A stretch of 64,000 bases of DNA, taken from assembly GCA_041746575.1 (NCBI GenBank), contig JBGTGT010000098.1, forward strand, positions 64,001 through 128,000, in the 5' to 3' direction. Position numbers and translations under genes: made by a program. This DNA is from Microcystaceae cyanobacterium. GTDB lineage: Bacteria > Cyanobacteriota > Cyanobacteriia > Cyanobacteriales > Microcystaceae. A model generated the notes under the pieces. It ran no database searches. It was given only the letters and a program-made list of their open reading frames with translations, and was not told the DNA's origin. Positions 1 through 64,000 of this stretch are shown here, in pieces; positions within the stretch are counted from its first letter, which is position 1; each line of letters opens with the position of its first letter.

Positions 1-377
1 AGATAAACTTTTAAACTTTCTTTGTTAGAGTTTGATAAAATTTATCAAAAATTAAAATTGGATATAGCGTTTTTTCAGTATTTTCCACAGATCGAAAGTT
101 AAGGACATTTCAAATGCTTAAAGTTTCAGTAAAGATTTTAAAGTGAATTTATTTAACGAATGTTTCTTTAGACGCATTACCTACTCAGTACGTCGTTCAA
201 TTTGCAGCGTAAAGTATACAGTAATTAGAGAGATGGAGAAACAAAAGGAGCTAAAGCTCTTAAAGTCAGATCGGGTACTAATCCCTGATTTGGCTCTAAC
301 ACCTTTCTATTTCCCTAAAAATCCGTTACACTAACAGCCAAACTCAACTTTGGTATTTTTACTTAACCTGTATTTCT

Positions 378-1160
378 ATGAAAAGCCTGTTTATTCCTTT
401 CCTCACGGCGTTTTCCCTTGGTGGTGTTATAAGCGTGTCCACCGCCTCATCCGCTCAAGCGGCCATGATTATTGTTGATTTTGATGTACTGGGAGGAAGT
501 ACCGGCACTAATTGGAACCAAATGTTAGAAAACCAAATATTACTTCCTAATTTAGTAGATGTGACAGGGCAACAAACCGGTTTTATGTTCATGCGAGGTG
601 ATGAAGCATCAACCCCCCCTCCGCCAGCGAGTGAGGCGAGTATCCCCAGTAACGCCATGATTCCCGTAGATAGCCCAATTACGACTGATATTGGGGGTCT
701 TTTCACGGCTACGCGCTTTTCACCTGCCACACCGACCTCCTTTTGGTTCAAAAATCTTGAACCCGGTTCTGAGTACTATGTTTATATTTTTTCCTTTCGC
801 GGTGATCAATACTATAATCAAGTCACCGTTACAACCGAGAATACGCTCCCTGATTACGAGGTTAGCGGCAATAACGTTCTTTATGTTAACGACGAATTAG
901 GCACAAATACCCGAACTCTTTCCAGCTACCGACGAAGAGTCAGAGTATGGACAGAAGGCGAACATACGGGGGAAATTGGTTTCATTTTTAATGTTGGCTC
1001 GAATGCTCCTCCCTTTGACTTTAATGCGGCATGGGCAATTGCCGCCATTGCCATTGAACCCGTCTCTGATATTCCTGAACCCTCTCTGCTCTTGGGATTG
1101 GGCATGATGGGGGGATGGATAGGGTTACAAAACCAAAAAAAACGTAAAAACAAAGTTTAA
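378..1160 (+). CDS. PEP-CTERM sorting domain surface protein
   Basis: Signal peptide ending AQA-A; C-terminal IPEPS, then a hydrophobic helix and basic tail (KKRKNKV). Confidence 0.9.
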   Translation: MKSLFIPFLTAFSLGGVISVSTASSAQAAMIIVDFDVLGGSTGTNWNQMLENQILLPNLVDVTGQQTGFMFMRGDEASTPPPPASEASIPSNAMIPVDSPITTDIGGLFTATRFSPATPTSFWFKNLEPGSEYYVYIFSFRGDQYYNQVTVTTENTLPDYEVSGNNVLYVNDELGTNTRTLSSYRRRVRVWTEGEHTGEIGFIFNVGSNAPPFDFNAAWAIAAIAIEPVSDIPEPSLLLGLGMMGGWIGLQNQKKRKNKV

Positions 1161-1210
1161 TATCTGTTTCAAATCTTAAGTTTTTGTAGGTCATCGAGAC
1201 CATAAACTTC

Positions 1211-1233
1211 TGGGCGCAAACCTGGCACCCCTA
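1211..1233 (-). repeat. REP-like short dispersed repeat
   Basis: Reverse complement taggggtgccaggtttgcgccca matches taggggtgcaaggtttgcgccca at 41338-41360 with one mismatch. Confidence 0.6.
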
Positions 1234-1294
1234 ACATTAATCATGTAACTCATCCTGTCGCAAAACGCTGTAAATGACTTTATCTTAAAAACGC

Positions 1295-1326
1295 AAAAAA
1301 ATAAGTCTGCCGCAAGGCAAACTTAT
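1295..1326 (-). terminator. Intrinsic terminator downstream of curT
   Basis: Minus strand ataagtttgcc-ttgc-ggcagacttat hairpin followed by a T-tract. Confidence 0.75.
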
Positions 1327-1361
1327 CGACCGCTCTGCAAACCAATAATTAAGCAAAGAAA

Positions 1362-1778
1362 CTATTCGTTGCCGAAAATTTGGCTTTTAAAAGCATCAAT
1401 TTCTGTCACTAATTCTTCGCGAGTAGAAGCCTTCCACAGATAACGATAAACAAACCAGATCGTATAACATAGCCCAACTAGCTGTAAAATTGGGGCAAGT
1501 AAGGGAATATCGTCGAGGGCATCAAGAACCGCTAGGGTGACTTTTACACTCACAATCCCCAAGAAAATCAATCCTAGGGTAATAAGGGGTTGTCTATAAC
1601 TATTGAAAAACTGACCAACATAGTCCGGAATTTTGGCCAGCACATCCATAACAGGTTCTACCCATTCTTGCCAAGCGGGGTTCATATCTGGCATTTTTTG
1701 AGTAGAAGAGATGGCGCCGGGGGTATCGCTACTGAGTCCGGTTGCTTTTTCCGTGGTTTTTTCAAAATTGGAATCCAT
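1362..1778 (-). CDS. curT: CAAD-domain thylakoid curvature protein (CURT1-like)
   Basis: VLDALDDIPLLAPILQLVGLCYTIWFVYRYLWKASTREEL is the CAAD/CURT1 signature. Confidence 0.85.
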   Translation of the reverse strand: MDSNFEKTTEKATGLSSDTPGAISSTQKMPDMNPAWQEWVEPVMDVLAKIPDYVGQFFNSYRQPLITLGLIFLGIVSVKVTLAVLDALDDIPLLAPILQLVGLCYTIWFVYRYLWKASTREELVTEIDAFKSQIFGNE

Positions 1779-1946
1779 TGTTAACCTATCCTCAACTTAA
1801 AAGTTTTGAAGCGTGGCAGTCAGTCGCCAAAACTTGCTGATGCTCATCTTATCAGACACTTTCCATCCTAGAACGTTCCTGTTATAGAATTCTACACCGT
1901 TTTGTTTTCTTTATTATTGACTGAGAGGAATTTCGGTTTTTCTTAA

Positions 1947-3167
1947 TTAATGCTGTGCCAATGAGGGCATTTTCCCTTTTAACCCTGTCATCAATTGTAA
2001 GGTAAAACGCTTAAGGGGAGGGATTTGTCGCAGTAAAATCAACCCAAAGCGACGAATCACCATTAACGGTAACCAAGAATTCGAAAAAGTGCGATCTAAT
2101 AAGTCAGTCATCCCCAAAATCACAAAATTTTCCCATTTTCGCCATCGTTCATACCGTTTTAAGACGTTGATATTACCTAAATCTTCCTGATTTTGAGCGG
2201 CTAACCCTAAAACTTGTGCCAAAGCCGCCGCATCCCGAATTCCTAGATTTAGCCCCTGTCCTCCCACTGGGTGACAACAATGAGCGGCATCTCCCACTAA
2301 AGCTAAACGAGGCTTCACATATTGATTACTCTGCATTAATTGTACGGGAAATAAAAAGCGATCGCTCACTAAGTCTACTTTTCCTAAAATTCCCTTCGTT
2401 CGTGTCTGTAATTGCGCTAAAAAGGCATCTTTATCCATTTTATACAAGGTTTGCGCCTCTGCATGGGGGGCAGTCCAGACAATTTGACAGCGATTATCAG
2501 GTAAAGGAAGAATCCCCATGGGGCCAGATTCACAAAATCGTTCAAAGGCAATGTTATTCTGAGGTAAGTAATGTTTAACTGTAAAAGCAACGCAGGATTG
2601 CCAATATTTCCAACCTCTTGTCTGAATATTCGCCCATTGTCGAATGTTGGATTTTGCTCCGTCTGCTCCAATAACTAAGGATGTCTGCAAAATCTGTCGT
2701 TGACCCTCTTTTTCAAAAGTAATCAAGGCTTTATCACTTCGATAGTCAATTTCCATAACTTTAGCGGGGCATATCCAGTGAACATGAGAGTATTGGGCGA
2801 TTTTTCTCTGTAATTCCCCTAAAATGAGCGAATGTTCTCCGACATAGCCTAAATCTTCCGTCCCTAAATCTTGGGTTTCAAACTGTACCGTTTGAGAAAA
2901 ATCAGCGTCTGATAAGGAAATATGATTAAAACGTCCAATTTGTGGTAAAATATTTGACCATACTCCTAATCTGTTTAATATTCTGCCAGAAAGTAATGAT
3001 AAAGCGTAAGCCTGTCGGCGTGAACGTACCTGTTCTAAAGATTGGGATTCAATAATAACAACGTTTAAAAGGGTGTCTTTTAAGGCCACCGCTAAGGTTG
3101 TCCCGACAATGCCACCACCAATAATGGCAAGATCATAATGGGGGGTTATTCCTCGTTTTTGCGTCAT
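1947..3167 (-). CDS. ubiH: FAD-dependent hydroxylase, UbiH/UbiF/COQ6 family
   Basis: GGGIVG Rossmann motif, IGADG, GDAAHCCHPVGGQGLNLGIRD. Confidence 0.85.
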   Translation of the reverse strand: MTQKRGITPHYDLAIIGGGIVGTTLAVALKDTLLNVVIIESQSLEQVRSRRQAYALSLLSGRILNRLGVWSNILPQIGRFNHISLSDADFSQTVQFETQDLGTEDLGYVGEHSLILGELQRKIAQYSHVHWICPAKVMEIDYRSDKALITFEKEGQRQILQTSLVIGADGAKSNIRQWANIQTRGWKYWQSCVAFTVKHYLPQNNIAFERFCESGPMGILPLPDNRCQIVWTAPHAEAQTLYKMDKDAFLAQLQTRTKGILGKVDLVSDRFLFPVQLMQSNQYVKPRLALVGDAAHCCHPVGGQGLNLGIRDAAALAQVLGLAAQNQEDLGNINVLKRYERWRKWENFVILGMTDLLDRTFSNSWLPLMVIRRFGLILLRQIPPLKRFTLQLMTGLKGKMPSLAQH

Positions 3168-3216
3168 TTTCAGTGCAAATTTAATTCGTGGATATTAAAC
3201 GTTATCATTCTCTATT

Positions 3217-3720
3217 TTAGGGGATAAATGGGAGGAGGTCGAATTTTTGACGGATTTCCCACAGGGAGCGATTTAGTAGAGACTCATAATCAAGAAAAGG
3301 ATAATATTTTCTTTTGCCACGGGTTTTCAACCAAACAATCAAAATTTCTGGTATTAATCTCGGCAAAACTAATAAAATTGAAGTATAAAGCCACCATAAC
3401 CCATTCTGCTTAATTAAGTCATTATACATAATATCTATCGCCGGTCCAATCTTAGGATCTTTTCGGACACGGATATAATCGCTGAACTTGAAATCACTCG
3501 TCCAAAATGTTAGAGGTAATCGTTTAATTTCGTCATACATCCCCGTGTCACAAGCTAAGATAACATGGGAAACATCGTGCGCCAACATAATCTGCGCTAA
3601 TTCTGGCGGTAGTTCTCTAGGATCGGTAATATTAGGATTAATCTGGTAAAATTCTTCTAATCCTTGCTGAAGCGTTTGTGTGCTATGTTTGTTTGCGTAC
3701 TGAGGACAAGAACCCATCAT
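3217..3720 (-). CDS. Hypothetical protein with Coq4-like HDxxH...E metal motif
   Basis: AHDVSHVILACDTGMYDE; C-terminal YESLLNRSLWEIRQKF resembles Coq4-like tails. Confidence 0.6.
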   Translation of the reverse strand: MMGSCPQYANKHSTQTLQQGLEEFYQINPNITDPRELPPELAQIMLAHDVSHVILACDTGMYDEIKRLPLTFWTSDFKFSDYIRVRKDPKIGPAIDIMYNDLIKQNGLWWLYTSILLVLPRLIPEILIVWLKTRGKRKYYPFLDYESLLNRSLWEIRQKFDLLPFIP

Positions 3721-3729
3721 CGACTCCCT

Positions 3730-3757
3730 ATTTACGATACGATACTGTTTCGTAAAT
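3730..3757. promoter_or_regulatory. Probable TetR operator between divergent genes
   Basis: Imperfect palindrome ATTTACGATAC-gatact-GTTTCGTAAAT in the 50-bp divergent gap. Confidence 0.7.
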
Positions 3758-3770
3758 TATCATAACACTT

Positions 3771-4358
3771 ATGAGTAAGAATAAACACAAATCATCAGGA
3801 AGGCCTCGTAGTATTCAGTCTCATACAGCTATATTAAAGGCAACTTTGGCATTATTAGAGGAAGTTGGCTTTGAAACCATGAGTATTGAAGCCATTGCCA
3901 AGCGTGCAGGTGTGGGAAAAACGACAATTTATCGGCGTTACCGCAGTAAAGAAGAATTGGTGGTCGATGCGATTGAAAGCATAAGATTAGATGTGGTAAT
4001 TCCTAATACGGGTAATTTTTGGCGTGATATTGATGAATTGCTTGAAAATGCGGCACAGATTACCCTCAACTCTCTAGGACGGCAAACAGTAGCGATGATT
4101 GTTAGTAGTGCTTCCAGTAATGCTCAATTTGCGCAAATTTATTGGACAAAATATTTACAACCTCGACGAGAGGCGTTTGCAATTGTTATCGAACGAGGGA
4201 AAATGAGAAAGGAAATTAAGCCAAATCTAGATGCTGGTTTAATATTTGATACGATGAGTGGCATTATGCTTTATAGCCTTATTTTTCCCCCTGAAAACGA
4301 AACTTGGGTAAACTATGTTCGGCGAGCATTACATTTGCTAGTTCCAACCGATCACTAA
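3771..4358 (+). CDS. TetR/AcrR family transcriptional regulator
   Basis: GRPRS...SIEAIAKRAGVGKTTIYRRYRSKEEL helix-turn-helix. Confidence 0.95.
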   Translation: MSKNKHKSSGRPRSIQSHTAILKATLALLEEVGFETMSIEAIAKRAGVGKTTIYRRYRSKEELVVDAIESIRLDVVIPNTGNFWRDIDELLENAAQITLNSLGRQTVAMIVSSASSNAQFAQIYWTKYLQPRREAFAIVIERGKMRKEIKPNLDAGLIFDTMSGIMLYSLIFPPENETWVNYVRRALHLLVPTDH

Positions 4359-4500
4359 AATTTTATCTTATAAATTTAATAGAGTTATATTTGTATTTTA
4401 AATTTCTAAATCAATTTTTTTGAGTCTGAATTTTAGGCAAAATAAAGCTAAAAACCGCAAAATATCGAAATTCAATACTTGACAAAAGAACGAAGAAATA

Positions 4501-4536
4501 GGCTTGACAAGCCCATACTACTAATCTTATGATAAG
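4501..4536 (+). promoter_or_regulatory. Sigma70-type promoter overlapped by short palindromes
   Basis: TTGACA (4504)-N18-TATGAT (4528); GGCTTG-A-CAAGCC spans the -35 and CTTAT-G-ATAAG spans the -10. Confidence 0.5.
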
Positions 4537-4647
4537 TAAAGTAATAAGGATCATGCTGGGGTTTTAGTGCTAAATTTTCCATCAGTTGAGAAAAAAGCTA
4601 ATCCCAAAAGCGATCGCTTCACCTCAAAACATTAATTCTCCAAACTG

Positions 4648-5124
4648 ATGACCCTGCAAAACTTATATGAAAAAGATTTTCAAGAATGGGTAACTCAAAC
4701 CATTCAAAAATTACAACAAAAAGAGTTTAATTCCCTTGACATTGAACATTTAATTGAGAAATTGCAGGACTTAGGAAAACCAGAAAAAAGAGCATTAGAA
4801 AGTAACTTGATGATTTTATTAGCCCATTTGTTGAAATTAAGAATCCAAAATGATGTCCCTGAAACGATAAAAGATAGCTGGTATCGCTCGATTATTGAAC
4901 ATCGTCAACGGATTGATAAACAATTACGAGACACCCCTTCTCTTAAATCCTATTTAAAATTAGCCATTGACAAAACCTATGCTGATGGACGAAAGTTAGC
5001 CATTAAGGCAGGAAAATTGGCAAGTTTTGGTATTCGTATTCCGCAAAAAACAGAATATTCATTAAGCTGCCCTTTTACCCTTGAGCAAGTTTTAGATGAT
5101 GATTTTTATGGGATTGAGGATTAG
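4648..5124 (+). CDS. DUF29 family protein
   Basis: LYEKDFQEW...LDIEHLIE...LLAHLLKL...SW...EHR...PSLK...CPFTLEQVLDDDF. Confidence 0.9.
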   Translation: MTLQNLYEKDFQEWVTQTIQKLQQKEFNSLDIEHLIEKLQDLGKPEKRALESNLMILLAHLLKLRIQNDVPETIKDSWYRSIIEHRQRIDKQLRDTPSLKSYLKLAIDKTYADGRKLAIKAGKLASFGIRIPQKTEYSLSCPFTLEQVLDDDFYGIED

Positions 5125-5237
5125 GGAATAGTATATTTGAACAAAAGATTTTTAATTGTTTCTTGCCTACGCTAACATAAAAAGGTAATTTTTTGCATTG
5201 ACTCACCCTACAATAATTATAACTTAGTGACCGAATA

Positions 5238-5705
5238 ATGGAAACCAATCGGTTAACGCATCATTCTCTCAGAGAGCTTTATCAAACTGATGATTTAGCT
5301 TGGTATGAAATTACCTTAAAAGCTATCCAATCTCATCACTTAGAAGAGTTAGATTTAGAAAGTTTAGCTGAGGTATTAGAAAACTTGGTTAGAGATAAAA
5401 AACGCAGTGGTGCAAGTTTTTTAGAACAACTCGTTTGCCATTTACTTCTCATTGAATATTGGGAGACAGAAAGAGATTATAATTACCGTTATTGGGCAAG
5501 TGAAATTGTCAACTTTCGAAACCAATTAGAGATAGATATGACCTCTAATTTATATCAATATCTTGAGAAAGACCTTGATAAAATTTATCAACGTGCTGTC
5601 AAATATGTAATTGTTAAAACAGGTTTGACAAAAGAAAGTTTTCCGACAAAATGCTCTTATAATATCAAACAGTTAATAGATAGTGATTGGCTACCTTATC
5701 AATAA
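5238..5705 (+). CDS. DUF29 family protein
   Basis: LYQTDDLAW...HLLLIEYW...WASEIVNFR...FPTKCSY...LIDSDWLP. Confidence 0.88.
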   Translation: METNRLTHHSLRELYQTDDLAWYEITLKAIQSHHLEELDLESLAEVLENLVRDKKRSGASFLEQLVCHLLLIEYWETERDYNYRYWASEIVNFRNQLEIDMTSNLYQYLEKDLDKIYQRAVKYVIVKTGLTKESFPTKCSYNIKQLIDSDWLPYQ

Positions 5706-5798
5706 TTTATTGATTGAGCTTATAAACCTCTGCCAAAAGCAAACGTTGAAAAGATAACGATTTTCTAAATTATCCTTACTCTTTCAGGATTTTCTTTA

Positions 5799-6296
5799 CT
5801 ACCTTTTATCTTCTTTTGTTGCAAAACGTCGTTTTTGAAACCAATCTTGTAATAATTGACGACAGGCATTTTCTTCAATCCCCATTATTACTGATAAACG
5901 ATGATTGGAGCAATCACTATCAGGTAGATTAAGGACTGTGCGAATTGCTCCTGTTTTGGGATCATCTACGCCATAAACCAAGGACTTTAGACGGGCATGA
6001 ATAATTGCACCTGCACACATTGGACAGGGTTCTAACGTAGCATAGAGAGTACAATTGGTTAAACGCCACGACTGTAAGTGTTGACTCGCCAAACGAATCG
6101 CTAGTAATTCAGCGTGAGCCGTTGGATCTTGGTTAGATTCCTTCTGATTGCCAGATTGAGCGATTAATTGATTATTTTCATCAACAATAACTGCGCCAAT
6201 CGGTATTTCTCCTGTTTCTCCTGATTTTTGACCTAAAATAACCGCCTGTTGCATCCAATAACGATGAATTTCATAAGCCGCTTGAGTAATTTTCAT
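5799..6296 (-). CDS. tadA: tRNA adenosine(34) deaminase
   Basis: EIPIGAV, DPTAHAE, TLEPCPMCAGAI, DPKTGA. Confidence 0.93.
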   Translation of the reverse strand: MKITQAAYEIHRYWMQQAVILGQKSGETGEIPIGAVIVDENNQLIAQSGNQKESNQDPTAHAELLAIRLASQHLQSWRLTNCTLYATLEPCPMCAGAIIHARLKSLVYGVDDPKTGAIRTVLNLPDSDCSNHRLSVIMGIEENACRQLLQDWFQKRRFATKEDKR

Positions 6297-6387
6297 TTAA
6301 GTCAATGGTCGAAAAAGAGAGCAGAAAACATTTTAGTAATTCGTGGATGCTCCCTATCTTCTCCTTAGCCCATTTTTCCATCCAATT

Positions 6388-7209
6388 CTAGAAAAAACGA
6401 TGTTGTAGTGCGGGCATCTGTTGACGAACTTGCTTGAGACGAGTGGGGCTAATTTCGCCGATCGCCACCCCCGGTTTTTCGCCAGCATCATCCATAATCA
6501 CGCCCCAAGGGTCAATAATCATAGCATGGCCGTGAGTATAGCGTCTTTCATAATGATTTCCGGTTTGAGCAGGAGCAATCACATAACAAGTATTTTCAAT
6601 CGCCCTCGCTTGTAAAAGAACTTTCCAGTGATCTTTACCTGTAAAAGCCGTAAAAGCCGCGGGAATGAAGAGAATTTCTGCGCCGTTTTGGGAAAGATAG
6701 CGATATAATTCAGGAAAACGGACATCATAACAAATAGATATACCGACTTTGCCCAACGTATCCGAGGCATAGATAGGCGGAAAAGCTTGACCGGCCATAA
6801 CCGTGCTAGACTCGCAATAGGTATTACCATCAGGAACATCTACATCAAAAAGATGAACTTTCTGGTATCTTGCGACTTCTAAGCCACTGGGATTAATCAT
6901 TAAGGCAGTATTGTAGGCTTTGCCTTCTTCTCCTCCGACTGAAACCGGATAGCCCCCCCCTAGAAGGGTAACTTGAAAACGCTGTGCCATGGTAATCAGA
7001 AATTTCTCCGCTTTCTGACTAATCTCATCGGCTATTTTCAGCTTATCTTCTTCATGTCCTAAAAACGCAAAGTTTTCGGGCAGACCGACTAATTCAGCCC
7101 CTCGACGGGCGGCTAAATCGATTAATTCTTCAGCTTGCTTGAGATTTTTCTCTAAATCAGGCTGACTGGTCATTTGGATGGCGGCAGCGAGGTAAGATTT
7201 CATATTCAA
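6388..7209 (-). CDS. Carbon-nitrogen hydrolase (Nit1 / deaminated-glutathione amidase-like)
   Basis: LPENF, YQKVHLFD, ICYDVRFPE (E-K-C triad), PAAFT, ARAIEN. Confidence 0.92.
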   Translation of the reverse strand: MNMKSYLAAAIQMTSQPDLEKNLKQAEELIDLAARRGAELVGLPENFAFLGHEEDKLKIADEISQKAEKFLITMAQRFQVTLLGGGYPVSVGGEEGKAYNTALMINPSGLEVARYQKVHLFDVDVPDGNTYCESSTVMAGQAFPPIYASDTLGKVGISICYDVRFPELYRYLSQNGAEILFIPAAFTAFTGKDHWKVLLQARAIENTCYVIAPAQTGNHYERRYTHGHAMIIDPWGVIMDDAGEKPGVAIGEISPTRLKQVRQQMPALQHRFF

Positions 7210-7282
7210 GGTTCAATGTGAAGAGAAAGAGGAATTGTTCCCGTTAATCATCGCTTTATTGTACCATTGCTGACGTTACCTT

Positions 7283-7813
7283 TTAAATATCAAAATAGTA
7301 ACGAACTGCTCCAGATTCGGGATCATTATCAACATGGGCTAATCCTTTTCTGATAGCTTGTTTGAGTAACTCTTCCACTTTATCTTGGGACATTTGTAGG
7401 GATATCATTGCTTGCCCCAAAGATAACACATTTTTATTTTCTGAGGCCGTTTGTAATAGTTGAATCATCGGTTCATCAGAGACAGATTTATTTTTAGGCG
7501 GAGTCGAGGTTGGGAAAGAATCGGTCATACTTTGAGAAACAAAGCCAATTAAAGCATCATTGCGGGCTTTTTCTAGAAAGTGACGATTGCGTTGATCCAC
7601 CATCGACGAAATAAAAAATACATCCAAGATTTGACCAATATAAAAGAAACCTAACGTGAAAAAATAAAGCGTTCCACTGACGGGTTTTCCTGCGTAAAAA
7701 CGATGAAGACCGTGTATCGGCATCACAAAAGCGAGTGCCCATAGCAAGTAGGCTGTTCCTTTATTGATTTCAGGGGGTTGTCTAACCATTCTCTTATCCC
7801 GTAGCGGTTTCAT
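7283..7813 (-). CDS. TM2/NINE domain membrane protein
   Basis: AYLLW...GLHRFYAGKPVSGTLYFFTLGFFYIGQILD. Confidence 0.85.
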   Translation of the reverse strand: MKPLRDKRMVRQPPEINKGTAYLLWALAFVMPIHGLHRFYAGKPVSGTLYFFTLGFFYIGQILDVFFISSMVDQRNRHFLEKARNDALIGFVSQSMTDSFPTSTPPKNKSVSDEPMIQLLQTASENKNVLSLGQAMISLQMSQDKVEELLKQAIRKGLAHVDNDPESGAVRYYFDI

Positions 7814-7989
7814 AGGACATCTTCATTATTATTATAGACGAAGAATTTTTCGATCAAGGGTAGGAGTAACCGCTTATCAATTGGGTGAATTCTTTTAAAA
7901 TAGGGATTAGGTGTTGAGGGGTTACGGTTTTTGTTTCCTTGACAGCATTTCTCTGTTTACCGATTTTATCGAAAAAAAATCTGCACTAT

Positions 7990-10362
7990 ATGGTAGAAAC
8001 TTTAGCCAAACCTTCCCTGAATCCCCCTTCCTCCTCCACTACCACGGTTACCCTTGACGTCCAAGGGATGAAATGTGCAGGGTGTGTCGCTGCCGTTGAA
8101 CGGCAATTAAATAAACAGACTGGTGTAACTTCGGCTTGTGTTAACTTAATTACACAGGTTGCAGTGGTTACGTACGAAGATAATCAAATAAAACCGGAAT
8201 CAATTGCCCAAAAACTGACTGACACCGGATTTCCCTCCTCTTTAAGGTCACAAGAAGCCAATTTTACGGCAGAAAGTCGCCAAAAATCTTTAGAGCGTTG
8301 GCAACAGGAACGAAAATCTCAAGGAAAAACTCTATGGATTGCCATAATTCTCTTGATTTTTTCAAGTTTGGGACATTTAAATCATATTACTGAAGTTAAT
8401 CTGCCGTTTATTCAAGATATCCGCTTTCACTTCGTATTAGCAACCCTTGCTCTTCTCTTCCCAGGTCGTCAATTAATTCTGGATGGGGCAAAAGCTTTAA
8501 GGCAGGGAATGCCAAATATGAATACCTTAGTTGGGTTAGGGACAGTCAGTGCCTATTTAGCCAGTTGTATTGCTCTTTTTTGGCCACAATTAGGGTGGCA
8601 ATGCTTTTTTGATGAACCTGTAATGTTGTTAGGCTTTATTTTTCTCGGTCGTACCCTTGAAGGCCAAGCCAGACATAAGGCCGCTTCTGCCTTAGAGACA
8701 TTGATGACGATGCAACCTCAAATGGCGCAATTAATGGGAAAAGAATCTGATTTTTCGCAAGAAGGAATCGAAATTCCCGTCGAACAAATCAAAATCGGCG
8801 AATGGGTTAGGGTTTTACCCGGTGAAAAAATTCCGGTAGATGGTGATCTTGTAAAAGGACAAACCACCGTCGATGAATCGTTAGTCACCGGCGAATCTTA
8901 TCCTGTGCTTAAAAAAGAAGGTGAGGGTGTCATGGGCGGAACACTGAACCTTTCTGGTGCAATTCTCGTTAAAACCACTAAGATTGGTAAAAATACGGCT
9001 TTATCTCAAATTATTGCCTCTGTGGAAGCCGCTCAAACCCGTAAAGCCCCGATTCAAAAATGGGTCGATCAAATTGCTGGGTATTTTAGTTATGGCGTGA
9101 TGACCATAGCCTTAATAACCTTCCTTTTTTGGCAATTTGTGGGAACTCGTTTATTTCCCGACGTTTTACAGCTTGGCATGACTCACCATACTGAGACGAC
9201 GCTAAATACCCCTAATTCACCTTTATTATTGAGCTTGAAGCTAGCGATCGCTGTTTTGGTGGTATCTTGTCCTTGTGCTTTGGGTTTAGCGACGCCAACC
9301 GCCATTTTAGTAGGAACAGGTATTGGGGCAGAACGGGGGCTATTAATTAAAGGAGGAGATGTATTAGAAAAGGTAGCCCATCTTAAAACCATTTTTCTGG
9401 ATAAAACGGGTACAATAACGCAAGGATGTCCCATTGTTACGCAATATATTCCTTTATCGAATATCACTGCCGATTCCCTCCTTCAGATTGCTGCAAGTGT
9501 CGAACAAGGCACGATTCATCCTTTAGGACAAGCCATTCAACGGGCGGCTAAACAAAAGCATTTTCCTCTCTTATCGGCGCAAAATTTCCATACTGAAGTC
9601 GGATTAGGCGTTTCTGCGGACATTGAGGGAGAAAGATTCTTTTTGGGTAATGAAGCTGGGTTGGAATATCATCAAATTTCTTTAGACGCGATCGCTGATC
9701 ATCCCTTAAGACAAACGGATCAAACCCTTGTTTATCTAGCAAATCAAAGAGAAGTTAAGGGAATTATTGCGTTAAAAGACAAATTACGTTTAGATACTCA
9801 ATCTACTCTTAAAAAACTCAAAAAAATGGGTATAGAGCTTGTACTACTTTCGGGGGATCAAAAAAAAGTCGTAGCAGAAATTGCGAAAGAATTAGAAATA
9901 TTACCCTTTTTCGCCCAAATTCGTCCTGATGAAAAAGCGAAAATCATTCAACAATTTCAGAAGGAAGCTCCATCGAACCGAGTTGCTATGGTGGGTGATG
10001 GCATCAACGATGCTCCTGCATTAGCACAGGCAGATATTGGGATTTCTCTACAAAATTCTAGTCAATTAGCCATAGAAACGGCTGATATTGTCTTAATAAA
10101 CGGAAATTTGTCCGATCTAGTCACTGTTATTAAACTGAGTCAAGCAACCTTTAACAAAATTCGGCAAAATCTATTTTGGGCATTAGGATATAATCTGATT
10201 GCGATACCGATTGCGGCAGGACTGCTTTTACCGAGCTTAGGATGGATGATGAGTCCTTCATTAGCGGCTGGTTTAATGGCGATGAGTTCGGTGACGGTGG
10301 TTACCAATGCCCTGTTCCTTCGTCATGAGTTTGCTCAAGAGAAAACGGTTAAAATGAAGTAG
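7990..10362 (+). CDS. ctaA: Copper-translocating P1B-type ATPase (CtaA-like)
   Basis: HMA motif GMKCAGC, TGES, CPCALGLATP, DKTGT, GDGINDAP, YN...MAMSS; ATG at 7990 preferred over TTG at 7939. Confidence 0.88.
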   Translation: MVETLAKPSLNPPSSSTTTVTLDVQGMKCAGCVAAVERQLNKQTGVTSACVNLITQVAVVTYEDNQIKPESIAQKLTDTGFPSSLRSQEANFTAESRQKSLERWQQERKSQGKTLWIAIILLIFSSLGHLNHITEVNLPFIQDIRFHFVLATLALLFPGRQLILDGAKALRQGMPNMNTLVGLGTVSAYLASCIALFWPQLGWQCFFDEPVMLLGFIFLGRTLEGQARHKAASALETLMTMQPQMAQLMGKESDFSQEGIEIPVEQIKIGEWVRVLPGEKIPVDGDLVKGQTTVDESLVTGESYPVLKKEGEGVMGGTLNLSGAILVKTTKIGKNTALSQIIASVEAAQTRKAPIQKWVDQIAGYFSYGVMTIALITFLFWQFVGTRLFPDVLQLGMTHHTETTLNTPNSPLLLSLKLAIAVLVVSCPCALGLATPTAILVGTGIGAERGLLIKGGDVLEKVAHLKTIFLDKTGTITQGCPIVTQYIPLSNITADSLLQIAASVEQGTIHPLGQAIQRAAKQKHFPLLSAQNFHTEVGLGVSADIEGERFFLGNEAGLEYHQISLDAIADHPLRQTDQTLVYLANQREVKGIIALKDKLRLDTQSTLKKLKKMGIELVLLSGDQKKVVAEIAKELEILPFFAQIRPDEKAKIIQQFQKEAPSNRVAMVGDGINDAPALAQADIGISLQNSSQLAIETADIVLINGNLSDLVTVIKLSQATFNKIRQNLFWALGYNLIAIPIAAGLLLPSLGWMMSPSLAAGLMAMSSVTVVTNALFLRHEFAQEKTVKMK

Positions 10363-10461
10363 AGCTAAATTTTGCTAGGCGTTTGCCCCCATCAGAGCAG
10401 GATTAATCTTAATAGATAAAACGTCTCAAATTTTATTATTCTTTCACAGAATCGCACAACT

Positions 10462-10932
10462 ATGGCAGATAAATCGGTACTTCCCCAAAGAGAACATTTT
10501 TTAATGATTGAAGATGATAAAGGTCGGCAGGAAGTGATTCTCAATGGGGCCATTTATTCTGTTGGACGCGCACCTGAATGTGATCTTCGGTTGCGATCGC
10601 AATTTGTTTCCCGCCATCATGCTACTCTACTGCGACGGTTAAAAATAGATGGTTCTAGTTATTATCAAATTGTAGATGGAGATAATAAAGGAAAAAACAG
10701 CGTTAATGGTTTATTAATTAATGGTCGTAAAAGCCTCGAACACGATCTTCAACATGGCGATGAAGTGATTTTTGGTCCCCAAGTTTTTGCCATTTATCAA
10801 TATCGGCAACGGGATAAATTTCCGACTTTACCCGCTAATGATCCTTTTGATATTACCTTAATTGATCCGGCAATGATAGGAGAACAGGAAGAAGGGGATG
10901 ATGACGAAGATACCACTTTACAGTCTTCTTAA
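10462..10932 (+). CDS. FHA domain protein
   Basis: VGR...SQFVSRHHA...SVNGLLING...LQHGDEVIFG. Confidence 0.9.
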   Translation: MADKSVLPQREHFLMIEDDKGRQEVILNGAIYSVGRAPECDLRLRSQFVSRHHATLLRRLKIDGSSYYQIVDGDNKGKNSVNGLLINGRKSLEHDLQHGDEVIFGPQVFAIYQYRQRDKFPTLPANDPFDITLIDPAMIGEQEEGDDDEDTTLQSS

Positions 10933-11002
10933 CGAGTAGATTTCTTTTCAGCGTTATCTCCAATCAGGACGGGACGAGTAATAAAGTGGCAAGAAGAGAA
11001 GA

Positions 11003-11461
11003 TCACTCTAGCAATTCTGTCGTCCAACCCGCTTTTTGAATCCTTATGTCTAAAAGTTGGTGTTCTTTGGCAATTTGTTCGATTTGGTGTTGCAGTTGAG
11101 AGACGTTCACCGTCCTTAACCAGCGTAACTCATTGCCGTGAGGTTGTTTTCCCGTGGAAGAAGCAGCCGCTACGAGAGATTGATAGATGAAGCGTTTTTG
11201 TGCTAGGATATCTCGCTCAACGATAGCATCCGCTAAGGTTTTGCCTGATTCTAAGAGCGTTTGCCCTTGAGTCAGCTGAATACGCTTATTCAAGTCTTCT
11301 AAGACATTTAGCGTCGTGCTGACATCCGCTAACAAGGTTGAAGGATCTTCGGCAGGAATGTCCCCGTGAAGAATTTTGGCATTTGCCATTAAACGAGTTT
11401 GTAGGCTGTTAATATGAACTTGACGCTCCGCTTGGATAATTAACGCTTCTGCTAACTTAAT
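11003..11461 (-). CDS. DIP1984 family protein, apparent ATT start codon
   Basis: Frame stays open upstream of ATG 11389 to ATT-KLAEALI at 11461 (family N-terminus MKLAEAL); TLADAIVERD, LDIRIQKAGWTTELLE; AAGGAGG 8 nt upstream of the ATT. Confidence 0.8.
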   Translation of the reverse strand: MKLAEALIIQAERQVHINSLQTRLMANAKILHGDIPAEDPSTLLADVSTTLNVLEDLNKRIQLTQGQTLLESGKTLADAIVERDILAQKRFIYQSLVAAASSTGKQPHGNELRWLRTVNVSQLQHQIEQIAKEHQLLDIRIQKAGWTTELLE

Positions 11462-11575
11462 TTTCCTACCCTCCTTTAGAGAAATGATCTCTGACCCCTA
11501 ATATAGCCATTGCAGCCCCTAAAATCAAGCAATATCTATCGAAGGAACCCAACATTAAACTGAAAGATTGCCTCT

Positions 11576-11911
11576 TCAAGAATCGTGTCTTTCCTTTTTT
11601 TTAGCGTCCAATTTACCATTAATTAAACCATTAAAACCATACACCTTGCGCTGACCTGCTAAAGGAACGAATTCGACTTCTTTCTCATCTCCTGGTTCAA
11701 AACGAATCGCTGTACCGGCGGGAATATTTAAGCGCATTCCTTTTGCCGCTTTTCGGTCAAATTGTAAGGCAGAATTGACTTCGTAAAAATGAAAATGAGA
11801 ACCCACTTGAATCGGGCGATCGCCTGTATTTGCAACGTTGATTTTTAGGGTTTCTCGGCCTTGATTTAACTCAATGTGTCCCTCACGGGGGATTAATTCA
11901 CCGGGGATCAT
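11576..11911 (-). CDS. ureB: Urease subunit beta
   Basis: MIPGE...[19 protein letters not shown]...[12 protein letters not shown]. Confidence 0.97.
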
Positions 11912-11946
11912 AAGACAATGTTAGAAAGATAATCTTAAAAATAATT

Positions 11947-12249
11947 TTACAGTATGGGATGATGCAGGGTGACTAATTTTGTGCCATCCGGGAAGGTCGC
12001 TTCCACTTGTACTTCGGGAATCATTTCGGGAATTCCTGCCATGACATCTTGACGAGTTAGGAGCGTTTTGCCGTAACGCATTAATTCAGCGACGGTTTGA
12101 CCTTCTCTTGCACCTTCTAAGATAGCGGCAGAGAGATAGGCAACGGCTTCAGGGTAATTTAGTTTAATTCCCTTTGCTTTGCGTCGTTCTGCCAACAAAG
12201 CGGCGGTAAATACCAAGAGTTTGTCTTTTTCTTGGGGAGTGAGTTGCAT
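11947..12249 (-). CDS. ureA: Urease subunit gamma
   Basis: [11 protein letters not shown]...LNYPEA...[12 protein letters not shown]. Confidence 0.97.
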
Positions 12250-12323
12250 AGAAATTTTACTTTTTGATGATTAATATAATCCTACTCTTAACGTTAGTAA
12301 AGTGCTTATAAATTTTTTTAGAC

Positions 12324-13694
12324 TTATTTTCCAATACAAAAACGACTAAAAATTCGGTCTAATACAGATTCTGTGACATCTTCTCCGGTGATTTCTCCTA
12401 AAGCTTGAATGGCAGAACGCAGATCAATCGTCCAACAATCGAGGGGAAATTGAGCATAGATACTTTCTTGTACTTGTTCGAGGGCAATTTTCGCCTGAGT
12501 TAACGCTGCCGCTTGCCGTTGATTAATAGCAATATCAAGGTCGAGGCTTGTTATTTTTTCTTGTCGAATCGTTTTTAAAATGACTTCTTCTAAGGCTTCA
12601 ATGCCTTGATTTTCAGAAGCAGAAGTCTTAACAAAAGCTTTGATTTCTAAAGGGAAGTGTTTGAATTCTACGGCTACTAAATCAATTTTATTGATGACTA
12701 AAATTAGGGGTCGATGTTTTACTTGTTGATAAATCATTTCGTCGTCTTTTGTCCATCCTTGACTGACATCAATGGTCAATAAAACTAAATCGGCACTATT
12801 AGCCACTTGGCGCGATCGCTCTACTCCCATTTTTTCGGCAGTATCCAAAGTCTCCCGAATTCCGGCTGTATCTAACACTTTAACGGGAATTCCACCAACC
12901 ACTAACTGAGACTCCACGATATCCCGGGTTGTACCGGGTAGATCAGTAACAATTGCGCGATCACAACGACTCCACGCATTCAATAAACTCGATTTGCCCA
13001 CATTAGGACGACCGACAATCGCCACTTTTAACCCACTTCGCAGTAATTCCCCCCGCTCGGCGGTGGATAGAATAGTATTAACTTGAGCAAGAATATCTCT
13101 TAACTGATGAGAAATCGCTTCTTTGTCTAAAGGGGGTAAATCTTCCTCAAAATCAATTCTCGCTTCGATTTCTGCTAAGATATCGAGACAAATATTTCTT
13201 AACTGACGAATGGGTTGGGCGAGCTTTCCCTGTAACCCTGCCAAGGCCATTTGTGACGCTTGTGCGGACTGTGCGCCGACTAATTCTGCAATACTTTCGG
13301 CTTGAGTTAAGTCTATTCGACCATTTAAAAAGGCTCTGAGGGTAAATTCTCCGGGTTGCGCCAATCTAGCTCCCTGTTCTAAGCATAACTGTAAAATTTG
13401 CTGAACGGGCATCATGCCCCCGTGACAATGAAATTCGATCACGTCTTCCCTTGTAAAGGATCGGGGGGCTAACATGGGTAATAATAAGGCTTCATCAATG
13501 ATGTGTTGGCTTTTGGGATGAAGAATATTGCCGTAAAGAATACGATGACTTTCCCATCGGGGATTACCTTGAGGCTTAAAGATTTTTTGGGCAATAAGGA
13601 GCGCATTTTCCCCTGATAATCGCACAATTCCAATACTTCCTTGTTGGGGAACAATGGCGGTAGCGATCGCAACGATGGTATCTTGTTGAATCAT
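12324..13694 (-). CDS. mnmE: tRNA modification GTPase MnmE
   Basis: [23 protein letters not shown]-terminal FCIGK. Confidence 0.97.
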
Positions 13695-13708
13695 CTGATA
13701 ACGTTTAA

Positions 13709-14491
13709 TTATTGGAAAACGACGGGTCGCCCTTGATATAAAAGGGATTGTAACTCAACCACTCGACCAATAATCGCGATCGCTGGAGCTTCAAAGTTCG
13801 TTTCTTGGACTTTTTCGACAATATTAGTTAAATTTCCAATTAATTCTGCTTGTTGTGGACAAGTTCCCCATCTAACTAACGCAATCGGTGTTTCCGCTAT
13901 TAATCCCCCTTCTTGCAATTTCTCAACAATGGTAACCAAATTATGAATACCCATATAAATGACGATGGTTTCTGAGCCTTGAGCGATCGCTGTCCAATTG
14001 ACGTGAGGACGGTATTTCCCCACTGCTTCATGGCCGGTCACAAAGGTAACCGATGAACTGTACCCCCGATGGGTGACGGGTATTCCTGCATAGGCAGAGG
14101 CGGCAATTCCTGCGGTAATCCCCGGAATCACTTCAACGGCAACCCCTGCTCGGATTAAATCTCCCATTTCTTCACCACCACGACCAAAAACGAAGGGATC
14201 ACCTCCTTTAAGCCGCACAATCACCCCATGAATTTTTGCTAATTCGATCAAGAGTTGAGTGGTATCGGACTGTTTTTTGCTATGACGGCCACGACGCTTA
14301 CCGGCGTTAATCCGTTCTGCCTGAGAACCAATCATCGAGAGAATAGGAGAACTCACAAGGGCATCATAAACAACCACATCTGCGTGCTGTAAGAGTTCTT
14401 TGCCTTTAATTGTCATTAAACCGGGATCGCCGGGGCCTGCACCGACTAAATAGACTTTGCCAAGAGGTTTAGAAACGTTTAATTCGTTCAT
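13709..14491 (-). CDS. cobA: Uroporphyrinogen-III C-methyltransferase
   Basis: [34 protein letters not shown]. Confidence 0.95.
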
Positions 14492-15264
14492 TTTTCGATT
14501 TCTTTAACAATTAACTGGGCTAATTCTAAGGTTGCACCGAGCGGATGTCCCAAAAATAGGGAAAGGGTCGGTAAAGCGTCTTTTATCTCTTCTATCTGTT
14601 GAATCGTTTGGTCAACAATGCCCCCAGCAAAGATAAAATAGGGCATAATAGCGATTGTATCGCAACCCTGTTGCATTAATGTGTAGATTTGACTTCTTAA
14701 GTCAGGATTTATTGACCAATAAGCGGGAATTGCCTGTAATTTTGCTGAAAATAATTCTATCAAATGATTGCCTTGGGAACGGCGACTTCCATGGGCCAGT
14801 AAAATGCGCCCTTGTGCCGGAAATTGATTAAATCGTTGGCATAATAAAGGGATTAGACCCGATAAACTGCCTAAAAAGGGAGTGATAGTGAGTCTAATCT
14901 GAGGTTCTAAGTGAGATTGAGCAAGGGCGACTTCTGCGGGAATATCTTGGCTAACATGAATACCAGATGACAAGAAAAGCGGAAAAACATTGATTTCAGT
15001 GATATTTTGCTGAACAACTTGATCTGCAAAGGTGATCAGTTGCTGATGTAGGGGAGGATCGGTGCATTCCAAAAATCCTAATTCTACTGGACATTGAGCG
15101 TTCTTGGTTAACAATAGGGTGCTTTTAGGGGCAAAAGTTTTGTTTTTTGGCTCAAGCGACGTTCGATGATTTTTGACAAGGTATAATAACCGTTCTGCGG
15201 CAATTTGATAACGGGGGTCGCGACTGCCGTGGCAGACTAGGAAGGTAGCAGGAGAAAAAGTCAA
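14488..15264 (-). CDS. Sirohydrochlorin chelatase (CbiX/SirB family)
   Basis: Two HGSR motifs, PLFLSSGIHVSQDIP; 4-bp overlap with cobA. Confidence 0.88.
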   Translation of the reverse strand: MTFSPATFLVCHGSRDPRYQIAAERLLYLVKNHRTSLEPKNKTFAPKSTLLLTKNAQCPVELGFLECTDPPLHQQLITFADQVVQQNITEINVFPLFLSSGIHVSQDIPAEVALAQSHLEPQIRLTITPFLGSLSGLIPLLCQRFNQFPAQGRILLAHGSRRSQGNHLIELFSAKLQAIPAYWSINPDLRSQIYTLMQQGCDTIAIMPYFIFAGGIVDQTIQQIEEIKDALPTLSLFLGHPLGATLELAQLIVKEIEK

Positions 15265-15408
15265 GGCTTCTTAAGGTTTCCTTAAGGTTAATGTAACTTT
15301 TATTTTACACAACAATCATGTTAACGAGTTTAAGCCAACAATTCCGTATCTTTCGCCACACCTTGCATTAAGTAGAAAGACTTACCCCCATTATGCTTGG
15401 CGTTGATC

Positions 15409-16227
15409 CTAATAAGAGCCGCGATAGATACGTTCTGCTTGTTCTTCAGATAAATGATCATAACCCGAGAGAGAATAATGGGGTGCTGTTTCTGTTTCTG
15501 TTTCTGTTTCTGGAACGGGTTGCGTCGTTATAGGTATTCTAAAGGCATCTTGGTGCATTAGAGGGCAACTCGGATGAAGATTGTATTCCGGTTCGGGAAA
15601 ATCTAAGCGACTCATGGGTGGTAAAAACTCGTGGGATACGCCATCATAAGCTAAAACTTCCCCCGTTTCAATGCGATAAATCCAACCGTGAATCGTCAAT
15701 TTTCGTTGATGCAAGCGAGAGCGAATAATGGGGTACGTTTGTAGATTGACCAATTGACTTAGCACATTTTCCGCAATCGTTACCTCTAATAGGTCTTCCC
15801 CCCGAAAATCGGCATAGTTATCTTGCACCAGTAAACGGGTGGCTTCGGCATGTTTTAACCAGCTATACACCAAAGGCATTTTCTCAGCGAGACTGTCCAG
15901 TTTCAAGAGTCCCTTCATGGCACCACAATGGCTATGTCCACAGACCACGACTTGTTCTATATTTAAAGCCGCGATCGCATATTCAATGGATGCTCCTTCC
16001 CCACCATTCGCCGCTCCATAAGGGGGAATAATGTTACCGGCATTGCGAATGACGAATAATTCTCCGATTTGTGCTTGGGTAATTAAATTGGGGTCAATGC
16101 GCGAATCTGAGCAGGCAATGAAGAGAATACGAGGATGTTGTCCGTGAGATAATAGCTCAAATAGGTCACGATGTTCGCTAAAATAACCCATTTTAAACTG
16201 ATGCAGTCCCTCTAGTATTTTTTTCAT
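15409..16227 (-). CDS. ccaA: Beta-carbonic anhydrase, carboxysomal CcaA/IcfA type
   Basis: CSDSR, RNAGN, CGHSHCGAM zinc ligands; C-terminal extension ending EQAERIYRGS. Confidence 0.9.
   Translation of the reverse strand: MKKILEGLHQFKMGYFSEHRDLFELLSHGQHPRILFIACSDSRIDPNLITQAQIGELFVIRNAGNIIPPYGAANGGEGASIEYAIAALNIEQVVVCGHSHCGAMKGLLKLDSLAEKMPLVYSWLKHAEATRLLVQDNYADFRGEDLLEVTIAENVLSQLVNLQTYPIIRSRLHQRKLTIHGWIYRIETGEVLAYDGVSHEFLPPMSRLDFPEPEYNLHPSCPLMHQDAFRIPITTQPVPETETETETAPHYSLSGYDHLSEEQAERIYRGSY
15487..15510. repeat. In-frame hexanucleotide microsatellite (TGTTTC)4 encoding ETETETET
   Basis: Seen directly in the ccaA C-terminal linker. Confidence 0.85.
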
Positions 16228-16427
16228 AGCAACTGATAATAATCCTTTCTATAGGGGAATCTTTCAATATTATCTAGCATGAAGAGATTTCTGTATAGGG
16301 GAAAATGAACAATATCAAGATTCCTTGTCATTGCTAAGAGTTGCCTTTTTTAAGTATTTTAACCAATGCCCTCAATTTAGAAAATTGCTGATTATAATTT
16401 AAGTATCTTTTAAGTATTTCTGGTTTT

Positions 16428-17474
16428 ATGGTAGAAATTCTAGGGGTAGTGATTATTATTTTATTGGGATCAGGCATTTGTTCAGGTTCAGAAACAGCTT
16501 TATTTTCTGTGCCTTTAGTTAAAGTTAGACAATTGGCTCAATCTAAGTCTCCTTCTGCCCTTGCGTTGCATTCGATTCGTCAAAAAATGAATCGTCCCAT
16601 TGCGACAATTGTGATTATGAATAATTTGTTTAATATTGTCGGTAGCATTGTCATCGGCAGTTTAGCGGCAAGTGAATTTTCTGATACTTGGTTAGGAATT
16701 TTTTCGGCAATTTTGACCTTTTCAATTATTTTATTTGCTGAAATTATTCCCAAAATGATTGGTGAAAAATATGCCGCTTCAATTGCTTTATTCATTGCTA
16801 TTCCTCTCCAATTTCTCACGCTTGTTTTTACCCCGCTTGTTTGGTTAATTGAAAAGCTGACAAGCCCCTTTACTAAAGGGAAAAAGTTACCGACCACCAA
16901 TGAAGCAGAAATCCGTTTTTTGGCGACGATTGGCTATAAAGAGGGCGTAATTGAAGGAGATGAAGCCGAAATGATTGAACGGGTTTTTCAACTCAACGAT
17001 CTGACAGCGGCCGATGTGATGACACCCAGAGTAATTATTACTTATTTATTCGGTTACTTAAGCGTTATAAATTGTCAAGATAAAATTATTCAATCTCAAC
17101 ATACTCGGATTCTGGTGATAGATCAAGCCATTGATCAGGTTTTAGGTATCGCCTTAAAAGATGAACTCTTAACCGCTTTAGTACAAGGCCAACAATCCGC
17201 CTTAATTCAAGATTTAGTTCGTCCTGTCCATTTTGTTCCCGATAGTATCCGTGCCGATAAATTATTGAAACAATTTCAAGAAAAACGAGAACATTTAATG
17301 GTCGTTTTAGATGAGTATGGTGGCGTTGCAGGAGTAGTCACTTTAGAAGATGTCATTGAAGTTTTAACCGGAGAAATTGTTGATGAAACCGATAAAAATA
17401 TCGATCTTCAAGAAATTGCCCGCAAAAAAAGACAATTATTATTACAATCGCGTAGCCTGATTCACGAAGAATAA
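16428..17474 (+). CDS. CNNM/DUF21-CBS domain protein (hemolysin/CorB family)
   Basis: SGSETAL, FAEIIPK, DVMTPR, VLDEYGGVAGVVTLEDVIE. Confidence 0.92.
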   Translation: MVEILGVVIIILLGSGICSGSETALFSVPLVKVRQLAQSKSPSALALHSIRQKMNRPIATIVIMNNLFNIVGSIVIGSLAASEFSDTWLGIFSAILTFSIILFAEIIPKMIGEKYAASIALFIAIPLQFLTLVFTPLVWLIEKLTSPFTKGKKLPTTNEAEIRFLATIGYKEGVIEGDEAEMIERVFQLNDLTAADVMTPRVIITYLFGYLSVINCQDKIIQSQHTRILVIDQAIDQVLGIALKDELLTALVQGQQSALIQDLVRPVHFVPDSIRADKLLKQFQEKREHLMVVLDEYGGVAGVVTLEDVIEVLTGEIVDETDKNIDLQEIARKKRQLLLQSRSLIHEE

Positions 17475-17604
17475 ATATGACCGATAAGTAGCTTCTTCCT
17501 GCCTTTCTAATCTAGAATCGCTTGATCTAAGAGGCTTAAATCGGGTACAATGAAAAGTTCTGAGTGATACAGCTTTTACAGAAAATCAGTCTAGGTAAAA
17601 CATC

Positions 17605-18063
17605 ATGTCCAAACGAATTTCCGTTGTTTTAAATAAAAGTTTCAATAAGTTGGGAAAATCAGGCGATTTAGTTGAAGTTGCCCCCGGTTACGCCCGTAAT
17701 TACCTACTTCCTCAAAAAATTGCCGTCGTTGCTACTGAGGGAATTCTCAAGCAAGTCGCACAACGGAAAGAAAAAGAACGTCAGCGCATTCTCGCCGAAA
17801 GACAAGCGGCAGAAGACCGTAAAACGGCGTTACAAACCATTGGTCGCTTTATCATTAAAAAGCAAGCCGGTGAAGAAGAAGCCATTTTTGGAACTGTTAC
17901 CACCCAAGACGTTGCCGACGCCATTCAGGCGGCGACTAATCAAGAAATTGATCGTCGAGGAATCACGCTTCCCGATATTGGCAAGATTGGTTTTTATAAA
18001 GCAGAGGTTAAACTGCATCCTGACGTTACAGCAACGGTTGAAATTCAAGTTATCCCTTTGTAA
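17605..18063 (+). CDS. rplI: 50S ribosomal protein L9
   Basis: [34 protein letters not shown]. Confidence 0.97.
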
Positions 18064-18087
18064 AAATTTTACCCCGTCAAAAAAGAC

Positions 18088-18126
18088 AAAGGATTGGGAT
18101 GTGTTATCAATCTTAATCCTTTTTTT
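18088..18126 (+). terminator. Intrinsic terminator between convergent rplI and pckA (possibly bidirectional)
   Basis: aaaggattgggat-loop-atcttaatccttt followed by a T-run; A-rich on the left. Confidence 0.7.
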
Positions 18127-18225
18127 AGGGTTGAAAAAAGCGATAATTTAGGAACTACTGCTACCAGAAAGTTATTGATAAACAGCGTAAAAATTGCGAA
18201 AATTCTAATCGCTAACCTTAAATCT

Positions 18226-19926
18226 TTACACTGTTGGCCCTGCTTTGGCTAAGATTTCTCCTGCTTCGCCAAACTGTTTAAAATTCTCCACGAAACGTTG
18301 TGCCAACTCTACCGCATATTGATGATAAGATTCGGCATCCCGCCAACTGTTGACAGGATCTAAAATCTTAGTGGGAATACCGGGAACACTTTCAGGGATC
18401 GAGACTTGGAAAATAGGGTGAGGATGATAAAGTACATGGTCTAAATGACCGTTGATCGCTGCATTAATCATCGCTCTGGTGTATTTTAAAGCAATGCGCT
18501 GACCAATGCCATAAATACCGCCAGACCATCCTGTATTGATTAAATAAACCTGAGTATCAGGATGTTGATCTAAGCGATCGCCTAGCATCTCGGCATAGAT
18601 TAAAGGAGATAACGGCAAGAAACATTGACCAAAACAAGCCGAAAACGTAACCTGTGGTGTAGTAATTCCCCGTTCTGTCCCTGCTAACTTACTGGTATAA
18701 CCCGATAGGAAATGATACATCGCCTGTTCTTTTGTGAGCTTTGCAAGGGGAGGCAATACGCCAAAAGCATCGGCGGTTAATAGAAAAATCGTTTTAGGAT
18801 GTCGCCCCATTCCCGACAAGGCACAATTAGAGATATAACCTAAAGGATAGGCCGCGCGGGTATTTTCGGTTAAATGACCGTCATCATAGTCTAAGGTGCG
18901 AGTTTGAGGGTAAAAGGTTACATTTTCGCAGAGTGTACCAAATTGAATCGCCTGCCAGATTTGGGGTTCGTTTTCTTTTGATAAGCGAATGGTTTTGGCG
19001 TAACATCCTCCTTCAAAGTTAAAAATGCCATCATCTGACCAACCATGTTCATCATCCCCAATCAAGCGACGGGTGGGATCAGCTGAAAGGGTGGTTTTGC
19101 CAGTGCCAGAAAGACCAAAGAAAAGGGCAGTGTTACCCTGTTTATCGAGGTTGGCCGCGCCGTGCATCGGTAAAACGCTTTGTTTGGTCATAAAATAGTT
19201 CATCAGGGTGAAAACAGATTTTTTGATTTCTCCTGCGTAGCGAGAGCCTCCGATAATGACCAAACGTTTGGCAATATGAAGGATAATAAAGGCTTCACTG
19301 CGAATGTCATCTTCTTGGGGATCACCCTGTAGACCGGGCATCGCAATCACGGTAAAATCTGCTTTATGATTGGCTAATTCCTCAGGAGTGGGACGCAGGA
19401 ACATTTGATGGGCAAAGAGGTTCTGAGAAGCGAGTTCGTTAATGACCCTAACCCCATAGCGATACTGGGGATCTGCCCCCACATAACCCTCAAAAATGTA
19501 GAGATCCCGACCTTGCACATAAGAAAGGATTTTGCGATAAAGCTGGCTGAATTTTTCCTCAGAAATGGGTGCATTGTGCTGGTTCCAGTCAATTTCGTCC
19601 CGACTACTGGGTTCATGGACAATAAAGCGATCATTAGGGGAACGACCTGTATATTTGCCCGTTTCTACTACTAAAGCCCCATTATCTGCCATGATTCCTT
19701 CTCCTCGCCTTAGGGCGTGTTCAATCAGTTCAGGAACCGGAAGATTGTGGTAAATTTGACCGACGTTTTTGATACCTAAGGATTCTAAGCCGTCTCCCAG
19801 ATGACCTTGTCCGTCGTTATCTCTGGTATAGTGAGGACGAGAATCGGGGGAATGGGAAACGTGAACCGAAGAACGAGCAGAATCGCTCTGCGTTTTACCA
19901 AGATGAACCATAACTGAAGCCTCCAT
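18226..19926 (-). CDS. pckA: Phosphoenolpyruvate carboxykinase (ATP)
   Basis: TGRSP, YAGEIKK, FFGLSGTGKTTLS, LIGDDEHGW, NFEGGCYAK. Confidence 0.97.
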   Translation of the reverse strand: MEASVMVHLGKTQSDSARSSVHVSHSPDSRPHYTRDNDGQGHLGDGLESLGIKNVGQIYHNLPVPELIEHALRRGEGIMADNGALVVETGKYTGRSPNDRFIVHEPSSRDEIDWNQHNAPISEEKFSQLYRKILSYVQGRDLYIFEGYVGADPQYRYGVRVINELASQNLFAHQMFLRPTPEELANHKADFTVIAMPGLQGDPQEDDIRSEAFIILHIAKRLVIIGGSRYAGEIKKSVFTLMNYFMTKQSVLPMHGAANLDKQGNTALFFGLSGTGKTTLSADPTRRLIGDDEHGWSDDGIFNFEGGCYAKTIRLSKENEPQIWQAIQFGTLCENVTFYPQTRTLDYDDGHLTENTRAAYPLGYISNCALSGMGRHPKTIFLLTADAFGVLPPLAKLTKEQAMYHFLSGYTSKLAGTERGITTPQVTFSACFGQCFLPLSPLIYAEMLGDRLDQHPDTQVYLINTGWSGGIYGIGQRIALKYTRAMINAAINGHLDHVLYHPHPIFQVSIPESVPGIPTKILDPVNSWRDAESYHQYAVELAQRFVENFKQFGEAGEILAKAGPTV

Positions 19927-20449
19927 GTCTGAAAACAGGAAACCAAGAAAGATCGCTATCGGTTGAAAAGGGGGGGTGATGGGGAAGCAGAAGATTTAAG
20001 CTTCTCGTTACATATATTAAGATTGTATTTAAGGCTAACCTTGCGACCCTTCGAAAAAGAGTTGGGTAACAACCCTATTAAAACCTTGATTAAAAAAGGT
20101 TTAGGTGCTATGATAGGAAGTCTGTCTTTCTTATTTTCCCTTATCTTTAGTTTATATTGAACCTTTTTTGATCTGAGGCATTTTAATAAAAGTTAATCAC
20201 TGTATTTTCACGGAATTTAACCTGAATTAAAGGCTTCATTCTCTTGCCTCATCAGGGCTTCAAAATATTTAAATTAAGTCAATATTTACGGTAATTTAGT
20301 CGAAATACTAAATAAATTGTTACAGTTTCTTAATATTTTTCTCATCTTGGAACCCATTTATACTGCAGGGGGTGGAATTAATCCACCCGATTCCTTTAAC
20401 TTGAGTTTGAGAGCCTCTGTTTTGGCTTTGTTGGTTAAGGTGATCTTTT

Positions 20450-20815
20450 TTAAGCTTCTACCGTTTCTGTTTCTGCTTCTGTTTCCACGACGGGAGACGA
20501 CTGCTCTTCTGTTTCTGGCTTAGCAACATCTCCAAGACGAATGGTTAGGAAGCGAATCACTAATTCACTGAGGCGCATTTCCCGTTCTAAGGGAGCGACT
20601 TGTGTGCCATCTGCTTGATAATTGAGCTGGACGTAGATTCCGTCTTGGAATTTCTGGATAGGATAAGCTAACCGACGTTTGCCCCAAATATTGCTGGTGA
20701 GGTTTTGGACTTTGTATTGTGCCAAAAATTCCTCATATTGAGTCACTTGCTGTTTCACCTGTTCCTCAATTAAGTCAGGACGCAGGATATAAATCATTTC
20801 GTAGGATTGGTTCAT
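20450..20815 (-). CDS. rpsF: 30S ribosomal protein S6
   Basis: [24 protein letters not shown]. Confidence 0.97.
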
Positions 20816-20828
20816 AGATTTAGGATTT

Positions 20829-20904
20829 CCTTATGGACACTAGGGCTTCTTATTGACCGAATTTTTGAATAATCAAGGTATTTCAGTCTTTTTCAGAAGC
20901 AAGG
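20829..20904 (-). promoter_or_regulatory. Candidate S6:S18-binding 5' leader of rpsF
   Basis: Minus strand CCTT pairs with the AAGG Shine-Dalgarno; GCTTCT pairs with AGAAGC; CC-containing bulge on the 3' side. Confidence 0.55.
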
Positions 20905-21045
20905 CTTTGAGCCAAATTCCTATGAAGGTTAGAAATTTAGCCCGATTGACCATTCTAGCAGGAAACGTGATCCAATTGCACTTGTGCTTAGAGAACCGTG
21001 AATCATTTGTCCTGAAAACCGAAAAATAGGCTCCCTAAACTGAGC

Positions 21046-22236
21046 TTACTTACCCATGCCTAATTGTTGAGCTTTTTGATAGACTTTACCTTCCGTTAGC
21101 AAAGAAGGCGCAATAACGACCTCTACCTGTTGCATTTCTTGCATATTCTTCGCCCCTAACGTTCCCATACTGGTTTTTAATGCCCCCAGTAAGTTATGGG
21201 TTCCATCATCTAATTTAGCAGGACCCGTGAGGATTTCAGCGATCGTTCCGGTTGTTCCCACATTGATCCTTGTACCACGAGGTAATACAGGGCTAGGAGT
21301 CGCCATCCCCCAATGATAACCACGACCGGGAGCTTCTGCCGCTCTCGCAATGGGTGAACCAATCATCACCGCATCGGCACCACACGCAATACACTTACAG
21401 ATGTCACCCCCTGTCACAATGCCTCCATCTGCAATAACAGGGATATAACGCCCGCTTTCTTGGAAATAATCATCTCTTGCCCCAGCACAGTCTGCTACCG
21501 CCGTCGCTTGCGGAACCCCGACACCTAACACTCCGCGAGAAGTACAAGCCGCACCCGGCCCAATCCCGACTAAAATGGCGGCCGCCCCAGCTTTCATTAG
21601 ATTAAGGGCGACTTCGTAGGTCACACAGTTGCCCAAAATCACGGGCATCGGCATTTCTTGGCAAAATTGACTTAAATCTAGGGGCTTTACAGATTCAGAA
21701 GATAAATGCGCCGTCGATACGACTGTTGCTTGCACAAAGACTAAATCTGCTCCAGCTTTTGCCACGAGTTCTCCATACTGCCCTGCCCCGGCGGGAGTTA
21801 AACTCACCGCCGCAATACCCCCTTGAGCTTTAATATCTGTAATTCTTTGGGTGATCAATTCAGGTTTGATCGGTTTAGCGTAGAGTTCCTGCATTAGTCC
21901 CACAAATTCGGTTTTTCCGACCGATACAATGAGATCAAGAATCGGGTTAGGGTTATCATAGCGGGTTTGAATACCTTCTAAATTTAAGACCCCGATTGCC
22001 CCTAATTGAGCAAGATGGACAGCCATCGGCACATCCACCACCCCATCCATGGCACTCGCTAAAATAGGGATTTGCCGTTGAATAGAGCCAATTGTCCAGC
22101 TTGTGTCGGCTAGACTAGGGTCAAGGGTTCGCCCCCCCGGAACAAGCGCAATTTCGTCAATTCCATAGGCTCGGCGAGCCGTTTTGCCCTTACCAATCAT
22201 CGTTTCCACCGTTATCGTCTCTCTTTCTGAATCCAT
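21046..22236 (-). CDS. guaB: IMP dehydrogenase-related protein, GuaB3 family
   Basis: [29 protein letters not shown]; no CBS domains. Confidence 0.88.
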
Positions 22237-22396
22237 TAAGCTAGGCTAACAAATTTTGGCACAATTGAAAACTGGTTAAACGGTTGAGCGGAAGCCCGTT
22301 TGTTGTTCAGTCAACTTGCTTTTTTCCTTTTCGCAACAAGGCCAGATTACTGCAATAATGGTGAGAGTAAGCCCAAGGTAAGCCAGTAGAAAACAA

Positions 22397-24385
22397 GTGG
22401 AAAAGGGAACGTTAGTCGAAGTAAAAATTCAAGGAGAACGTCGCCTTGCCGTGGTTGACCGTCCTGAAGGGAAAAAAGACTGGATTGTGATCGATCAAGG
22501 GGGACAATCCCATAAAATTCGCCCACAAAGGGTCGAATACACGATTAATGGTCAATCTTACACTTATCAAGAGATCCCCGCCTTTTTGCAAGCCGTCGAA
22601 AAATATCTCGATCCGTCTAATCTCGCCATCGCTTGGGAGTTACTGGTTGAAGAGGGAACGCCTGTTACCCCCGAAGAATTGGCGCAACTTATTTTTTCTG
22701 AGGAAGAGGCGGCCGTTTTCTATGCCGCCCATTGTTTATTGTCTGATGACAAAATCTACTTTAAAAAGAAAGGGGAGGGCTACGATCCTCGATCCGCTAG
22801 TCAAGTCGAAGAAATTAAACACCAACTCGACGTTCAAACTCAGCGAGGTCAAGAGAAAGAAGAATTTATCGGTCATATTCAGTCCGCTTTAGCCGGAGAA
22901 ACCGTTAAATGGACAGACAGCGATTACCAAAGATTGGAAATTCTCGAACGTTTTGTGCTGTATCCTGACAATAATCCCCGTCAGGCGCAAGAGATTTTAA
23001 CGTTAATCGGACAATCTGCCACCCCCGACCAAACGTTGGAGCTATTGGTTAACCTTAAATGGTGGAGTCCCCACGAAAACCTCTTTCTTCGCCGAAGTGG
23101 TTATCCACTCCAATTTTCTCGAAAGGTACTCAATGTGGCCCAATCTTGCTTAGAATCTCCTCCCCCCGATCCGGATCTCCAACGACGGGATTTAACACCG
23201 TTAAAGGTTTATACCATTGATGATGAAAGTACCACCGAAATTGATGATGGTCTGAGTGTAGAACGTTTAGCCGATGGCAAGGTGCGTTTATGGATTCATA
23301 TTGCCGATCCCAGTCGCTTGATTTCTCCTGAAGATGAGTTGGATTTAGAAGCAAGACGGCGCAGTACCAGTCTTTACTTGCCTACCGGCATGATTTCCAT
23401 GTTTCCCACGGAATTAGCGACCGGGCCAATGAGTTTAGTCCAAGGTCAAGATTGTGCGGCCTTAAGTTTTGGCGTTATTTTAGATGAAACGGGAGCCGTA
23501 GAAGCCTATGAAATTGCGCCGAGTCGAATTAAGCCAACTTATCGCTTAACGTATGAGGATGTCGATGAAATATTGCATTTAAACATTCAAGCAGAATCAG
23601 AGATTCAGATTCTCGCCCAAGCGGCACAGTTGCGTCATCAATGGCGGCAAAGCCAAGGTTCTATTAATATTGCCATGCCAGAATCCTCGATCAAGGTGAA
23701 GTCGGATGAGGAAATTGTGATTGAGTTATTAGATAATTCCCCTTCTCGGCGATTAGTGGCAGAAATGATGATTTTAGCCGGAGAAGTTGCCGGAAAGTAT
23801 TGTCAAGATCACGGGATTCCTGTTCCTTTTAGGGGACAACCCCAGCCGGATCTACCCCCTGAAGAGGAGTTATTAATCCTCCCTGCCGGTCCTGTGCGCG
23901 CTTGTGCTTTGCGCCGTTGTATGCCCCGTAGTGAGATTAGCACGATTCCCAGTCGTCACGCTAGTCTTGGCTTAGATACCTATACACAGGTGACTTCACC
24001 GATTCGGCGTTATACGGATCTTTTAACCCATTTTCAACTCAAGGCCCACTTAAGGGGCGATCCGTTGCCTTTTTCCACTGAGCAAGTTCAACAAATTCTC
24101 TACAGTGTGACTCAATCCGCTTATGAAGCTGTGTTAGTGGAAAGACAAACCAATCGTTATTGGTGTCTAGAATATTTGCGCCGCCAGTCCGACCAAGTAT
24201 GGCAAGGATTAGTCTTAAGATGGTTGCGGGAAGACGAAAATTTGGCGATTATCCTGCTTGAAGAGTTGGGCATCGAATTACCTCATCGCTTTGAACGCAA
24301 GGTCATTTTAGGCGATCGCATTCAAGTACAAGTCAGTCGCTCTGATCCCCATCGAGATGAAATTCGCTTTAAAGAAATCGAATAG
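22397..24385 (+). CDS. rnb: Ribonuclease II (RNB family)
   Basis: TIDDESTTEIDDG, HIADP, VAEMMILAG, YTQVTSPIRRYTDL. Confidence 0.92.
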   Translation: MEKGTLVEVKIQGERRLAVVDRPEGKKDWIVIDQGGQSHKIRPQRVEYTINGQSYTYQEIPAFLQAVEKYLDPSNLAIAWELLVEEGTPVTPEELAQLIFSEEEAAVFYAAHCLLSDDKIYFKKKGEGYDPRSASQVEEIKHQLDVQTQRGQEKEEFIGHIQSALAGETVKWTDSDYQRLEILERFVLYPDNNPRQAQEILTLIGQSATPDQTLELLVNLKWWSPHENLFLRRSGYPLQFSRKVLNVAQSCLESPPPDPDLQRRDLTPLKVYTIDDESTTEIDDGLSVERLADGKVRLWIHIADPSRLISPEDELDLEARRRSTSLYLPTGMISMFPTELATGPMSLVQGQDCAALSFGVILDETGAVEAYEIAPSRIKPTYRLTYEDVDEILHLNIQAESEIQILAQAAQLRHQWRQSQGSINIAMPESSIKVKSDEEIVIELLDNSPSRRLVAEMMILAGEVAGKYCQDHGIPVPFRGQPQPDLPPEEELLILPAGPVRACALRRCMPRSEISTIPSRHASLGLDTYTQVTSPIRRYTDLLTHFQLKAHLRGDPLPFSTEQVQQILYSVTQSAYEAVLVERQTNRYWCLEYLRRQSDQVWQGLVLRWLREDENLAIILLEELGIELPHRFERKVILGDRIQVQVSRSDPHRDEIRFKEIE

Positions 24386-24473
24386 TATTTAAGTAAATTT
24401 GCTTAAATGGGTCGGTTATAATGATCGACTTTTCGTTATACTGCAAACAGTGACGCTTAAATCTGAGTTAAAT

Positions 24474-24833
24474 ATGAATCCTACGACAATTTTAGAATTT
24501 TCACGAAACAATTGCCTCGGAATTTGTGCTTTGCTCGTTCCCGCTAGTTTAATCGCTACATCACAAACCTTAATACTGGTTTTTCGGAATACTTCTCCCC
24601 GTTACCGCTATTTTTCGGTAGGGTTAGCTTCCTTCTTTGCGATTTTACAGATTCTTCATGTGGCTTCTTGGTTTGTAATTGGCATTGTTACCCCTGTAAG
24701 CTTTATTTTGCTGAGTTTATCATCTTTTTGCTTGTTTTTGAATCTTTGGACCGCTTCAAATCCTCTCAGTTATCGCTTTTTGCTCAACGTTGGTTTCGGT
24801 CAACTACAACGCTTTACCCCCAAAAAAGCTTAG
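24474..24833 (+). CDS. Conserved cyanobacterial membrane protein
   Basis: EFSRNNCLGICALLVP...HVASWFVIGIV with several TM helices; ATG at 24474 preferred. Confidence 0.7.
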   Translation: MNPTTILEFSRNNCLGICALLVPASLIATSQTLILVFRNTSPRYRYFSVGLASFFAILQILHVASWFVIGIVTPVSFILLSLSSFCLFLNLWTASNPLSYRFLLNVGFGQLQRFTPKKA

Positions 24834-24845
24834 TAGATTTCTTCC

Positions 24846-25379
24846 CTAAGAGAACGATAACAAGGTTTCTACAGAAGCATTAGGCGAGAAAAAAGAGAAT
24901 AAATGTTTATAGCGCAAAATTCCCTCTGAATCAAGGAGAAATTGAGCCGGAAGGGGTGCGCCTAATGCTTGACCTGTCCCATATCGCCGAAAAAGATGAC
25001 ATTCAGGATGACTTAATAAGGGCATTTGTAAGTCTAAATCCCTTGCCACGATCTTGCTTTGTCGGAAATCAGTGCTAGTTATCATTAAAATCTCTATATT
25101 CTTGTCCTGAAATCGCTGATAGTTTTCGTTTAATTCTTTGATATGAGGATAACAAAAAGGACAATATTGCTTTTCTGTGAAAATACGCGTAAACGCTAAA
25201 ATAACAGGGCTTTTTTCTCTATAGTTTGACAATTTTAGAGGTTGTTCCGTTTGGACCTGAATTAATTGAAAGTCAGGAGTCAATTCCCCCAAAGATAGAT
25301 GATTTAAGGCAGGAATAGGGATAAGATTCCGTGCGAATCGTTGATTGAATAAACCCGAAAAATCAGTAGAAGTTAACAT
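24846..25379 (-). CDS. Peroxiredoxin-like (AhpC/TSA, redoxin) protein
   Basis: PDFQL, FTRIFTEKQYCPFC CxxC motif, PAQFLLD..G. Confidence 0.85.
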   Translation of the reverse strand: MLTSTDFSGLFNQRFARNLIPIPALNHLSLGELTPDFQLIQVQTEQPLKLSNYREKSPVILAFTRIFTEKQYCPFCYPHIKELNENYQRFQDKNIEILMITSTDFRQSKIVARDLDLQMPLLSHPECHLFRRYGTGQALGAPLPAQFLLDSEGILRYKHLFSFFSPNASVETLLSFS

Positions 25380-25427
25380 GGCTTTTTCATTCTATTGTTA
25401 ATAAGGTATTGTCCCTAGGATAACAGC

Positions 25428-26573
25428 TTAGCGAAAATTAACTTGCAAAATCGAAAGATCATCACCAAATATTTCGGATTGCGTTTTAGCGCGAATTAAA
25501 GATAACAGATAATCTAAAGTATGGGAAGAATCTAACTGATACTGTTCTAATAAAGTTATAAAATTAGATAGTCCTAGGATTTTGCCATTGGGTTGAGGAA
25601 TTTCATAAATTCCATCACTGAAAAGGTACAAAGAAGCCGGAAAATTGAGGGGACAAACCTCTTCACGATAATCGGTATCCAGAAAAAGTCCGACGGGGAA
25701 ACCGTGCGTTTTCAAGAATGTTGTTTGCCATTGATCAGCAAAGTTTTTAGACAGTAAAATAGCGGGTGGATGCCCGGCACTCGCAAATCTTACTTGATAT
25801 TTTCTTCGTTCATATACCCCATACCAAATCGTAAAGTATTTATCATTACGTTGATTCATTTGAAATAAACGATTTAATTCCTCTAAAACCGAAGCAGGTT
25901 GATAATAATTAACATGGGGTAAACTCTGCGATCGCAATAAATTAATCACCGATAAAGAAGGTAACGCAGACCGTAAACCATGACCTGAAACGTCTAAAAG
26001 ATAAAAAACAAAATGATCTTCATCTAACCAAAAATAATCAAATCCATCCCCTCCCAATTGACGCGAAGGAATGAAACGCCCATCAATGCTAAGAATTTCT
26101 GTTTCCAATGGTTCGGGTAAAATGGATTGCACATATTCTGCTGCCTCGGCTAATTCTGCCTCTAATAAATGTTTTTGTTGTTGCAAATCTTCACTTAACT
26201 GATGTAATCTTAATCCTGCCCTCAACCTCGCCTCTAATTCACTCATGTCGATGGGTTTACACAAGAAATCATCTGCACCCGCATCTAATCCTTTTACTCG
26301 ATCCTCCACTGACCCTAGGGATGTTAATAAAATAAAAAAAGTGGTAGATAAAATAGAATTTCCCTTCACTTGTCGACAAACTTCTAAGCCATCCATCCCC
26401 GGCATTAACCAATCACAGATAATCAAAGAAGGATGCTGATTTAGAGCTTTTTCTAAGCCAATTTTACCATTTTCAGCCAATTGAATCTGATAACCACTAC
26501 GAGTTAAAGCGCGATCAAGCAGACGACGCACCGTGGGATCATCATCAATAATCAGAATTTGTGTCATTGTCAA
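25428..26573 (-). CDS. Response-regulator receiver fused to SpoIIE/PP2C phosphatase (RsbU-like)
   Basis: IDDD...CDWLMP...KP receiver; GGD, DVSGHG, SAGHPP, FSDG, DDLS phosphatase motifs. Confidence 0.93.
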   Translation of the reverse strand: MTMTQILIIDDDPTVRRLLDRALTRSGYQIQLAENGKIGLEKALNQHPSLIICDWLMPGMDGLEVCRQVKGNSILSTTFFILLTSLGSVEDRVKGLDAGADDFLCKPIDMSELEARLRAGLRLHQLSEDLQQQKHLLEAELAEAAEYVQSILPEPLETEILSIDGRFIPSRQLGGDGFDYFWLDEDHFVFYLLDVSGHGLRSALPSLSVINLLRSQSLPHVNYYQPASVLEELNRLFQMNQRNDKYFTIWYGVYERRKYQVRFASAGHPPAILLSKNFADQWQTTFLKTHGFPVGLFLDTDYREEVCPLNFPASLYLFSDGIYEIPQPNGKILGLSNFITLLEQYQLDSSHTLDYLLSLIRAKTQSEIFGDDLSILQVNFR

Positions 26574-26721
26574 TAAGATTAGCAGACGAATAGGACGAAC
26601 TTAAACCCGATTTTAAACCCTAATGCCGCTTACACCTTTGATAATACTGCACAAAAAGTTTGCTTTAGTAAATAAATGGATTCATAATTCTTGATCCTTT
26701 ATCATTTAAGCTAAAAGGAAG

Positions 26722-27165
26722 ATGTTGGATGGAAAAAAATTGAGTAGCTCGCAAACGCTGACTTTTGAGATACAAAGCAACCTGAAACACCTTGATCAAG
26801 TTCTAGAACGCTTTGATCAACTTTATCAGCCTTGGATTATCAAAAAAGACTGGTTACAATGCCAACTCGCCTTGGCAGAAGGATTTACAAATGCCGTTCG
26901 CCATGCCCACGCCCAGCTTCCCGAAATTACTCCCATTAAAATTGAATTTCAATTGCAATCTGAGCGCTTAGAAATACGGATTTGGGATCAAGGTTCACCC
27001 TTTGATTTGTTGGAGTATCTCGATAAATTACAAGGAAAAGAACGACAATTACAAAGTCATGGTCAAGGATTATTCATTTTACAAAAGATTGCTACTCATC
27101 TCAGTTATACTCGAACAGCCGATCAGCAAAATTGTCTGTTGATTATTAAAACGTTATCCCGTTAA
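26722..27165 (+). CDS. Anti-sigma factor / Ser-Thr kinase (RsbW-like HATPase)
   Basis: LAEGFTNAVRHAH, IWDQG.PFD, HGQGL. Confidence 0.9.
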   Translation: MLDGKKLSSSQTLTFEIQSNLKHLDQVLERFDQLYQPWIIKKDWLQCQLALAEGFTNAVRHAHAQLPEITPIKIEFQLQSERLEIRIWDQGSPFDLLEYLDKLQGKERQLQSHGQGLFILQKIATHLSYTRTADQQNCLLIIKTLSR

Positions 27166-27172
27166 AAAGGCT

Positions 27173-27994
27173 ATGAATTTCTTATCTTCCCTGATTTCAG
27201 TTGAATGGCTATTTGATCATCTTAACGAACCTAATCTTATCATTGTTGATTGTCGCTTCCAATTAAGCGATTCTGAGCAAGGTTATGAACAATATCGGCT
27301 GAATCATATTCCCCACGCTGTTTATCTGCATCTAGATCAAGATTTATCCGCTAGCCTCAGCCAACATGGGGGACGACATCCTTTACCCTCGGTTGACCAA
27401 TTAACGCAGGTTTTTAACCGTATTGGCCTCCATGCTGATAGTTTCGTGGTTGCTTATGATCATTCTCGTTTTGCCTTTGCCGCACGGTTATGGTGGCTTT
27501 TACGCTACTGTGGTCATCAGAAGGTGGCGTTATTAGATGGGGGATGGTCAGCTTGGCAAAAAGAAGGATATCCTGTGACAAAAGAGATTTATCAGCCAAA
27601 ATTAGGAAATTTTAAGCCAGAAATTCAAGAAAATTGGGTGGTAGATATTGAAACCGTAAAAAGGCGGAAGGATTTATCGTCTGTCGTTCTCGTCGATGCC
27701 AGAGAAAGCGATCGCTATTTAGGCAAACGAGAACCCCTTGATCCCGTTGCAGGTGCCATTGAGGGGGCAATTAACGTCCCTTGGCTCCAAATCACCACCG
27801 ATCAAGGTCTGCTCAAACCCTTAGAATTTCAAAAGAATCTTTGGAAAAATTATAAAAATGCAGAAGAAATTATTGTTTACTGTGGATCTGGTGTAACAGC
27901 CTGTGTGGACTTATTCTCTCTTCATTTGATTGGCTTTAACAATCCCCGACTTTATGGGGGAGGATGGAGCGATTGGTGTTCCTATCTGCGTTAA
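27173..27994 (+). CDS. Two-domain rhodanese / sulfurtransferase (SseA-like)
   Basis: HIPHA, GRHPLP, ARLWW, DAR, YCGSGVTAC, YGGGWSDW. Confidence 0.92.
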   Translation: MNFLSSLISVEWLFDHLNEPNLIIVDCRFQLSDSEQGYEQYRLNHIPHAVYLHLDQDLSASLSQHGGRHPLPSVDQLTQVFNRIGLHADSFVVAYDHSRFAFAARLWWLLRYCGHQKVALLDGGWSAWQKEGYPVTKEIYQPKLGNFKPEIQENWVVDIETVKRRKDLSSVVLVDARESDRYLGKREPLDPVAGAIEGAINVPWLQITTDQGLLKPLEFQKNLWKNYKNAEEIIVYCGSGVTACVDLFSLHLIGFNNPRLYGGGWSDWCSYLR

Positions 27995-28183
27995 TTGAGA
28001 AAGGCTTGTACAATCTAAGGGAGTAAAGGAGAATTTATCTCTAAACCCCTTCTTAGTGGTGATCCCACCTTCATGAGAGAATTGTGAATTCGAAGGAACA
28101 ATTTCCTTTGAGGGATAAATATTGCTAAGATAATAAACTAACTAAATTATCTATCTATTTATTACTAATCCATTCTATTTTCT

Positions 28184-28732
28184 ATGACTAATGTTAATAA
28201 TAATGGTTGTCCGTACCCTCGAGTTCGGCTATCGATCTTTGTTGATGGGAATAATATGTTTTATGCACAACAGAAAAATGGTTGGTTCTTCGATCCGAGA
28301 CGAGTGTTAGCCTATTTTACGCGTGATCCCGTCATCGATTTAATTAATGCTTTTTGGTATACCGGACTAAAAGATTCGCAAGATCAACGAGGCTTTCGTG
28401 ATGCTTTGATTAGTTTGGGCTACACGGTACGTACTAAAATTTTAAAAGAATATTATGATGATACCTCAGGTCGCTATTCTCAAAAAGCGAATTTAGATAT
28501 TGAAATTGTGGTAGATATGTTTAATACTGTCGATCAATATGATCGGGTAATTTTATTTAGTGGCGATGGAGACTTTGAACGGGCGATTGAATTATTGCGT
28601 TCTAAAAATACTCATATTACCGTCGTTTCAACTGAAGGAATGATCGCCAGAGAACTTAGAAATGCGACCGATCGTTATATTGATTTAAACGATATTCGAG
28701 ATCAAATTGAAAAAAATGATTATAGTTTTTAA
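28184..28732 (+). CDS. labA: NYN-domain protein LabA
   Basis: IFVDGNNMFYAQQKNGWFFDPRRVL...SGDGDFERAIELLR...ELRNATDRYIDL. Confidence 0.88.
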   Translation: MTNVNNNGCPYPRVRLSIFVDGNNMFYAQQKNGWFFDPRRVLAYFTRDPVIDLINAFWYTGLKDSQDQRGFRDALISLGYTVRTKILKEYYDDTSGRYSQKANLDIEIVVDMFNTVDQYDRVILFSGDGDFERAIELLRSKNTHITVVSTEGMIARELRNATDRYIDLNDIRDQIEKNDYSF

Positions 28733-28919
28733 GCTTAACTTAGCTATTTCTTCCGACTGCCCGTCCTTTGCCCCCTGTCTTCTCTTTCCTAATTTTTTTA
28801 AACCATGAACATTAAGGGTTTTATAGATTTCTTAAGTTTAACTTTAAAAAGTAGGATGAGGATTGCCCGAACCTGCAATATATTAGTATAGATACTTTTA
28901 AATCTCCTTATAGACCCTC

Positions 28920-29324
28920 GTGCCAAATTCCCACAAAACGATTAAAGTTGACTTAAATAACGATTATCCCTGTCCTTGTCGTCGCCGCAGCAAACTACAG
29001 CCGATTGTCTTAACTGAAGCCTTTGGTTGCGATCGCTGTCAACAAATCTTTGTTTTAGACGAAAAAGGCCAAGTTATTGAGCAATTATCCTCTAGTTATC
29101 CCTATAAACGGGCGTGGCGTTGGTCAGGTTATCGGTGGATTCCCCTGCGTCCTGGCCTTGGTCAGAGTTCTTTCCCCTTCTTTATGGGCATGATGACGAT
29201 GATGCTTACGGTCGGATTAATGTTAGCATGGCGATCGCAAATTAGCTTATTATTGTGGACAATTCTCGCCTTGTTGCTCGTGGTGCTACCGGCCGTGATC
29301 TTCTGGCTTGTCTATCGCCGTTAA
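28920..29324 (+). CDS. Conserved hypothetical protein, Cys-rich N-terminus plus two C-terminal TM helices
   Basis: YPCPCRRR...EAFGCDRCQQIF...WRWSG; hydrophobic C-terminus. Confidence 0.75.
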   Translation: MPNSHKTIKVDLNNDYPCPCRRRSKLQPIVLTEAFGCDRCQQIFVLDEKGQVIEQLSSSYPYKRAWRWSGYRWIPLRPGLGQSSFPFFMGMMTMMLTVGLMLAWRSQISLLLWTILALLLVVLPAVIFWLVYRR

Positions 29325-29334
29325 GGGTTCAGCT

Positions 29335-30606
29335 ATGGTTAATCTCTCTCTCACCCCTCCCCAAATTGCTCTACAACGAGCTTATAGTGGCTTTTTGAAC
29401 TTAGGGAAGTTTTCGGGAGTAAAGCGCAATAAAGGGCTAAAAGTTATGGCCAAAACCCTGAAAGGGTCTTTCGATACGATTCTCGAAGCCAATACCCTTG
29501 ATTTGGAAACCAGTCGGGATATGGCCGTCCCTGATTTATTGCTAGAATGGCTCAAATTAACCCCTGAACGGTTACAAACCACAGTAGATATTCTTGAAGC
29601 GTTGGCGGCTTGTCCTGATCCTCTGCAAAGAGTCATTAATGCTCCTTATCAACTGAATCCAGCGCAAACCTATTGCCAATTAATGCCTTTAGGCGTGATT
29701 GCGCTGATTTATGAAACGTTCCCTGAATTGGCCATTATGATGGCGGGATTTGCTTTAAAATCGGGCAATGCTCTAATTTTACGGGGATGTGGTTCGGCCA
29801 GTCACTCAAATAGTGTGATTGCTGAAATATTAACTAACGCCCTCGAAAGTACAGACTTACCCCAAGGATGTCTTGAATTCTTGCCCTGCGATCAAGAAGG
29901 AAGCTCTATCCAAGAATTAGTGACTCAATCTCAGTACCTCAATCTTATTATTCCCTATGGTCGCCCCAGCTTAATCGAACAAGTGACGCAACTGGCGACA
30001 GCACCCGTTTTGAAGTCAGCAATGGGCAACTGTTATCTCTATTGGGGCATTAGTGGCGATATAGAGATGGTACGGATGGTGATTACCGAAAGCCATGCTA
30101 GCGAACCCGATCCGGTGAATGCCATTGAGAAAGTGTTAATTAGTCAACAACACAGTTCGTCGTATTTAGTGCGGTTATTTAATAGCTTAGAAGAACAAGG
30201 GTTTAAGTTAAAAGGAGATCAGGTGTTAGTGGCAGAATATCCAGATCATTTGACGTTAGTTAATGATACAGAGTGGGAAACCCCTTATTTGAGCAAAATG
30301 GTTGCTTTTAAGGTGGTTACTGACTTGTCAGAAGCGATCGCCCTGATGAATCGTTACAGTAGCGGCCACGCCGATTGTATTGTCACAGAATCCTATGCCG
30401 AAAGTCATCAGTTCGCCATGGGGATTGACAGTGCCTTAGTTTACGTTAATACCTCCTCCTGTTTTTCCCGTCATCCCAAACAAGGAGAATCAGTCTTTTT
30501 AGGTGTTTCTAATCAAAAAGGATTGCGTCGGGGCTTAATTGGGTTAGAAAGCCTGACGACCTTGAAACAGGTGGTTCAAGGAAGTGCTTTGTCCCTGTCT
30601 GGTTAA
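29335..30606 (+). CDS. Glutamate-5-semialdehyde dehydrogenase-like paralogue (ProA2 type)
   Basis: ANTLDL, PLGVIALIYE, KSGNALILRG, IIPYG, SGHADCI, DSALVYVN, RGLIGL..LTT.K; PDPVNAIE sits where ProA has xxCNAxE. Confidence 0.85.
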   Translation: MVNLSLTPPQIALQRAYSGFLNLGKFSGVKRNKGLKVMAKTLKGSFDTILEANTLDLETSRDMAVPDLLLEWLKLTPERLQTTVDILEALAACPDPLQRVINAPYQLNPAQTYCQLMPLGVIALIYETFPELAIMMAGFALKSGNALILRGCGSASHSNSVIAEILTNALESTDLPQGCLEFLPCDQEGSSIQELVTQSQYLNLIIPYGRPSLIEQVTQLATAPVLKSAMGNCYLYWGISGDIEMVRMVITESHASEPDPVNAIEKVLISQQHSSSYLVRLFNSLEEQGFKLKGDQVLVAEYPDHLTLVNDTEWETPYLSKMVAFKVVTDLSEAIALMNRYSSGHADCIVTESYAESHQFAMGIDSALVYVNTSSCFSRHPKQGESVFLGVSNQKGLRRGLIGLESLTTLKQVVQGSALSLSG

Positions 30607-30696
30607 AAACATGATGGAATAGGGGTAAGGGAAAGAGGTGAGTTTTGAACGACGATTCCTGTAAAATAGAAAGTCTCAGTTCCATTGCGAGAAGCT

Positions 30697-31818
30697 ATGA
30701 AAACCCAACCCCTAACCTCTGACATGATCCCCACAAACTCGATAGAAGCATCGCCATTGTCACCAAATTGGTTGGGTTTAATTGAAACATACCGTTCTTA
30801 TTTACCAGTAACCGAAAAAACACCCATTATCACCCTCTTGGAAGGAAATACGCCTCTAATTCCTGTCCCTGCGATCGCTAAATTGGTGGGGCGGGGCGTT
30901 AAGGTTTATGTCAAATACGATGGACTCAATCCGACCGGCAGTTTCAAAGATCGCGGTATGACAATGGCTATCTCCAAAGCCAAGGAAGCAGGAGCTGAAG
31001 CAGTGATTTGCGCCAGTACAGGTAATACCTCGGCGGCCGCGGCCGCTTATGCTCGTCGGGCAGGAATGCGGGCGTTAGTAGTAATTCCGGACGGTTATGT
31101 GGCTTTAGGAAAGCTAGGGCAAGCGTTAATCTATGGAGCGGAAGTGATCGCCGTGGAGGGCAATTTTGATGATGCCTTGCAAATTGTACGACAGATGGCT
31201 GAAAACTACCCTGTTACGTTGGTTAATTCGGTCAATCCTTATCGTTTAGAAGGTCAGAAAACTGCCGCTTTTGAAATTGTGGATGTCTTAGGGGATGTCC
31301 CCGATTGGCTGTGTATTCCTGTCGGCAATGCAGGTAATATTAGTGCCTATTGGATGGGATTTTGTCAATATCAGCACATGGGTAAATGCGATCGCCTCCC
31401 TACAATGATGGGGTTTCAAGCGGCACAATCAGCCCCCTTTATTCAAGGCTATCCCATCCCTAACCCCGAAACCCTCGCCACAGCGATTCGGATTGGTAAC
31501 CCGGCTAACTGGGATAAGGCATGGGAAGTCCAAAAAGCCAGTCAAGGGACGTTTAATGCGGTAACGGATGCCGAAATTTTAGAAGCGTACCGTCTTTTAG
31601 CTTCAGAAGAGGGCATTTTCTGTGAGCCGGCTTCGGCGGCTTCTGTGGCAGGGTTATTGAAAGTGAAAGATTATGTCCCCAATGAAGGAACCATCGTTTG
31701 TGTCTTGACGGGTAATGGGCTAAAAGATCCGGACTGTGCGGTGAATAATAGTAATAATCAAGTAAAATCAGGTATTAAACCAGAATTGGAAGCCGTTGCC
31801 CGCATGGTCGGTTTTTAA
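30697..31818 (+). CDS. thrC: Threonine synthase
   Basis: [49 protein letters not shown]. Confidence 0.96.
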
Positions 31819-31921
31819 GCAAGGATAAGCTTATCTTCGTATAAGAGCTAATAATTATTAGAATAAAAATGATAACTAATCATCAAGGCGCGATCGCCTT
31901 TTGTCTTAACCCTTAACGATT

Positions 31922-32983
31922 ATGACGCATTCTTCCGAATGTAGCGGTATGGTGGTTGCCGTTCAAGCCAATTTCTATCAAGTTCGCCTTCATCCAGTGG
32001 ACGATGCTAATCAACCCCAATATTTACTCTGCACTCGACGGACGCGCCTCAAAAAAATTGGACAAAAAGTGATTGTGGGGGATTGGGTGACTATTGAAGA
32101 ACCTGACTTTCAGGGAGGAAGAGGGGCAATCAGCGAAGTTCTACCTCGTAAAACCCGCCTAGATCGCCCCTTGATTGCCAATGCAGACCATATTCTTTTG
32201 GTTTTTGCGGTTGCTGAACCCGATTTAGACGCGTGGCAACTCAGCCGTTTTTTAGTCAAAGCAGAATCCACTTCACTATCGGTGTCTCTTTGCTTCAATA
32301 AAACCGATTTAATCTCAGAAAATCAACAAAAACAATGGCAAGAACGCTTAAGTAATTGGGGTTATGATTCGATTTTTGTGAGTATAAAACATCAACGAAA
32401 TTTAGAGAAACTTACGGAACAATTAACAGGAAAAACGTCTATATTAGCTGGACCTTCTGGGGTCGGCAAATCCAGTTTAATTAATTATTTTATCCCTGCA
32501 GGATCTCAACGAACCAATCAAGTCTCTGGCAAGTTACAAAAGGGTCGTCATACCACTCGCCATGTGGAACTTTTTGACTTACCTGATGGAGGATTATTGG
32601 CTGATAGTCCGGGCTTTAATCAACCTGACTTGAAAACCCATCCGCAAGAATTAGAGTTATACTTTCCTGAAATTCGTCATCGTTTAGCTCAAGGATCTTG
32701 TCAATTTAAGGATTGTTTACATCGTCATGAACCCCATTGCGTTGTTCGAGGGGAATGGGAACGTTATGACCACTATTTAAAGTTTTTAGAAGAAACCCTT
32801 GCTTATCAATCTGCATTACAACAACGGCCTGATCAAGAATCAAGTTTAAAGCTCAAAACAAAAGGATCGGGTCAACAGGAATATGAACCTAAATTGTCTA
32901 GTAAAAAATATCGTCGCCAATCCCGTCGGTCTAAACATCAAAAATTACAAGATTTCTACGAAAATAATTTAGAAGAAGATTGA
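31922..32983 (+). CDS. rsgA: Small-subunit ribosome biogenesis GTPase RsgA
   Basis: Circularly permuted GTPase: NKTD, GPSGVGKSS, GRHTT, DSPG; zinc finger CQFKDCLHRHEPHC. Confidence 0.96.
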   Translation: MTHSSECSGMVVAVQANFYQVRLHPVDDANQPQYLLCTRRTRLKKIGQKVIVGDWVTIEEPDFQGGRGAISEVLPRKTRLDRPLIANADHILLVFAVAEPDLDAWQLSRFLVKAESTSLSVSLCFNKTDLISENQQKQWQERLSNWGYDSIFVSIKHQRNLEKLTEQLTGKTSILAGPSGVGKSSLINYFIPAGSQRTNQVSGKLQKGRHTTRHVELFDLPDGGLLADSPGFNQPDLKTHPQELELYFPEIRHRLAQGSCQFKDCLHRHEPHCVVRGEWERYDHYLKFLEETLAYQSALQQRPDQESSLKLKTKGSGQQEYEPKLSSKKYRRQSRRSKHQKLQDFYENNLEED

Positions 32984-33045
32984 AAATTAGCTTTATTCTC
33001 AACTGAAATATAGCGAATTTTCTAGACATAACATTTTAGGGTATA

Positions 33046-34308
33046 TTATAATGACCCATGTTTTTGTGCTAATCGGATAGGTCGGACTAGGTAATATAAA
33101 AAACTGAGAGATTTAGGTAAGCTTAAATAGCTTATATCTTCTTCAGTAGGAGTCATGACTAATCGGCAAAACTGTCCCACTAAATAGCCTTTACTTGTCA
33201 TTTTTTGCAGAGAAGGTTCTCTAAGAAGGCGGAATAAGAAATTTTCTAATATACCTTGAAGGTTTTCTGTACCAGCAAACATTTGCTGACAAACTTTCTC
33301 TCCATATAATTTACTGACTGGATCTGTTTTTATTCGTTGTAAAACTGAGTTGGGTATTTCTGATTTAAAGAGATTTTGGGCTAGAAATAATCCAAGTAGT
33401 AAAATTCGTTCAATTCTTATTTCACTAGCTTGCTTAAAAACGAATTCCCAATTCATTTTGGGATGTAATTGAAGAAGTTCAGCTACATCACAAACCCCTT
33501 TGAGCGATCGCCACTGATCTTTCATGGCGTTAATACAAAGAATTAATAATAAATTTTCCGGCGAAAAACTGAGAATTGTTGTATTAGCAAAAGAAACAGA
33601 ATGAACAGAATTCCACCACCAATTGGAATCCATACTCAAAAAAGATTCCTGTCCCGCCAAGGTCCAATGAATTTCCAAAAAAGCAATCTTATCTTTATTC
33701 GGTTTAAACTTATAATTAAACTGAGAAGGAGAACGAAGAAATTCAGACTCTAGTTCATCCGTTATCCCATATTCTGATAAATATTCATTGTTTCTTTCTA
33801 AGATGAGTAAGGGTTGATAATCTTCTGACATTAGTAGCTCTTTGATTTTTAAAATATCCTTTTTATGAACAATAATATCTAGGTCGCTAATCTGTCGAAG
33901 TGCTAGATTTTTATAAAGTAATAAAGCCAGTACCGGTCCTTTATAGGGAATAGCAGAAATATTATGCTCCTTAAATAAATTGAGTAAATCCATTAATTCT
34001 TTGGCTAAAGATAAATTATGCTGTGCATTGCGATGAAAGAAATTCCGTAGTTGAGAAAAAATCGCCGTAGGAACGTCTTCTGGACAAATAGCATTTAAAC
34101 TATAATATAAGAGCGGCATTACTCCATGATGAGCCGATGTTTTAATCAGGTAAGACCAGTCAATTTCCTGTTTAACTAAGGTTTGAATTCGTTTTTTTGT
34201 GATTAAATCAATCTGAGTTCTGGCGCAACATAATAATAATTCGATTTCAGGGCGGGTTTTTGGAATTAGTTGGCTCGAAAAAAGTTGAAGACTAGAGAAG
34301 GTTTTCAT
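33046..34308 (-). CDS. Nucleotidyltransferase family protein (NTP_transf_5-like, lasso-cluster type)
   Basis: IDW..L...HGVMPL, YKGPVLA..LY....RQISDLDIIV, EIHW, W.SLK..CD, YYLVRPIRL. Confidence 0.88.
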   Translation of the reverse strand: MKTFSSLQLFSSQLIPKTRPEIELLLCCARTQIDLITKKRIQTLVKQEIDWSYLIKTSAHHGVMPLLYYSLNAICPEDVPTAIFSQLRNFFHRNAQHNLSLAKELMDLLNLFKEHNISAIPYKGPVLALLLYKNLALRQISDLDIIVHKKDILKIKELLMSEDYQPLLILERNNEYLSEYGITDELESEFLRSPSQFNYKFKPNKDKIAFLEIHWTLAGQESFLSMDSNWWWNSVHSVSFANTTILSFSPENLLLILCINAMKDQWRSLKGVCDVAELLQLHPKMNWEFVFKQASEIRIERILLLGLFLAQNLFKSEIPNSVLQRIKTDPVSKLYGEKVCQQMFAGTENLQGILENFLFRLLREPSLQKMTSKGYLVGQFCRLVMTPTEEDISYLSLPKSLSFLYYLVRPIRLAQKHGSL

Positions 34309-34314
34309 CGCATT

Positions 34315-36168
34315 TTACCGATAAGATGAGGTTAAATTGGAACTTGTTAAACTATATTGTTGAGCTTGAATTTGAAACAAATGTGCGTAAGTTTTTCCGA
34401 GTTTCATGAGTTCTGCATGCGTACCATCTTCTACAATCTGTCCTTGTTCAAGAACATAAATTCGATCCGCCATTTTTACAGTTGATAAGCGATGACTAAT
34501 CAAAATCGCTGCTTGATTTTTTAAGAGTTGACGAAATCGTTTAAAGACTTCATATTCCGCCTTAGGATCTAAAGCACTGGTGGGTTCATCTAAGACAATT
34601 AGCTGAGAATCTCGCAAAAATGCTCGTGCTAAAGCAATTTTTTGCCATTGACCAATGCTCAGTTCTTCTCCCTGCTCAAACCATTTCCCCAGAACGGTAT
34701 TATAGCCTTTGGGGAGTTGATTAATCACTTCATCGGCTCCTGCATAACCGGCGGCAACGGCGATTTTTTCGGCTTCAGGGGGAATATTGATGTTGCCAAA
34801 CCAGATATTTTCCTGTACTGTGAGGTGGTATTTGGTATAGTCTTGGAAAATAACGCTAATTTCTTGTCTAAGCTCTGTCAGTCTAAATTGGCGTAGGTCA
34901 ATCCCATCAAGGGTAATATTTCCTTCTGTGGGGTCATAGAGACGACATAAGAGTTTGATTAGGGTGGTTTTACCGGAGCCATTCTCCCCAACTAAGGCAA
35001 CGATTTCCCCCGGTTGAATGGTTAAATTCACCGCTTCTAAGGCTTGTCGGCTACTGGTAGGATATTGGAAACTGACTTGATTAAAAATAATCCCTTTTTG
35101 CATGGGTTGGGGAACAGGTTTAGGATGAAGGGGATCGGCAATTTTAGGTCTCAGATCCAGAAATTCGTAGAGATTAGACAAAAATAGATTATCTGAATAA
35201 AGTCCTGCCAAATCGCCTAAGATTCCTTGAAAAGCGGACTGGATTTTCTGAAATGCTTGATGATACATGACTAATCCGCCTAGCGTAATCGTCCCTTGCA
35301 CAGTTTGATAAGCAATAAAGCCATAAACCCCAAAAACGGCAAGAGTAGAACTGATTTGACTGATTAACTGGCGCAGAGAATATTGAGTGGTGAGTTGCAG
35401 TTTTTCTCGATGCAGTTGACGGCGTAATTGACGAAAACGACGGGCAAACAGCGATCCTAACGCAAATAAACGGATTTCTTTGGCGTGCCAGTCTTGGGTT
35501 AACATCCAGTGAAAGTAATTTGCTCGTCTTTCGGTTGTTGTCTTTTGTCGTTGCCAACGATACACTTGACCGGCGTATTTTAAACGCACGAGAATATTTG
35601 GGATAACCGCTACAATGACAATGGCAATAATCCCCCAGTGTAAAGATAGGAGTAAGCTAGCGATCGCTACTAACGAAACACTATTTTGAGCAATTTGAAC
35701 CAATTTATTGAGAACCTGATTGGGACGAAAGGAAGCTTCTGATTGAGCGCGGTGTAGGGTATCGTAGTATTTAGCATTTTCGTAATATTCCAAATCCACT
35801 TCAATAGACTTAGCGTGAAGCAGTCCATACATATAGTCCGAAACCAACTGAGATTGAATTTCATCGACCAATTTAGTCAAAAAACTGCATAAATTACTGA
35901 TTACCGTCACAGCACCTGCGAAACTAATGAGGGTAAGAACTGTTTGAAAAGCTGAAGCTTTGTTTGGAGCCGTAATACCTATATTAACCGCGTCGACCAC
36001 CAATTTCATGAGATAGAGAGAGAATAGAGGTAAAATCCCTTGAATAAGGATTAAAAATACTCTAGCCATTGTCCAACGGGGACTACTTTGCCAAACTAAA
36101 GAGACAGCACGGCCTAACCGTAGGGATTGGCTGATTTTTGCCCTTAATCTTGTTAAATAAGCCATCAT
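34315..36168 (-). CDS. ABC exporter (TMD+NBD) without a C39 peptidase domain
   Basis: TM helices from the N-terminus; AKEIRLF, GENGSGKTT, ELSIGQWQKIALARAF, LDEPT, ISHR; ATG at 36168 lies 5 nt after the lanM stop (alternative 36183 overlaps it). Confidence 0.93.
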   Translation of the reverse strand: MMAYLTRLRAKISQSLRLGRAVSLVWQSSPRWTMARVFLILIQGILPLFSLYLMKLVVDAVNIGITAPNKASAFQTVLTLISFAGAVTVISNLCSFLTKLVDEIQSQLVSDYMYGLLHAKSIEVDLEYYENAKYYDTLHRAQSEASFRPNQVLNKLVQIAQNSVSLVAIASLLLSLHWGIIAIVIVAVIPNILVRLKYAGQVYRWQRQKTTTERRANYFHWMLTQDWHAKEIRLFALGSLFARRFRQLRRQLHREKLQLTTQYSLRQLISQISSTLAVFGVYGFIAYQTVQGTITLGGLVMYHQAFQKIQSAFQGILGDLAGLYSDNLFLSNLYEFLDLRPKIADPLHPKPVPQPMQKGIIFNQVSFQYPTSSRQALEAVNLTIQPGEIVALVGENGSGKTTLIKLLCRLYDPTEGNITLDGIDLRQFRLTELRQEISVIFQDYTKYHLTVQENIWFGNINIPPEAEKIAVAAGYAGADEVINQLPKGYNTVLGKWFEQGEELSIGQWQKIALARAFLRDSQLIVLDEPTSALDPKAEYEVFKRFRQLLKNQAAILISHRLSTVKMADRIYVLEQGQIVEDGTHAELMKLGKTYAHLFQIQAQQYSLTSSNLTSSYR

Positions 36169-36173
36169 TTGCT

Positions 36174-39100
36174 TTATTCCCACAACAAGACAGACGGTAA
36201 TTGGTCAGGATAGGCGAGTCGTAGGAGTTGATACCCAATACCTGATGCACCTTGGAAGAAACCGGGGTGAAAATCGAGAATAGGACCATAACCATAATGG
36301 CCTTTTTGTTCGGCGCGTGCGACGACTTGGGAGGCAAGGTTCATCGCTGCATCCACTAATTCAGGTCGGTTGAGTTTACGTCCAGCAGTGAAGAGAAATT
36401 CAACCCGTCCCATATTGCCACAACAGAGATGATCAATGTCTGAGAGTCCGTAATTAAGCGTTGTGGTGATAGCAGCCTCAATATCTTGGCGAATTTCTGG
36501 GGTATCGAGAATATCTAGGGTGGCAACTCTGGCTAATCCAATTCCGGGCGCACCATGGCACCATGAACACATACATCTCGGGTAATCTTTGGTTTGGGGT
36601 TGTCGAAAATCTGGCCAGTTATTGAGTTCGGGGATAAAAACACTGCGTTCGTAGGCGATCGCTTCTTCTGCTGCTTCTTTATAGCGGTTATCGCCTGTTA
36701 ATTTATAGAGACGAAGTAAAGCATAGGCAATTCCTGCCGCACCATGAGAGAAACCTGTTAAGAGTTTTGTTTGTTTATTTTGGCTAACTTCTGATGTTAA
36801 GTTCATCAACTTCAACTGATTTATAATATGATCGCCATATTTTTTGCACTTTCCTAAAATCTTTTGAGATAAAGTAGTTTTATAAATGCCCAGAAAACTT
36901 AGCATAATACCTGCCACACCTGATATTACATCAAGTCTACTCTGTGTTTCTTCTATAGATACTTGAGATACCTGAGCTATGTTAGTTAAATCATCATAAT
37001 CAGTTGATTTGTAACTTGGCATAAAATTATGAACTAGATTTAATCCATAAGATAGTGAAGAAAATTCAAACAACTCTCCTAGTGAATGAATCTCTACATT
37101 TTCATTCACTATACTTTTATTATTTTTTATTTTAGGTAGAATAGAATTCATTAAGTTCTGAAACTCTAAATTATTATTATTGCCGAGAACGTGATCTAAA
37201 GCGCTCAAGAAAATAGCAATTCCAATTGCTCCATTATACAAATAATTATCAATAGGACGAAATTGAAATTTGTTAATTACTTCAAAATACTTGGGAGCAA
37301 ACCAAGTTGATATTTTATTATTTAGCTTTATTGATTTTTTAAACATACTCTCCTTTATTTTTTGGCATTCTTTCACGAAGATATCGTTATTGAATTGTCT
37401 TAGTGGGATTACACAATAAGAACTTTCTTGAGAAACATTGTTATCTAAATTTTGATCAATTATGAAAGAATCTAAAGCTCCTTTTATGAAATAAATCTGC
37501 TGTTTTATATCGGCTTGATTGATTTTTTTTAACCTCTTAAAAACAAAATTGAAACTGGGTTCTTCAAAAAAATTTGTAGAAATCACTTTATTTCCATTAA
37601 ATAAATGAACACTACCAGAGTCAGTTAAAAATAGAGGAATATCTAATTTTTCTAAGGCTTCTATTTCCAAAGATAATAAAGACCAAGTAGAAGGTTTTTG
37701 CTTAGATTTTAGAAGCTGTTTAGAAAGAGTATCCAAAACTATACTTCTTTCAATTCCATTCTTCATACAACTTGGAGTCAGACCAGCCTCTTCAATAACT
37801 CTATAGATTCTGGTTGGACGTAATATATAACGTATTAGTTGATGAGAAAATTTTGCTAGGATATTATTATGTTTTAACAGGTTATTTTTATGTTTAATAA
37901 ATATATCACACATCTGAGTAAATCCATCTAAGATTAGAGTAGAACATATAGAATGATCTATATTGAGTCTTTGATTTGTTAAAAAAGTATTAGTCAAGTG
38001 AAGAGAGTGAGCGTTAGAAAAACGCAACATTGTATCTGTGTTAACATTTTTAAATTCTGATGTAATTACATAAACTGGTTTTGCATTAAACTCTTGTAAT
38101 GCACCAGAGCTAAAAGATTGTCCATTTTCTGCAGACATCCATATTGGTAATAGTCCAGTACGAAGAACAGACTTTTTGAGAAGATTATAACTAAAACTTT
38201 GAATATTATCTTCCAAGTCTTGAGCATTCTCAAGATTTTTTCTAGGATGCATCAACGTCTCTAAATCAATAATCACTGGATATTCTCCATGACTAATGAT
38301 ATTATCAAAGTGTAAGTCTGTAGCATCTAGTAGATAACTTACTGCTAGTAGCATTCCCATTCTGTGATAGTAATATTCAGCCGATTCTCTTGTTGTGAAA
38401 GCATTGCTTTCAACAAACTCAACCCAGCCATATTCAGGGCGAACTAAAGTTTTAATTATCTTGAATTTTAATATTTGTGTTTTATCATTAAAATATTGTA
38501 ACAACTCAAAAAAAAGACTTTCTAAATTTATATTTTTAGGTTTATAGATTAATTTTAGCCCAGATTGAAAATGAATACACAAAACACTTTTGCCATTTTG
38601 GTGTCTATCTGATAAATCAGTTTCAATATGAACTACTTCTTTTAGTTTATTTTGACTAAATTTTTTTTCTATATCTGACCAATCTTGATCAAGACGTTGG
38701 ATTAATAACATAGTATTATTAATCCACATATTAATCACAGTCACAATTAAACGTGCTAATACTGAATACTCGCAAAAAAAGACTTTTATTCGACGCTTAA
38801 GTAAATCATTGATAAAATTAAAATAATCATCATTTTCATATGTACTTTTTTCTTTTCTTGAGATTATACTAAAAGTAGTTTTTTTGCCTATTTTAAAGAG
38901 GAAAAATTCTAGCTCTAAGGTTCTTTCACTTACTTTTGAAAGTGTTCTAAGTAAGCTTTTTTCTAAGTCAAGATGGGCTGATTGACCGATGATATAATAT
39001 TTTTGACCAATTTTTTCTTTGAGTTGATGTCTAGCAAAATTAATAAAGTGAAGATAAAAATCTTCAAAAGGGAGAGTATTATTATTTCTCTTTTTAATAA

Positions 39101-39446
39101 TTTCCTCTTTCTCATTATAGATAGTTTCCTGAAAAGATACAGATATAAACTCTAAAAGCTCATCAAGAGTTTTCAGCCAATTTGGGATAGTTAAGTTCTC
39201 TACACAATCTTGATAAGTAATCGCATTTCTAACATCTGTTAATTCAAGATTAGACCAAGCTAAGCGACGTCTAAATAGACTCCAATTTCCATTTGTTACC
39301 ACTTGGCACCATTTTTCAATAATAAAATCTGAATTCTTTTGGATTGATTTTTTATTAGTATCTATTATTGATCTATGGGTATTCAGAATTTCATTCAAAG
39401 ATTGGCTGTTTGCAAAAATATGCAAAGTTTCTTCGTAAGATAACAT
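36174..39446 (-). CDS. lanM: Class II lanthipeptide synthetase LanM, CCG type
   Basis: Dehydratase motifs SDRHQNG, YKPK, GWVEFV, TDLHFDN, IDLET, RPTRIY; LanC-like cyclase motifs LYNGAIG, GFSHGAAG, WCHGAPG, LCCG, GFFQGASG; Shine-Dalgarno AAGGAG. Confidence 0.95.
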   Translation of the reverse strand: MLSYEETLHIFANSQSLNEILNTHRSIIDTNKKSIQKNSDFIIEKWCQVVTNGNWSLFRRRLAWSNLELTDVRNAITYQDCVENLTIPNWLKTLDELLEFISVSFQETIYNEKEEIIKKRNNNTLPFEDFYLHFINFARHQLKEKIGQKYYIIGQSAHLDLEKSLLRTLSKVSERTLELEFFLFKIGKKTTFSIISRKEKSTYENDDYFNFINDLLKRRIKVFFCEYSVLARLIVTVINMWINNTMLLIQRLDQDWSDIEKKFSQNKLKEVVHIETDLSDRHQNGKSVLCIHFQSGLKLIYKPKNINLESLFFELLQYFNDKTQILKFKIIKTLVRPEYGWVEFVESNAFTTRESAEYYYHRMGMLLAVSYLLDATDLHFDNIISHGEYPVIIDLETLMHPRKNLENAQDLEDNIQSFSYNLLKKSVLRTGLLPIWMSAENGQSFSSGALQEFNAKPVYVITSEFKNVNTDTMLRFSNAHSLHLTNTFLTNQRLNIDHSICSTLILDGFTQMCDIFIKHKNNLLKHNNILAKFSHQLIRYILRPTRIYRVIEEAGLTPSCMKNGIERSIVLDTLSKQLLKSKQKPSTWSLLSLEIEALEKLDIPLFLTDSGSVHLFNGNKVISTNFFEEPSFNFVFKRLKKINQADIKQQIYFIKGALDSFIIDQNLDNNVSQESSYCVIPLRQFNNDIFVKECQKIKESMFKKSIKLNNKISTWFAPKYFEVINKFQFRPIDNYLYNGAIGIAIFLSALDHVLGNNNNLEFQNLMNSILPKIKNNKSIVNENVEIHSLGELFEFSSLSYGLNLVHNFMPSYKSTDYDDLTNIAQVSQVSIEETQSRLDVISGVAGIMLSFLGIYKTTLSQKILGKCKKYGDHIINQLKLMNLTSEVSQNKQTKLLTGFSHGAAGIAYALLRLYKLTGDNRYKEAAEEAIAYERSVFIPELNNWPDFRQPQTKDYPRCMCSWCHGAPGIGLARVATLDILDTPEIRQDIEAAITTTLNYGLSDIDHLCCGNMGRVEFLFTAGRKLNRPELVDAAMNLASQVVARAEQKGHYGYGPILDFHPGFFQGASGIGYQLLRLAYPDQLPSVLLWE

Positions 39447-39562
39447 TTTTTTCTCCTTGTATTTTTCTAAAAAATTCTAACTTGTAAATCCGATAAATCA
39501 TCAGCTAGTTACATACATAGCCAATATTTTTATGATAAGAAGAACTAGCTATTGAGTATTGT

Positions 39563-40255
39563 CTAACATATATAATTGTTTGTGCTTGCACAGAATATCG
39601 TGTCCATTAGAGAATCATCCCCAATAATTCCGCAACCAGAAACTTCTACACTATATGTTAAGCTTGATAAGGACTGAAGATAAATAGATAAACTAGGGAT
39701 AAAAGGATTAGGTAAAATCACAAATATTTTATCAGTTTTTTCTTCAAAAATCTTGATAAAAATATTTTGCGAAAGTTCAAGAGTTAGATAAGCTTTTATT
39801 GTTTTTAGTGGCTCTCGAATTAGCCGATCTTTTAAATCTCTATTTCTCCAACAATTAGTAATTAATTGTATAGCATGGTTACTATCTACTACAGTATTTC
39901 GTTGCTGATCCAAAACCCAGCGAGCAACATCCTCATAAGTCATCCCTAAAGCGGCTTGTAATTGCTCTTCAGACATTCCCTCATAAGGATTACAAGGTAA
40001 CACCATATAAATCGTATCTTCTGTTTCCTCAAGTACCTGAATCTCAAGGTCTTCTGGTAATTTTTGGTCTAATTCTTGTTCAATTACTGCTTTAGGATTT
40101 GCTAATAACTCCTGTTTAAAGTCTTCATCTTTTAAAGCACGAGTAATCAGATGAATTTCTAAATCTTTGCGAGTTTGTAAAGCTAACTGAGAATTTGGTT
40201 TAAACTGAAAAGACCATAGGGGTAAGTTGGGGTTCATGCTTTCATGAGTATTCAT
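39563..40255 (-). CDS. NHLP (nitrile-hydratase-like leader) RiPP precursor with two leader domains
   Basis: RKDLEIHLITRALKDEDFKQELLANPK...VLEETEDTIYMVLP, then a second copy LITNCWRNRDLKDRLIREP...FEEKTDKIFVILP; Ser/Thr/Cys C-terminal tail; Shine-Dalgarno AGGAG. Confidence 0.88.
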   Translation of the reverse strand: MNTHESMNPNLPLWSFQFKPNSQLALQTRKDLEIHLITRALKDEDFKQELLANPKAVIEQELDQKLPEDLEIQVLEETEDTIYMVLPCNPYEGMSEEQLQAALGMTYEDVARWVLDQQRNTVVDSNHAIQLITNCWRNRDLKDRLIREPLKTIKAYLTLELSQNIFIKIFEEKTDKIFVILPNPFIPSLSIYLQSLSSLTYSVEVSGCGIIGDDSLMDTIFCASTNNYIC

Positions 40256-40273
40256 GGTAAAATCTCCTAAAAT

Positions 40274-40657
40274 TTAGTGAAGTTGTTTGCGTTTTTTGAG
40301 AATTTTATTTCCGGCGAAAATAGAGCCAATTACCATTAAGCCAAAGATAGAAGAAGGTTCAGGAATACAAATTGTCTTATCGTCTTGTATATCATCTGAT
40401 GTGAAATCAGTAACCCCTAAGATTTTCAGAGGTTTGCCATTTTGTCCTCGACAATAATAGACTTTATCGCCATCTCCGATATCTTCTTCCTCAAATGCTC
40501 CTCTTTGAGCAAAACAAGTGAACGCAAATTCTTCAAGTGTAAAGCCCTGAGTTGCATAGGCCAATGGATGACTAAATACCAGCATTGCTATTGTAGATAA
40601 GAGAAAGAATCGATAATTATTGCGAATATGACGAATGACTAACATAATAAAAACCAT
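40274..40657 (-). CDS. Small PEP-CTERM protein
   Basis: Signal peptide ending AYA; IPEPSS, then TM helix and KKRKQLH tail; exact start uncertain. Confidence 0.85.
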   Translation of the reverse strand: MVFIMLVIRHIRNNYRFFLLSTIAMLVFSHPLAYATQGFTLEEFAFTCFAQRGAFEEEDIGDGDKVYYCRGQNGKPLKILGVTDFTSDDIQDDKTICIPEPSSIFGLMVIGSIFAGNKILKKRKQLH

Positions 40658-41115
40658 CCCTTTTTTTGCTCACCGTCAATCGCTGATAAAGGAACTCGAA
40701 TATATCGAGCCATATTCCCTGCACCACCGATAATGACTTTCCCTTCGTATTCTACCCACGCATGGGCTGACATTTTCCCTTTTGGATGTCGGGTAAACCC
40801 AATACAAAGGTCAGGTGAATAACCCCGTTCTTCTAATAGCAATTGAGTCGCTAATGCACGTGCTAAACATCTAATTTTTCGTACATAGTGACTCGCAGTT
40901 CTCACTGTCCATAACACCCTATCTATCTCCACAGAAGCTTGCTCTGCATCGTATAATTTAGGGTTAGACGGAAAGACTTTCGCTAAAAGAAAACGTAACC
41001 TTTGAAAAGGTAAAAACTTCAGTCCGACTCGAATACTTCCTAGTAAAATAAACGCCTTAATCAGCAACAATTTTTCCGAGAAAGTGAGTTGTAGAAACTT
41101 AAGTAGCCTTTTCAT
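40639..41115 (-). CDS. Lasso peptide biosynthesis B2-type protease (transglutaminase-like)
   Basis: LKFLPFQRL, CLARALA (catalytic Cys), IGF, AHAWVE..GKVIIG; ATG at 41115 or TTG at 41121. Confidence 0.9.
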   Translation of the reverse strand: MKRLLKFLQLTFSEKLLLIKAFILLGSIRVGLKFLPFQRLRFLLAKVFPSNPKLYDAEQASVEIDRVLWTVRTASHYVRKIRCLARALATQLLLEERGYSPDLCIGFTRHPKGKMSAHAWVEYEGKVIIGGAGNMARYIRVPLSAIDGEQKKGWFLLC

Positions 41116-41337
41116 GTTCAATGAGTCTTGGTGAATCGCTTCTACTTATTACTCGGAAACAGTCACTGACTTTGTGACGCCTTCCGTTAAAGTTGTTACA
41201 AAACTCAACAATTTATAGCCGACAGAATAACAAAACAACCCCTGCAAAAGACGTTGCTAAGTAGGGGAGGAACAAGCAATCATTAAAAATCAAAGAAAAT
41301 ACCGTCTTTTGCCACTGATGAAGTATTTGATTGATGG

Positions 41338-41397
41338 TAGGGGTGCAAGGTTTGCGCCCAAAGTGCAAGGTTTGCGCCCAAAATGCAAGGTTTACGC
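41338..41397 (+). repeat. Three tandem 20-bp REP-like repeats
   Basis: gggtgcaaggtttgcgccca / aagtgcaaggtttgcgccca / aaatgcaaggtttacgc, preceded by gtag. Confidence 0.85.
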
Positions 41398-42221
41398 TAA
41401 TTATTAATGATTGTATTTAAGCTTTTTAAAAGAGTTTCGAGGGGAATTGCCCAACTATATTGACTCATCTCTTGTTTTTCCGTTAAGGATGCCCGTGTTC
41501 CGTCTGTAAACACATAAGGATTCCCCCACAGCGGATATTTATGAATGCCGTTAATGCCAATAATTTCGCCAAATTGATTAAATAGCGCACCACCGCTCAT
41601 GCCTTTTCGTACCGTACTCGTATAGCCAATTTGATAACCTCCCGCAAAGGGTTTAGGACTCCATTGACTGATAATTCCCGGATTGAGGACGAATTGCCCC
41701 CTAGAATCTCCATCATCCTCTACGGGAAACCCTGCCGCAAATACCGGTTCACCCCTTTGTGGTTGACTTGAAACGAATAAAGACGCAACCGAATAGGAGA
41801 GAGGACTGGTAAAAGTGACTAGGGCTAAATCTTGATCTCGAAAATTAACGTTTTTTAGGACATTTGCCGGATGAACTTGACCGTCGGGGGTGACGATTCG
41901 ATAATTTTGTTGAGGTTCACCATAAATCATAACATGACGATTTGTTACGACCATATAACGGTTACCCCTTTGTTGAATAATAATCCCTGATCCCCACGTT
42001 TGGCCGGATAAGACTTTGACAGTTACCCTTCTGGCGGTTTGATAAATCTCATTCTGCTCAAATATAGGGGGGAATCGTGGGGAGGGAGAGGTTAAAGAAC
42101 GGGATGGAAACGGTTCATCCATTGGCGTATCGCTAAAATCAAGGGGTTCTTCAATCGCACACCCCGGATTGAAAGATAAAAACGACCAACCCATGAGGAA
42201 TAAAACCTTTTGCCATTTCAT
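41397..42221 (-). CDS. Trypsin-like (S1C/Trypsin_2) secreted serine protease
   Basis: Signal peptide; GSG, VTNRHV, DLA, GFP, GMSGG, IGING. Confidence 0.92.
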   Translation of the reverse strand: MKWQKVLFLMGWSFLSFNPGCAIEEPLDFSDTPMDEPFPSRSLTSPSPRFPPIFEQNEIYQTARRVTVKVLSGQTWGSGIIIQQRGNRYMVVTNRHVMIYGEPQQNYRIVTPDGQVHPANVLKNVNFRDQDLALVTFTSPLSYSVASLFVSSQPQRGEPVFAAGFPVEDDGDSRGQFVLNPGIISQWSPKPFAGGYQIGYTSTVRKGMSGGALFNQFGEIIGINGIHKYPLWGNPYVFTDGTRASLTEKQEMSQYSWAIPLETLLKSLNTIINN

Positions 42222-42339
42222 TTGTCCTTTTTCTCCCCATACCCGTAAATTAACTGAACCAGCCGTTAGCTTTCTTTCCTTGATCTGAAGGTAGGGAATA
42301 AGGACTGAAACCTTCTCCCTAACTTAATAATACGGCCGC

Positions 42340-42981
42340 TTACCAACGAGGTACTTGCGGGGAGTCTGTAGGAGGATTCTGGGGATTAAAGATGCCAGAA
42401 GGACGATTTTCAGGTTGGGTAGGTTGAACGGCTTCAGGGGTAGAATTTTGCAGATATTCTTTCAAGTTTAGGGTCATTGTGCCATTAGCATTTCGGGATA
42501 AGGCACGACTCGGAGTGGCAGGAGATGAGGTACTTGGACTGAGTTGAAAAGAAGGACCTCCAGCACCTGAGCGATTATTTTCGATCTCTTGCAGAACTTG
42601 GTTCGGATTTTGACCGGGTTTGAGGGTAATTAAGACATTATCCTGACTACAGCTTTGGCCGGCACAAATCACCGGTTGACGATTAACTACGCCACTGGTG
42701 AGATAATCTAAGCGTCCAGCAGAATAAAAACGATTCATGCGATCGGATACTTCAGAACAACGGCGAGCAGGGGTATAAGGCGGACGAAAAAAATTAGAAG
42801 TCCATTTGAAGACGGGAATATTACCGTCGGGAGTTTGAGCGTAGGTAGTAGGAGTGTTACTACTATCGCCATTGCAGATAAAGCTGATCGATTGCGCTTG
42901 AGCAGGACGTAGAGGATTCAAAGAGCCTAAAACGATTAGGGTTAAGACCGATAGAGACAATTTCATAGACATAAAAATCAC
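42340..42981 (-). CDS. COP23 domain secreted protein
   Basis: AQA signal; FIC...PTT...W.S.FF...YTPARRCSEVSDR...G.VNRQPVIC...LITL. Confidence 0.88.
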   Translation of the reverse strand: MIFMSMKLSLSVLTLIVLGSLNPLRPAQAQSISFICNGDSSNTPTTYAQTPDGNIPVFKWTSNFFRPPYTPARRCSEVSDRMNRFYSAGRLDYLTSGVVNRQPVICAGQSCSQDNVLITLKPGQNPNQVLQEIENNRSGAGGPSFQLSPSTSSPATPSRALSRNANGTMTLNLKEYLQNSTPEAVQPTQPENRPSGIFNPQNPPTDSPQVPRW

Positions 42982-43200
42982 TTCTCCTTAAAGTAGTTAA
43001 AGTAAAATGACGCAGGATAGACTTGCACTGATCCCAGTCTAGTAGAACAGAAAGATGAATTAATTTGATGGTAAAGTACTTGTTTCGTTTTTGAGTCTCT
43101 CTAGGGTTCACTTTAGGAACTGTCAAGCTATCCGAGTCTAAGGGATTGAGGTTTTTTCTCCCTTATGGCATAAGAGAGGGTTTATTCCTTCAGTCCCATT

Positions 43201-45180
43201 TTATCCCCATTCTTCAGGGAAAGCAGGAATTGAATCAATAAGTTTATTGGTATAAGCACTGTTTTGATTTCGCTCATTAATAATTTTGTAGGCGGGTTTT
43301 ACTTCAGGATTTTCGACCGCTTTTCCGTCTTTCATCACTAAAATGCGATCGCTCATAAATCTGACGACACTTAAATCATGGGAAATAAAAATATACGTTA
43401 AGTTTTCTTCTTTTTGCAGTTGTTTTAATAAGTTCAATACTTCTGCTTGAATCGAAACATCTAGAGCAGAAACGGATTCATCACAGATAATTAAACTGGG
43501 TCTTAAGGCTAAAGCGCGTGCAATACAAACCCGTTGTCTTTGTCCCCCCGATAATTCGTGGGGATAACGATTAAAAAAGGACGCATCTAACCCCACTTTA
43601 TTGAGTAAATCTTTTGCTTCTGTCTCTCTATTTTTTATGAATTTACGATGAATAATCATGGGTTCTATGAGGGTTGCTCCAATCGTAATCCTCGGATTCA
43701 AAGAATTATAAGGATTTTGAAATATAATTTGAATTTTGCGCCGTAAATCTCGTAATCTTTTATCTCTTAAACTTAACTGAGATAAATGAATATAATTGCC
43801 GACTTCTTGATCGTAAAAGTTGATTAATCCTTCTGAAGGAATTAAGCGTAAAATCGCACGCGCTAAGGTCGATTTACCACAACCTGATTCTCCAACTAAG
43901 CCTAAGGTTTCTCCTTGATAAACATCAAAACTAATGTTATTTACTGCTTTTTTGAGAGTTTTCTGCTTGAGAAATCCTGATTTTTGGTAGATAACCGAAA
44001 GCTGAGCAACTTTCAAAATAATTTGACTATTTTGGGACGCTACTAAGCGGTGAATTCGGCTCATTTCTTCGGGAAGAGAAATCACTTTATATTGCTGGAG
44101 ATCGTTGGCTTTACTGGTAATGTTAACAATATTATTTTTCTCATCTCTGGTGACTTCCATAAAATCGGAAACAATGGGTAATTTATCCAGCTTAATCTTT
44201 AATCGAGGACGACAGGCTAATAATCCTTTTGTATAGGGATCTTGAGGGGGAGTTGCAAAAATCCCTTGATGATTATCGCTATTCATTTGCTTAAATTCTC
44301 GTTCTTCTCCTTGATACATAACTAAGACAGAATCGGCAATTTGATTAATTACTCCTAAGTCGTGAGAAATAAAAATCATTGCCATATCTCGGTGGGTTTT
44401 ACAAAGCTTTTTAAGTAAGTCAAGAATTTCGTTTTGTGTAGTAACATCTAAAGCAGTGGTGGGTTCGTCGGCAATTAGAATACTGGGATCACAAGAGATA
44501 GCCATGGCAATCATAACCCGTTGTAATTGTCCACCTGAAAGTTCGTGGGGGAATTTATTGAGTAATTTATCTTCCTGTTCTTTTTGATATGTTTTAAAGG
44601 AAATTTTAGGTTTTATGGGAGAGGTGTATTCTTGTTGATACTCGATTTCTAGTTTTTCTAGACTGGGAAACAAAGTCACTTCTCTGAGGCAATTGATCGC
44701 TTGCACTTTGGCTTGTTCTAGGGTAACATTTTGATGTAATTTAACGGCTTCTATTAACTGAAAACCAATCGTATAAACGGGGTTGAATGCACTCATGGGT
44801 TCTTGAAAAATCATGGCAATTTTTCCCCCTCGATAGCGTATTTTTTGTCGTTCTCTTAAGGTTAACAGATCGACGAACTGGGACATTTCTCGGTATTTTT
44901 TGTCTATCTCTAGTCTTTGTAATTCTTCTCTGGTAAAATGACAATTAATTGTACCATTTGTAATTTGACCGACGGCGGGAATTAATCCCATAATGCCTAA
45001 GGCAGTAATCGATTTTCCGGAGCCAGATTCCCCAACAATTCCTAATATTTCTCCCCTTCTGAGGATAAAATTAAGTCCTTTAACGACAGGTTTGAGGGTA
45101 TTTTGTTCTTCGTGGGGAAAAGCGATCGCAAGGTTTTCAACTTGGAGAATCACGTCTGCTTCAGCCAAAAAATCGTTCAT
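43201..45180 (-). CDS. Peptide/nickel ABC transporter ATP-binding protein with two NBDs
   Basis: GESGSGKS and GESGCGKS, two PHELSGGQ, DEPTTALD and DESVSALD. Confidence 0.93.
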   Translation of the reverse strand: MNDFLAEADVILQVENLAIAFPHEEQNTLKPVVKGLNFILRRGEILGIVGESGSGKSITALGIMGLIPAVGQITNGTINCHFTREELQRLEIDKKYREMSQFVDLLTLRERQKIRYRGGKIAMIFQEPMSAFNPVYTIGFQLIEAVKLHQNVTLEQAKVQAINCLREVTLFPSLEKLEIEYQQEYTSPIKPKISFKTYQKEQEDKLLNKFPHELSGGQLQRVMIAMAISCDPSILIADEPTTALDVTTQNEILDLLKKLCKTHRDMAMIFISHDLGVINQIADSVLVMYQGEEREFKQMNSDNHQGIFATPPQDPYTKGLLACRPRLKIKLDKLPIVSDFMEVTRDEKNNIVNITSKANDLQQYKVISLPEEMSRIHRLVASQNSQIILKVAQLSVIYQKSGFLKQKTLKKAVNNISFDVYQGETLGLVGESGCGKSTLARAILRLIPSEGLINFYDQEVGNYIHLSQLSLRDKRLRDLRRKIQIIFQNPYNSLNPRITIGATLIEPMIIHRKFIKNRETEAKDLLNKVGLDASFFNRYPHELSGGQRQRVCIARALALRPSLIICDESVSALDVSIQAEVLNLLKQLQKEENLTYIFISHDLSVVRFMSDRILVMKDGKAVENPEVKPAYKIINERNQNSAYTNKLIDSIPAFPEEWG

Positions 45181-45228
45181 AGGGGAAATTGAGGGATTAA
45201 TCTTGATTTTTTAGTATAACTTCTGTTT

Positions 45229-45724
45229 ACGTTAATTGAAAAAAGATCGGTCAATTAAAGTAGCGATCGCTCGTCTAACAAATGTGGATTCAGGCGTTCT
45301 GATTAAGTACTTAAGGTCAAAAAATAAAGCTTTATGCCAGTATTTTTTCTGCCTTTTGATGGTTTAATCTGCTTTATATCTAAAGACGATAGGCTACAGC
45401 GACGAATTGAGTCCGAAAGGCATTATAAAGACTTGCTGGGTTATTTTCATAAATTTGGAGATCTATCCTTGTATTTTTGACTTTTTCTCCATTTATAGTT
45501 AAAAAGGTGTCACTGAGGTTATCAAGTATCATTAAGCTGGCTATTTTGTCGGTATCTGCAGGATCAAGTGTTCTCAGCCTTGAGGGAGTACCGATGGTCT
45601 GGCGATCGCTTTTATTGATTGTTTGCTCGGGATTAAAAGTGCTTTGAAACGGAACGTAACTGAATAACCCAAGGCAAATTATACTCAAAAAAATTACCCT
45701 TATCCGTCGTTGTCTAAGCCTCAT
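45229..45724 (-). pseudogene. Decayed ABC peptide substrate-binding protein (family 5)
   Basis: RTLDPAD N-terminal motif fused directly to mid-protein IDLQIY..NPASLYNAFRT, then stop; FVRRAIATLIDRS remnant further on at ~45240-45282. Confidence 0.7.
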
Positions 45725-45885
45725 CTTATTTTCTCAAGTTGGATTGATTATTTCTTCTATTTTAAGGGGTATATTTAAAGCAACATCCTCAACAGATGAA
45801 ACTTGTGATGCTTAATTTCGTCGGAAAGACAGATGGTTCAACCGTTGATATACTAATTAGCACTAGACTTAAGGGATTCAAGGTT

Positions 45886-46797
45886 ATGGGAATTGTAATT
45901 AGTACCGTTAATATGAAAGGGGGGGTTGGCAAAACCACGTTAACCGTTAATTTAGCAACTTGTTTAACAAAATTTTATAATAAACGGGTGTTAGTTCTCG
46001 ATTTGGATGCTCAAATTAGTGCAACCCTCAGTTTAATGTCTCCTCATAATTATGCCGTCACTCGCAAAAAACGTCGGACTTTAAGTTACTTATTGGACAG
46101 TATTATTCAACCGAATCCCTATCGCAAATTAACTATTCACGATATTATTTGTAGCAACGTTTGTGAGGTTAATAATCTTGATTTATTGCCGGGCGATATT
46201 GAGTTATATGATGAATATGTAGTTTCTCAAACACTTCACGAACAATCTCTTTTGAAAGGAATGCCGAGTTTTGAAACGGTCTGGACAAACTTTGAAAAAG
46301 TTTTAGTCAAAAAAATTTTAGATCCCATTATTGAAGAATACGATTTTATTATTATGGATTGTGCGCCGGGCTATAATTTATTAACCCGTAGTGCGATCGC
46401 CGCCAGTGATGGTTATTTGCTTCCTGCGCGCCCTGAACCTTTATCAATTGTTGGAATGCAATTACTAGAAAGACGGATTGCCAAGTTAAAAGAAAGTCAT
46501 CAATCGGAACATTTAGATAATTTACAATTGTTGGGAATTGTTTTTATTCTTTCGGGTGGGGGTTTACTGAGTCGTTATTATAGCCGCGTAATGCGACGAG
46601 TTCAAGATGATTTTCCGCCGCAAAAGTTATTTAATACGACTATTCCTATGGATGTAAATGTAGCCAAAGCAGTTGATTTATTTCAACCGGTTGTTGCTGC
46701 CATGCCGAGTTCTACCGGCTCTAAAGCATTTATTAAATTAACTGAAGAATTTTTACAAAAAACGCAAAATTTACCCATTGAAAATGAGGGTGAATAA
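45886..46797 (+). CDS. ParA/Soj family ATPase
   Basis: NMKGGVGKTT, DLDAQ, DCAPG; ATG at 45886 preferred. Confidence 0.92.
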   Translation: MGIVISTVNMKGGVGKTTLTVNLATCLTKFYNKRVLVLDLDAQISATLSLMSPHNYAVTRKKRRTLSYLLDSIIQPNPYRKLTIHDIICSNVCEVNNLDLLPGDIELYDEYVVSQTLHEQSLLKGMPSFETVWTNFEKVLVKKILDPIIEEYDFIIMDCAPGYNLLTRSAIAASDGYLLPARPEPLSIVGMQLLERRIAKLKESHQSEHLDNLQLLGIVFILSGGGLLSRYYSRVMRRVQDDFPPQKLFNTTIPMDVNVAKAVDLFQPVVAAMPSSTGSKAFIKLTEEFLQKTQNLPIENEGE

Positions 46798-47116
46798 TTG
46801 ATCCTTTCTCGATTACGAAACGCAACAATTAAAAGCTAATTTAGCAATTTGGAAATCAGGATCGCTGAGGATACGTCTATCACTATAAATCCTAAAGATC
46901 CACTGTCTGTAGCCAGATTAAATTTATCAATTTATTAAGCATAAAATTGCAGAAATTAGAGATGAATCTCAGCGAAATACCTCAAAGATGACTCTATCGT
47001 TAATTTGAACTTTAGTCGATGACTTATAACAAATGGTAGAAATATCAGCGATTACCTTTACATTTTCTGATACTCACGATTATAATAAGGGCGAAACTTT
47101 AGCAAATGGATAAAAA

Positions 47117-47680
47117 ATGCGACTTTTTTCTCGTTCTTTCGGATTAGTCCTGCCAATCCTTAGTGTATTTGCCCTTACAGCTTACAATACGATGGCGCAA
47201 TCGGAGACTTTCGCCCAAGTCCCCAATCCCATTCCCACCAAAGTCCCTAATCCAGTTCCTACCCAAGTCCCCAATCCCCTCGAAAATTTAACGCCTACGC
47301 CGACTTCCTCCCCTTCGCCGATGACAGATACAGATATGTCAACTTCTGAAGATAAGGATACCACCGCCTCAGAAATTACTATCACTCCTTCATTAACCGC
47401 CGAACAAAAGGCGAAAATGCAGGTAATTGATGCTAACTATGATCCCAAGATCAAAGCCGCTTTAGAAAGCTACGAGATGAGTAAAAAAGCTTTTGACAGT
47501 TTAGTGGGTACAAATCCCCCGACAGAAGCCCTCCGTCAAAAGTACACCCAATTAGCTGATGACCGACGCCAATTATCTGATTTATTATTTGGTCAGATGA
47601 TGGATATGCGGGAGATTCTCACGGAAGAGCAAAAAGCATCTTTATCTGACGAAATTCGCCGAGTTTTAGCAGAAAAGTAA
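47117..47680 (+). CDS. Spy/CpxP family periplasmic protein with Pro/Thr-rich linker
   Basis: Signal peptide; two LTxxQ motifs (LTAEQ, LTEEQ). Confidence 0.8.
   Translation: MRLFSRSFGLVLPILSVFALTAYNTMAQSETFAQVPNPIPTKVPNPVPTQVPNPLENLTPTPTSSPSPMTDTDMSTSEDKDTTASEITITPSLTAEQKAKMQVIDANYDPKIKAALESYEMSKKAFDSLVGTNPPTEALRQKYTQLADDRRQLSDLLFGQMMDMREILTEEQKASLSDEIRRVLAEK
47216..47278 (+). repeat. 24-bp coding tandem repeat (QVPNPxPT, ~2.6 units)
   Basis: caagtccccaatcccattcccacc / aaagtccctaatccagttcctacc / caagtccccaatccc. Confidence 0.8.
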
Positions 47681-47736
47681 CTTGATGAGTAAAAGGATGG
47701 GTTTTTCTGACCTCTCCTTTTATTGGCTATTTCGCA

Positions 47737-48165
47737 TTAAGTTGTAGTGCAGTAATTGTGTCCGAACCACACCCCTAAAGTGAGAGATTCCCCTCGGTAA
47801 GCTTTGACTTTCTCTATATCCATGAGATAAACCCACGCTCGTCCGAGTGATTGATGATTTTTGGGGTTATACACCTCGATTAAAACTCGATAATACTCAT
47901 TTTCTGTGAATCTTCCCTGAGAATTATAAGTTTCTAAGATATCCATTTGAGACAAAACCGTTCTATCCTCAAAGATTAATAAGTATCCTTGTATTTTATT
48001 GTTACCCTGTGTCATCGCGGGATATCCTAAGGCTCTCAAGTGGTAAATTTCCCCCCAAGCGTAAGCTTTGATGGCTTTAATGACTTTTTCAGCACAGTAA
48101 GCCGTATAATTTGCTTCTCCCGGTTTCAATGTGCCATAAACAAAAACATTTAACGGTTGACGCAT
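47737..48165 (-). CDS. Gamma-glutamylcyclotransferase (AIG2-like) family protein
   Basis: VFVYGTLKPGEAN, GYPAM, D.LE, Y.R, AWVY; start at ATG 48165. Confidence 0.9.
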   Translation of the reverse strand: MRQPLNVFVYGTLKPGEANYTAYCAEKVIKAIKAYAWGEIYHLRALGYPAMTQGNNKIQGYLLIFEDRTVLSQMDILETYNSQGRFTENEYYRVLIEVYNPKNHQSLGRAWVYLMDIEKVKAYRGESLTLGVWFGHNYCTTT

Positions 48166-48360
48166 TATCTTTAATCCGACTCTACTCAAATTGATTCTTC
48201 GCCGATTGCCTTGAGCAAGACACCTTTGAAATTTAAGGGGCAAACTTTCTTGAAAGCTAGAAAAGTTAAGTTTTGCAACAGTCCCACAAGGGTCAGCCAG
48301 ACAATTATAAAGTAATCTAAAGAACTGTCTAACTGCAAAATCATCATCAATCAACCCGTT

Positions 48361-49554
48361 ATGACTGCTGTTGCGCCCCATTATAAAGCCAAAAAACTCA
48401 ACCCCAATAGTCGTCGTCCTGCTAAAGCGTTGTGCAGTGAATGCGGACTGTGTGACACTTACTATATTCACTACGTTAAAGAAGCCTGTGCTTTCCTAAA
48501 TCAGCAAATTGCCGAATTAGAACAAATCGCCCACGGAAAAACCCGAAATTTAGAGGAAGAAGACGATTTATACTTTGGGGTTCATACCCAGATGATGTCT
48601 GCACGGAAACAGCAACCGATTGAAGGCGCACAATGGACAGGCATTGTCAGTACCATCGCCATCGAAATGTTGACACAGGGCAAAGTAGAAGGGGTTATTT
48701 GTGTCCAAAACACCGAAGAAGATCGTTTTCAGCCAAAACCCATCTTAGCCACGACTCCTGCGGAAATTTTGGGGGCTAGAGTCAATAAACCAACCCTTTC
48801 GCCCAATTTATCTGTCTTAGAATTAGTCGAAAAATCAAGAATGAAGCGATTATTGGTGATTGGCGTGGGTTGTCAGATTCAAGCGTTAAGAAGCGTCGAA
48901 AAGCAACTCGGTTTAGAAAAACTCTATGTTTTGGGGACACCCTGTGTGGATAATGTGACGCGGGAAGGGTTACAAAAATTTCTCGAAACGACAAGTAAAT
49001 CCCATAATACTGTGGTTCATTACGAATTTATGCAGGATTTTCGGGTACATTTTAAGCATGAAGATGGTTCAAGCGAAACAGTTCCTTTTTTTGGCTTAAA
49101 AACCAATCAACTCAAAGATGTGTTTGCTCCTTCTTGTATGAGTTGTTTCGATTATGTCAATTCCCTCGCCGATATTGTGGTGGGATATATGGGTGCGCCC
49201 TTTGGTTGGCAATGGATTGTCGTTCGCAATGAAAAAGGGCAAGAAATGTTAGACATCGTGCAAAATCAATTAGAAACGCAATCCGTAACCACTCAGGGTA
49301 ATCGTAAAGCGGCCGTACAAAAGAGCATCCCTGCTTACGATAAGGGGATAACCTTACCTATGTGGGCGGCAAAGTTAATGGGAGTGGTTATTGAAAAAAT
49401 CGGGCCCAAAGGATTGGAATATGCTCGTTTTTCTATTGATTCTCACTACACCCGCAATTATCTCTATGTCAAACGCAATTATCCCGAAAAATTAGCAGCT
49501 CATGTGCCAGATTATGCTCAAAAGATTGTCAGTCAGTATCAATTGCCGGATTAA
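48361..49554 (+). CDS. bciB: Ferredoxin-dependent 8-vinyl (divinyl chlorophyllide) reductase, F420-hydrogenase beta-subunit family
   Basis: LCSECGLC, ACAF, GAQWTGIV, GVGCQ, GTPCVDN, SCMSCFDY. Confidence 0.88.
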   Translation: MTAVAPHYKAKKLNPNSRRPAKALCSECGLCDTYYIHYVKEACAFLNQQIAELEQIAHGKTRNLEEEDDLYFGVHTQMMSARKQQPIEGAQWTGIVSTIAIEMLTQGKVEGVICVQNTEEDRFQPKPILATTPAEILGARVNKPTLSPNLSVLELVEKSRMKRLLVIGVGCQIQALRSVEKQLGLEKLYVLGTPCVDNVTREGLQKFLETTSKSHNTVVHYEFMQDFRVHFKHEDGSSETVPFFGLKTNQLKDVFAPSCMSCFDYVNSLADIVVGYMGAPFGWQWIVVRNEKGQEMLDIVQNQLETQSVTTQGNRKAAVQKSIPAYDKGITLPMWAAKLMGVVIEKIGPKGLEYARFSIDSHYTRNYLYVKRNYPEKLAAHVPDYAQKIVSQYQLPD

Positions 49555-49692
49555 AAACGTATCCGATCACCCCTAAATATGATGTAAATCACCGTCACTC
49601 CCTAATCTAAGATTTAGACTAAAGATAACGCTAAAAACGCTCTCTTTTTAGCGCAAAATAAATTCATAAATCTCCTGCTTTCTCCTGCTATG

Positions 49693-49718
49693 ACCCCTTG
49701 AATACGAAGGGGTTTTTT
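49693..49718 (+). terminator. Intrinsic terminator-like hairpin
   Basis: acccctt-gaatacg-aaggggt followed by a T-run. Confidence 0.65.
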
Positions 49719-49743
49719 CATATTTAAAATAACTGATTAAAAA

Positions 49744-49908
49744 AACGTGAGTTCGACGAGGGCAATTATCTCAATTTTTTTGTCCATCCTCGTTGGGATT
49801 AGGAAAAGAAAAACAAATTCTTGATTGGGGGACTAGCCCCCCAAGCCCCCTGCACAAAAAAATTAAAGAAAGAAGTCTCGTAGATTTTCGGATGGTCGAA
49901 TTCACGTT
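49744..49908. mobile_element. MITE-like element, 165 bp with 14-bp terminal inverted repeats
   Basis: AACGTGAGTTCGAC ... GTCGAATTCACGTT (one mismatch); internal gggggactagcccccc hairpin; no ORF. Confidence 0.75.
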
Positions 49909-50051
49909 AAAATAAAGTCAGGCAGACGTAATTATTGTGGGGCAGGGCATAAATTGATGATGATGGGTGCATTTTCCGAAAAATTTGCCGAATTTTATTT
50001 TGATTGCCTCATTGACATTTATAATCTATAATTCGTAATTTATCATTCATT

Positions 50052-51218
50052 ATGCTGAAGCCGCTTAAAATTATTAATGCACGCTTGCCGGGATATAGCG
50101 AACAACAGCAGATCATTATTGATGAACAGAGATTCATTAAAGATATTTTGGTTAATACAAGCAATTCTTACGCTAATTTACCGATTTTAGATATAGAGGG
50201 AGATTGGCTGTCGTTAGGGGGGGTGGATTTACAGATTAATGGCGGTTTAGGTCTCGCTTTTCCTGATTTAAGAGCAAAAAACATCAGTTATCTTCATAAA
50301 ATTGCCACCTTTCTCTGGGAAAATGGCGTAGATGCGTTTTTGCCGACGCTTGTGACTACTTCTGTCAACAATATTCATCAATCCTTAAGCGTAATTGAGG
50401 ATTTTATGGCAATTCAAGCCTCTGACCCTACAAAATCAGCGAAAATCTTAGGGGCTCATCTCGAAGGCCCCTTTCTCAACCACGAAAAGCGCGGGGCGCA
50501 TCCCTCGCAACACCTTTTAACCCCTAGCTTAGAAACGGTACAATGGATACTTGATCGCTATGCTAATGTCGTAAAAATTATTACCCTTGCTCCAGAACTC
50601 GATCTTACTGGAGAAGTTATTCCTTATCTGCGATCACTGGGTATTATCGTCAGTTTAGGTCATTCTCAAGCCTCGGTCAAGGAAGCAAGACAAGCTTTTG
50701 CCTTAGGAGCTACCATGGTGACTCATGCCTTTAATGCTATGCCTCCTTTACATCATCGTCGTCCGGGGTTGCTAGGAGAAGCTATTTTACAAGAGGGTGT
50801 GTATTGTGGTGTTATTGCCGACGGGCAGCACGTCAGCCCCTTAATGATTAATATTTTACTTCGAGCAAGCCATTACGAGCAAGGCGTTTTTCTCGTCAGC
50901 GATGCCTTAGCTCCTATCGGCTTAGAGGATGGCATTTATCCGTGGGATAACCGTCAAATGGAAGTGAAAAACGGCACGGCGCGACTGGCAGATAAAACCC
51001 TAGCAGGGACAACGTTATCCCTCTTGGTGGGGGCGCAAAATTTAGTAAAATGGGGAGTATGTGAAATTGAACAAGCGATCGCTTTAGCCACTGAAGCCCC
51101 TCGTAAGGCGTTAGGGTTAAAAGGATTAAGCATTGGACAGTCTGCCAATTTCCTTCGTTGGCAAACAGAGAAATCGGGCTTAAACTGGCAACGTTTAACG
51201 ATAAATAGTGACCTTTAG
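50052..51218 (+). CDS. nagA: N-acetylglucosamine-6-phosphate deacetylase
   Basis: DLQING, PTLVT, HLEGPFL..KRGAH, TLAPE, GHS, THAFNAM, ADGQH, VSDA. Confidence 0.95.
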   Translation: MLKPLKIINARLPGYSEQQQIIIDEQRFIKDILVNTSNSYANLPILDIEGDWLSLGGVDLQINGGLGLAFPDLRAKNISYLHKIATFLWENGVDAFLPTLVTTSVNNIHQSLSVIEDFMAIQASDPTKSAKILGAHLEGPFLNHEKRGAHPSQHLLTPSLETVQWILDRYANVVKIITLAPELDLTGEVIPYLRSLGIIVSLGHSQASVKEARQAFALGATMVTHAFNAMPPLHHRRPGLLGEAILQEGVYCGVIADGQHVSPLMINILLRASHYEQGVFLVSDALAPIGLEDGIYPWDNRQMEVKNGTARLADKTLAGTTLSLLVGAQNLVKWGVCEIEQAIALATEAPRKALGLKGLSIGQSANFLRWQTEKSGLNWQRLTINSDL

Positions 51219-52195
51219 GCTAACACGCTTTTCTTTACCGAAAGAGGTCGTCCTGTGCCACCTCGTTGGACTAAAATTAATTCAGCCCCAATACTAATGG
51301 CAATTTCTTCGGGGGTTAATGCCCCAATATCTAAGCCAATTGGTGCATAAAAAGAAGTTAAATAAGAGGGAGAAAAATTTAACTTTGCTAAGGCTTTTTT
51401 AACGGCTTGAATTCGTTTCTTTGAGCCAATCATGCCCAGATAGTTATAAGTTATTTGATGGTCTAAAATCGTTTTTAGAGCTTCTAAATCGTATTGATAA
51501 CCTCTCGTCACCAAGGCTAAATATAAGGGTTGGTAATGGACAAATTGGGGTAACGCGACGGAAATAGAATCAGTGAAAATCTGTGTTGCTTGAGGATAAC
51601 GAGATTTATTTGCCCATTCAGGGCGATCATCTTGAATAAATATGTTAAATCCAAGCATATTGCCTACTTTTGCCAACTGTTCTCCCACATGGCCAGCCCC
51701 AATAATCAATAAGAGAGGAGGAGGGTGTACAATTTCGCTAAACCCCGTTTCTGCTGAGGGTTCAGTCAGGTTCTTAAGAAGAAGGTATGGGGATTCTGAA
51801 GAAGAAAAAGGCGTAAAAAGAGTAATTTTTTTTCCTGATTTAAGATAATTAAGGATTTCCTGCCCTAAAGCGATCGCACTTTCCCCAGACCATTTTTCTA
51901 ACCAAACTTGCATCGTGCCACCGCATACGCCTTCAGTGGTTTTATGGCTTACCCCTGATAAATCAATCGTTAGTTTCTGCTTTTTACCCGTTTTTAGGAC
52001 AGTTTGGGCAATTCTACAAACTTTGGCTTCTCCTGCCCCTCCCCCAATGGTATTAATCGTTTCTCCATCGGCACAGATAATCATTTTAGCACCGATTTCT
52101 CTGGGAACCGAACCGCTTGTTTGGATAACCGTTGCTAATACCAATTCTTTTTTTTTAAGGGTGTTTAAAAGGTGTTGAAAAAATTGAACAGACAT
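51215..52195 (-). CDS. XdhC/CoxI family Moco insertion chaperone
   Basis: GSVPREIGAKM, TIGGG, CGG, GAGHVG, DDR, GMIGS, APIGLDIGALTPEEIAISI. Confidence 0.92.
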   Translation of the reverse strand: MSVQFFQHLLNTLKKKELVLATVIQTSGSVPREIGAKMIICADGETINTIGGGAGEAKVCRIAQTVLKTGKKQKLTIDLSGVSHKTTEGVCGGTMQVWLEKWSGESAIALGQEILNYLKSGKKITLFTPFSSSESPYLLLKNLTEPSAETGFSEIVHPPPLLLIIGAGHVGEQLAKVGNMLGFNIFIQDDRPEWANKSRYPQATQIFTDSISVALPQFVHYQPLYLALVTRGYQYDLEALKTILDHQITYNYLGMIGSKKRIQAVKKALAKLNFSPSYLTSFYAPIGLDIGALTPEEIAISIGAELILVQRGGTGRPLSVKKSVLA

Positions 52196-52626
52196 GAATC
52201 AATAATAAATGATAAATAATAAATAACAATAGACCCTCAAACTGATTAATAAGTCTGCAACAATCGAAAAACGATGAGGAATCCTCAGCACACCAAACCG
52301 ATAGATACTTGAGCTATTAGGATTAAAGCAATGCCCCTCGAAATTGTTAGTGATCGCTATGATCCCGTATATTGAATAGGTATAGCGGGAAAAAGCGAAA
52401 ATTTGTCCTTGTTTAATCCGTTCATTTTTTTACTCATTTCGGCCAATCTCTTTAAAATATGAGAAAATAAAGATTAAGCAAGCTTATACCATCTTTCTCT
52501 CAAAAAGTGTAGTCGTTGACACAATGATTTTCCTTTGATAGGGACGAGTTTGCCTTAATTCAGCGACCCTCTATTCGACCTTTTTAGTCTAATTTGTAGT
52601 GAATATTTTGATTCCTTAAACTTGTT

Positions 52627-53979
52627 ATGTCTAACTTCTCTAATTTGAATCTTTTACCTTTACCTCCCGGTTCTTTTGGTCTTCCTATTATAGGTGAAAC
52701 AATCCCTTTTTTTCAAGACAGCAAATTTGTCCAAAAGCATCGTCAAAAATACGGAAATATTTTCAAAACACATCTTTTTGGTTGTCCAACTGTTTTTGTG
52801 ATAGACGAGCAAATAAATCGTTTTATTTTAATGAATGAAGAGAAATATTTTGTGTCAGCTTGGCCAAAAAGTACTCGTGTGCTTTTAGGGAATTATTCTT
52901 TAACCACTAATGCGGGAGAATTTCATACCTCTCGACGACGATTAATATATCAAGCCTTTAAACCGAGAGCATTAGCTAGTTATATTCCCACCATCGAAAA
53001 AATCACTCAGCAGTATCTCCAAAAATGGGAAACAATCGCCAACTTAACTTGGTATTCTGAACTCAGACGTTATACATTTGATGTAGCCTGTACGTTATTT
53101 GTCGGTCAAGAAAAAGGGTCAAATACTGTCTTATTCTCTTTGTTTGAAGAATGGTGCAGTGGGTTATTTAGTTTACCGCTCAATTTACCTCAGACAAGAT
53201 TTGGTAAAGCTTTAAAGTGCCGTTATAAACTTTTAAATGTACTCGAACAAATTATTTTAGAACGTCAGCAACAAGAGAATTTAGGCAATGATGCTTTAGG
53301 AATTCTGTTAAATACAGAAGATGAAAAAGGAGAGAAATTATCGTTAGCAGAGTTAAAAGATCAGATCCTCGTTTTATTATTTGCTGGACACGAAACCTTA
53401 ACGTCTTCAGTGACTTCCTTTTGCTTATTAATGACACAATACCCTGATATTTTCATGAAAGTTGAAGCTGAACAAAAAGCCTTAAATTATCCTGAGTTCA
53501 CCCTTGATACGCTGAAAGAAATGACCTATTTAGAACAGGTTTTAAAAGAGGTTTTGCGTTTGATTCCGCCTGTCGGGGGTGTTTTTCGAGAAGTTATTCA
53601 ATCCTGTGAGTTCAACGGTTTTCAAATTCCTCAAGGATGGAGAGTCCTCTGTTCGATTAAAGGAATGCACGAAGACGAAAAATTATATTTCCATGTCAAA
53701 CAATTTAACCCAGAACGTTTTGCACCTCATCTCGAAATTAACCCAAAATCGAACAATGCTTATATTCCTTTTGGGGGGGGTATAAGAGAATGTATTGGTA
53801 AAGAGTTTGCTCGTTTAGAAAGTAAAATATTAGCCGCTATGTTAGCAAGACATTACGATTGGACATTAAGACCCAATCAAAACCTAGAATTGGTGATGAT
53901 TCCGAGTCCTCGTCCTCGTGATGGCTTAAAAGTCTGCTTCCAAAAAAGTTCATCAGTCAGTAAATCTTCATTGAAATGA
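52627..53979 (+). CDS. Cytochrome P450 (CYP120-like)
   Basis: PPGSFGLPIIGET, LFAGHET, EVLR, PERF, FGGGIRECIG heme ligand. Confidence 0.93.
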   Translation: MSNFSNLNLLPLPPGSFGLPIIGETIPFFQDSKFVQKHRQKYGNIFKTHLFGCPTVFVIDEQINRFILMNEEKYFVSAWPKSTRVLLGNYSLTTNAGEFHTSRRRLIYQAFKPRALASYIPTIEKITQQYLQKWETIANLTWYSELRRYTFDVACTLFVGQEKGSNTVLFSLFEEWCSGLFSLPLNLPQTRFGKALKCRYKLLNVLEQIILERQQQENLGNDALGILLNTEDEKGEKLSLAELKDQILVLLFAGHETLTSSVTSFCLLMTQYPDIFMKVEAEQKALNYPEFTLDTLKEMTYLEQVLKEVLRLIPPVGGVFREVIQSCEFNGFQIPQGWRVLCSIKGMHEDEKLYFHVKQFNPERFAPHLEINPKSNNAYIPFGGGIRECIGKEFARLESKILAAMLARHYDWTLRPNQNLELVMIPSPRPRDGLKVCFQKSSSVSKSSLK

Positions 53980-54046
53980 AATTAGAATTAGTCAGAAAAA
54001 CTATTTAGAATTATCCTAATTTACTTCTTAAAAAAGATAGATAATA

Positions 54047-55219
54047 ATGCTTAATTTTTCTTCTCGTATGCAAGCCGTTCAATCGCCAATTATTCCTCTT
54101 ATTGGTCAACTGATTCAAGAGAATCCGGGGACTATTTCTTTAGGGCAAGGTGTGGTTTTTTACCCACCTCCGCCACAAATTCAGGAAGGCATTACTCGTT
54201 TCTTAGCCAATCCGAATCATCATCTTTATAAATCAGTTCAAGGGATATCCCCTCTGCGGGAGGCAATGGCTGAAAAGTTACGTCAAGATAATCAAGTTAT
54301 TCTTAATTCTCAGCGTGAAATTGTGGTGACAGCCGGCGGCAATATGGCCTTTATGAATGCCCTCTTAGCCATTACATCTCCTGAGGATGAAATCATTCTA
54401 AATTTACCCTATTATTTTAATCATGAAATGGCAATTGTAATGGCAGATTGTCATCCTGTTTGTGTGCCAACGGCTGAAAATTATCAACTACAACTCGATA
54501 AAATTGAAGCGGCAATCACAACCAAAACTCGTGCTATTGTGACCATTTCTCCCAATAATCCAACAGGAGTCGTTTATTCTCAAGAAGCCTTACAGGCGGT
54601 GAATCGACTATGTCAAGAAAAAGGAATTTATCATATTCACGATGAAGCCTATGATTATTTTATCTATGAGCCTTATCAACATTTTTCTCCCGGTTCAATT
54701 CCCAATAGTGAAGCTCATACTATTTTGTTGTATAGTCTCTCCAAAGCTTATGGTTTTGCGAGTTGGCGCATTGGTTATATGGTTATTCCTGAATCCTTAA
54801 AAACAGCGATCGCTAAAATTCAAGATACAATTTTAATTTGCCCTCCTGTAATTTCTCAATATGCAGCTTTGAGTTGCTTGAAGGTGGGAAAAAGCTATTG
54901 TGAACCCTATCTAAAACAACTCAGTACAGTAAGACAAATTGTTCTTGAACAATTATCAAATCTTGAAGACTATTGCACCCTTATTGCAACACAAGGCGCG
55001 TTTTATGTTTTTCTAAAAATCAATCGACCCATTCATGATTTTTCTTTAGTTCAATATTTAATTGAAAAAGAGAAGGTAGCTGTATTACCCGGTCATACTT
55101 TTGGACTTAAGGAGGAATGTTATTTACGAATTGCGTTTGGGGCATTACAAAAAGAAACGGTGAGTGAAGGTATTAATCGCTTAGTAGCTGGTATTAAGAA
55201 CTATATTTGTTATAATTAA
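54047..55219 (+). CDS. PLP-dependent aminotransferase class I/II
   Basis: SLGQG, SPNNPTG, DEAY, SLSKAYGFASWRIGY. Confidence 0.93.
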   Translation: MLNFSSRMQAVQSPIIPLIGQLIQENPGTISLGQGVVFYPPPPQIQEGITRFLANPNHHLYKSVQGISPLREAMAEKLRQDNQVILNSQREIVVTAGGNMAFMNALLAITSPEDEIILNLPYYFNHEMAIVMADCHPVCVPTAENYQLQLDKIEAAITTKTRAIVTISPNNPTGVVYSQEALQAVNRLCQEKGIYHIHDEAYDYFIYEPYQHFSPGSIPNSEAHTILLYSLSKAYGFASWRIGYMVIPESLKTAIAKIQDTILICPPVISQYAALSCLKVGKSYCEPYLKQLSTVRQIVLEQLSNLEDYCTLIATQGAFYVFLKINRPIHDFSLVQYLIEKEKVAVLPGHTFGLKEECYLRIAFGALQKETVSEGINRLVAGIKNYICYN

Positions 55220-55291
55220 TAGTGGTTTTCTAAAAGGTGAAATTTGTTTAGAAATCAAGCAATTGGACAATTACTTGAAATCATTAAAAAA

Positions 55292-55714
55292 ATGGATTTA
55301 TTAACACAATTACATAGCAAAAAACTATTAATCGTTAATCCTCGACGGAAAAATGGGTTAATTCTTATTAAAGAATATCATGCAGAATTTGCTGGGCCAG
55401 GTGCAGTAGTGGGCAGTGAATTTGATGTAGATGTAAAAAGCCTAATTGCCGTCGGTAAACTGTCTTTAATTACCCCACAAACCCCCAAAGAAACGATTAA
55501 TGCCTATTTAATTCGACGACAATGGGTGAGATTAACCAAGCAAATTACCGATAATCCGATTCCTATTCAACGCGCCCAAGTTATTCTCAATCAATTTGAT
55601 AACTGGTTTGATGCAAAAACCACGGCTCAACTACCTGATGACGCATTTGCCTTATTAGTGGGGGTACTGCCCCAAACCATTCATCAGATGCGGGAAGATT
55701 TACAGGCAATTTGA
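55292..55714 (+). CDS. Conserved cyanobacterial hypothetical protein (possibly degenerate Crp-like)
   Basis: YHAEFAGPGAVVG, RRQW, C-terminal ALLVGVLPQTI HTH-like segment; ATG at 55292 preferred. Confidence 0.7.
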   Translation: MDLLTQLHSKKLLIVNPRRKNGLILIKEYHAEFAGPGAVVGSEFDVDVKSLIAVGKLSLITPQTPKETINAYLIRRQWVRLTKQITDNPIPIQRAQVILNQFDNWFDAKTTAQLPDDAFALLVGVLPQTIHQMREDLQAI

Positions 55715-55769
55715 GTCCTTTTAACGATAAAATCAGGAACGATTAACCCTTATTTTAGGAGAACCTTCC

Positions 55770-56477
55770 ATGGCGAATCCCGATTTGATTAAAGTAATGA
55801 AACAGGAAGTGGGTAAAGCGGCTGCTTCTCGCGTTCAGTCTAACACGGTAGTGGGCTTAGGCACAGGATCAACCACAGCTTATGCGATTCAATACATTGG
55901 AGAACGCTTGAAAAAAGGAGATTTAACAAATATTGTGGGAATTCCGACCTCCTTTCAAGCGGAAGTTTTAGCTAAAGAGTATGGCATTCCCCTAACAACC
56001 TTAGACTTCGTTGATCATGTTGATTTGGCGATTGACGGGGCAGACGAAGTTGATCCCCAGAAAAACCTCATCAAAGGAGGTGGAGCAGCGCATACGCGTG
56101 AAAAAGTGGTAGATTGTCAGGCAAATACTTTTATTGTTGTTGTTGATAGTGGAAAATTAGTAGATAAGCTCAATTCTACTTTTTTATTACCGGTTGAAGT
56201 GATTCCTATGGCGGTTACGCCTGTTATGCGCAAAATTGCACAATTAGGAGGCAAACCCGAATTAAGAATGGGGGTTAAAAAAGCCGGCCCTGTCGTCACT
56301 GATCAGGGTAATTTAGTAGTGGATGTTCAATTTGAAAGTATTGATGATCCGGCGAGCTTAGAAAAAACCTTAAATAATATTCCGGGAGTATTAGAAAATG
56401 GTTTATTCGTTGGTGTTGCTGATATCATTTTAGTGGGGGAAATTAAGGACGATAAGGTCATTGTCCGAGAATTTTAA
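55770..56477 (+). CDS. rpiA: Ribose-5-phosphate isomerase A
   Basis: [35 protein letters not shown]. Confidence 0.97.
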
Positions 56478-56517
56478 GAAAGATTGGAAGTCTTTTTATT
56501 AATAGCAATAAGGGCTT

Positions 56518-57024
56518 TTAAGGATGAATAATAACAGGCACTCCAGTTTCTGCCCATTTGAATAACCACTCGGCATGATCAACAGCAACATTAATACAAC
56601 CATGGCTAATGGGAGTACCAAAACGATGATGCCAGTAAGCTCCATGAATGGCGTATCCTCTATCATAATACATGGCATAAGGGACATCTGAGATGTCATA
56701 ATCATCCCCTCTCATGTGATCTTTCGCTCTTTTATTGTAAATCTCAAAAACCCCTGAAAGCGTTGGTGTATCTGCTTTTCCTGTAGAAACAATGACAGCG
56801 TAAACAGGTTTTTTCCCTTCCCATGCAATTAACCGTTGAGTGGTTAGGTTAATTTCAATCCAGCGTTCTTTTGAAGTTTTAAGAGCTTGTAATTCTTGAG
56901 CAACTTGAGGGGGAATTCCTTGTGCTTGTAGAGGAGAAATATTATCTATTATTGATCCTAGTATAAAAAAAAGTACTATTCCCCTCAAAAAAGTTCTCGG
57001 AAAAAACCTGAGTAGATTATTCAT
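56518..57024 (-). CDS. L,D-transpeptidase (YkuD domain)
   Basis: VSTGK..TPT..G, AIHGAYW...SHGCIN. Confidence 0.93.
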   Translation of the reverse strand: MNNLLRFFPRTFLRGIVLFFILGSIIDNISPLQAQGIPPQVAQELQALKTSKERWIEINLTTQRLIAWEGKKPVYAVIVSTGKADTPTLSGVFEIYNKRAKDHMRGDDYDISDVPYAMYYDRGYAIHGAYWHHRFGTPISHGCINVAVDHAEWLFKWAETGVPVIIHP

Positions 57025-57344
57025 GATAACCTCTTCTTTAGTTAATAGGTAAACAAAAATAATAAATGTTTATTGCTTTAAAATTAACAATTAATCATAA
57101 AATTTCCTACTTAGAGCAGTTTCAAATATTTAACGATTAATTATTGCTCTATAAGATCCATGTTAATTCTCATTTTGGGACTTGTCAGGTCAATCGTAAG
57201 ATAAGTCCTAGAACTTTTACAATTCTTAACTAACTTGATAAAACGTTAAGTTAGAATACTTAACGAAATTTTCAATATCTCCATCTGGTTTTTCAGGAAA
57301 ATGCGATAAATTAATAAATGAACCATAAATGGGGTTTTTCTTTT

Positions 57345-58202
57345 ATGCAATTCGATTACTTTGATGTCTTAAAATTTCGTCTGATTAATCATCTTCAGCA
57401 TCTAGTCAGAGAGCGAGATCCCTACTTAAATCAAGGCAATCATTTTTATGTCAAAGAATATATTCGTCAAGAATTTCAATCCCTTGGTATGATTGAAATT
57501 CATTCTTTTGAAGTGAGAGGAAAACAACATGAAAACATCATTTTGAATTTACATTCTTCCTCGGAAACTGTACAAAAACCTGTAATTTTAGTGGGCGCGC
57601 ATTATGATACTGTTCCTCGTTCTTCGGGGGCTGATGACAATGCCAGTGGCGTTGCGGTATTATTAGAAATCGCTCGTTTTTTTAGTCAAAAAGAAATAAA
57701 TTTCCCGCTTAGATTTGTTGCTTTTGATATGGAAGAATATGGACTCTTAGGCAGTCAAGCTTATGCGCAATATTTAAAACAAAATCGGCAAGCTATAAGA
57801 TTAATGATTTCCCTAGAAATGCTCGGTTATTGTACTTCATCAGCCAATAGTCAAATTTATCCTGCTGGTTTAAAGTATTTCTATCCGTCAACAGGAGATT
57901 TTATTGCCTTAATTAGTAATTTAAGAACCTTCAATGAGAGTAGAAAAATGAGTCAAGTCATGCGTCAAAATGTTCCTTGTCAAGGGTTAAGTGTTCCTTT
58001 CAATGGTTGGTTGGTTTGGGATACCCGACGCAGTGATCATTCTCCCTTTTGGGATGCCGGATATAAGGCGATTATGGTGACAGATACTGCTAATTTACGC
58101 AATCCCCATTATCATCGCTCAACAGATACCTTAGAAACCCTAGACTTGGACTTTTTAACAAGGGTTTGTTTGGGATTAATTCAAGCAATCAAAGAAATGT
58201 AA
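57345..58202 (+). CDS. M28 family metallopeptidase
   Basis: GAHYD, GADDNASG, FDMEE, SLEM, RSDH, YH...DT; start uncertain (57318 or 57345). Confidence 0.9.
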   Translation: MQFDYFDVLKFRLINHLQHLVRERDPYLNQGNHFYVKEYIRQEFQSLGMIEIHSFEVRGKQHENIILNLHSSSETVQKPVILVGAHYDTVPRSSGADDNASGVAVLLEIARFFSQKEINFPLRFVAFDMEEYGLLGSQAYAQYLKQNRQAIRLMISLEMLGYCTSSANSQIYPAGLKYFYPSTGDFIALISNLRTFNESRKMSQVMRQNVPCQGLSVPFNGWLVWDTRRSDHSPFWDAGYKAIMVTDTANLRNPHYHRSTDTLETLDLDFLTRVCLGLIQAIKEM

Positions 58203-58276
58203 ACTGTCTATAAAGGTTCGATACTTTAATGATGATATGTTATCAAATTACTTTCAATTTCAATCCATAAATTATA

Positions 58277-59767
58277 CTATTTATTTAGGTTCGATTTTTG
58301 CCAAATTCCTATTAAACTAAAAATCCCAATTATCAATAAGCCAAACGTCATAGAAGGTTCAGGAATTTTATAATCTTCAACTTCACCATGGGAAAGACAA
58401 TCGGCTGAAGGGATAGGGCAATCTGGGGATGAAAAGAATTCGCCTTGTGGGGTTATATCTAAGCTAAGGGGATCCCAAGTCAAACGAAAACGGTTATAGT
58501 ATTTTCTGACGTCTCTTGAAATAGGATAACGCTTTTTGAATAACCCCGGTGCCAGAAAAGTAATTGAAGGGTCATCAGGAATGGTACTCGGATTAAGCGT
58601 GAGTAAATCGTCAATCAACAACTCTTCAGGATGATCAAACATTTTATTTTCATTAAAATCTGTCCACGCACGCAGTTGATAAGGATGATCCCCTAACCGA
58701 GAAATATTAAAAATAACATCAATCCAATGCTTACCAAAAATAACACCATCTTCATCGTCTAATGGGCGGGAAAAAACAAAAGGAGAAGGAATTAAATCAT
58801 CTCCATTTGCGGGAATTGTTGGTCGACCATTATGTTCTCCATCTTTAAACGTTCCTAACCGTTGAAACTCTCCTTCATAATAACGAGGTCCATTATTTTG
58901 TAATAGAGTGTCGTAAAAAAAATTGAGGTTAATAGGGCGATCAGGTGCATCGCCAAAATCCCTTTCCCAAACGGCTAATCCACTGGTAGCATCGCCAAAA
59001 TCATCTACATCAACGATGCCAAAACTTAGGTCATAAATTCCGTCTTCTGTAATGTTAAGATTATAAATTCCTGAACTTTCTCGCACAAAAGGCATTTCAA
59101 TCACTGGCGTAAATCCATCAATATTTCGTTCTCGAACACCTCCTGCTGTATTTGAATTAATAAATAGATTTAGGTCTTCGCTTTCATTAACACTGGTTAA
59201 TCGGATGAAGTCATAAATTTCTTCTGTATCTTCTTCTTCGTCGATAATTTTTTTCACCAGTAGAAAAGCGTAGTCACTTGCATCGATAAAATCAAGCGTA
59301 TCAGGATTTAAAATATCACGTCGTTCATCATTAGAATAAAATGTCCAGCCAAAATTATAGGTAAAACCTTGAGGAAAGAAAAATCGCTTTCTAGCCGCAG
59401 AGCCTTCAAACGCTTCTACAAAATTGTCAATATCTGGACTTAGAAAACCATCTGGAATTTTGAGTGCTGTTTCTAGGCTGAAAGCATCAATAGCCGGTTC
59501 TTCACCTGATAAATTATAAATATTACCGATTTCGTTACCTAAATTACTATCCTCTTCTGCTTGTGCATTGGTTGATAAGAAAAGACTATTCCCTTCTGGG
59601 GTTAAGAATGAGTCGCCGAAGAAATCAATATCTGAGGAAAGTGCAGGACGTTGATTTAATCTGATTTCTATACTAAGTCCTCCTAGTAAGATTATTAGCA
59701 ATGTTATGAATTTTGACAAGTTATTAGACTTTTTAAGATGCAACATAGTTAATTCTGGTGTTTTCAT
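58277..59767 (-). CDS. PEP-CTERM protein with GEVED domain
   Basis: DFGDAP, DDEDGV, AWTDFN, RFRL, GEVEDY directly before IPEPS, TM helix and tail. Confidence 0.88.
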   Translation of the reverse strand: MKTPELTMLHLKKSNNLSKFITLLIILLGGLSIEIRLNQRPALSSDIDFFGDSFLTPEGNSLFLSTNAQAEEDSNLGNEIGNIYNLSGEEPAIDAFSLETALKIPDGFLSPDIDNFVEAFEGSAARKRFFFPQGFTYNFGWTFYSNDERRDILNPDTLDFIDASDYAFLLVKKIIDEEEDTEEIYDFIRLTSVNESEDLNLFINSNTAGGVRERNIDGFTPVIEMPFVRESSGIYNLNITEDGIYDLSFGIVDVDDFGDATSGLAVWERDFGDAPDRPINLNFFYDTLLQNNGPRYYEGEFQRLGTFKDGEHNGRPTIPANGDDLIPSPFVFSRPLDDEDGVIFGKHWIDVIFNISRLGDHPYQLRAWTDFNENKMFDHPEELLIDDLLTLNPSTIPDDPSITFLAPGLFKKRYPISRDVRKYYNRFRLTWDPLSLDITPQGEFFSSPDCPIPSADCLSHGEVEDYKIPEPSMTFGLLIIGIFSLIGIWQKSNLNK

Positions 59768-59906
59768 AATACGTTGTAGGCTGATGGATGTTAGAATGAT
59801 AATCTCAAGAGTCTGATTTGGTTAATAATTTTCCCAGAAGTTTGATGGTTTCAAGCTCTCATCAGAAAACTTTGTACGACTTGACTTGGCGCAAATCTGT
59901 ACCAGC

Positions 59907-62900
59907 TCAAATAATAAAGTTCTCAGCCTGATCTAAGGCATTAATAGTATGATTTTCGAAGTAGATAAAAGGTCTGGCTCTGCGAATTCCCAGTTCGCCA
60001 TCTTCGTCGTATAGAGCAATCGTTGTATCACCTCGTTGTCCCCAACTCAAATAGCCTTGGTCGATGACATCTTGGTAACCTTTAAATGCTAGATCAAGAT
60101 TCTCGAAGAATTCTGTTAAGACAATGTGATCAATTCCGACTTCAAAATCTGTAATAATGTCATCTCTATCTCGAAGCTCAAGGTAAACAAATTGATCTAA
60201 TCCTGCACCACCCGTTAGTATATCTCTGGCATCAGAGCCGATTAAAATATCGTTCCCCTCACCCCCAACTAAAACGTCTCGTCCATAACCTCCAATAAGC
60301 GTATCATGGCCTTCTGCACCTTCAAGGGTATCGTAACCTAACCCTCCATCCATCCAATCATTACCTGCTTCACCATAAAGCAAGTCGTTAAGATTATCGC
60401 CGAATAGGAAATCATCATCATTCCCTCCGTGAAGCGTGTCATTATCAAAGCCACCAGAAAGACTATCTATGCCGTCTCCACCTGATAAATAATCATTACC
60501 ATCGCCTCCACTGAGAGTATCGTCTCCTAAACCACTGATAAGCGTATCATTGCCATTTTCTCCCCTTAAAACATCATTGCCGTCGTCTGAGGTGAGAAAG
60601 TCATCCCCATCTCCTCCACTGAGAGTATCGTCTCCTAAACCACTAATAAGCGTATCATCGCCATTTTCTCCCGTTAAAACATCATTTCCGTCGTCTGAGG
60701 TGAGAGAGTCATCCCCATCTCCTCCCCTTAAAAAATCATCGCCTAAACCACCTATAAGGGTGTCGTTACCGGCTTCTCCTTCTAAAGTATCGTCTCCTCC
60801 ATTTCCTTGTAGAAAATCATTGCCTTCTCTGCCTAACAAAAAACGACTTTGATCGTCATCAATGAAAGTATCATTAAATTGCGTTCCTTCTAATCCTTCG
60901 ACTGATGTAGGAATAATATCACCAATTGCATCCCCTGTTGCTTCTCCTGTGACTAAATTGAGGAGAACACCAGTAGGAGAATTCCGATAACTAACGGTAT
61001 CAATTCCTTTACCACCGTCATAATCATCGCCTCCTGCACTACCCATCAAGAAATCGTCACCGTTATCACCCGAAAGAGTATCATTATTGTTTCCTCCGAC
61101 TAACGTATCATTGCCATTTCCCCCGGCTAAATCGACGGGGACTAAAACGTCTCTATCGACTAGGGTGATATTATCATCTCCTTCACCAGCGTCTCCAATA
61201 ATTTTTTTAAGGCTTTTATAATCTTGAACGACACCAAAAGAAGAAACTAAAATCGTTTCATTGGTAGCCGTAAAAGCTTCGTGCTGAATGACATAGACTT
61301 CGGCAACATCTCCTCTATTATCATTGCGGAAATGAGCATTTGCTCCAATATTTAGCCGTAAAATACCATCGTTAGCAAAGTTTTTAAATCCTAGATTGGT
61401 TGCCAAGAAAGGTGACTGACTATCTTTTTGATTTTCACCTCTAAAGTCAACTGTAAAATTGAGTAATTCTTCTTCGAGGATTCTGTCTTCAATAACGACA
61501 AATTGTTTTCTTGCTATTGCATATCCAATTGAAGCATCTAGGATGAAATTAATCCCTCCTTGAAGATCGAACAGAGAAAGGGGATTCGCTGTAAATCCAT
61601 CAATCAACTCATCTTTTCTGACTTTTCCTTTACTATTAGGAAGTGTATTAGGATCGATCAAGTCTAAACCTATACTGCCTTCAACACCACCAGCAAGTTC
61701 AGCATAAAAACTCAAAATATTGGCAGGAAAACCAATTCCACCTCTAGCAAACACTTCCAGTCCAAAAATTGCTTCGATAAGGGGATTTTCTCCTTCATCT
61801 TTGATATAAAAACCATTGAAAATATCGTCTATATCCTCGGTGTCTAAAAACTGAGTGAGTCCATAAGTGTCATAGCCAAACTCAATGTCACTCGTCGCTT
61901 TAAAAGTCCCTCTCATCCCCGCTTCAGCGAAAACAGGGCCAGACGAAGCAACAAAAAATAAGACTTCTCCTATATCTTTGTTGATCTGTAACTTTGGTAA
62001 TTTATAGTTAAATAGTTCAACATTTTTACCTAGTAATAAGCCAAAAGCTGTTTGTGGATTTTCGATAATTGGAAATTGTATTCCCAGTTTTTGAGAGGTA
62101 TTTAGACTCTTTTTCTCATCAGTTCCATTAGGCAGTTGTTGCTCAAGAGAAGCAGATGTTTTAGTAATAAAAGGAGTAACAAGGCTTAAATTAAAATTAG
62201 AACTTCGGGGATCATTTCCAGTTAAGTTAAAACTACCTAAATTAATGACTAAATCGCTATCAAGAGGAATACTATTAACAAAATTGACAAAATTTAATAT
62301 TTGTTCGAGGGGAGTAATATCAATACCCAGTAAATCCTTAAGTATGAATTCTCCGATCAAAGAATCACTCGCTTCAATGGTTCGCGTTAAAAACTTAGCA
62401 ATCGGTTCAATCGGTTTAGTAATTTCTTGAATATTTTTAAAAATGGGATCGGCAAAATTGTTAAAAAATGTTCCTAAATCAAGTTGGATCTCATCAAAGC
62501 TAATAGAAGGAATATTCCCATTTTCGCTTTCTCCATCAAATTGCCAATCTAAGGTAAAATCTGACATGATAGAAGGCAAAACTTTTGAATCACCAAAGCT
62601 AGTCGTAAGTCCTAAACTTAAATCAACATCGGCATTAAAATCGGGAGTAAAATTGGGGGTTTCATTTAGTCTTAATTGATGATCGCCATCTTCTACATCA
62701 ATCGATAAACTAATTTGAACTTCTGGTGCAGGATTTTTGTCTTCTATATCAAGTTGTAAAAAGCCTAATTTACCCCCTCCTTGTAAATCAACCCCTGCAT
62801 TCAAGCGAAGATTCAACTCTGGATCATTAAAATAATTTGTATCAAAGTAAAATTGAGGTGAATCAGTATTTGTTTGATCAATCCCAAATGCTAAATTAAG

Positions 62901-64000
62901 CTCATATCCTACCCCAACAGTTGCATTTTGAGCCTCAACGCTAAATCCAAGATTCGGTAAACCTAACTCTGTGTCAAAACTTGTAGAAGCATTAAAATTA
63001 CCTTCGAGTTTAGCAGCGATAAAATAACCATCACTATTCAGTGTCAATTCAATATCTTGTTGATTGATATCTCCATCGTTATTAGTATCTAGTAAAGTAA
63101 AATAGCCATCATTACTTTCTGTTAACAACTCAAATAAAGCTTGCTGAATAGCTGAAGTAGTTGAACTAGAAAGATTGATTAATTTATTATTAATGCCATT
63201 TTTGAGGTCTGTAATAAATTGAATAACATCATCACTAAAATCGCCCAGTAGAGGAATTTTATCGCTTAGTTTTTCATTAACTATACCTCTTAATTGTTCC
63301 AATATATAATCTAATCCTAGGCTGAGTAACTCTTTGGTATTGAAACTGCTAGCAAACTCTGTTAGGTTATTAAAGTTTTGACCTTTGTAATTTATATTAG
63401 TTGTACTAGGTTGATTTAGATTAATCTGACTTAAAGCGGTGTTAGGAAATACATAGCCTAAATCTACATCGAAATCATTACTACCATTAATTATCCCTTG
63501 TAGATTTAACGCCGCACTGCCTGATAAAGTGCCATTTACTGTTAGCGATTCTCCGACTCGCCATTTGTTATCATTACCGTCACTAATATCAAGGGTAAAT
63601 AAACTATCTAAATTACTACCATTATCAGTAATCCCGATGTTAATAATCTCAAAGAGTTGAGCATTAGCACTTAAACCCTGTAAATTGGCATTTAATCCTA
63701 AAATCAATTCAGAATTTGAAGAAGTATCGAGATAGAATTGAGGAGTTTGATTAGCATCTAAATCTATGCCAAATCCCCAATCAAAAGCATAATTTAAAGT
63801 AACATTAGCGTCTCCATTAATATTTAATCCTAAACTGGATGTTCCTAATGAACTCCCCAAAGGAAGAATAAAGGTTTCATTACCATCTAAATTTATATCT
63901 AAAATATATCCATCTTGGGTTAACAAGATATCGTTAATGTTAGTAAAATCAAGAATTTGAGCTTGTAAATTATCAATGAAATCTAAAACAATATCATCTA
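59907..64000 (-). CDS. Large secreted RTX/hemolysin-type calcium-binding protein (5' end beyond the window)
   Basis: Many GGxGxDxL nonapeptides; C-terminal DIITDF..G.D.I.L type-I secretion tail; frame is open to the window edge. Confidence 0.9.
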   Translation of the reverse strand, partial: DDIVLDFIDNLQAQILDFTNINDILLTQDGYILDINLDGNETFILPLGSSLGTSSLGLNINGDANVTLNYAFDWGFGIDLDANQTPQFYLDTSSNSELILGLNANLQGLSANAQLFEIINIGITDNGSNLDSLFTLDISDGNDNKWRVGESLTVNGTLSGSAALNLQGIINGSNDFDVDLGYVFPNTALSQINLNQPSTTNINYKGQNFNNLTEFASSFNTKELLSLGLDYILEQLRGIVNEKLSDKIPLLGDFSDDVIQFITDLKNGINNKLINLSSSTTSAIQQALFELLTESNDGYFTLLDTNNDGDINQQDIELTLNSDGYFIAAKLEGNFNASTSFDTELGLPNLGFSVEAQNATVGVGYELNLAFGIDQTNTDSPQFYFDTNYFNDPELNLRLNAGVDLQGGGKLGFLQLDIEDKNPAPEVQISLSIDVEDGDHQLRLNETPNFTPDFNADVDLSLGLTTSFGDSKVLPSIMSDFTLDWQFDGESENGNIPSISFDEIQLDLGTFFNNFADPIFKNIQEITKPIEPIAKFLTRTIEASDSLIGEFILKDLLGIDITPLEQILNFVNFVNSIPLDSDLVINLGSFNLTGNDPRSSNFNLSLVTPFITKTSASLEQQLPNGTDEKKSLNTSQKLGIQFPIIENPQTAFGLLLGKNVELFNYKLPKLQINKDIGEVLFFVASSGPVFAEAGMRGTFKATSDIEFGYDTYGLTQFLDTEDIDDIFNGFYIKDEGENPLIEAIFGLEVFARGGIGFPANILSFYAELAGGVEGSIGLDLIDPNTLPNSKGKVRKDELIDGFTANPLSLFDLQGGINFILDASIGYAIARKQFVVIEDRILEEELLNFTVDFRGENQKDSQSPFLATNLGFKNFANDGILRLNIGANAHFRNDNRGDVAEVYVIQHEAFTATNETILVSSFGVVQDYKSLKKIIGDAGEGDDNITLVDRDVLVPVDLAGGNGNDTLVGGNNNDTLSGDNGDDFLMGSAGGDDYDGGKGIDTVSYRNSPTGVLLNLVTGEATGDAIGDIIPTSVEGLEGTQFNDTFIDDDQSRFLLGREGNDFLQGNGGDDTLEGEAGNDTLIGGLGDDFLRGGDGDDSLTSDDGNDVLTGENGDDTLISGLGDDTLSGGDGDDFLTSDDGNDVLRGENGNDTLISGLGDDTLSGGDGNDYLSGGDGIDSLSGGFDNDTLHGGNDDDFLFGDNLNDLLYGEAGNDWMDGGLGYDTLEGAEGHDTLIGGYGRDVLVGGEGNDILIGSDARDILTGGAGLDQFVYLELRDRDDIITDFEVGIDHIVLTEFFENLDLAFKGYQDVIDQGYLSWGQRGDTTIALYDEDGELGIRRARPFIYFENHTINALDQAENFII
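60505..60725. repeat. 108-bp near-identical tandem duplication within the RTX repeats
   Basis: cctccactgagagtatcgtctcctaaaccact begins at both 60505 and 60613; one unit is four nonapeptides. Confidence 0.85.

Follow-up and report, generated by a model that had tools for sequence, protein, structure and literature searches.

A lasso-type B2 protease as a probable leader peptidase in a family of class II lanthipeptide clusters conserved among cyanobacteria

Six intact, co-directional genes on the minus strand, at 33046-41121 of the window (the whole 64,000-nt stretch of DNA analysed, whose positions are used throughout), belong to a family of class II lanthipeptide clusters that is conserved in cyanobacteria, and this copy is intact. 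On balance, we favour the reading that this family was built on lasso accessory genes, with B2 as a predicted leader peptidase replacing a C39 domain. B2 thus likely stands in for the missing C39 domain in the maturation of a ProcM-like (CCG-type) lanthipeptide. If true, a lasso-peptide protease has been recruited to cut off a lanthipeptide leader. Our literature search found no paper on this cluster family, nor any describing the use of a B2 on a lanthipeptide leader.

Gene content of the locus

The genes run in the order B2, PEP-CTERM, NHLP precursor, lanM, C39-less ABC exporter and NTP_transf_5 (NTP5). The first-pass annotation had described them as closely packed and co-directional in this order, and the open reading frame list agrees, including the gaps and overlap; the 5-nt lanM-ABC gap corresponds to a candidate later start of the ABC gene at 36168, while from its GTG start this gene overlaps lanM by 10 nt. 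The family assignments also stand, with profile scores far over chance.

B2 (40639-41121, minus strand as for all features below) encodes a 160-aa lasso-type transglutaminase-like (C96) cysteine protease, matching NF033537 (lasso_biosyn_B2) at 109.1 bits (cut-off 33) and PF13471 at 73.2 bits. Its start codon is TTG, with an ATG two codons further in. The PEP-CTERM gene (40274-40657) overlaps B2 by 19 nt. Its 127-aa product, with a signal-peptide-like N-terminus and a C-terminal PEP-CTERM anchor, matches TIGR02595 at 21 bits (cut-off 16) and is a small, predicted secreted protein. A homologue (53% identical) was seen at the equivalent position in just one locus, that of Okeania (L058), where a stop lies near the frame start; two exosortase genes are present in the genome studied here.

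The precursor gene (39563-40255) follows after an 18-nt gap. The 230-aa product matches TIGR03793 (leader_NHLP) at 108.6 bits (cut-off 50.9), and contains two NHLP-like domains in tandem, a feature that adds to the first-pass annotation. The first domain (39953-40174, aa 28-101) scores 83.5 bits over model positions 1-73, with aa 29-62 modelled as a three-helix unit (pLDDT about 78-90). The second, diverged domain (39707-39871, about aa 129-183) scores 30.4 bits, under the cut-off, but shares 34% identity with the first over 58 aa (E 3e-11), and aa 125-157 form a second three-helix unit in the model. A 5.8-billion-protein collection holds 180 related 90%-identity protein clusters at E<=1e-5. 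The predicted core peptide (39566-39634, aa 208-230, CGIIGDDSLMDTIFCASTNNYIC) has about 23 residues, including 3 Cys and 4 Ser/Thr. Its boundary was placed after Gly207 because this residue is invariant in a 10-sequence alignment and the sequence beyond is hypervariable. Across the family, 79 of 120 precursor tails fit h-h-G-[SAGCNT], followed by cores with a median of 26 aa and 3 Cys. In 69 of the 79, the Gly is followed by S, G, A or C, the same small-residue set that occupies position 1 of lasso cores. The tail of the precursor at this locus does not match the strict family motif, and its cleavage site is therefore uncertain.

The lanM gene (36174-39446), separated from the precursor gene by 116 nt, encodes a 1090-aa class II lanthipeptide synthetase. 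It matches TIGR03897 at 808.6 bits (cut-off 304) over model positions 1-932, as well as DUF4135 and LANC_like. The motifs SWCHG (residue 963) and HLCCGNMG (residue 1008), found in 9/9 relatives, indicate a CCG-type zinc site and hence a ProcM-like enzyme, which fits the hypervariable cores. The ABC exporter (34315-36183) is a half-transporter (TMD + NBD) with ABC_membrane and ABC_tran matches only, the Peptidase_C39 profile giving no match in it. After a further 6 nt, the NTP_transf_5 gene (33046-34308) encodes a 420-aa nucleotidyltransferase.

Distribution and ancestry of the cluster family

We ran the synteny search across cyanobacteria suggested in the first-pass annotation, and found that B2, tandem-NHLP precursor and LanM, with or without ABC and NTP5, recur at 40-66% protein identity. 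In all seven of the nearest LanM loci in genome_contigs (Okeania, Floridaenema, Microcoleus, Nostochopsis, aff. Roholtiella, Nostoc and a Phormidiaceae MAG), B2 lies directly upstream of the tandem-NHLP precursor(s), followed by LanM. Identities are 49-62% for B2, 51-66% for the precursor(s) and 40-44% for LanM. NTP5 is present in six of the seven and a full-length ABC in four; ABC is missing in two relatives, and both ABC and NTP5 in one. A metagenome scan with the precursor alignment yielded 15 close loci (L065-L079): B2 adjoins the precursor in every one, LanM was found in all nine whose contig reaches one, and L065 and L077 carry the full PqqD-B2-NHLP-LanM-ABC-NTP5 set. B2 and precursor are thus adjacent in 22/22 related loci (7 genome and 15 metagenome) from at least five named cyanobacterial families. 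No lasso cyclase or HPr-kinase was found in any B2/tandem-NHLP/LanM locus. PqqD, the RRE gene, is intact in 6, degraded in 2 and absent in 8 (this genome included) of 16 readable loci. The earlier observation that no RRE is present is therefore right for this genome but does not extend to the family, since six relatives have PqqD upstream of B2. A 400-genome sample of the phylum gave no B2 over 47% identity and no precursor match past a single NHLP domain, a concordant absence.

Comparison with 20 B2 loci fetched from other cyanobacteria makes ordinary lasso clusters (PqqD-B2-cyclase-precursor-kinase-ABC-NTP5) the evident source of the accessory genes. Thirteen of the 20 contain PqqD, B2 and one or two Asn-synthase-like cyclases. 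The cyclase directly follows B2 in 12 of these, with a 2OG-Fe(II) oxygenase gene between the two in L052; ABC and/or NTP5 matches likewise occur in 12, the exception again being L052, a 9.3-kb contig. A Pfam HPr-kinase match (E<=1e-5) is present in nine of the 13; small precursor-like ORFs were read in six of them. Four further loci are of a cyclase-less PqqD/HPrK/glycosyltransferase-B2-ABC-NTP5 (GT) type. Judged by sequence, B2, ABC and NTP5 descend from the kind found in cyanobacterial lasso clusters. The local ABC is 57-64% identical to ABC genes in cyanobacterial lasso, GT-type and LanM-type clusters, and groups with five other LanM-type ABCs (SH-aLRT 90) within a clade that also holds lasso-cluster exporters. 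Cyclase and kinase have been lost throughout the B2/tandem-NHLP/LanM family, and the RRE in this genome.

All 18 LanM-linked B2s cluster together (UFboot 99, SH-aLRT 100), separately from the B2s of lasso-type and GT-type loci. Residue 136 is Asn throughout this clade, where other B2s have Asp or Asn, and the alignments reveal a C-terminal extension of roughly 10 aa, with invariant W156 and L158, in LanM-linked B2s only. The clade points to one origin of these proteins. Their invariant catalytic Cys and His, and dN/dS values of 0.17-0.60 across 10 unsaturated pairs (0.24 and 0.30 for the PqqD-less pairs), which indicate purifying selection, point to continued function.

These data bear on the two readings offered by the first-pass annotation: a composite pathway, which is upheld as far as comparative genomics reaches (conserved adjacency, a separate B2 clade, purifying selection), or a lanthipeptide cassette in a decaying lasso operon. 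In the latter case PEP-CTERM, NHLP and lanM would have invaded recently, leaving B2, ABC and NTP5 as remnants in decay that do not act on the NHLP peptide. A recent arrival would fit the low GC content of the lanM, precursor and NTP5 genes (31.8-33.7%, whereas B2 and ABC have 40-41% and the genome 40.3%), the missing cyclase, kinase and PqqD, and the outcome of searching close relatives, as two genomes of the same genus (77% and 92% complete) and 20 of the same family gave no sign of the cluster. However, the GC dip of lanM/NHLP relative to B2/ABC is common to 4/5 relatives, and thus reflects an old mosaic as opposed to a recent insertion in this genome. The same junctions occur in the 22 other loci, and with identities of 40-66% these cannot be recent copies of one mobile element. 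None of the six ORFs is disrupted, a genome-wide tblastn search with cyclase, HPr-kinase and PqqD proteins of cyanobacteria gave no match and no pseudogene remnants of cyclase or kinase, and no relative was seen with an intact lasso operon and a one-off lanM insertion. Together with the B2 clade and its dN/dS range, this makes a recent invasion very improbable.

Leader removal, export and the nucleotidyltransferase

The first-pass annotation saw no lasso cyclase, kinase, PqqD/RRE or C39 transporter at the locus. This is correct and, for cyclase, kinase and PqqD, extends to the whole genome (99.78% complete), where Asn_synthase gives only one, fragmentary match (28.8 bits), within a 241-aa frame of a different contig. 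The genome search proposed there did return two C39 candidates. The sole C39-ABC transporter has a C39 score of 23.8 bits and, at the presumed, unaligned position of the catalytic Cys, a Ser, so that it apparently lacks the catalytic residue. The other is a stand-alone 170-aa C39-like protein on contig C122 with apparent Cys/His motifs (SCGPAC and GHLVVVDG), which could act in trans. With no C39 domain in the local ABC and the only C39-ABC both weak and apparently without catalytic Cys, the pathway would need another peptidase.

We propose that LanM would bind the 230-aa precursor via its NHLP domain(s), dehydrate Ser/Thr residues and close thioether rings within the C-terminal core. B2, the only one in the genome, would then cut at the loosely conserved junction between hydrophobic-hydrophobic-Gly and a small residue, using Cys85 and His120 (invariant in 16/16 and 17/17 aligned sequences) and, in this genome, proceeding without an RRE. 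Export of the product would fall to the C39-less half-transporter. The available text of a 2023 review (PMC10885120) mentions a fusion of a lasso B2 with an ABC transporter, which provides precedent for a B2 + ABC unit. The same text reports that lasso B2 enzymes depend on an RRE to cleave efficiently and that they recognise a Thr at -2. Neither was seen here (no conserved Thr two residues before the junction was apparent by eye in the 10-sequence alignment), nor was YxxPxL found in the precursor of this locus, and these points count against B2 as leader peptidase. So does the junction itself, which resembles the relaxed double-glycine site cut by C39 peptidases.

The same observations lend some weight to the idea that the family is conserved but that the final leader cut falls to general proteases or to a C39-type enzyme from another locus, for instance the 170-aa protein. 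In that case B2 might make a cut between the two NHLP domains, have a non-catalytic partner role or contribute to immunity; the tandem leader indeed has room for two-step processing. We regard this as rather unlikely, given that B2 sits immediately beside the precursor in all related loci with its catalytic Cys and His invariant and under purifying selection, that the C39-like ORF is unlinked and lies beside transposase genes, and that the C39-ABC transporter apparently lacks the Cys at its presumed position.

NTP5 matches PF14907 at 195.9 bits (cut-off 31.2), and is predicted to be catalytically active: K123, G124, R138, D142, D144, H214, D274 and W287 are invariant in 18/18 sequences. The nearest solved folds to its model (pLDDT 82.7) are nucleotidyltransferases, namely 5uvd, LnuA (4fo1), MenT1 (8an4) and ANT(2'')-Ia. 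The first-pass annotation proposed tailoring by this enzyme; as a dedicated step, this would add a nucleotide to the lanthipeptide core that stays in the final product. The conserved NTase motif (K123 G124 ... D142 x D144), the small-molecule O-nucleotidyltransferases LnuA and ANT(2'')-Ia among the nearest folds and the retention of the gene in most genome loci are compatible with this. However, the Foldseek matches are weak (E 2e-3 to 9e-2), no conserved acceptor residue is seen in the hypervariable cores of the aligned family precursors, and the same enzyme family also occurs in lasso and glycosylated/kinase-type clusters. The NTP5 tree is unresolved and does not follow cluster type: L062 pairs with a GT-type NTP5 (97/94 support), and between L062 and L063 B2 is 86% identical but NTP5 only 45%. 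Dedicated tailoring is thus doubtful, and NTP5 may be an exchangeable add-on that does not act on this peptide. With least confidence, we suggest that it might O-nucleotidylate a hydroxyl of a peptide in connection with export or self-protection, as opposed to scaffold-specific tailoring.

Comparison with known systems

The locus resembles NHLP/Nif11-led class II clusters (prochlorosins; Dpr, PMC12537861; Haft 2010, PMC2887384, as far as the available texts describe them) in its NHLP-family leader scoring over the TIGR03793 cut-off, a CCG-type LanM, an ABC exporter in the cluster, and hypervariable Cys/Ser/Thr cores after a conserved leader. In contrast, its leader spans about 207 aa (two NHLP domains and a conserved N-terminal extension) versus about 90 aa in the accessible part of PMC2887384, no Gly-Gly motif was found in its precursor, and its exporter lacks the C39 domain that, in the available texts of both papers, those systems use. 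In its place are a lasso-type B2, often with PqqD in the family, and NTP_transf_5.

Cyanobacterial lasso clusters of the type PqqD(B1)-B2-cyclase(C)-precursor-HPr-kinase-ABC-(NTP_transf_5), the paeninodin-like kinase type, share homologous B2 (up to 47% identity), ABC (39-64%) and NTP5 (33-42%), as well as the gene order B2 ... ABC-NTP5, and the PqqD of the LanM-type locus L060 is 58% identical to lasso-cluster PqqD. Unlike these clusters, the present locus has no Asn-synthase-like cyclase, HPr-kinase or YxxPxL...T-x precursor, PqqD is lost in this genome, and B2 belongs to a separate clade with its own C-terminal extension. In effect, precursor-LanM occupies the place of the lasso cyclase-precursor-kinase segment.

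Functionally, the proposed pathway would resemble PCAT/AMS transporters (C39 + ABC) and the B2-ABC fusion of the cochonodin lasso cluster (cited in PMC10885120) in pairing a predicted papain-like cysteine protease with an ABC exporter and cutting the leader at a small-residue junction. It would differ from PCAT/AMS in that the protease is a separate C96/transglutaminase-like protein and not a fused C39 domain, and from the cochonodin cluster in that the substrate would be a lanthipeptide and not a lasso peptide.

Gene content of the locus and its source genome

The locus consists of six intact genes, all on the minus strand and closely spaced, as the first-pass annotation had described; the family calls were judged against curated cut-offs and all lie well above them. 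The lasso-type C96/transglutaminase-like cysteine protease B2 (40639-41121; NF033537 at 109.1 bits) is followed by a 127-aa protein whose N-terminus resembles a signal peptide and which carries a PEP-CTERM anchor (40274-40657; TIGR02595 at 21 bits, cut-off 16), an NHLP precursor (39563-40255; TIGR03793 at 108.6 bits, cut-off 50.9), LanM (36174-39446; TIGR03897 at 808.6 bits), an ABC half-transporter with no C39 match (34315-36183) and an NTP_transf_5 nucleotidyltransferase, hereafter NTP5 (33046-34308; PF14907 at 195.9 bits). A scan of the locus for promoters and terminators gave counts close to those of shuffled sequence, and the evidence for an operon is thus limited to the short gaps. Of the sequencing runs listed as containing this sequence, none is of RNA; the four listed are DNA runs from a single study, and three of these may be where the DNA came from. 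The trypsin-like peptidase gene upstream of B2 (41397-42221) was ruled out as a cluster member, as it has no counterpart in the seven nearest LanM loci from other cyanobacterial genera. Within the 276-nt spacer between this gene and B2, a 20-nt unit occurs twice in perfect tandem (GTGCAAGGTTTGCGCCCAAA x2; 41343-41382).

LanM contains an N-terminal dehydratase domain (DUF4135, 357 bits) and a C-terminal LanC-like cyclase domain (LANC_like, 214 bits), with TIGR03897 matching over model positions 1-932. It is of the CCG type, the motifs SWCHG and HLCCGNMG being present in the window and in 9/9 relatives; we take these motifs to be the zinc ligands of the cyclase domain. A domain search of the local ABC exporter gave no match to a C39 peptidase domain, and the corresponding ORFs of relatives are 606-607 aa long. 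NTP5 keeps the NTase motif, and the closest solved folds to its model are nucleotidyltransferases.

The precursor is unusual in size and architecture, with 230 residues and two NHLP-like domains. The second NHLP copy scores below the TIGR03793 cut-off (30.4 bits); in the structural model (mean pLDDT 56.6) the helices recur as two three-helix units. The gene lies 116 nt upstream of lanM, and the predicted core holds 3 Cys and 4 Ser/Thr. There is no Gly-Gly anywhere in the window precursor to mark a leader end, and the Y..P.L motif of lasso-type precursors is likewise absent from it.

The source assembly (4.2 Mb, 134 contigs, 99.78% complete) contains a single gene each for B2, NTP_transf_5 and NHLP, and no PqqD, the RRE (B1) protein of lasso clusters. 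No lasso cyclase was found in the window or the genome, the sole Asn_synthase match being a 28.8-bit fragment, and tblastn queries of the genome with the cyclase, HPr-kinase and PqqD of other cyanobacteria returned no matches. The only C39-ABC transporter of the genome belongs to a cNMP-C39-ABC/HlyD system; its C39 domain scores 23.8 bits and has Ser at what is presumably the catalytic Cys position. A separate 170-aa ORF on another contig (C122:44694-45206, equivalent to L087:6695-7207) resembles a C39 cysteine peptidase with apparent Cys and His motifs, and adjoins InsA and DDE transposase genes. It is a possible candidate for a trans-acting double-glycine peptidase.

Conservation of the arrangement in other cyanobacteria

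The first-pass annotation had offered two readings of this mixture: a composite pathway, in which a LanM-cyclised peptide is released by B2, tailored by the nucleotidyltransferase and exported, or a lanthipeptide cassette that had invaded a decaying lasso operon. A search of all species genomes with the window LanM returned seven loci, from seven genera, at 40-44% identity. In 7/7 of these, a B2 (49-62% identity) immediately precedes the tandem-NHLP precursor genes, of which there are one to three (51-66% identity to that of the window), and LanM comes next. NTP5 is present in 6/7 and a full-length ABC exporter in 4/7, while the PEP-CTERM gene is found in the Okeania locus only. Scanning metagenomes with an alignment of the precursors yielded 21 loci, 15 of them close. 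B2 adjoins the precursor in 15/15, LanM is present in all nine whose contig extends far enough, and two (L065 and L077) hold the full set. No lasso cyclase was detected by tblastn in 22 related LanM-type loci. The decaying-operon reading is rejected, and the composite pathway has the support of a synteny that is both conserved and under selection.

Several of these loci depart from the common layout. The Nostochopsis locus contains three consecutive tandem-NHLP precursor genes with unrelated cores (L061:7044-9609), and has lost ABC and NTP5, a 42-aa ABC remnant being followed by an NFACT gene. In the metagenome locus L070, the LanM frame (2359-4341) encodes 660 aa matching query residues 2-658, the dehydratase part, and the next ORF is weakly NTP5-like; this LanM is possibly a truncated variant.

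In the B2 tree, the 18 LanM-linked proteins form a single group (99/100 support), with the window sister to Okeania (100/99). A C-terminal extension of approximately 10 residues, with invariant Trp and Leu, is common to the LanM-linked B2s, whereas lasso-type B2s are without it. Cys85 and His120 are invariant and position 136 is Asn or Asp. Values of dN/dS range from 0.17 to 0.60 in ten unsaturated pairs, and from 0.24 to 0.30 for pairs from loci that are PqqD-less. Together, these features of sequence suggest that the LanM-linked B2s have one origin and are still functional. A search of PDB sequences with the B2 profile gave no match at E<=0.01.

Sixteen LanM-type loci have readable sequence upstream of B2. 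An intact PqqD is present in 6/16 (L060, L065, L072, L074, L078 and L077, where it is fused to B2), a degraded one in 2/16 (L067 and L073) and none in 8/16 (the window, L058, L059, L061-L064 and L070): the RRE is in the course of loss across the LanM-type loci. In the two degraded cases, PqqD is found upstream of B2 in two pieces in different frames, with approximately 24 residues missing (L067:28-224 and L073:29-207), and is apparently a pseudogene in which RRE loss is under way. The fusion in the metagenome locus L077 (2770-3522) is a single 250-aa ORF, similar to the full-length B protein McjB, here within a lanthipeptide cluster.

The lanM, precursor and NTP5 genes have a GC content of 31.8-33.7%, compared with 40.3% for the genome. 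Two of these genes, lanM and that of the precursor, lie 6-10 GC points below B2/ABC in 4/5 relatives as well, and the mosaic is thus as old as the family origin and did not arise recently in this genome. The cluster was not found in two same-genus genomes (77% and 92% complete); as a whole it is patchily distributed and was probably acquired horizontally. Signs of a mobile element were not found: 25000-50000 contains no tRNA gene, and the cluster is not flanked by repeats. The flanking RsgA and trypsin-like genes are never neighbours in the same-family genomes where both are found, and these genomes therefore define no insertion boundary.

B2 loci with other chemistries

B2 homologues occur in 26/400 other sampled cyanobacterial genomes and in 0/20 same-family genomes. 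None of the B2s in the 400-genome sample exceeds 47% identity, and no precursor match there extends past one NHLP domain, the absence being concordant between the two proteins. A word-index search with B2 gave only 10 matches, a number too small to estimate clade size.

From the B2-bearing genomes, 20 loci were fetched for reading of gene content, none of which contains LanM or NHLP. Of these, 13/20 are of the lasso type: PqqD and B2 are accompanied by a single Asn-synthase-like cyclase or, as in L057, by two. The cyclase directly follows B2 in 12/13, the other (L052) having an intervening 2OG-Fe(II) oxygenase gene. ABC and/or NTP5 was found by tblastn or Pfam in 12/13, and neither was found in L052, a 9.3-kb contig. 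An HPr-kinase Pfam match (E<=1e-5) is present in 9/13, and small ORFs with a YxxPxL...T-x leader could be read in six. The gene content of these loci shows that the initial premise, by which B2, ABC and NTP5 are lasso-cluster parts, holds for cyanobacteria.

A further 4/20 lack a cyclase and carry glycosyltransferases, while the remaining 3/20 have other contexts. The glycosyltransferase loci (L042, L044, L050 and L053) represent a second use of the B2/ABC/NTP5 cassette without a cyclase, in the order PqqD, GT1, small ORF, HPr-kinase, GT2, (epimerase), B2, ABC, NTP5. The small ORFs of L042 and L044 have a lasso-type YxxPxL...T-x leader (e.g. ...NYSEPELKAHGKISGLTQ followed by QVGGSGG...). From these sequences, the product looks like a linear RiPP, probably phosphorylated and glycosylated, and processed by B1/B2.

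In the ABC tree, 6/7 LanM-type exporters cluster (SH-aLRT 90) inside a clade of lasso-cluster exporters, and that of L064 pairs with one from a glycosyltransferase locus. The NTP5 tree is star-like, with the L062 protein pairing with an enzyme of the glycosyltransferase type; L062 and L063 are 86% identical in B2 and 45% in NTP5.

Leader removal and comparison with known systems

The precursor family comprises 180 protein clusters (90% identity) at E<=1e-5 in a large protein collection, with named members from Microcystis, Nostoc, Dolichospermum and Synechocystis. The precomputed domain PF27793 covers this family. In two tandem-NHLP precursors of approximately 365 aa (P0007 and P0041, one from Microcystis aeruginosa), the short core is replaced by a lengthy C-terminal extension bearing a PF13884 domain, likewise precomputed.

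A leader-end motif, h-h-G-[SAGCNT], was found in 79/120 members, with a median core of 26 aa, 3 Cys and 6 Ser/Thr; core sequences are hypervariable across the family. The window precursor tail (EVSG followed by CGIIGDD...) conforms to this motif only via the alignment; its candidate cleavage sites lie after Gly207 or, alternatively, at IIG|D. Near its N-terminus the precursor has a conserved PLWSYQ stretch. The conserved Gly is followed by S, G, A or C in 69/79 motif-matching precursors, presumably the residue set permitted at lasso core position 1. Ahead of this Gly stand beta-branched or hydrophobic residues, at the place that Thr occupies in lasso leaders. The small residue after Gly, together with the nature of those before it, makes a cut after Gly plausible. 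B2 is predicted to supply the leader peptidase activity for the LanM-type precursor.

We put at about even the chances that the lasso C96 protease B2 has been recruited to another RiPP class. On this reading, B2 would be the peptidase dedicated to ProcM-like lanthipeptides with a unique double NHLP leader, and would be RRE-free in half of the lineages including that of the window. A lasso leader peptidase would here be serving outside lasso biosynthesis for the first time, and 'B2 + ABC + NTP_transf_5' would be a three-part cassette for processing and export, shared in cyanobacteria by no fewer than three chemistries: lasso peptides, linear peptides modified by kinase/glycosyltransferase, and lanthipeptides. 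Such modular reuse across RiPP classes belongs in genome-mining rules, without which LanM-type loci will be mislabelled as broken lasso clusters. Leader removal is a practical bottleneck in the heterologous production of NHLP-led lanthipeptides, for which a native stand-alone protease would be a useful tool. Should B2 act without an RRE and without Thr at -2, the view of C96 substrate recognition would change. The LanM-type family provides a natural RRE series (intact, fused, degraded and lost), so that RRE dispensability is directly testable.

In a 2023 review (PMC10885120), C96 proteases are described as lasso-specific and RRE-activated, and class II lanthipeptides are classed as RRE-independent in PMC7470986. 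Our search of the openly accessible literature found no published work joining B2 or PqqD with LanM/NHLP. The window shares with class II lanthipeptide clusters the LanM domains, the cyclase motifs and an adjacent leader-core precursor. It has B2 in common with lasso clusters, but is without the cyclase, PqqD and a short YxxPxL...T-x precursor of the kind that, in lasso clusters, has an Asp/Glu acceptor in its core. Known NHLP/LanM systems, as described in PMC2887384 and PMC12537861, combine a leader of approximately 90 aa with Gly-Gly sites and with transporters of the C39 kind. In contrast to this pairing of Gly-Gly with a C39-ABC partner, the window combines a precursor lacking Gly-Gly with an ABC exporter lacking C39.

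Follow-up and report, generated by a model that had tools for sequence, protein, structure and literature searches.

NHLP lanthipeptides are freed from their leaders at a Gly-Gly site by C39 transporters, and B2-type (C96) proteases belong to lasso peptides and need an RRE, according to the accessible parts of PMC10885120; the requirement of characterised B2 proteases for an RRE in efficient cleavage is also stated in the available portion of PMC10368454. Departures from the usual NHLP architecture are known. Fused tandem NHLP-Burk precursors occur in Delftia and Acidovorax (PMC2887384 and PMC4603692, as far as accessible), and NHLPs without a double-glycine site have been described (PMC12636437, in its accessible parts). 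The cassette described here is a conserved hybrid of a lanthipeptide system and a lasso-type protease that is apparently undescribed: the combination of a tandem NHLP with B2 and LanM was not found in the accessible literature, including PMC7268733 and PMC7470986 searched by term, and survey tables or supplements may list such loci.

The window, the whole 64,000-nucleotide stretch of Microcystaceae cyanobacterium DNA that was analysed, contains a cassette of six genes, all on the minus strand and all open and full-length (Table 1). A region of 10 kb around the precursor gene is identical in three Logan assemblies, which may be its source. The sequencing runs listed as containing the region are four DNA runs from one study, three of them possibly the source, with no RNA run among them. 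The genome assembly is 99.78% complete in 134 contigs and holds a single NHLP gene, that of the precursor.

Table 1. Features of the tandem-NHLP cassette, in positions of the window; aa, residues of the precursor
Feature	Position	Strand	Basis
Lasso-type B2 (transglutaminase-like) cysteine protease, RRE-less, with C-terminal Trp extension	40639..41121	(-)	NF033537 109 bits, PF13471
Small PEP-CTERM-type protein, 127 aa, accessory, between B2 and precursor	40274..40657	(-)	TIGR02595 21 bits, cut-off 16
Tandem-NHLP RiPP precursor, 230 aa	39563..40255	(-)	open frame; TIGR03793
N-terminal extension, family-specific, LPLWS motif (aa 8-27)	40175..40234	(-)	modal-residue frequency 0.84, 120 rows
NHLP domain 1, near-invariant (aa 28-87)	39995..40174	(-)	83.5 bits TIGR03793; modal frequency 0.87
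Linker (aa 88-124): relic leader-end helix without Gly-Gly, and conserved Trp helix	39884..39994	(-)	GG/GA/GS in 0/120
NHLP domain 2, variable (aa 125-182)	39710..39883	(-)	30.4 bits; modal frequency 0.57
Leader tail and candidate cleavage zone (aa 183-212)	39620..39709	(-)	cut near S206/G207/C208 or after G212; degenerate against family motif
Putative core with 2-3 Cys and 4 Ser/Thr (longest reading aa 207-230, shortest aa 213-230)	39566..39637	(-)	
Class II lanthionine synthetase LanM, 1090 aa, CCG-type cyclase	36174..39446	(-)	TIGR03897 808.6 bits
ABC exporter without C39 peptidase domain, 622 aa	34315..36183	(-)	PF00664, PF00005, no PF03412
NTP_transf_5 nucleotidyltransferase, 420 aa, lasso-cluster type	33046..34308	(-)	PF14907 195.9 bits

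The LanM keeps the dehydratase motifs and the motifs of a CCG-type cyclase; one dehydratase motif carries Asp, compared to Glu in 12 relatives. The exporter matches TIGR03796 from model position 162 onward only, and the nucleotidyltransferase shows 38% identity to one that lies beside an RRE-B2 pair in another locus, L064. The small PEP-CTERM-type gene overlaps the end of the B2 gene by 19 bases. Among 28 loci its frame has an ortholog (56% identical) at the same place in L001 only, and the comparison with the Atlas returned leads under 0.9 only; the PEP-CTERM-like genes that follow the cassette on its downstream side in L017 and L040 are unrelated to it. Just upstream of the cassette lies a gene for a trypsin-like protease at 41397-42221, for which no full-length ortholog was matched in the other loci listed. 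Inspection by eye of the ORFs of at least 20 aa gave no candidate for a second, small precursor beside LanM or B2, and a scan for promoters and terminators did not rise clearly over chance (41 compared to 31.6 +/- 5.1, and 6 compared to 5.1).

The last ~200 codons of the LanM gene (36174-36770) share 90-100% protein identity with L001, compared to 18-55% in the rest of LanM. This 3' block has a GC content of 0.47 against 0.28, and its identity pattern is uncorrelated with that of the remaining cassette. The sequence pattern suggests that recombination swaps a block reaching from precursor domain 2 to the middle of LanM between conserved arms. At the upstream edge of the cassette (41343-41402), two exact copies and one degenerate copy of a 20-nt sequence form a tandem repeat, and sequence similar to ~41316-41365 recurs within the same runs on several further contigs.

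The precursor was initially annotated as a protein of 230 aa with two NHLP-like domains, and this holds: TIGR03793 matches the whole protein in 2 stretches with 108.6 bits, above the cut-off of 50.9, and the profiles of the two family halves align with an HHalign probability of 99.8% over 56 columns. Scored apart, residues 28-101 reach 83.5 bits and residues ~129-183 reach 30.4 bits, so the second domain alone falls below the cut-off; the two matches foreseen for a scan with the NHLP model are thus present as stretches of one hit, and the second does not stand on its own. The TIGR03795 (NHLP-Burk) model gives 41.2 bits for residues 34-85, with a cut-off of 41. The nitrile hydratase alpha family model yields 42.8 bits, far below its cut-off of 249.85, and the metal-binding motif CxxCSC is absent from the precursor sequence. 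A double-glycine cleavage site had been reported missing, and indeed the five Gly-X pairs of the precursor are GM, GM, GC, GI and GD, with none of GG, GA or GS. The linker of the initial annotation begins at residue 87 and its C-terminal stretch at residue 201. The relic of a leader-end motif that it placed after domain 1 is borne out by the family, in which this segment never carries GG, GA or GS (Table 1). The proposed core of 22-23 aa also agrees with the sequence, since a core starting at residue 208 is 23 aa long and has 3 Cys and 4 Ser/Thr, and one starting at residue 209 is 22 aa long and has 2 Cys. Reading the N-terminal extension as a lasso leader, with Thr28 as the Thr at -2, was considered and dropped because TIGR03793 itself begins at residue 28 and no fixed Thr is found near the leader end.

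AlphaFold2 with 94 diverse rows predicts a structure with an N-terminal β-hairpin, two NHLP folds linked by two helices and a disordered tail (pLDDT 84.1, pTM 0.74). The predicted hairpin strands span residues 15-19 and 23-27, and the predicted linker helices residues 96-103 and 107-116. Modelling on close homologs only gives pLDDT 67.7 and pTM 0.51 with the extension unresolved, and a fold search with that model returns nothing at E<=0.001. The deeper model superposes on both halves of the nitrile hydratase alpha subunit (VIA-align Z 8.0, rmsd 4.5 A over 128 residues; Foldseek E 5e-5), and the intramolecular pseudo-dimer initially proposed is therefore predicted by the model. Fold searches with the whole model, inside which alone the first half was searched, list nitrile hydratases and NHLP structures and no RRE fold.

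The precursor is a member of a conserved family with a conserved cassette, not a one-off. At least 180 homologs at E<=0.001 are present among 350 candidates, the named ones cyanobacterial, and a profile search of 50% representatives adds further, more distant full-length members. The frequency of the modal residue among the 120 homologs listed is 0.84-0.87 in the N-terminal extension, domain 1 and linker, 0.57 in domain 2 and 0.41 in the tail. Among the best 150 rows, a canonical GG leader end is found in 0/42 proteins with the N-terminal Trp motif compared to 22/68 other long NHLP proteins, 14 of these 22 having at least 2 repeats by a crude pattern count. This indicates that the family bearing the extension lost GG, while other tandem NHLPs often keep it. 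Four proteins (P0138, P0147, P0166 and P0171) contain four NHLP-matching stretches each, with the GG leader end kept in P0138 and P0147. Three others (P0004, P0038 and P0142) have a short Cys-bearing tail that continues into a Peptidase_S74 (endosialidase chaperone) domain and a coiled coil; a RiPP precursor with an autocleaving follower of this kind would be out of the ordinary. A search for proteins that combine the extension with one domain gave 6 matches: four look like truncated members of the family, and the other two are ordinary NHLPs of the GG type. No longer fusions (404-2000 aa) were seen among 1093 candidates, a search of little weight, and plasmid records gave 4 weak matches, none covering >80% of the query. 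With this genome included, the family occurs in 1/401 genomes of a phylum sample, in 4/401 of an order sample and in 1/89 of its own taxonomic family; the frequencies in three other families are 2/20, 5/389 and 2/144. The one scan made of genome contigs gave a single locus. Going by its occurrence, the family is rare and scattered, a distribution that would fit a mobile cassette.

The gene neighborhood was compared over 28 loci, comprising the window, L001, 17 metagenome contigs and 9 genome regions; these cassette loci are kin and do not count as independent trials. A B2 sequence lies directly upstream of the precursor in 27 of the 28, the exception being L013, whose contig ends 133 bp upstream; in L004 and L009 the contig edge leaves just the end of B2, and in L019 a B2 remnant of 38 codons is all that lies upstream. 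Over the 11 long genome-derived loci, which represent 5 families, B2 is intact in all 11, LanM and the nucleotidyltransferase are each present in 10, the exporter is found in 7 with remnants in 2 more (L024 and L035), and an RRE is found in 2. The RRE is encoded separately ahead of B2 in L003, L010, L016 and L040, is fused to B2 in L017 and L018 and is broken in L005, L011 and L012; the window contains none. No C39 transporter was seen in the 28 loci. Since neither these loci nor the genome contain a lasso cyclase homolog, B2 is without another local class of substrate. In the genome, homologs of two lasso-type cyclases were searched for and not found, and the sole PF00733 match is a 241-aa frame. 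This frame resembles QueC.

One locus separates the partners of the cassette. L025 (6079-12196) has neither LanM nor cyclase, and besides B2 it contains a tandem NHLP of 300 aa whose tail is acidic and free of Cys; PqqD, a 280-aa frame without a Pfam match and NTP_transf_5 follow downstream, with an AMP-binding enzyme alongside. The 280-aa frame is read as a kinase by its position. Because B2 and the tandem NHLP persist here in the absence of LanM, the link of the precursor to B2 appears tighter than that to LanM. Further variants concern the number of precursors and the state of LanM. L035 (9385-11950) contains three tandem paralogous precursors behind one B2, with first halves 80-86% identical, tails 5-23% identical and one tail Cys-free, and L009 contains two precursors. 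In L036 (10541-13807), the zinc motifs of the LanM cyclase are altered (WSHG, CNG), and the core of the adjoining precursor still has three Cys.

The B2 protease looks intact, under purifying selection and adapted to the cassette, as judged from its sequences. All 25 rows compared share Cys85, His120 and Glu124, and dN lies well below dS, RRE-less loci included (e.g., 0.07/0.30 and 0.16/0.61). A C-terminal extension of the Trp-x-Leu-Phe type is found in 22/22 full-length cassette B2s compared to 0/21 others from one cyanobacterial family, most of which, among those listed, lie between an RRE and a cyclase-like gene. The nearest relatives, 43-45% identical, belong to cyanobacterial lasso-type clusters (L042-L044). 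In a tree with long branches and an unsure root, three B2s of lasso clusters fall among those of the cassette (3 changes), which leaves a single origin of the latter unsupported. One of the B2s nearest to those of the cassette comes from L064 (5683-8988), where it is accompanied by an RRE, a short lasso-like precursor, a kinase-like frame and NTP_transf_5; within 18 kb no ORF resembling a cyclase was recognised. The description of the window's B2 as RRE-less is correct and extends to the whole genome, in which no PqqD/RRE family match is found.

The leader ends of the family were compared in 98 tails, obtained from 120 by leaving one out as too short and reducing the rest at 70% similarity. 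The family leader end consists of a hydrophobic run followed by Gly/Ala and then Ser, with the consensus NMPMVIGS. The pairs at this position are GS in 43 tails, AS in 10, GC in 8, GA in 5 and GG in 5, and for 71 of the 98 tails the score exceeds the 95th percentile obtained with shuffled tails. With the cut read after Gly/Ala, 72/97 tails have Ile/Val/Ala/Thr before and Gly/Ser/Cys/Ala after it, a count that is partly circular because the motif finder was seeded to permit I/V/A/L/M before G/A. Leu and Met take that seeded position in just 5/97 tails, though no residue is more common upstream than Leu. In 48 distant rows counted by alignment column, with no seed, Ile/Val/Ala stand there in 40. 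The YxxPxL leader motif and the Thr at -2 were not found: no fixed Thr occurs around the leader end, where Ile/Val/Ala stand instead. Lasso cores carry small residues at +1. On sequence grounds the family leader end (Ile/Val/Ala, Gly/Ala, Ser) fits B2 specificity; cleavage by a B2 with Ile at -2 has been shown and Ile/Val/Ala at -2 predicted in the accessible text of PMC10368454. Cys together with Ser/Thr is present in 94/98 family cores, and over 13 loci the tail identity is 0.18 compared to 0.78 for the first half.

The candidate cleavage site of the precursor itself is degenerate and ambiguous, lying in the VSGC region or at G212. In a leave-one-out scoring with the family motif, all positions of the precursor are below 0 (G212 -0.9, A223 -1.7, G207 -4.3, S206 -4.6); the best value resembles that of a shuffled tail (median -0.1), and 4/98 family tails, the precursor included, score as low. 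Two alignments place G212 (IIG-D) in the family Gly column. A Cys just before the site is rare (3/97 tails), which favours VSGC, the leader end named in the initial annotation; that proposal thus stands as one of two candidates. Depending on the choice, the leader has roughly 206-212 residues and the core 18-24 aa.

The explanation held to be moderately probable is that the cassette makes a class II lanthipeptide, in which LanM likely introduces rings into the tail and B2 likely cuts the leader at a site other than Gly-Gly before export by a transporter without a peptidase. LanM would bind domain 2 and form (methyl)lanthionine rings in the Cys/Ser/Thr tail. Domain 2, situated beside the core and changing along with LanM, would be the handle for this enzyme, and domain 1 with the hairpin would be the handle for B2, standing in for the lost RRE. 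B2 may then cut after the Gly/Ala of the family motif, with Ile/Val/Ala at -2 replacing the Thr of lasso leaders, and the ABC exporter would secrete the product after leader removal. The nucleotidyltransferase may attach a further modification. In its make-up, the cassette looks like the accessory genes of a lasso cluster (RRE, B2, exporter and nucleotidyltransferase), with the tandem NHLP and LanM put in the place of precursor and cyclase. This explanation is favoured because of the near-constant position of B2 upstream of the precursor, the invariant catalytic residues, the private extension and a genome in which no C39 transporter scores over the cut-off. It is weakened because characterised B2s need an RRE, yet 9 of the 11 long loci and this genome have none, and because 53/97 tails end the leader in GG, GA or GS (mostly GS, with strict GG in 5/97) and NHLP C39 transporters are encoded elsewhere in 7/10 other cassette genomes.

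The assignment of the two handles draws on partial Mantel correlations over 13 loci. Domain 1 gives 0.45 with B2 and -0.16 with LanM, the whole first half 0.62 with B2 when LanM is held fixed and 0.0 with LanM, and domain 2 gives 0.72 with LanM and 0.07 with B2. Domain 1 thus appears to co-vary with B2 and domain 2 with LanM, a pattern that chromosomal adjacency and shared base composition could also yield; with that reservation, it lends indirect support to the initial proposal that the duplicated leader may dock two enzymes. A predicted complex of the precursor (A1) with B2 (A2) scores 0.01 against a mark of 0.32, a value that counts neither way on binding. An NHLP-specific LanM requires the folded NHLP, and two Trp side chains have been modelled as inserted into the NHLP core (PMC12537861, accessible portion); by analogy, and as speculation, the invariant Trp at the B2 end might insert likewise into domain 1. 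A more far-reaching possibility, advanced tentatively, is that the tandem leader is a two-handle adaptor. Here, the hairpin and domain 1 would replace the RRE and activate the RRE-less B2, and domain 2 would be exchanged together with the maturase, which is LanM in the window, the kinase and nucleotidyltransferase in L025 and an S74-fused tail in P0004, P0038 and P0142.

An alternative in which LanM modifies the tail and B2 does not cut is judged unlikely. B2 would then be a binding or chaperone partner or a passenger, with the precursor exported whole or trimmed by a general protease. The missing RRE in most loci speaks for it, B2s normally needing one, as do the trypsin-like gene upstream of the cassette and NHLP precursors known without a double-glycine site or a local protease, whose full-length form is reported in lysates (PMC12636437, as far as available). 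The invariant catalytic Cys, His and Glu and the purifying selection on B2 argue against it, and so does the conserved boundary of hydrophobic residue, Gly/Ala and Ser at the start of the hypervariable tail; the trypsin-like gene, for its part, is without a matched full-length counterpart in the other loci listed.

It is quite improbable that the family works as in the favoured explanation while the copy in the window decays, with its RRE lost, its motif eroded and little or no product formed. The low site score, the RRE missing from the genome and the Asp in the LanM dehydratase motif are consistent with decay, and erosion is visible in other loci as the broken RREs and the ABC remnants listed above. 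The six full-length frames, the retained Cys and Ser/Thr of the core and the fact that RRE-less loci form the majority, with B2 still under selection, speak against it.

Cleavage by a C39 peptidase in trans bears on the initial claim of non-canonical processing. GG, GA and GS are all counted as double-glycine-like and canonical, and C39 reads the leader stretch as a helix, in the accessible parts of PMC10885120; the C39 pattern with hydrophobic residues at -4/-7/-12 is given in those of PMC12537861. Non-canonical processing is supported for this genome, which contains no NHLP C39 transporter (TIGR03796 over the cut-off), and less so for the family, about half of which ends the leader in GG, GA or GS. 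Two weak C39 matches occur in the genome, a 1026-aa exporter and an unlinked, stand-alone 171-aa frame (G000:C122:44691-45206) with Cys and His and no transporter part. The matched stretch of the exporter presumably lacks the usual catalytic Cys. It is very doubtful that Gly-Ser serves as a double-glycine-like site for a C39 peptidase whose gene lies elsewhere, since, for all the 43/98 GS leader ends, the C39 transporters of other cassette genomes and the Cys-bearing 171-aa frame, the precursor has no GG, GA or GS, no NHLP C39 transporter scores over the cut-off here or matches at 1e-150 in G1208 and G600, the full pattern of -4/-7/-12 with GG/GA/GS fits 14/95 tails, Pro occurs in the stretch read as helix in 37/95, and the fixed pairing with B2 is left unexplained.

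A family in which LanM is paired with B2, in most cases with no RRE, would add to the known routes of leader removal. The system would allow a direct test of B2 activation and of the purpose of large folded NHLP leaders, the two handles being separately deletable or swappable. About a hundred distinct, unexplored Cys-rich cores are contained in the family, which finders tuned to short leaders or to Gly-Gly leaders likely miss. Should the tentative two-handle arrangement be true, the leader would serve as a portable chassis for RiPPs, the lanthipeptide route would be the first to rely on a C96 protease for cleavage, and its B2 would work independently of an RRE. The interest lies chiefly with RiPP specialists.

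Judged by its gene content, the cassette resembles an NHLP class II lanthipeptide system but lacks two defining features of one, the Gly-Gly site and the C39 transporter; nor is it a lasso cluster. The NHLP class II clusters, such as the Nostoc NHLP-LanM systems (PMC2887384) and DprE/DprM and OspA/OspM (PMC12537861), share with it, in the accessible descriptions, an NHLP-fold leader, a hypervariable Cys/Ser/Thr core and an adjacent LanM with a three-Cys zinc site. Their leaders of ~87 aa contrast with the long leader here, made of two NHLP domains and a hairpin, and B2, a plain ABC exporter and a nucleotidyltransferase take the place of Gly-Gly and the C39 transporter. The PflA/PosA precursors (PMC12636437, accessible part) likewise combine an NHLP leader without Gly-Gly with a cluster free of C39, but have a single leader, HEXXH and MNIO enzymes and no protease gene nearby. 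Lasso clusters with kinase and nucleotidyltransferase, e.g., bsf (PMC10368454, as far as available), have B2, NTP_transf_5 and the exporter in common with the cassette and, in some loci, the RRE directly before B2. In contrast to them, the cassette has no cyclase and no short lasso precursor, and the RRE is usually missing; the predicted substrate of its B2, which bears the private C-terminal extension, is a folded precursor of 230 aa. The nitrile hydratase alpha subunit, both halves of which are overlaid by the model, differs from the precursor in its CxxCSC metal-binding motif. The NHLP-Burk (TIGR03795) pairs, going by the portions of the literature available, are alike in having two NHLP-related units per chain and no canonical ELSDEELxxVAGG end. 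They lie beside cyclodehydratases in Burkholderiales and contain a 15-aa insert, whereas B2 and LanM are the neighbours of the tandem NHLP here. Tandem NHLPs in themselves are already known, and the distinctive feature of the cassette is the fixed pairing with a lasso-type B2.
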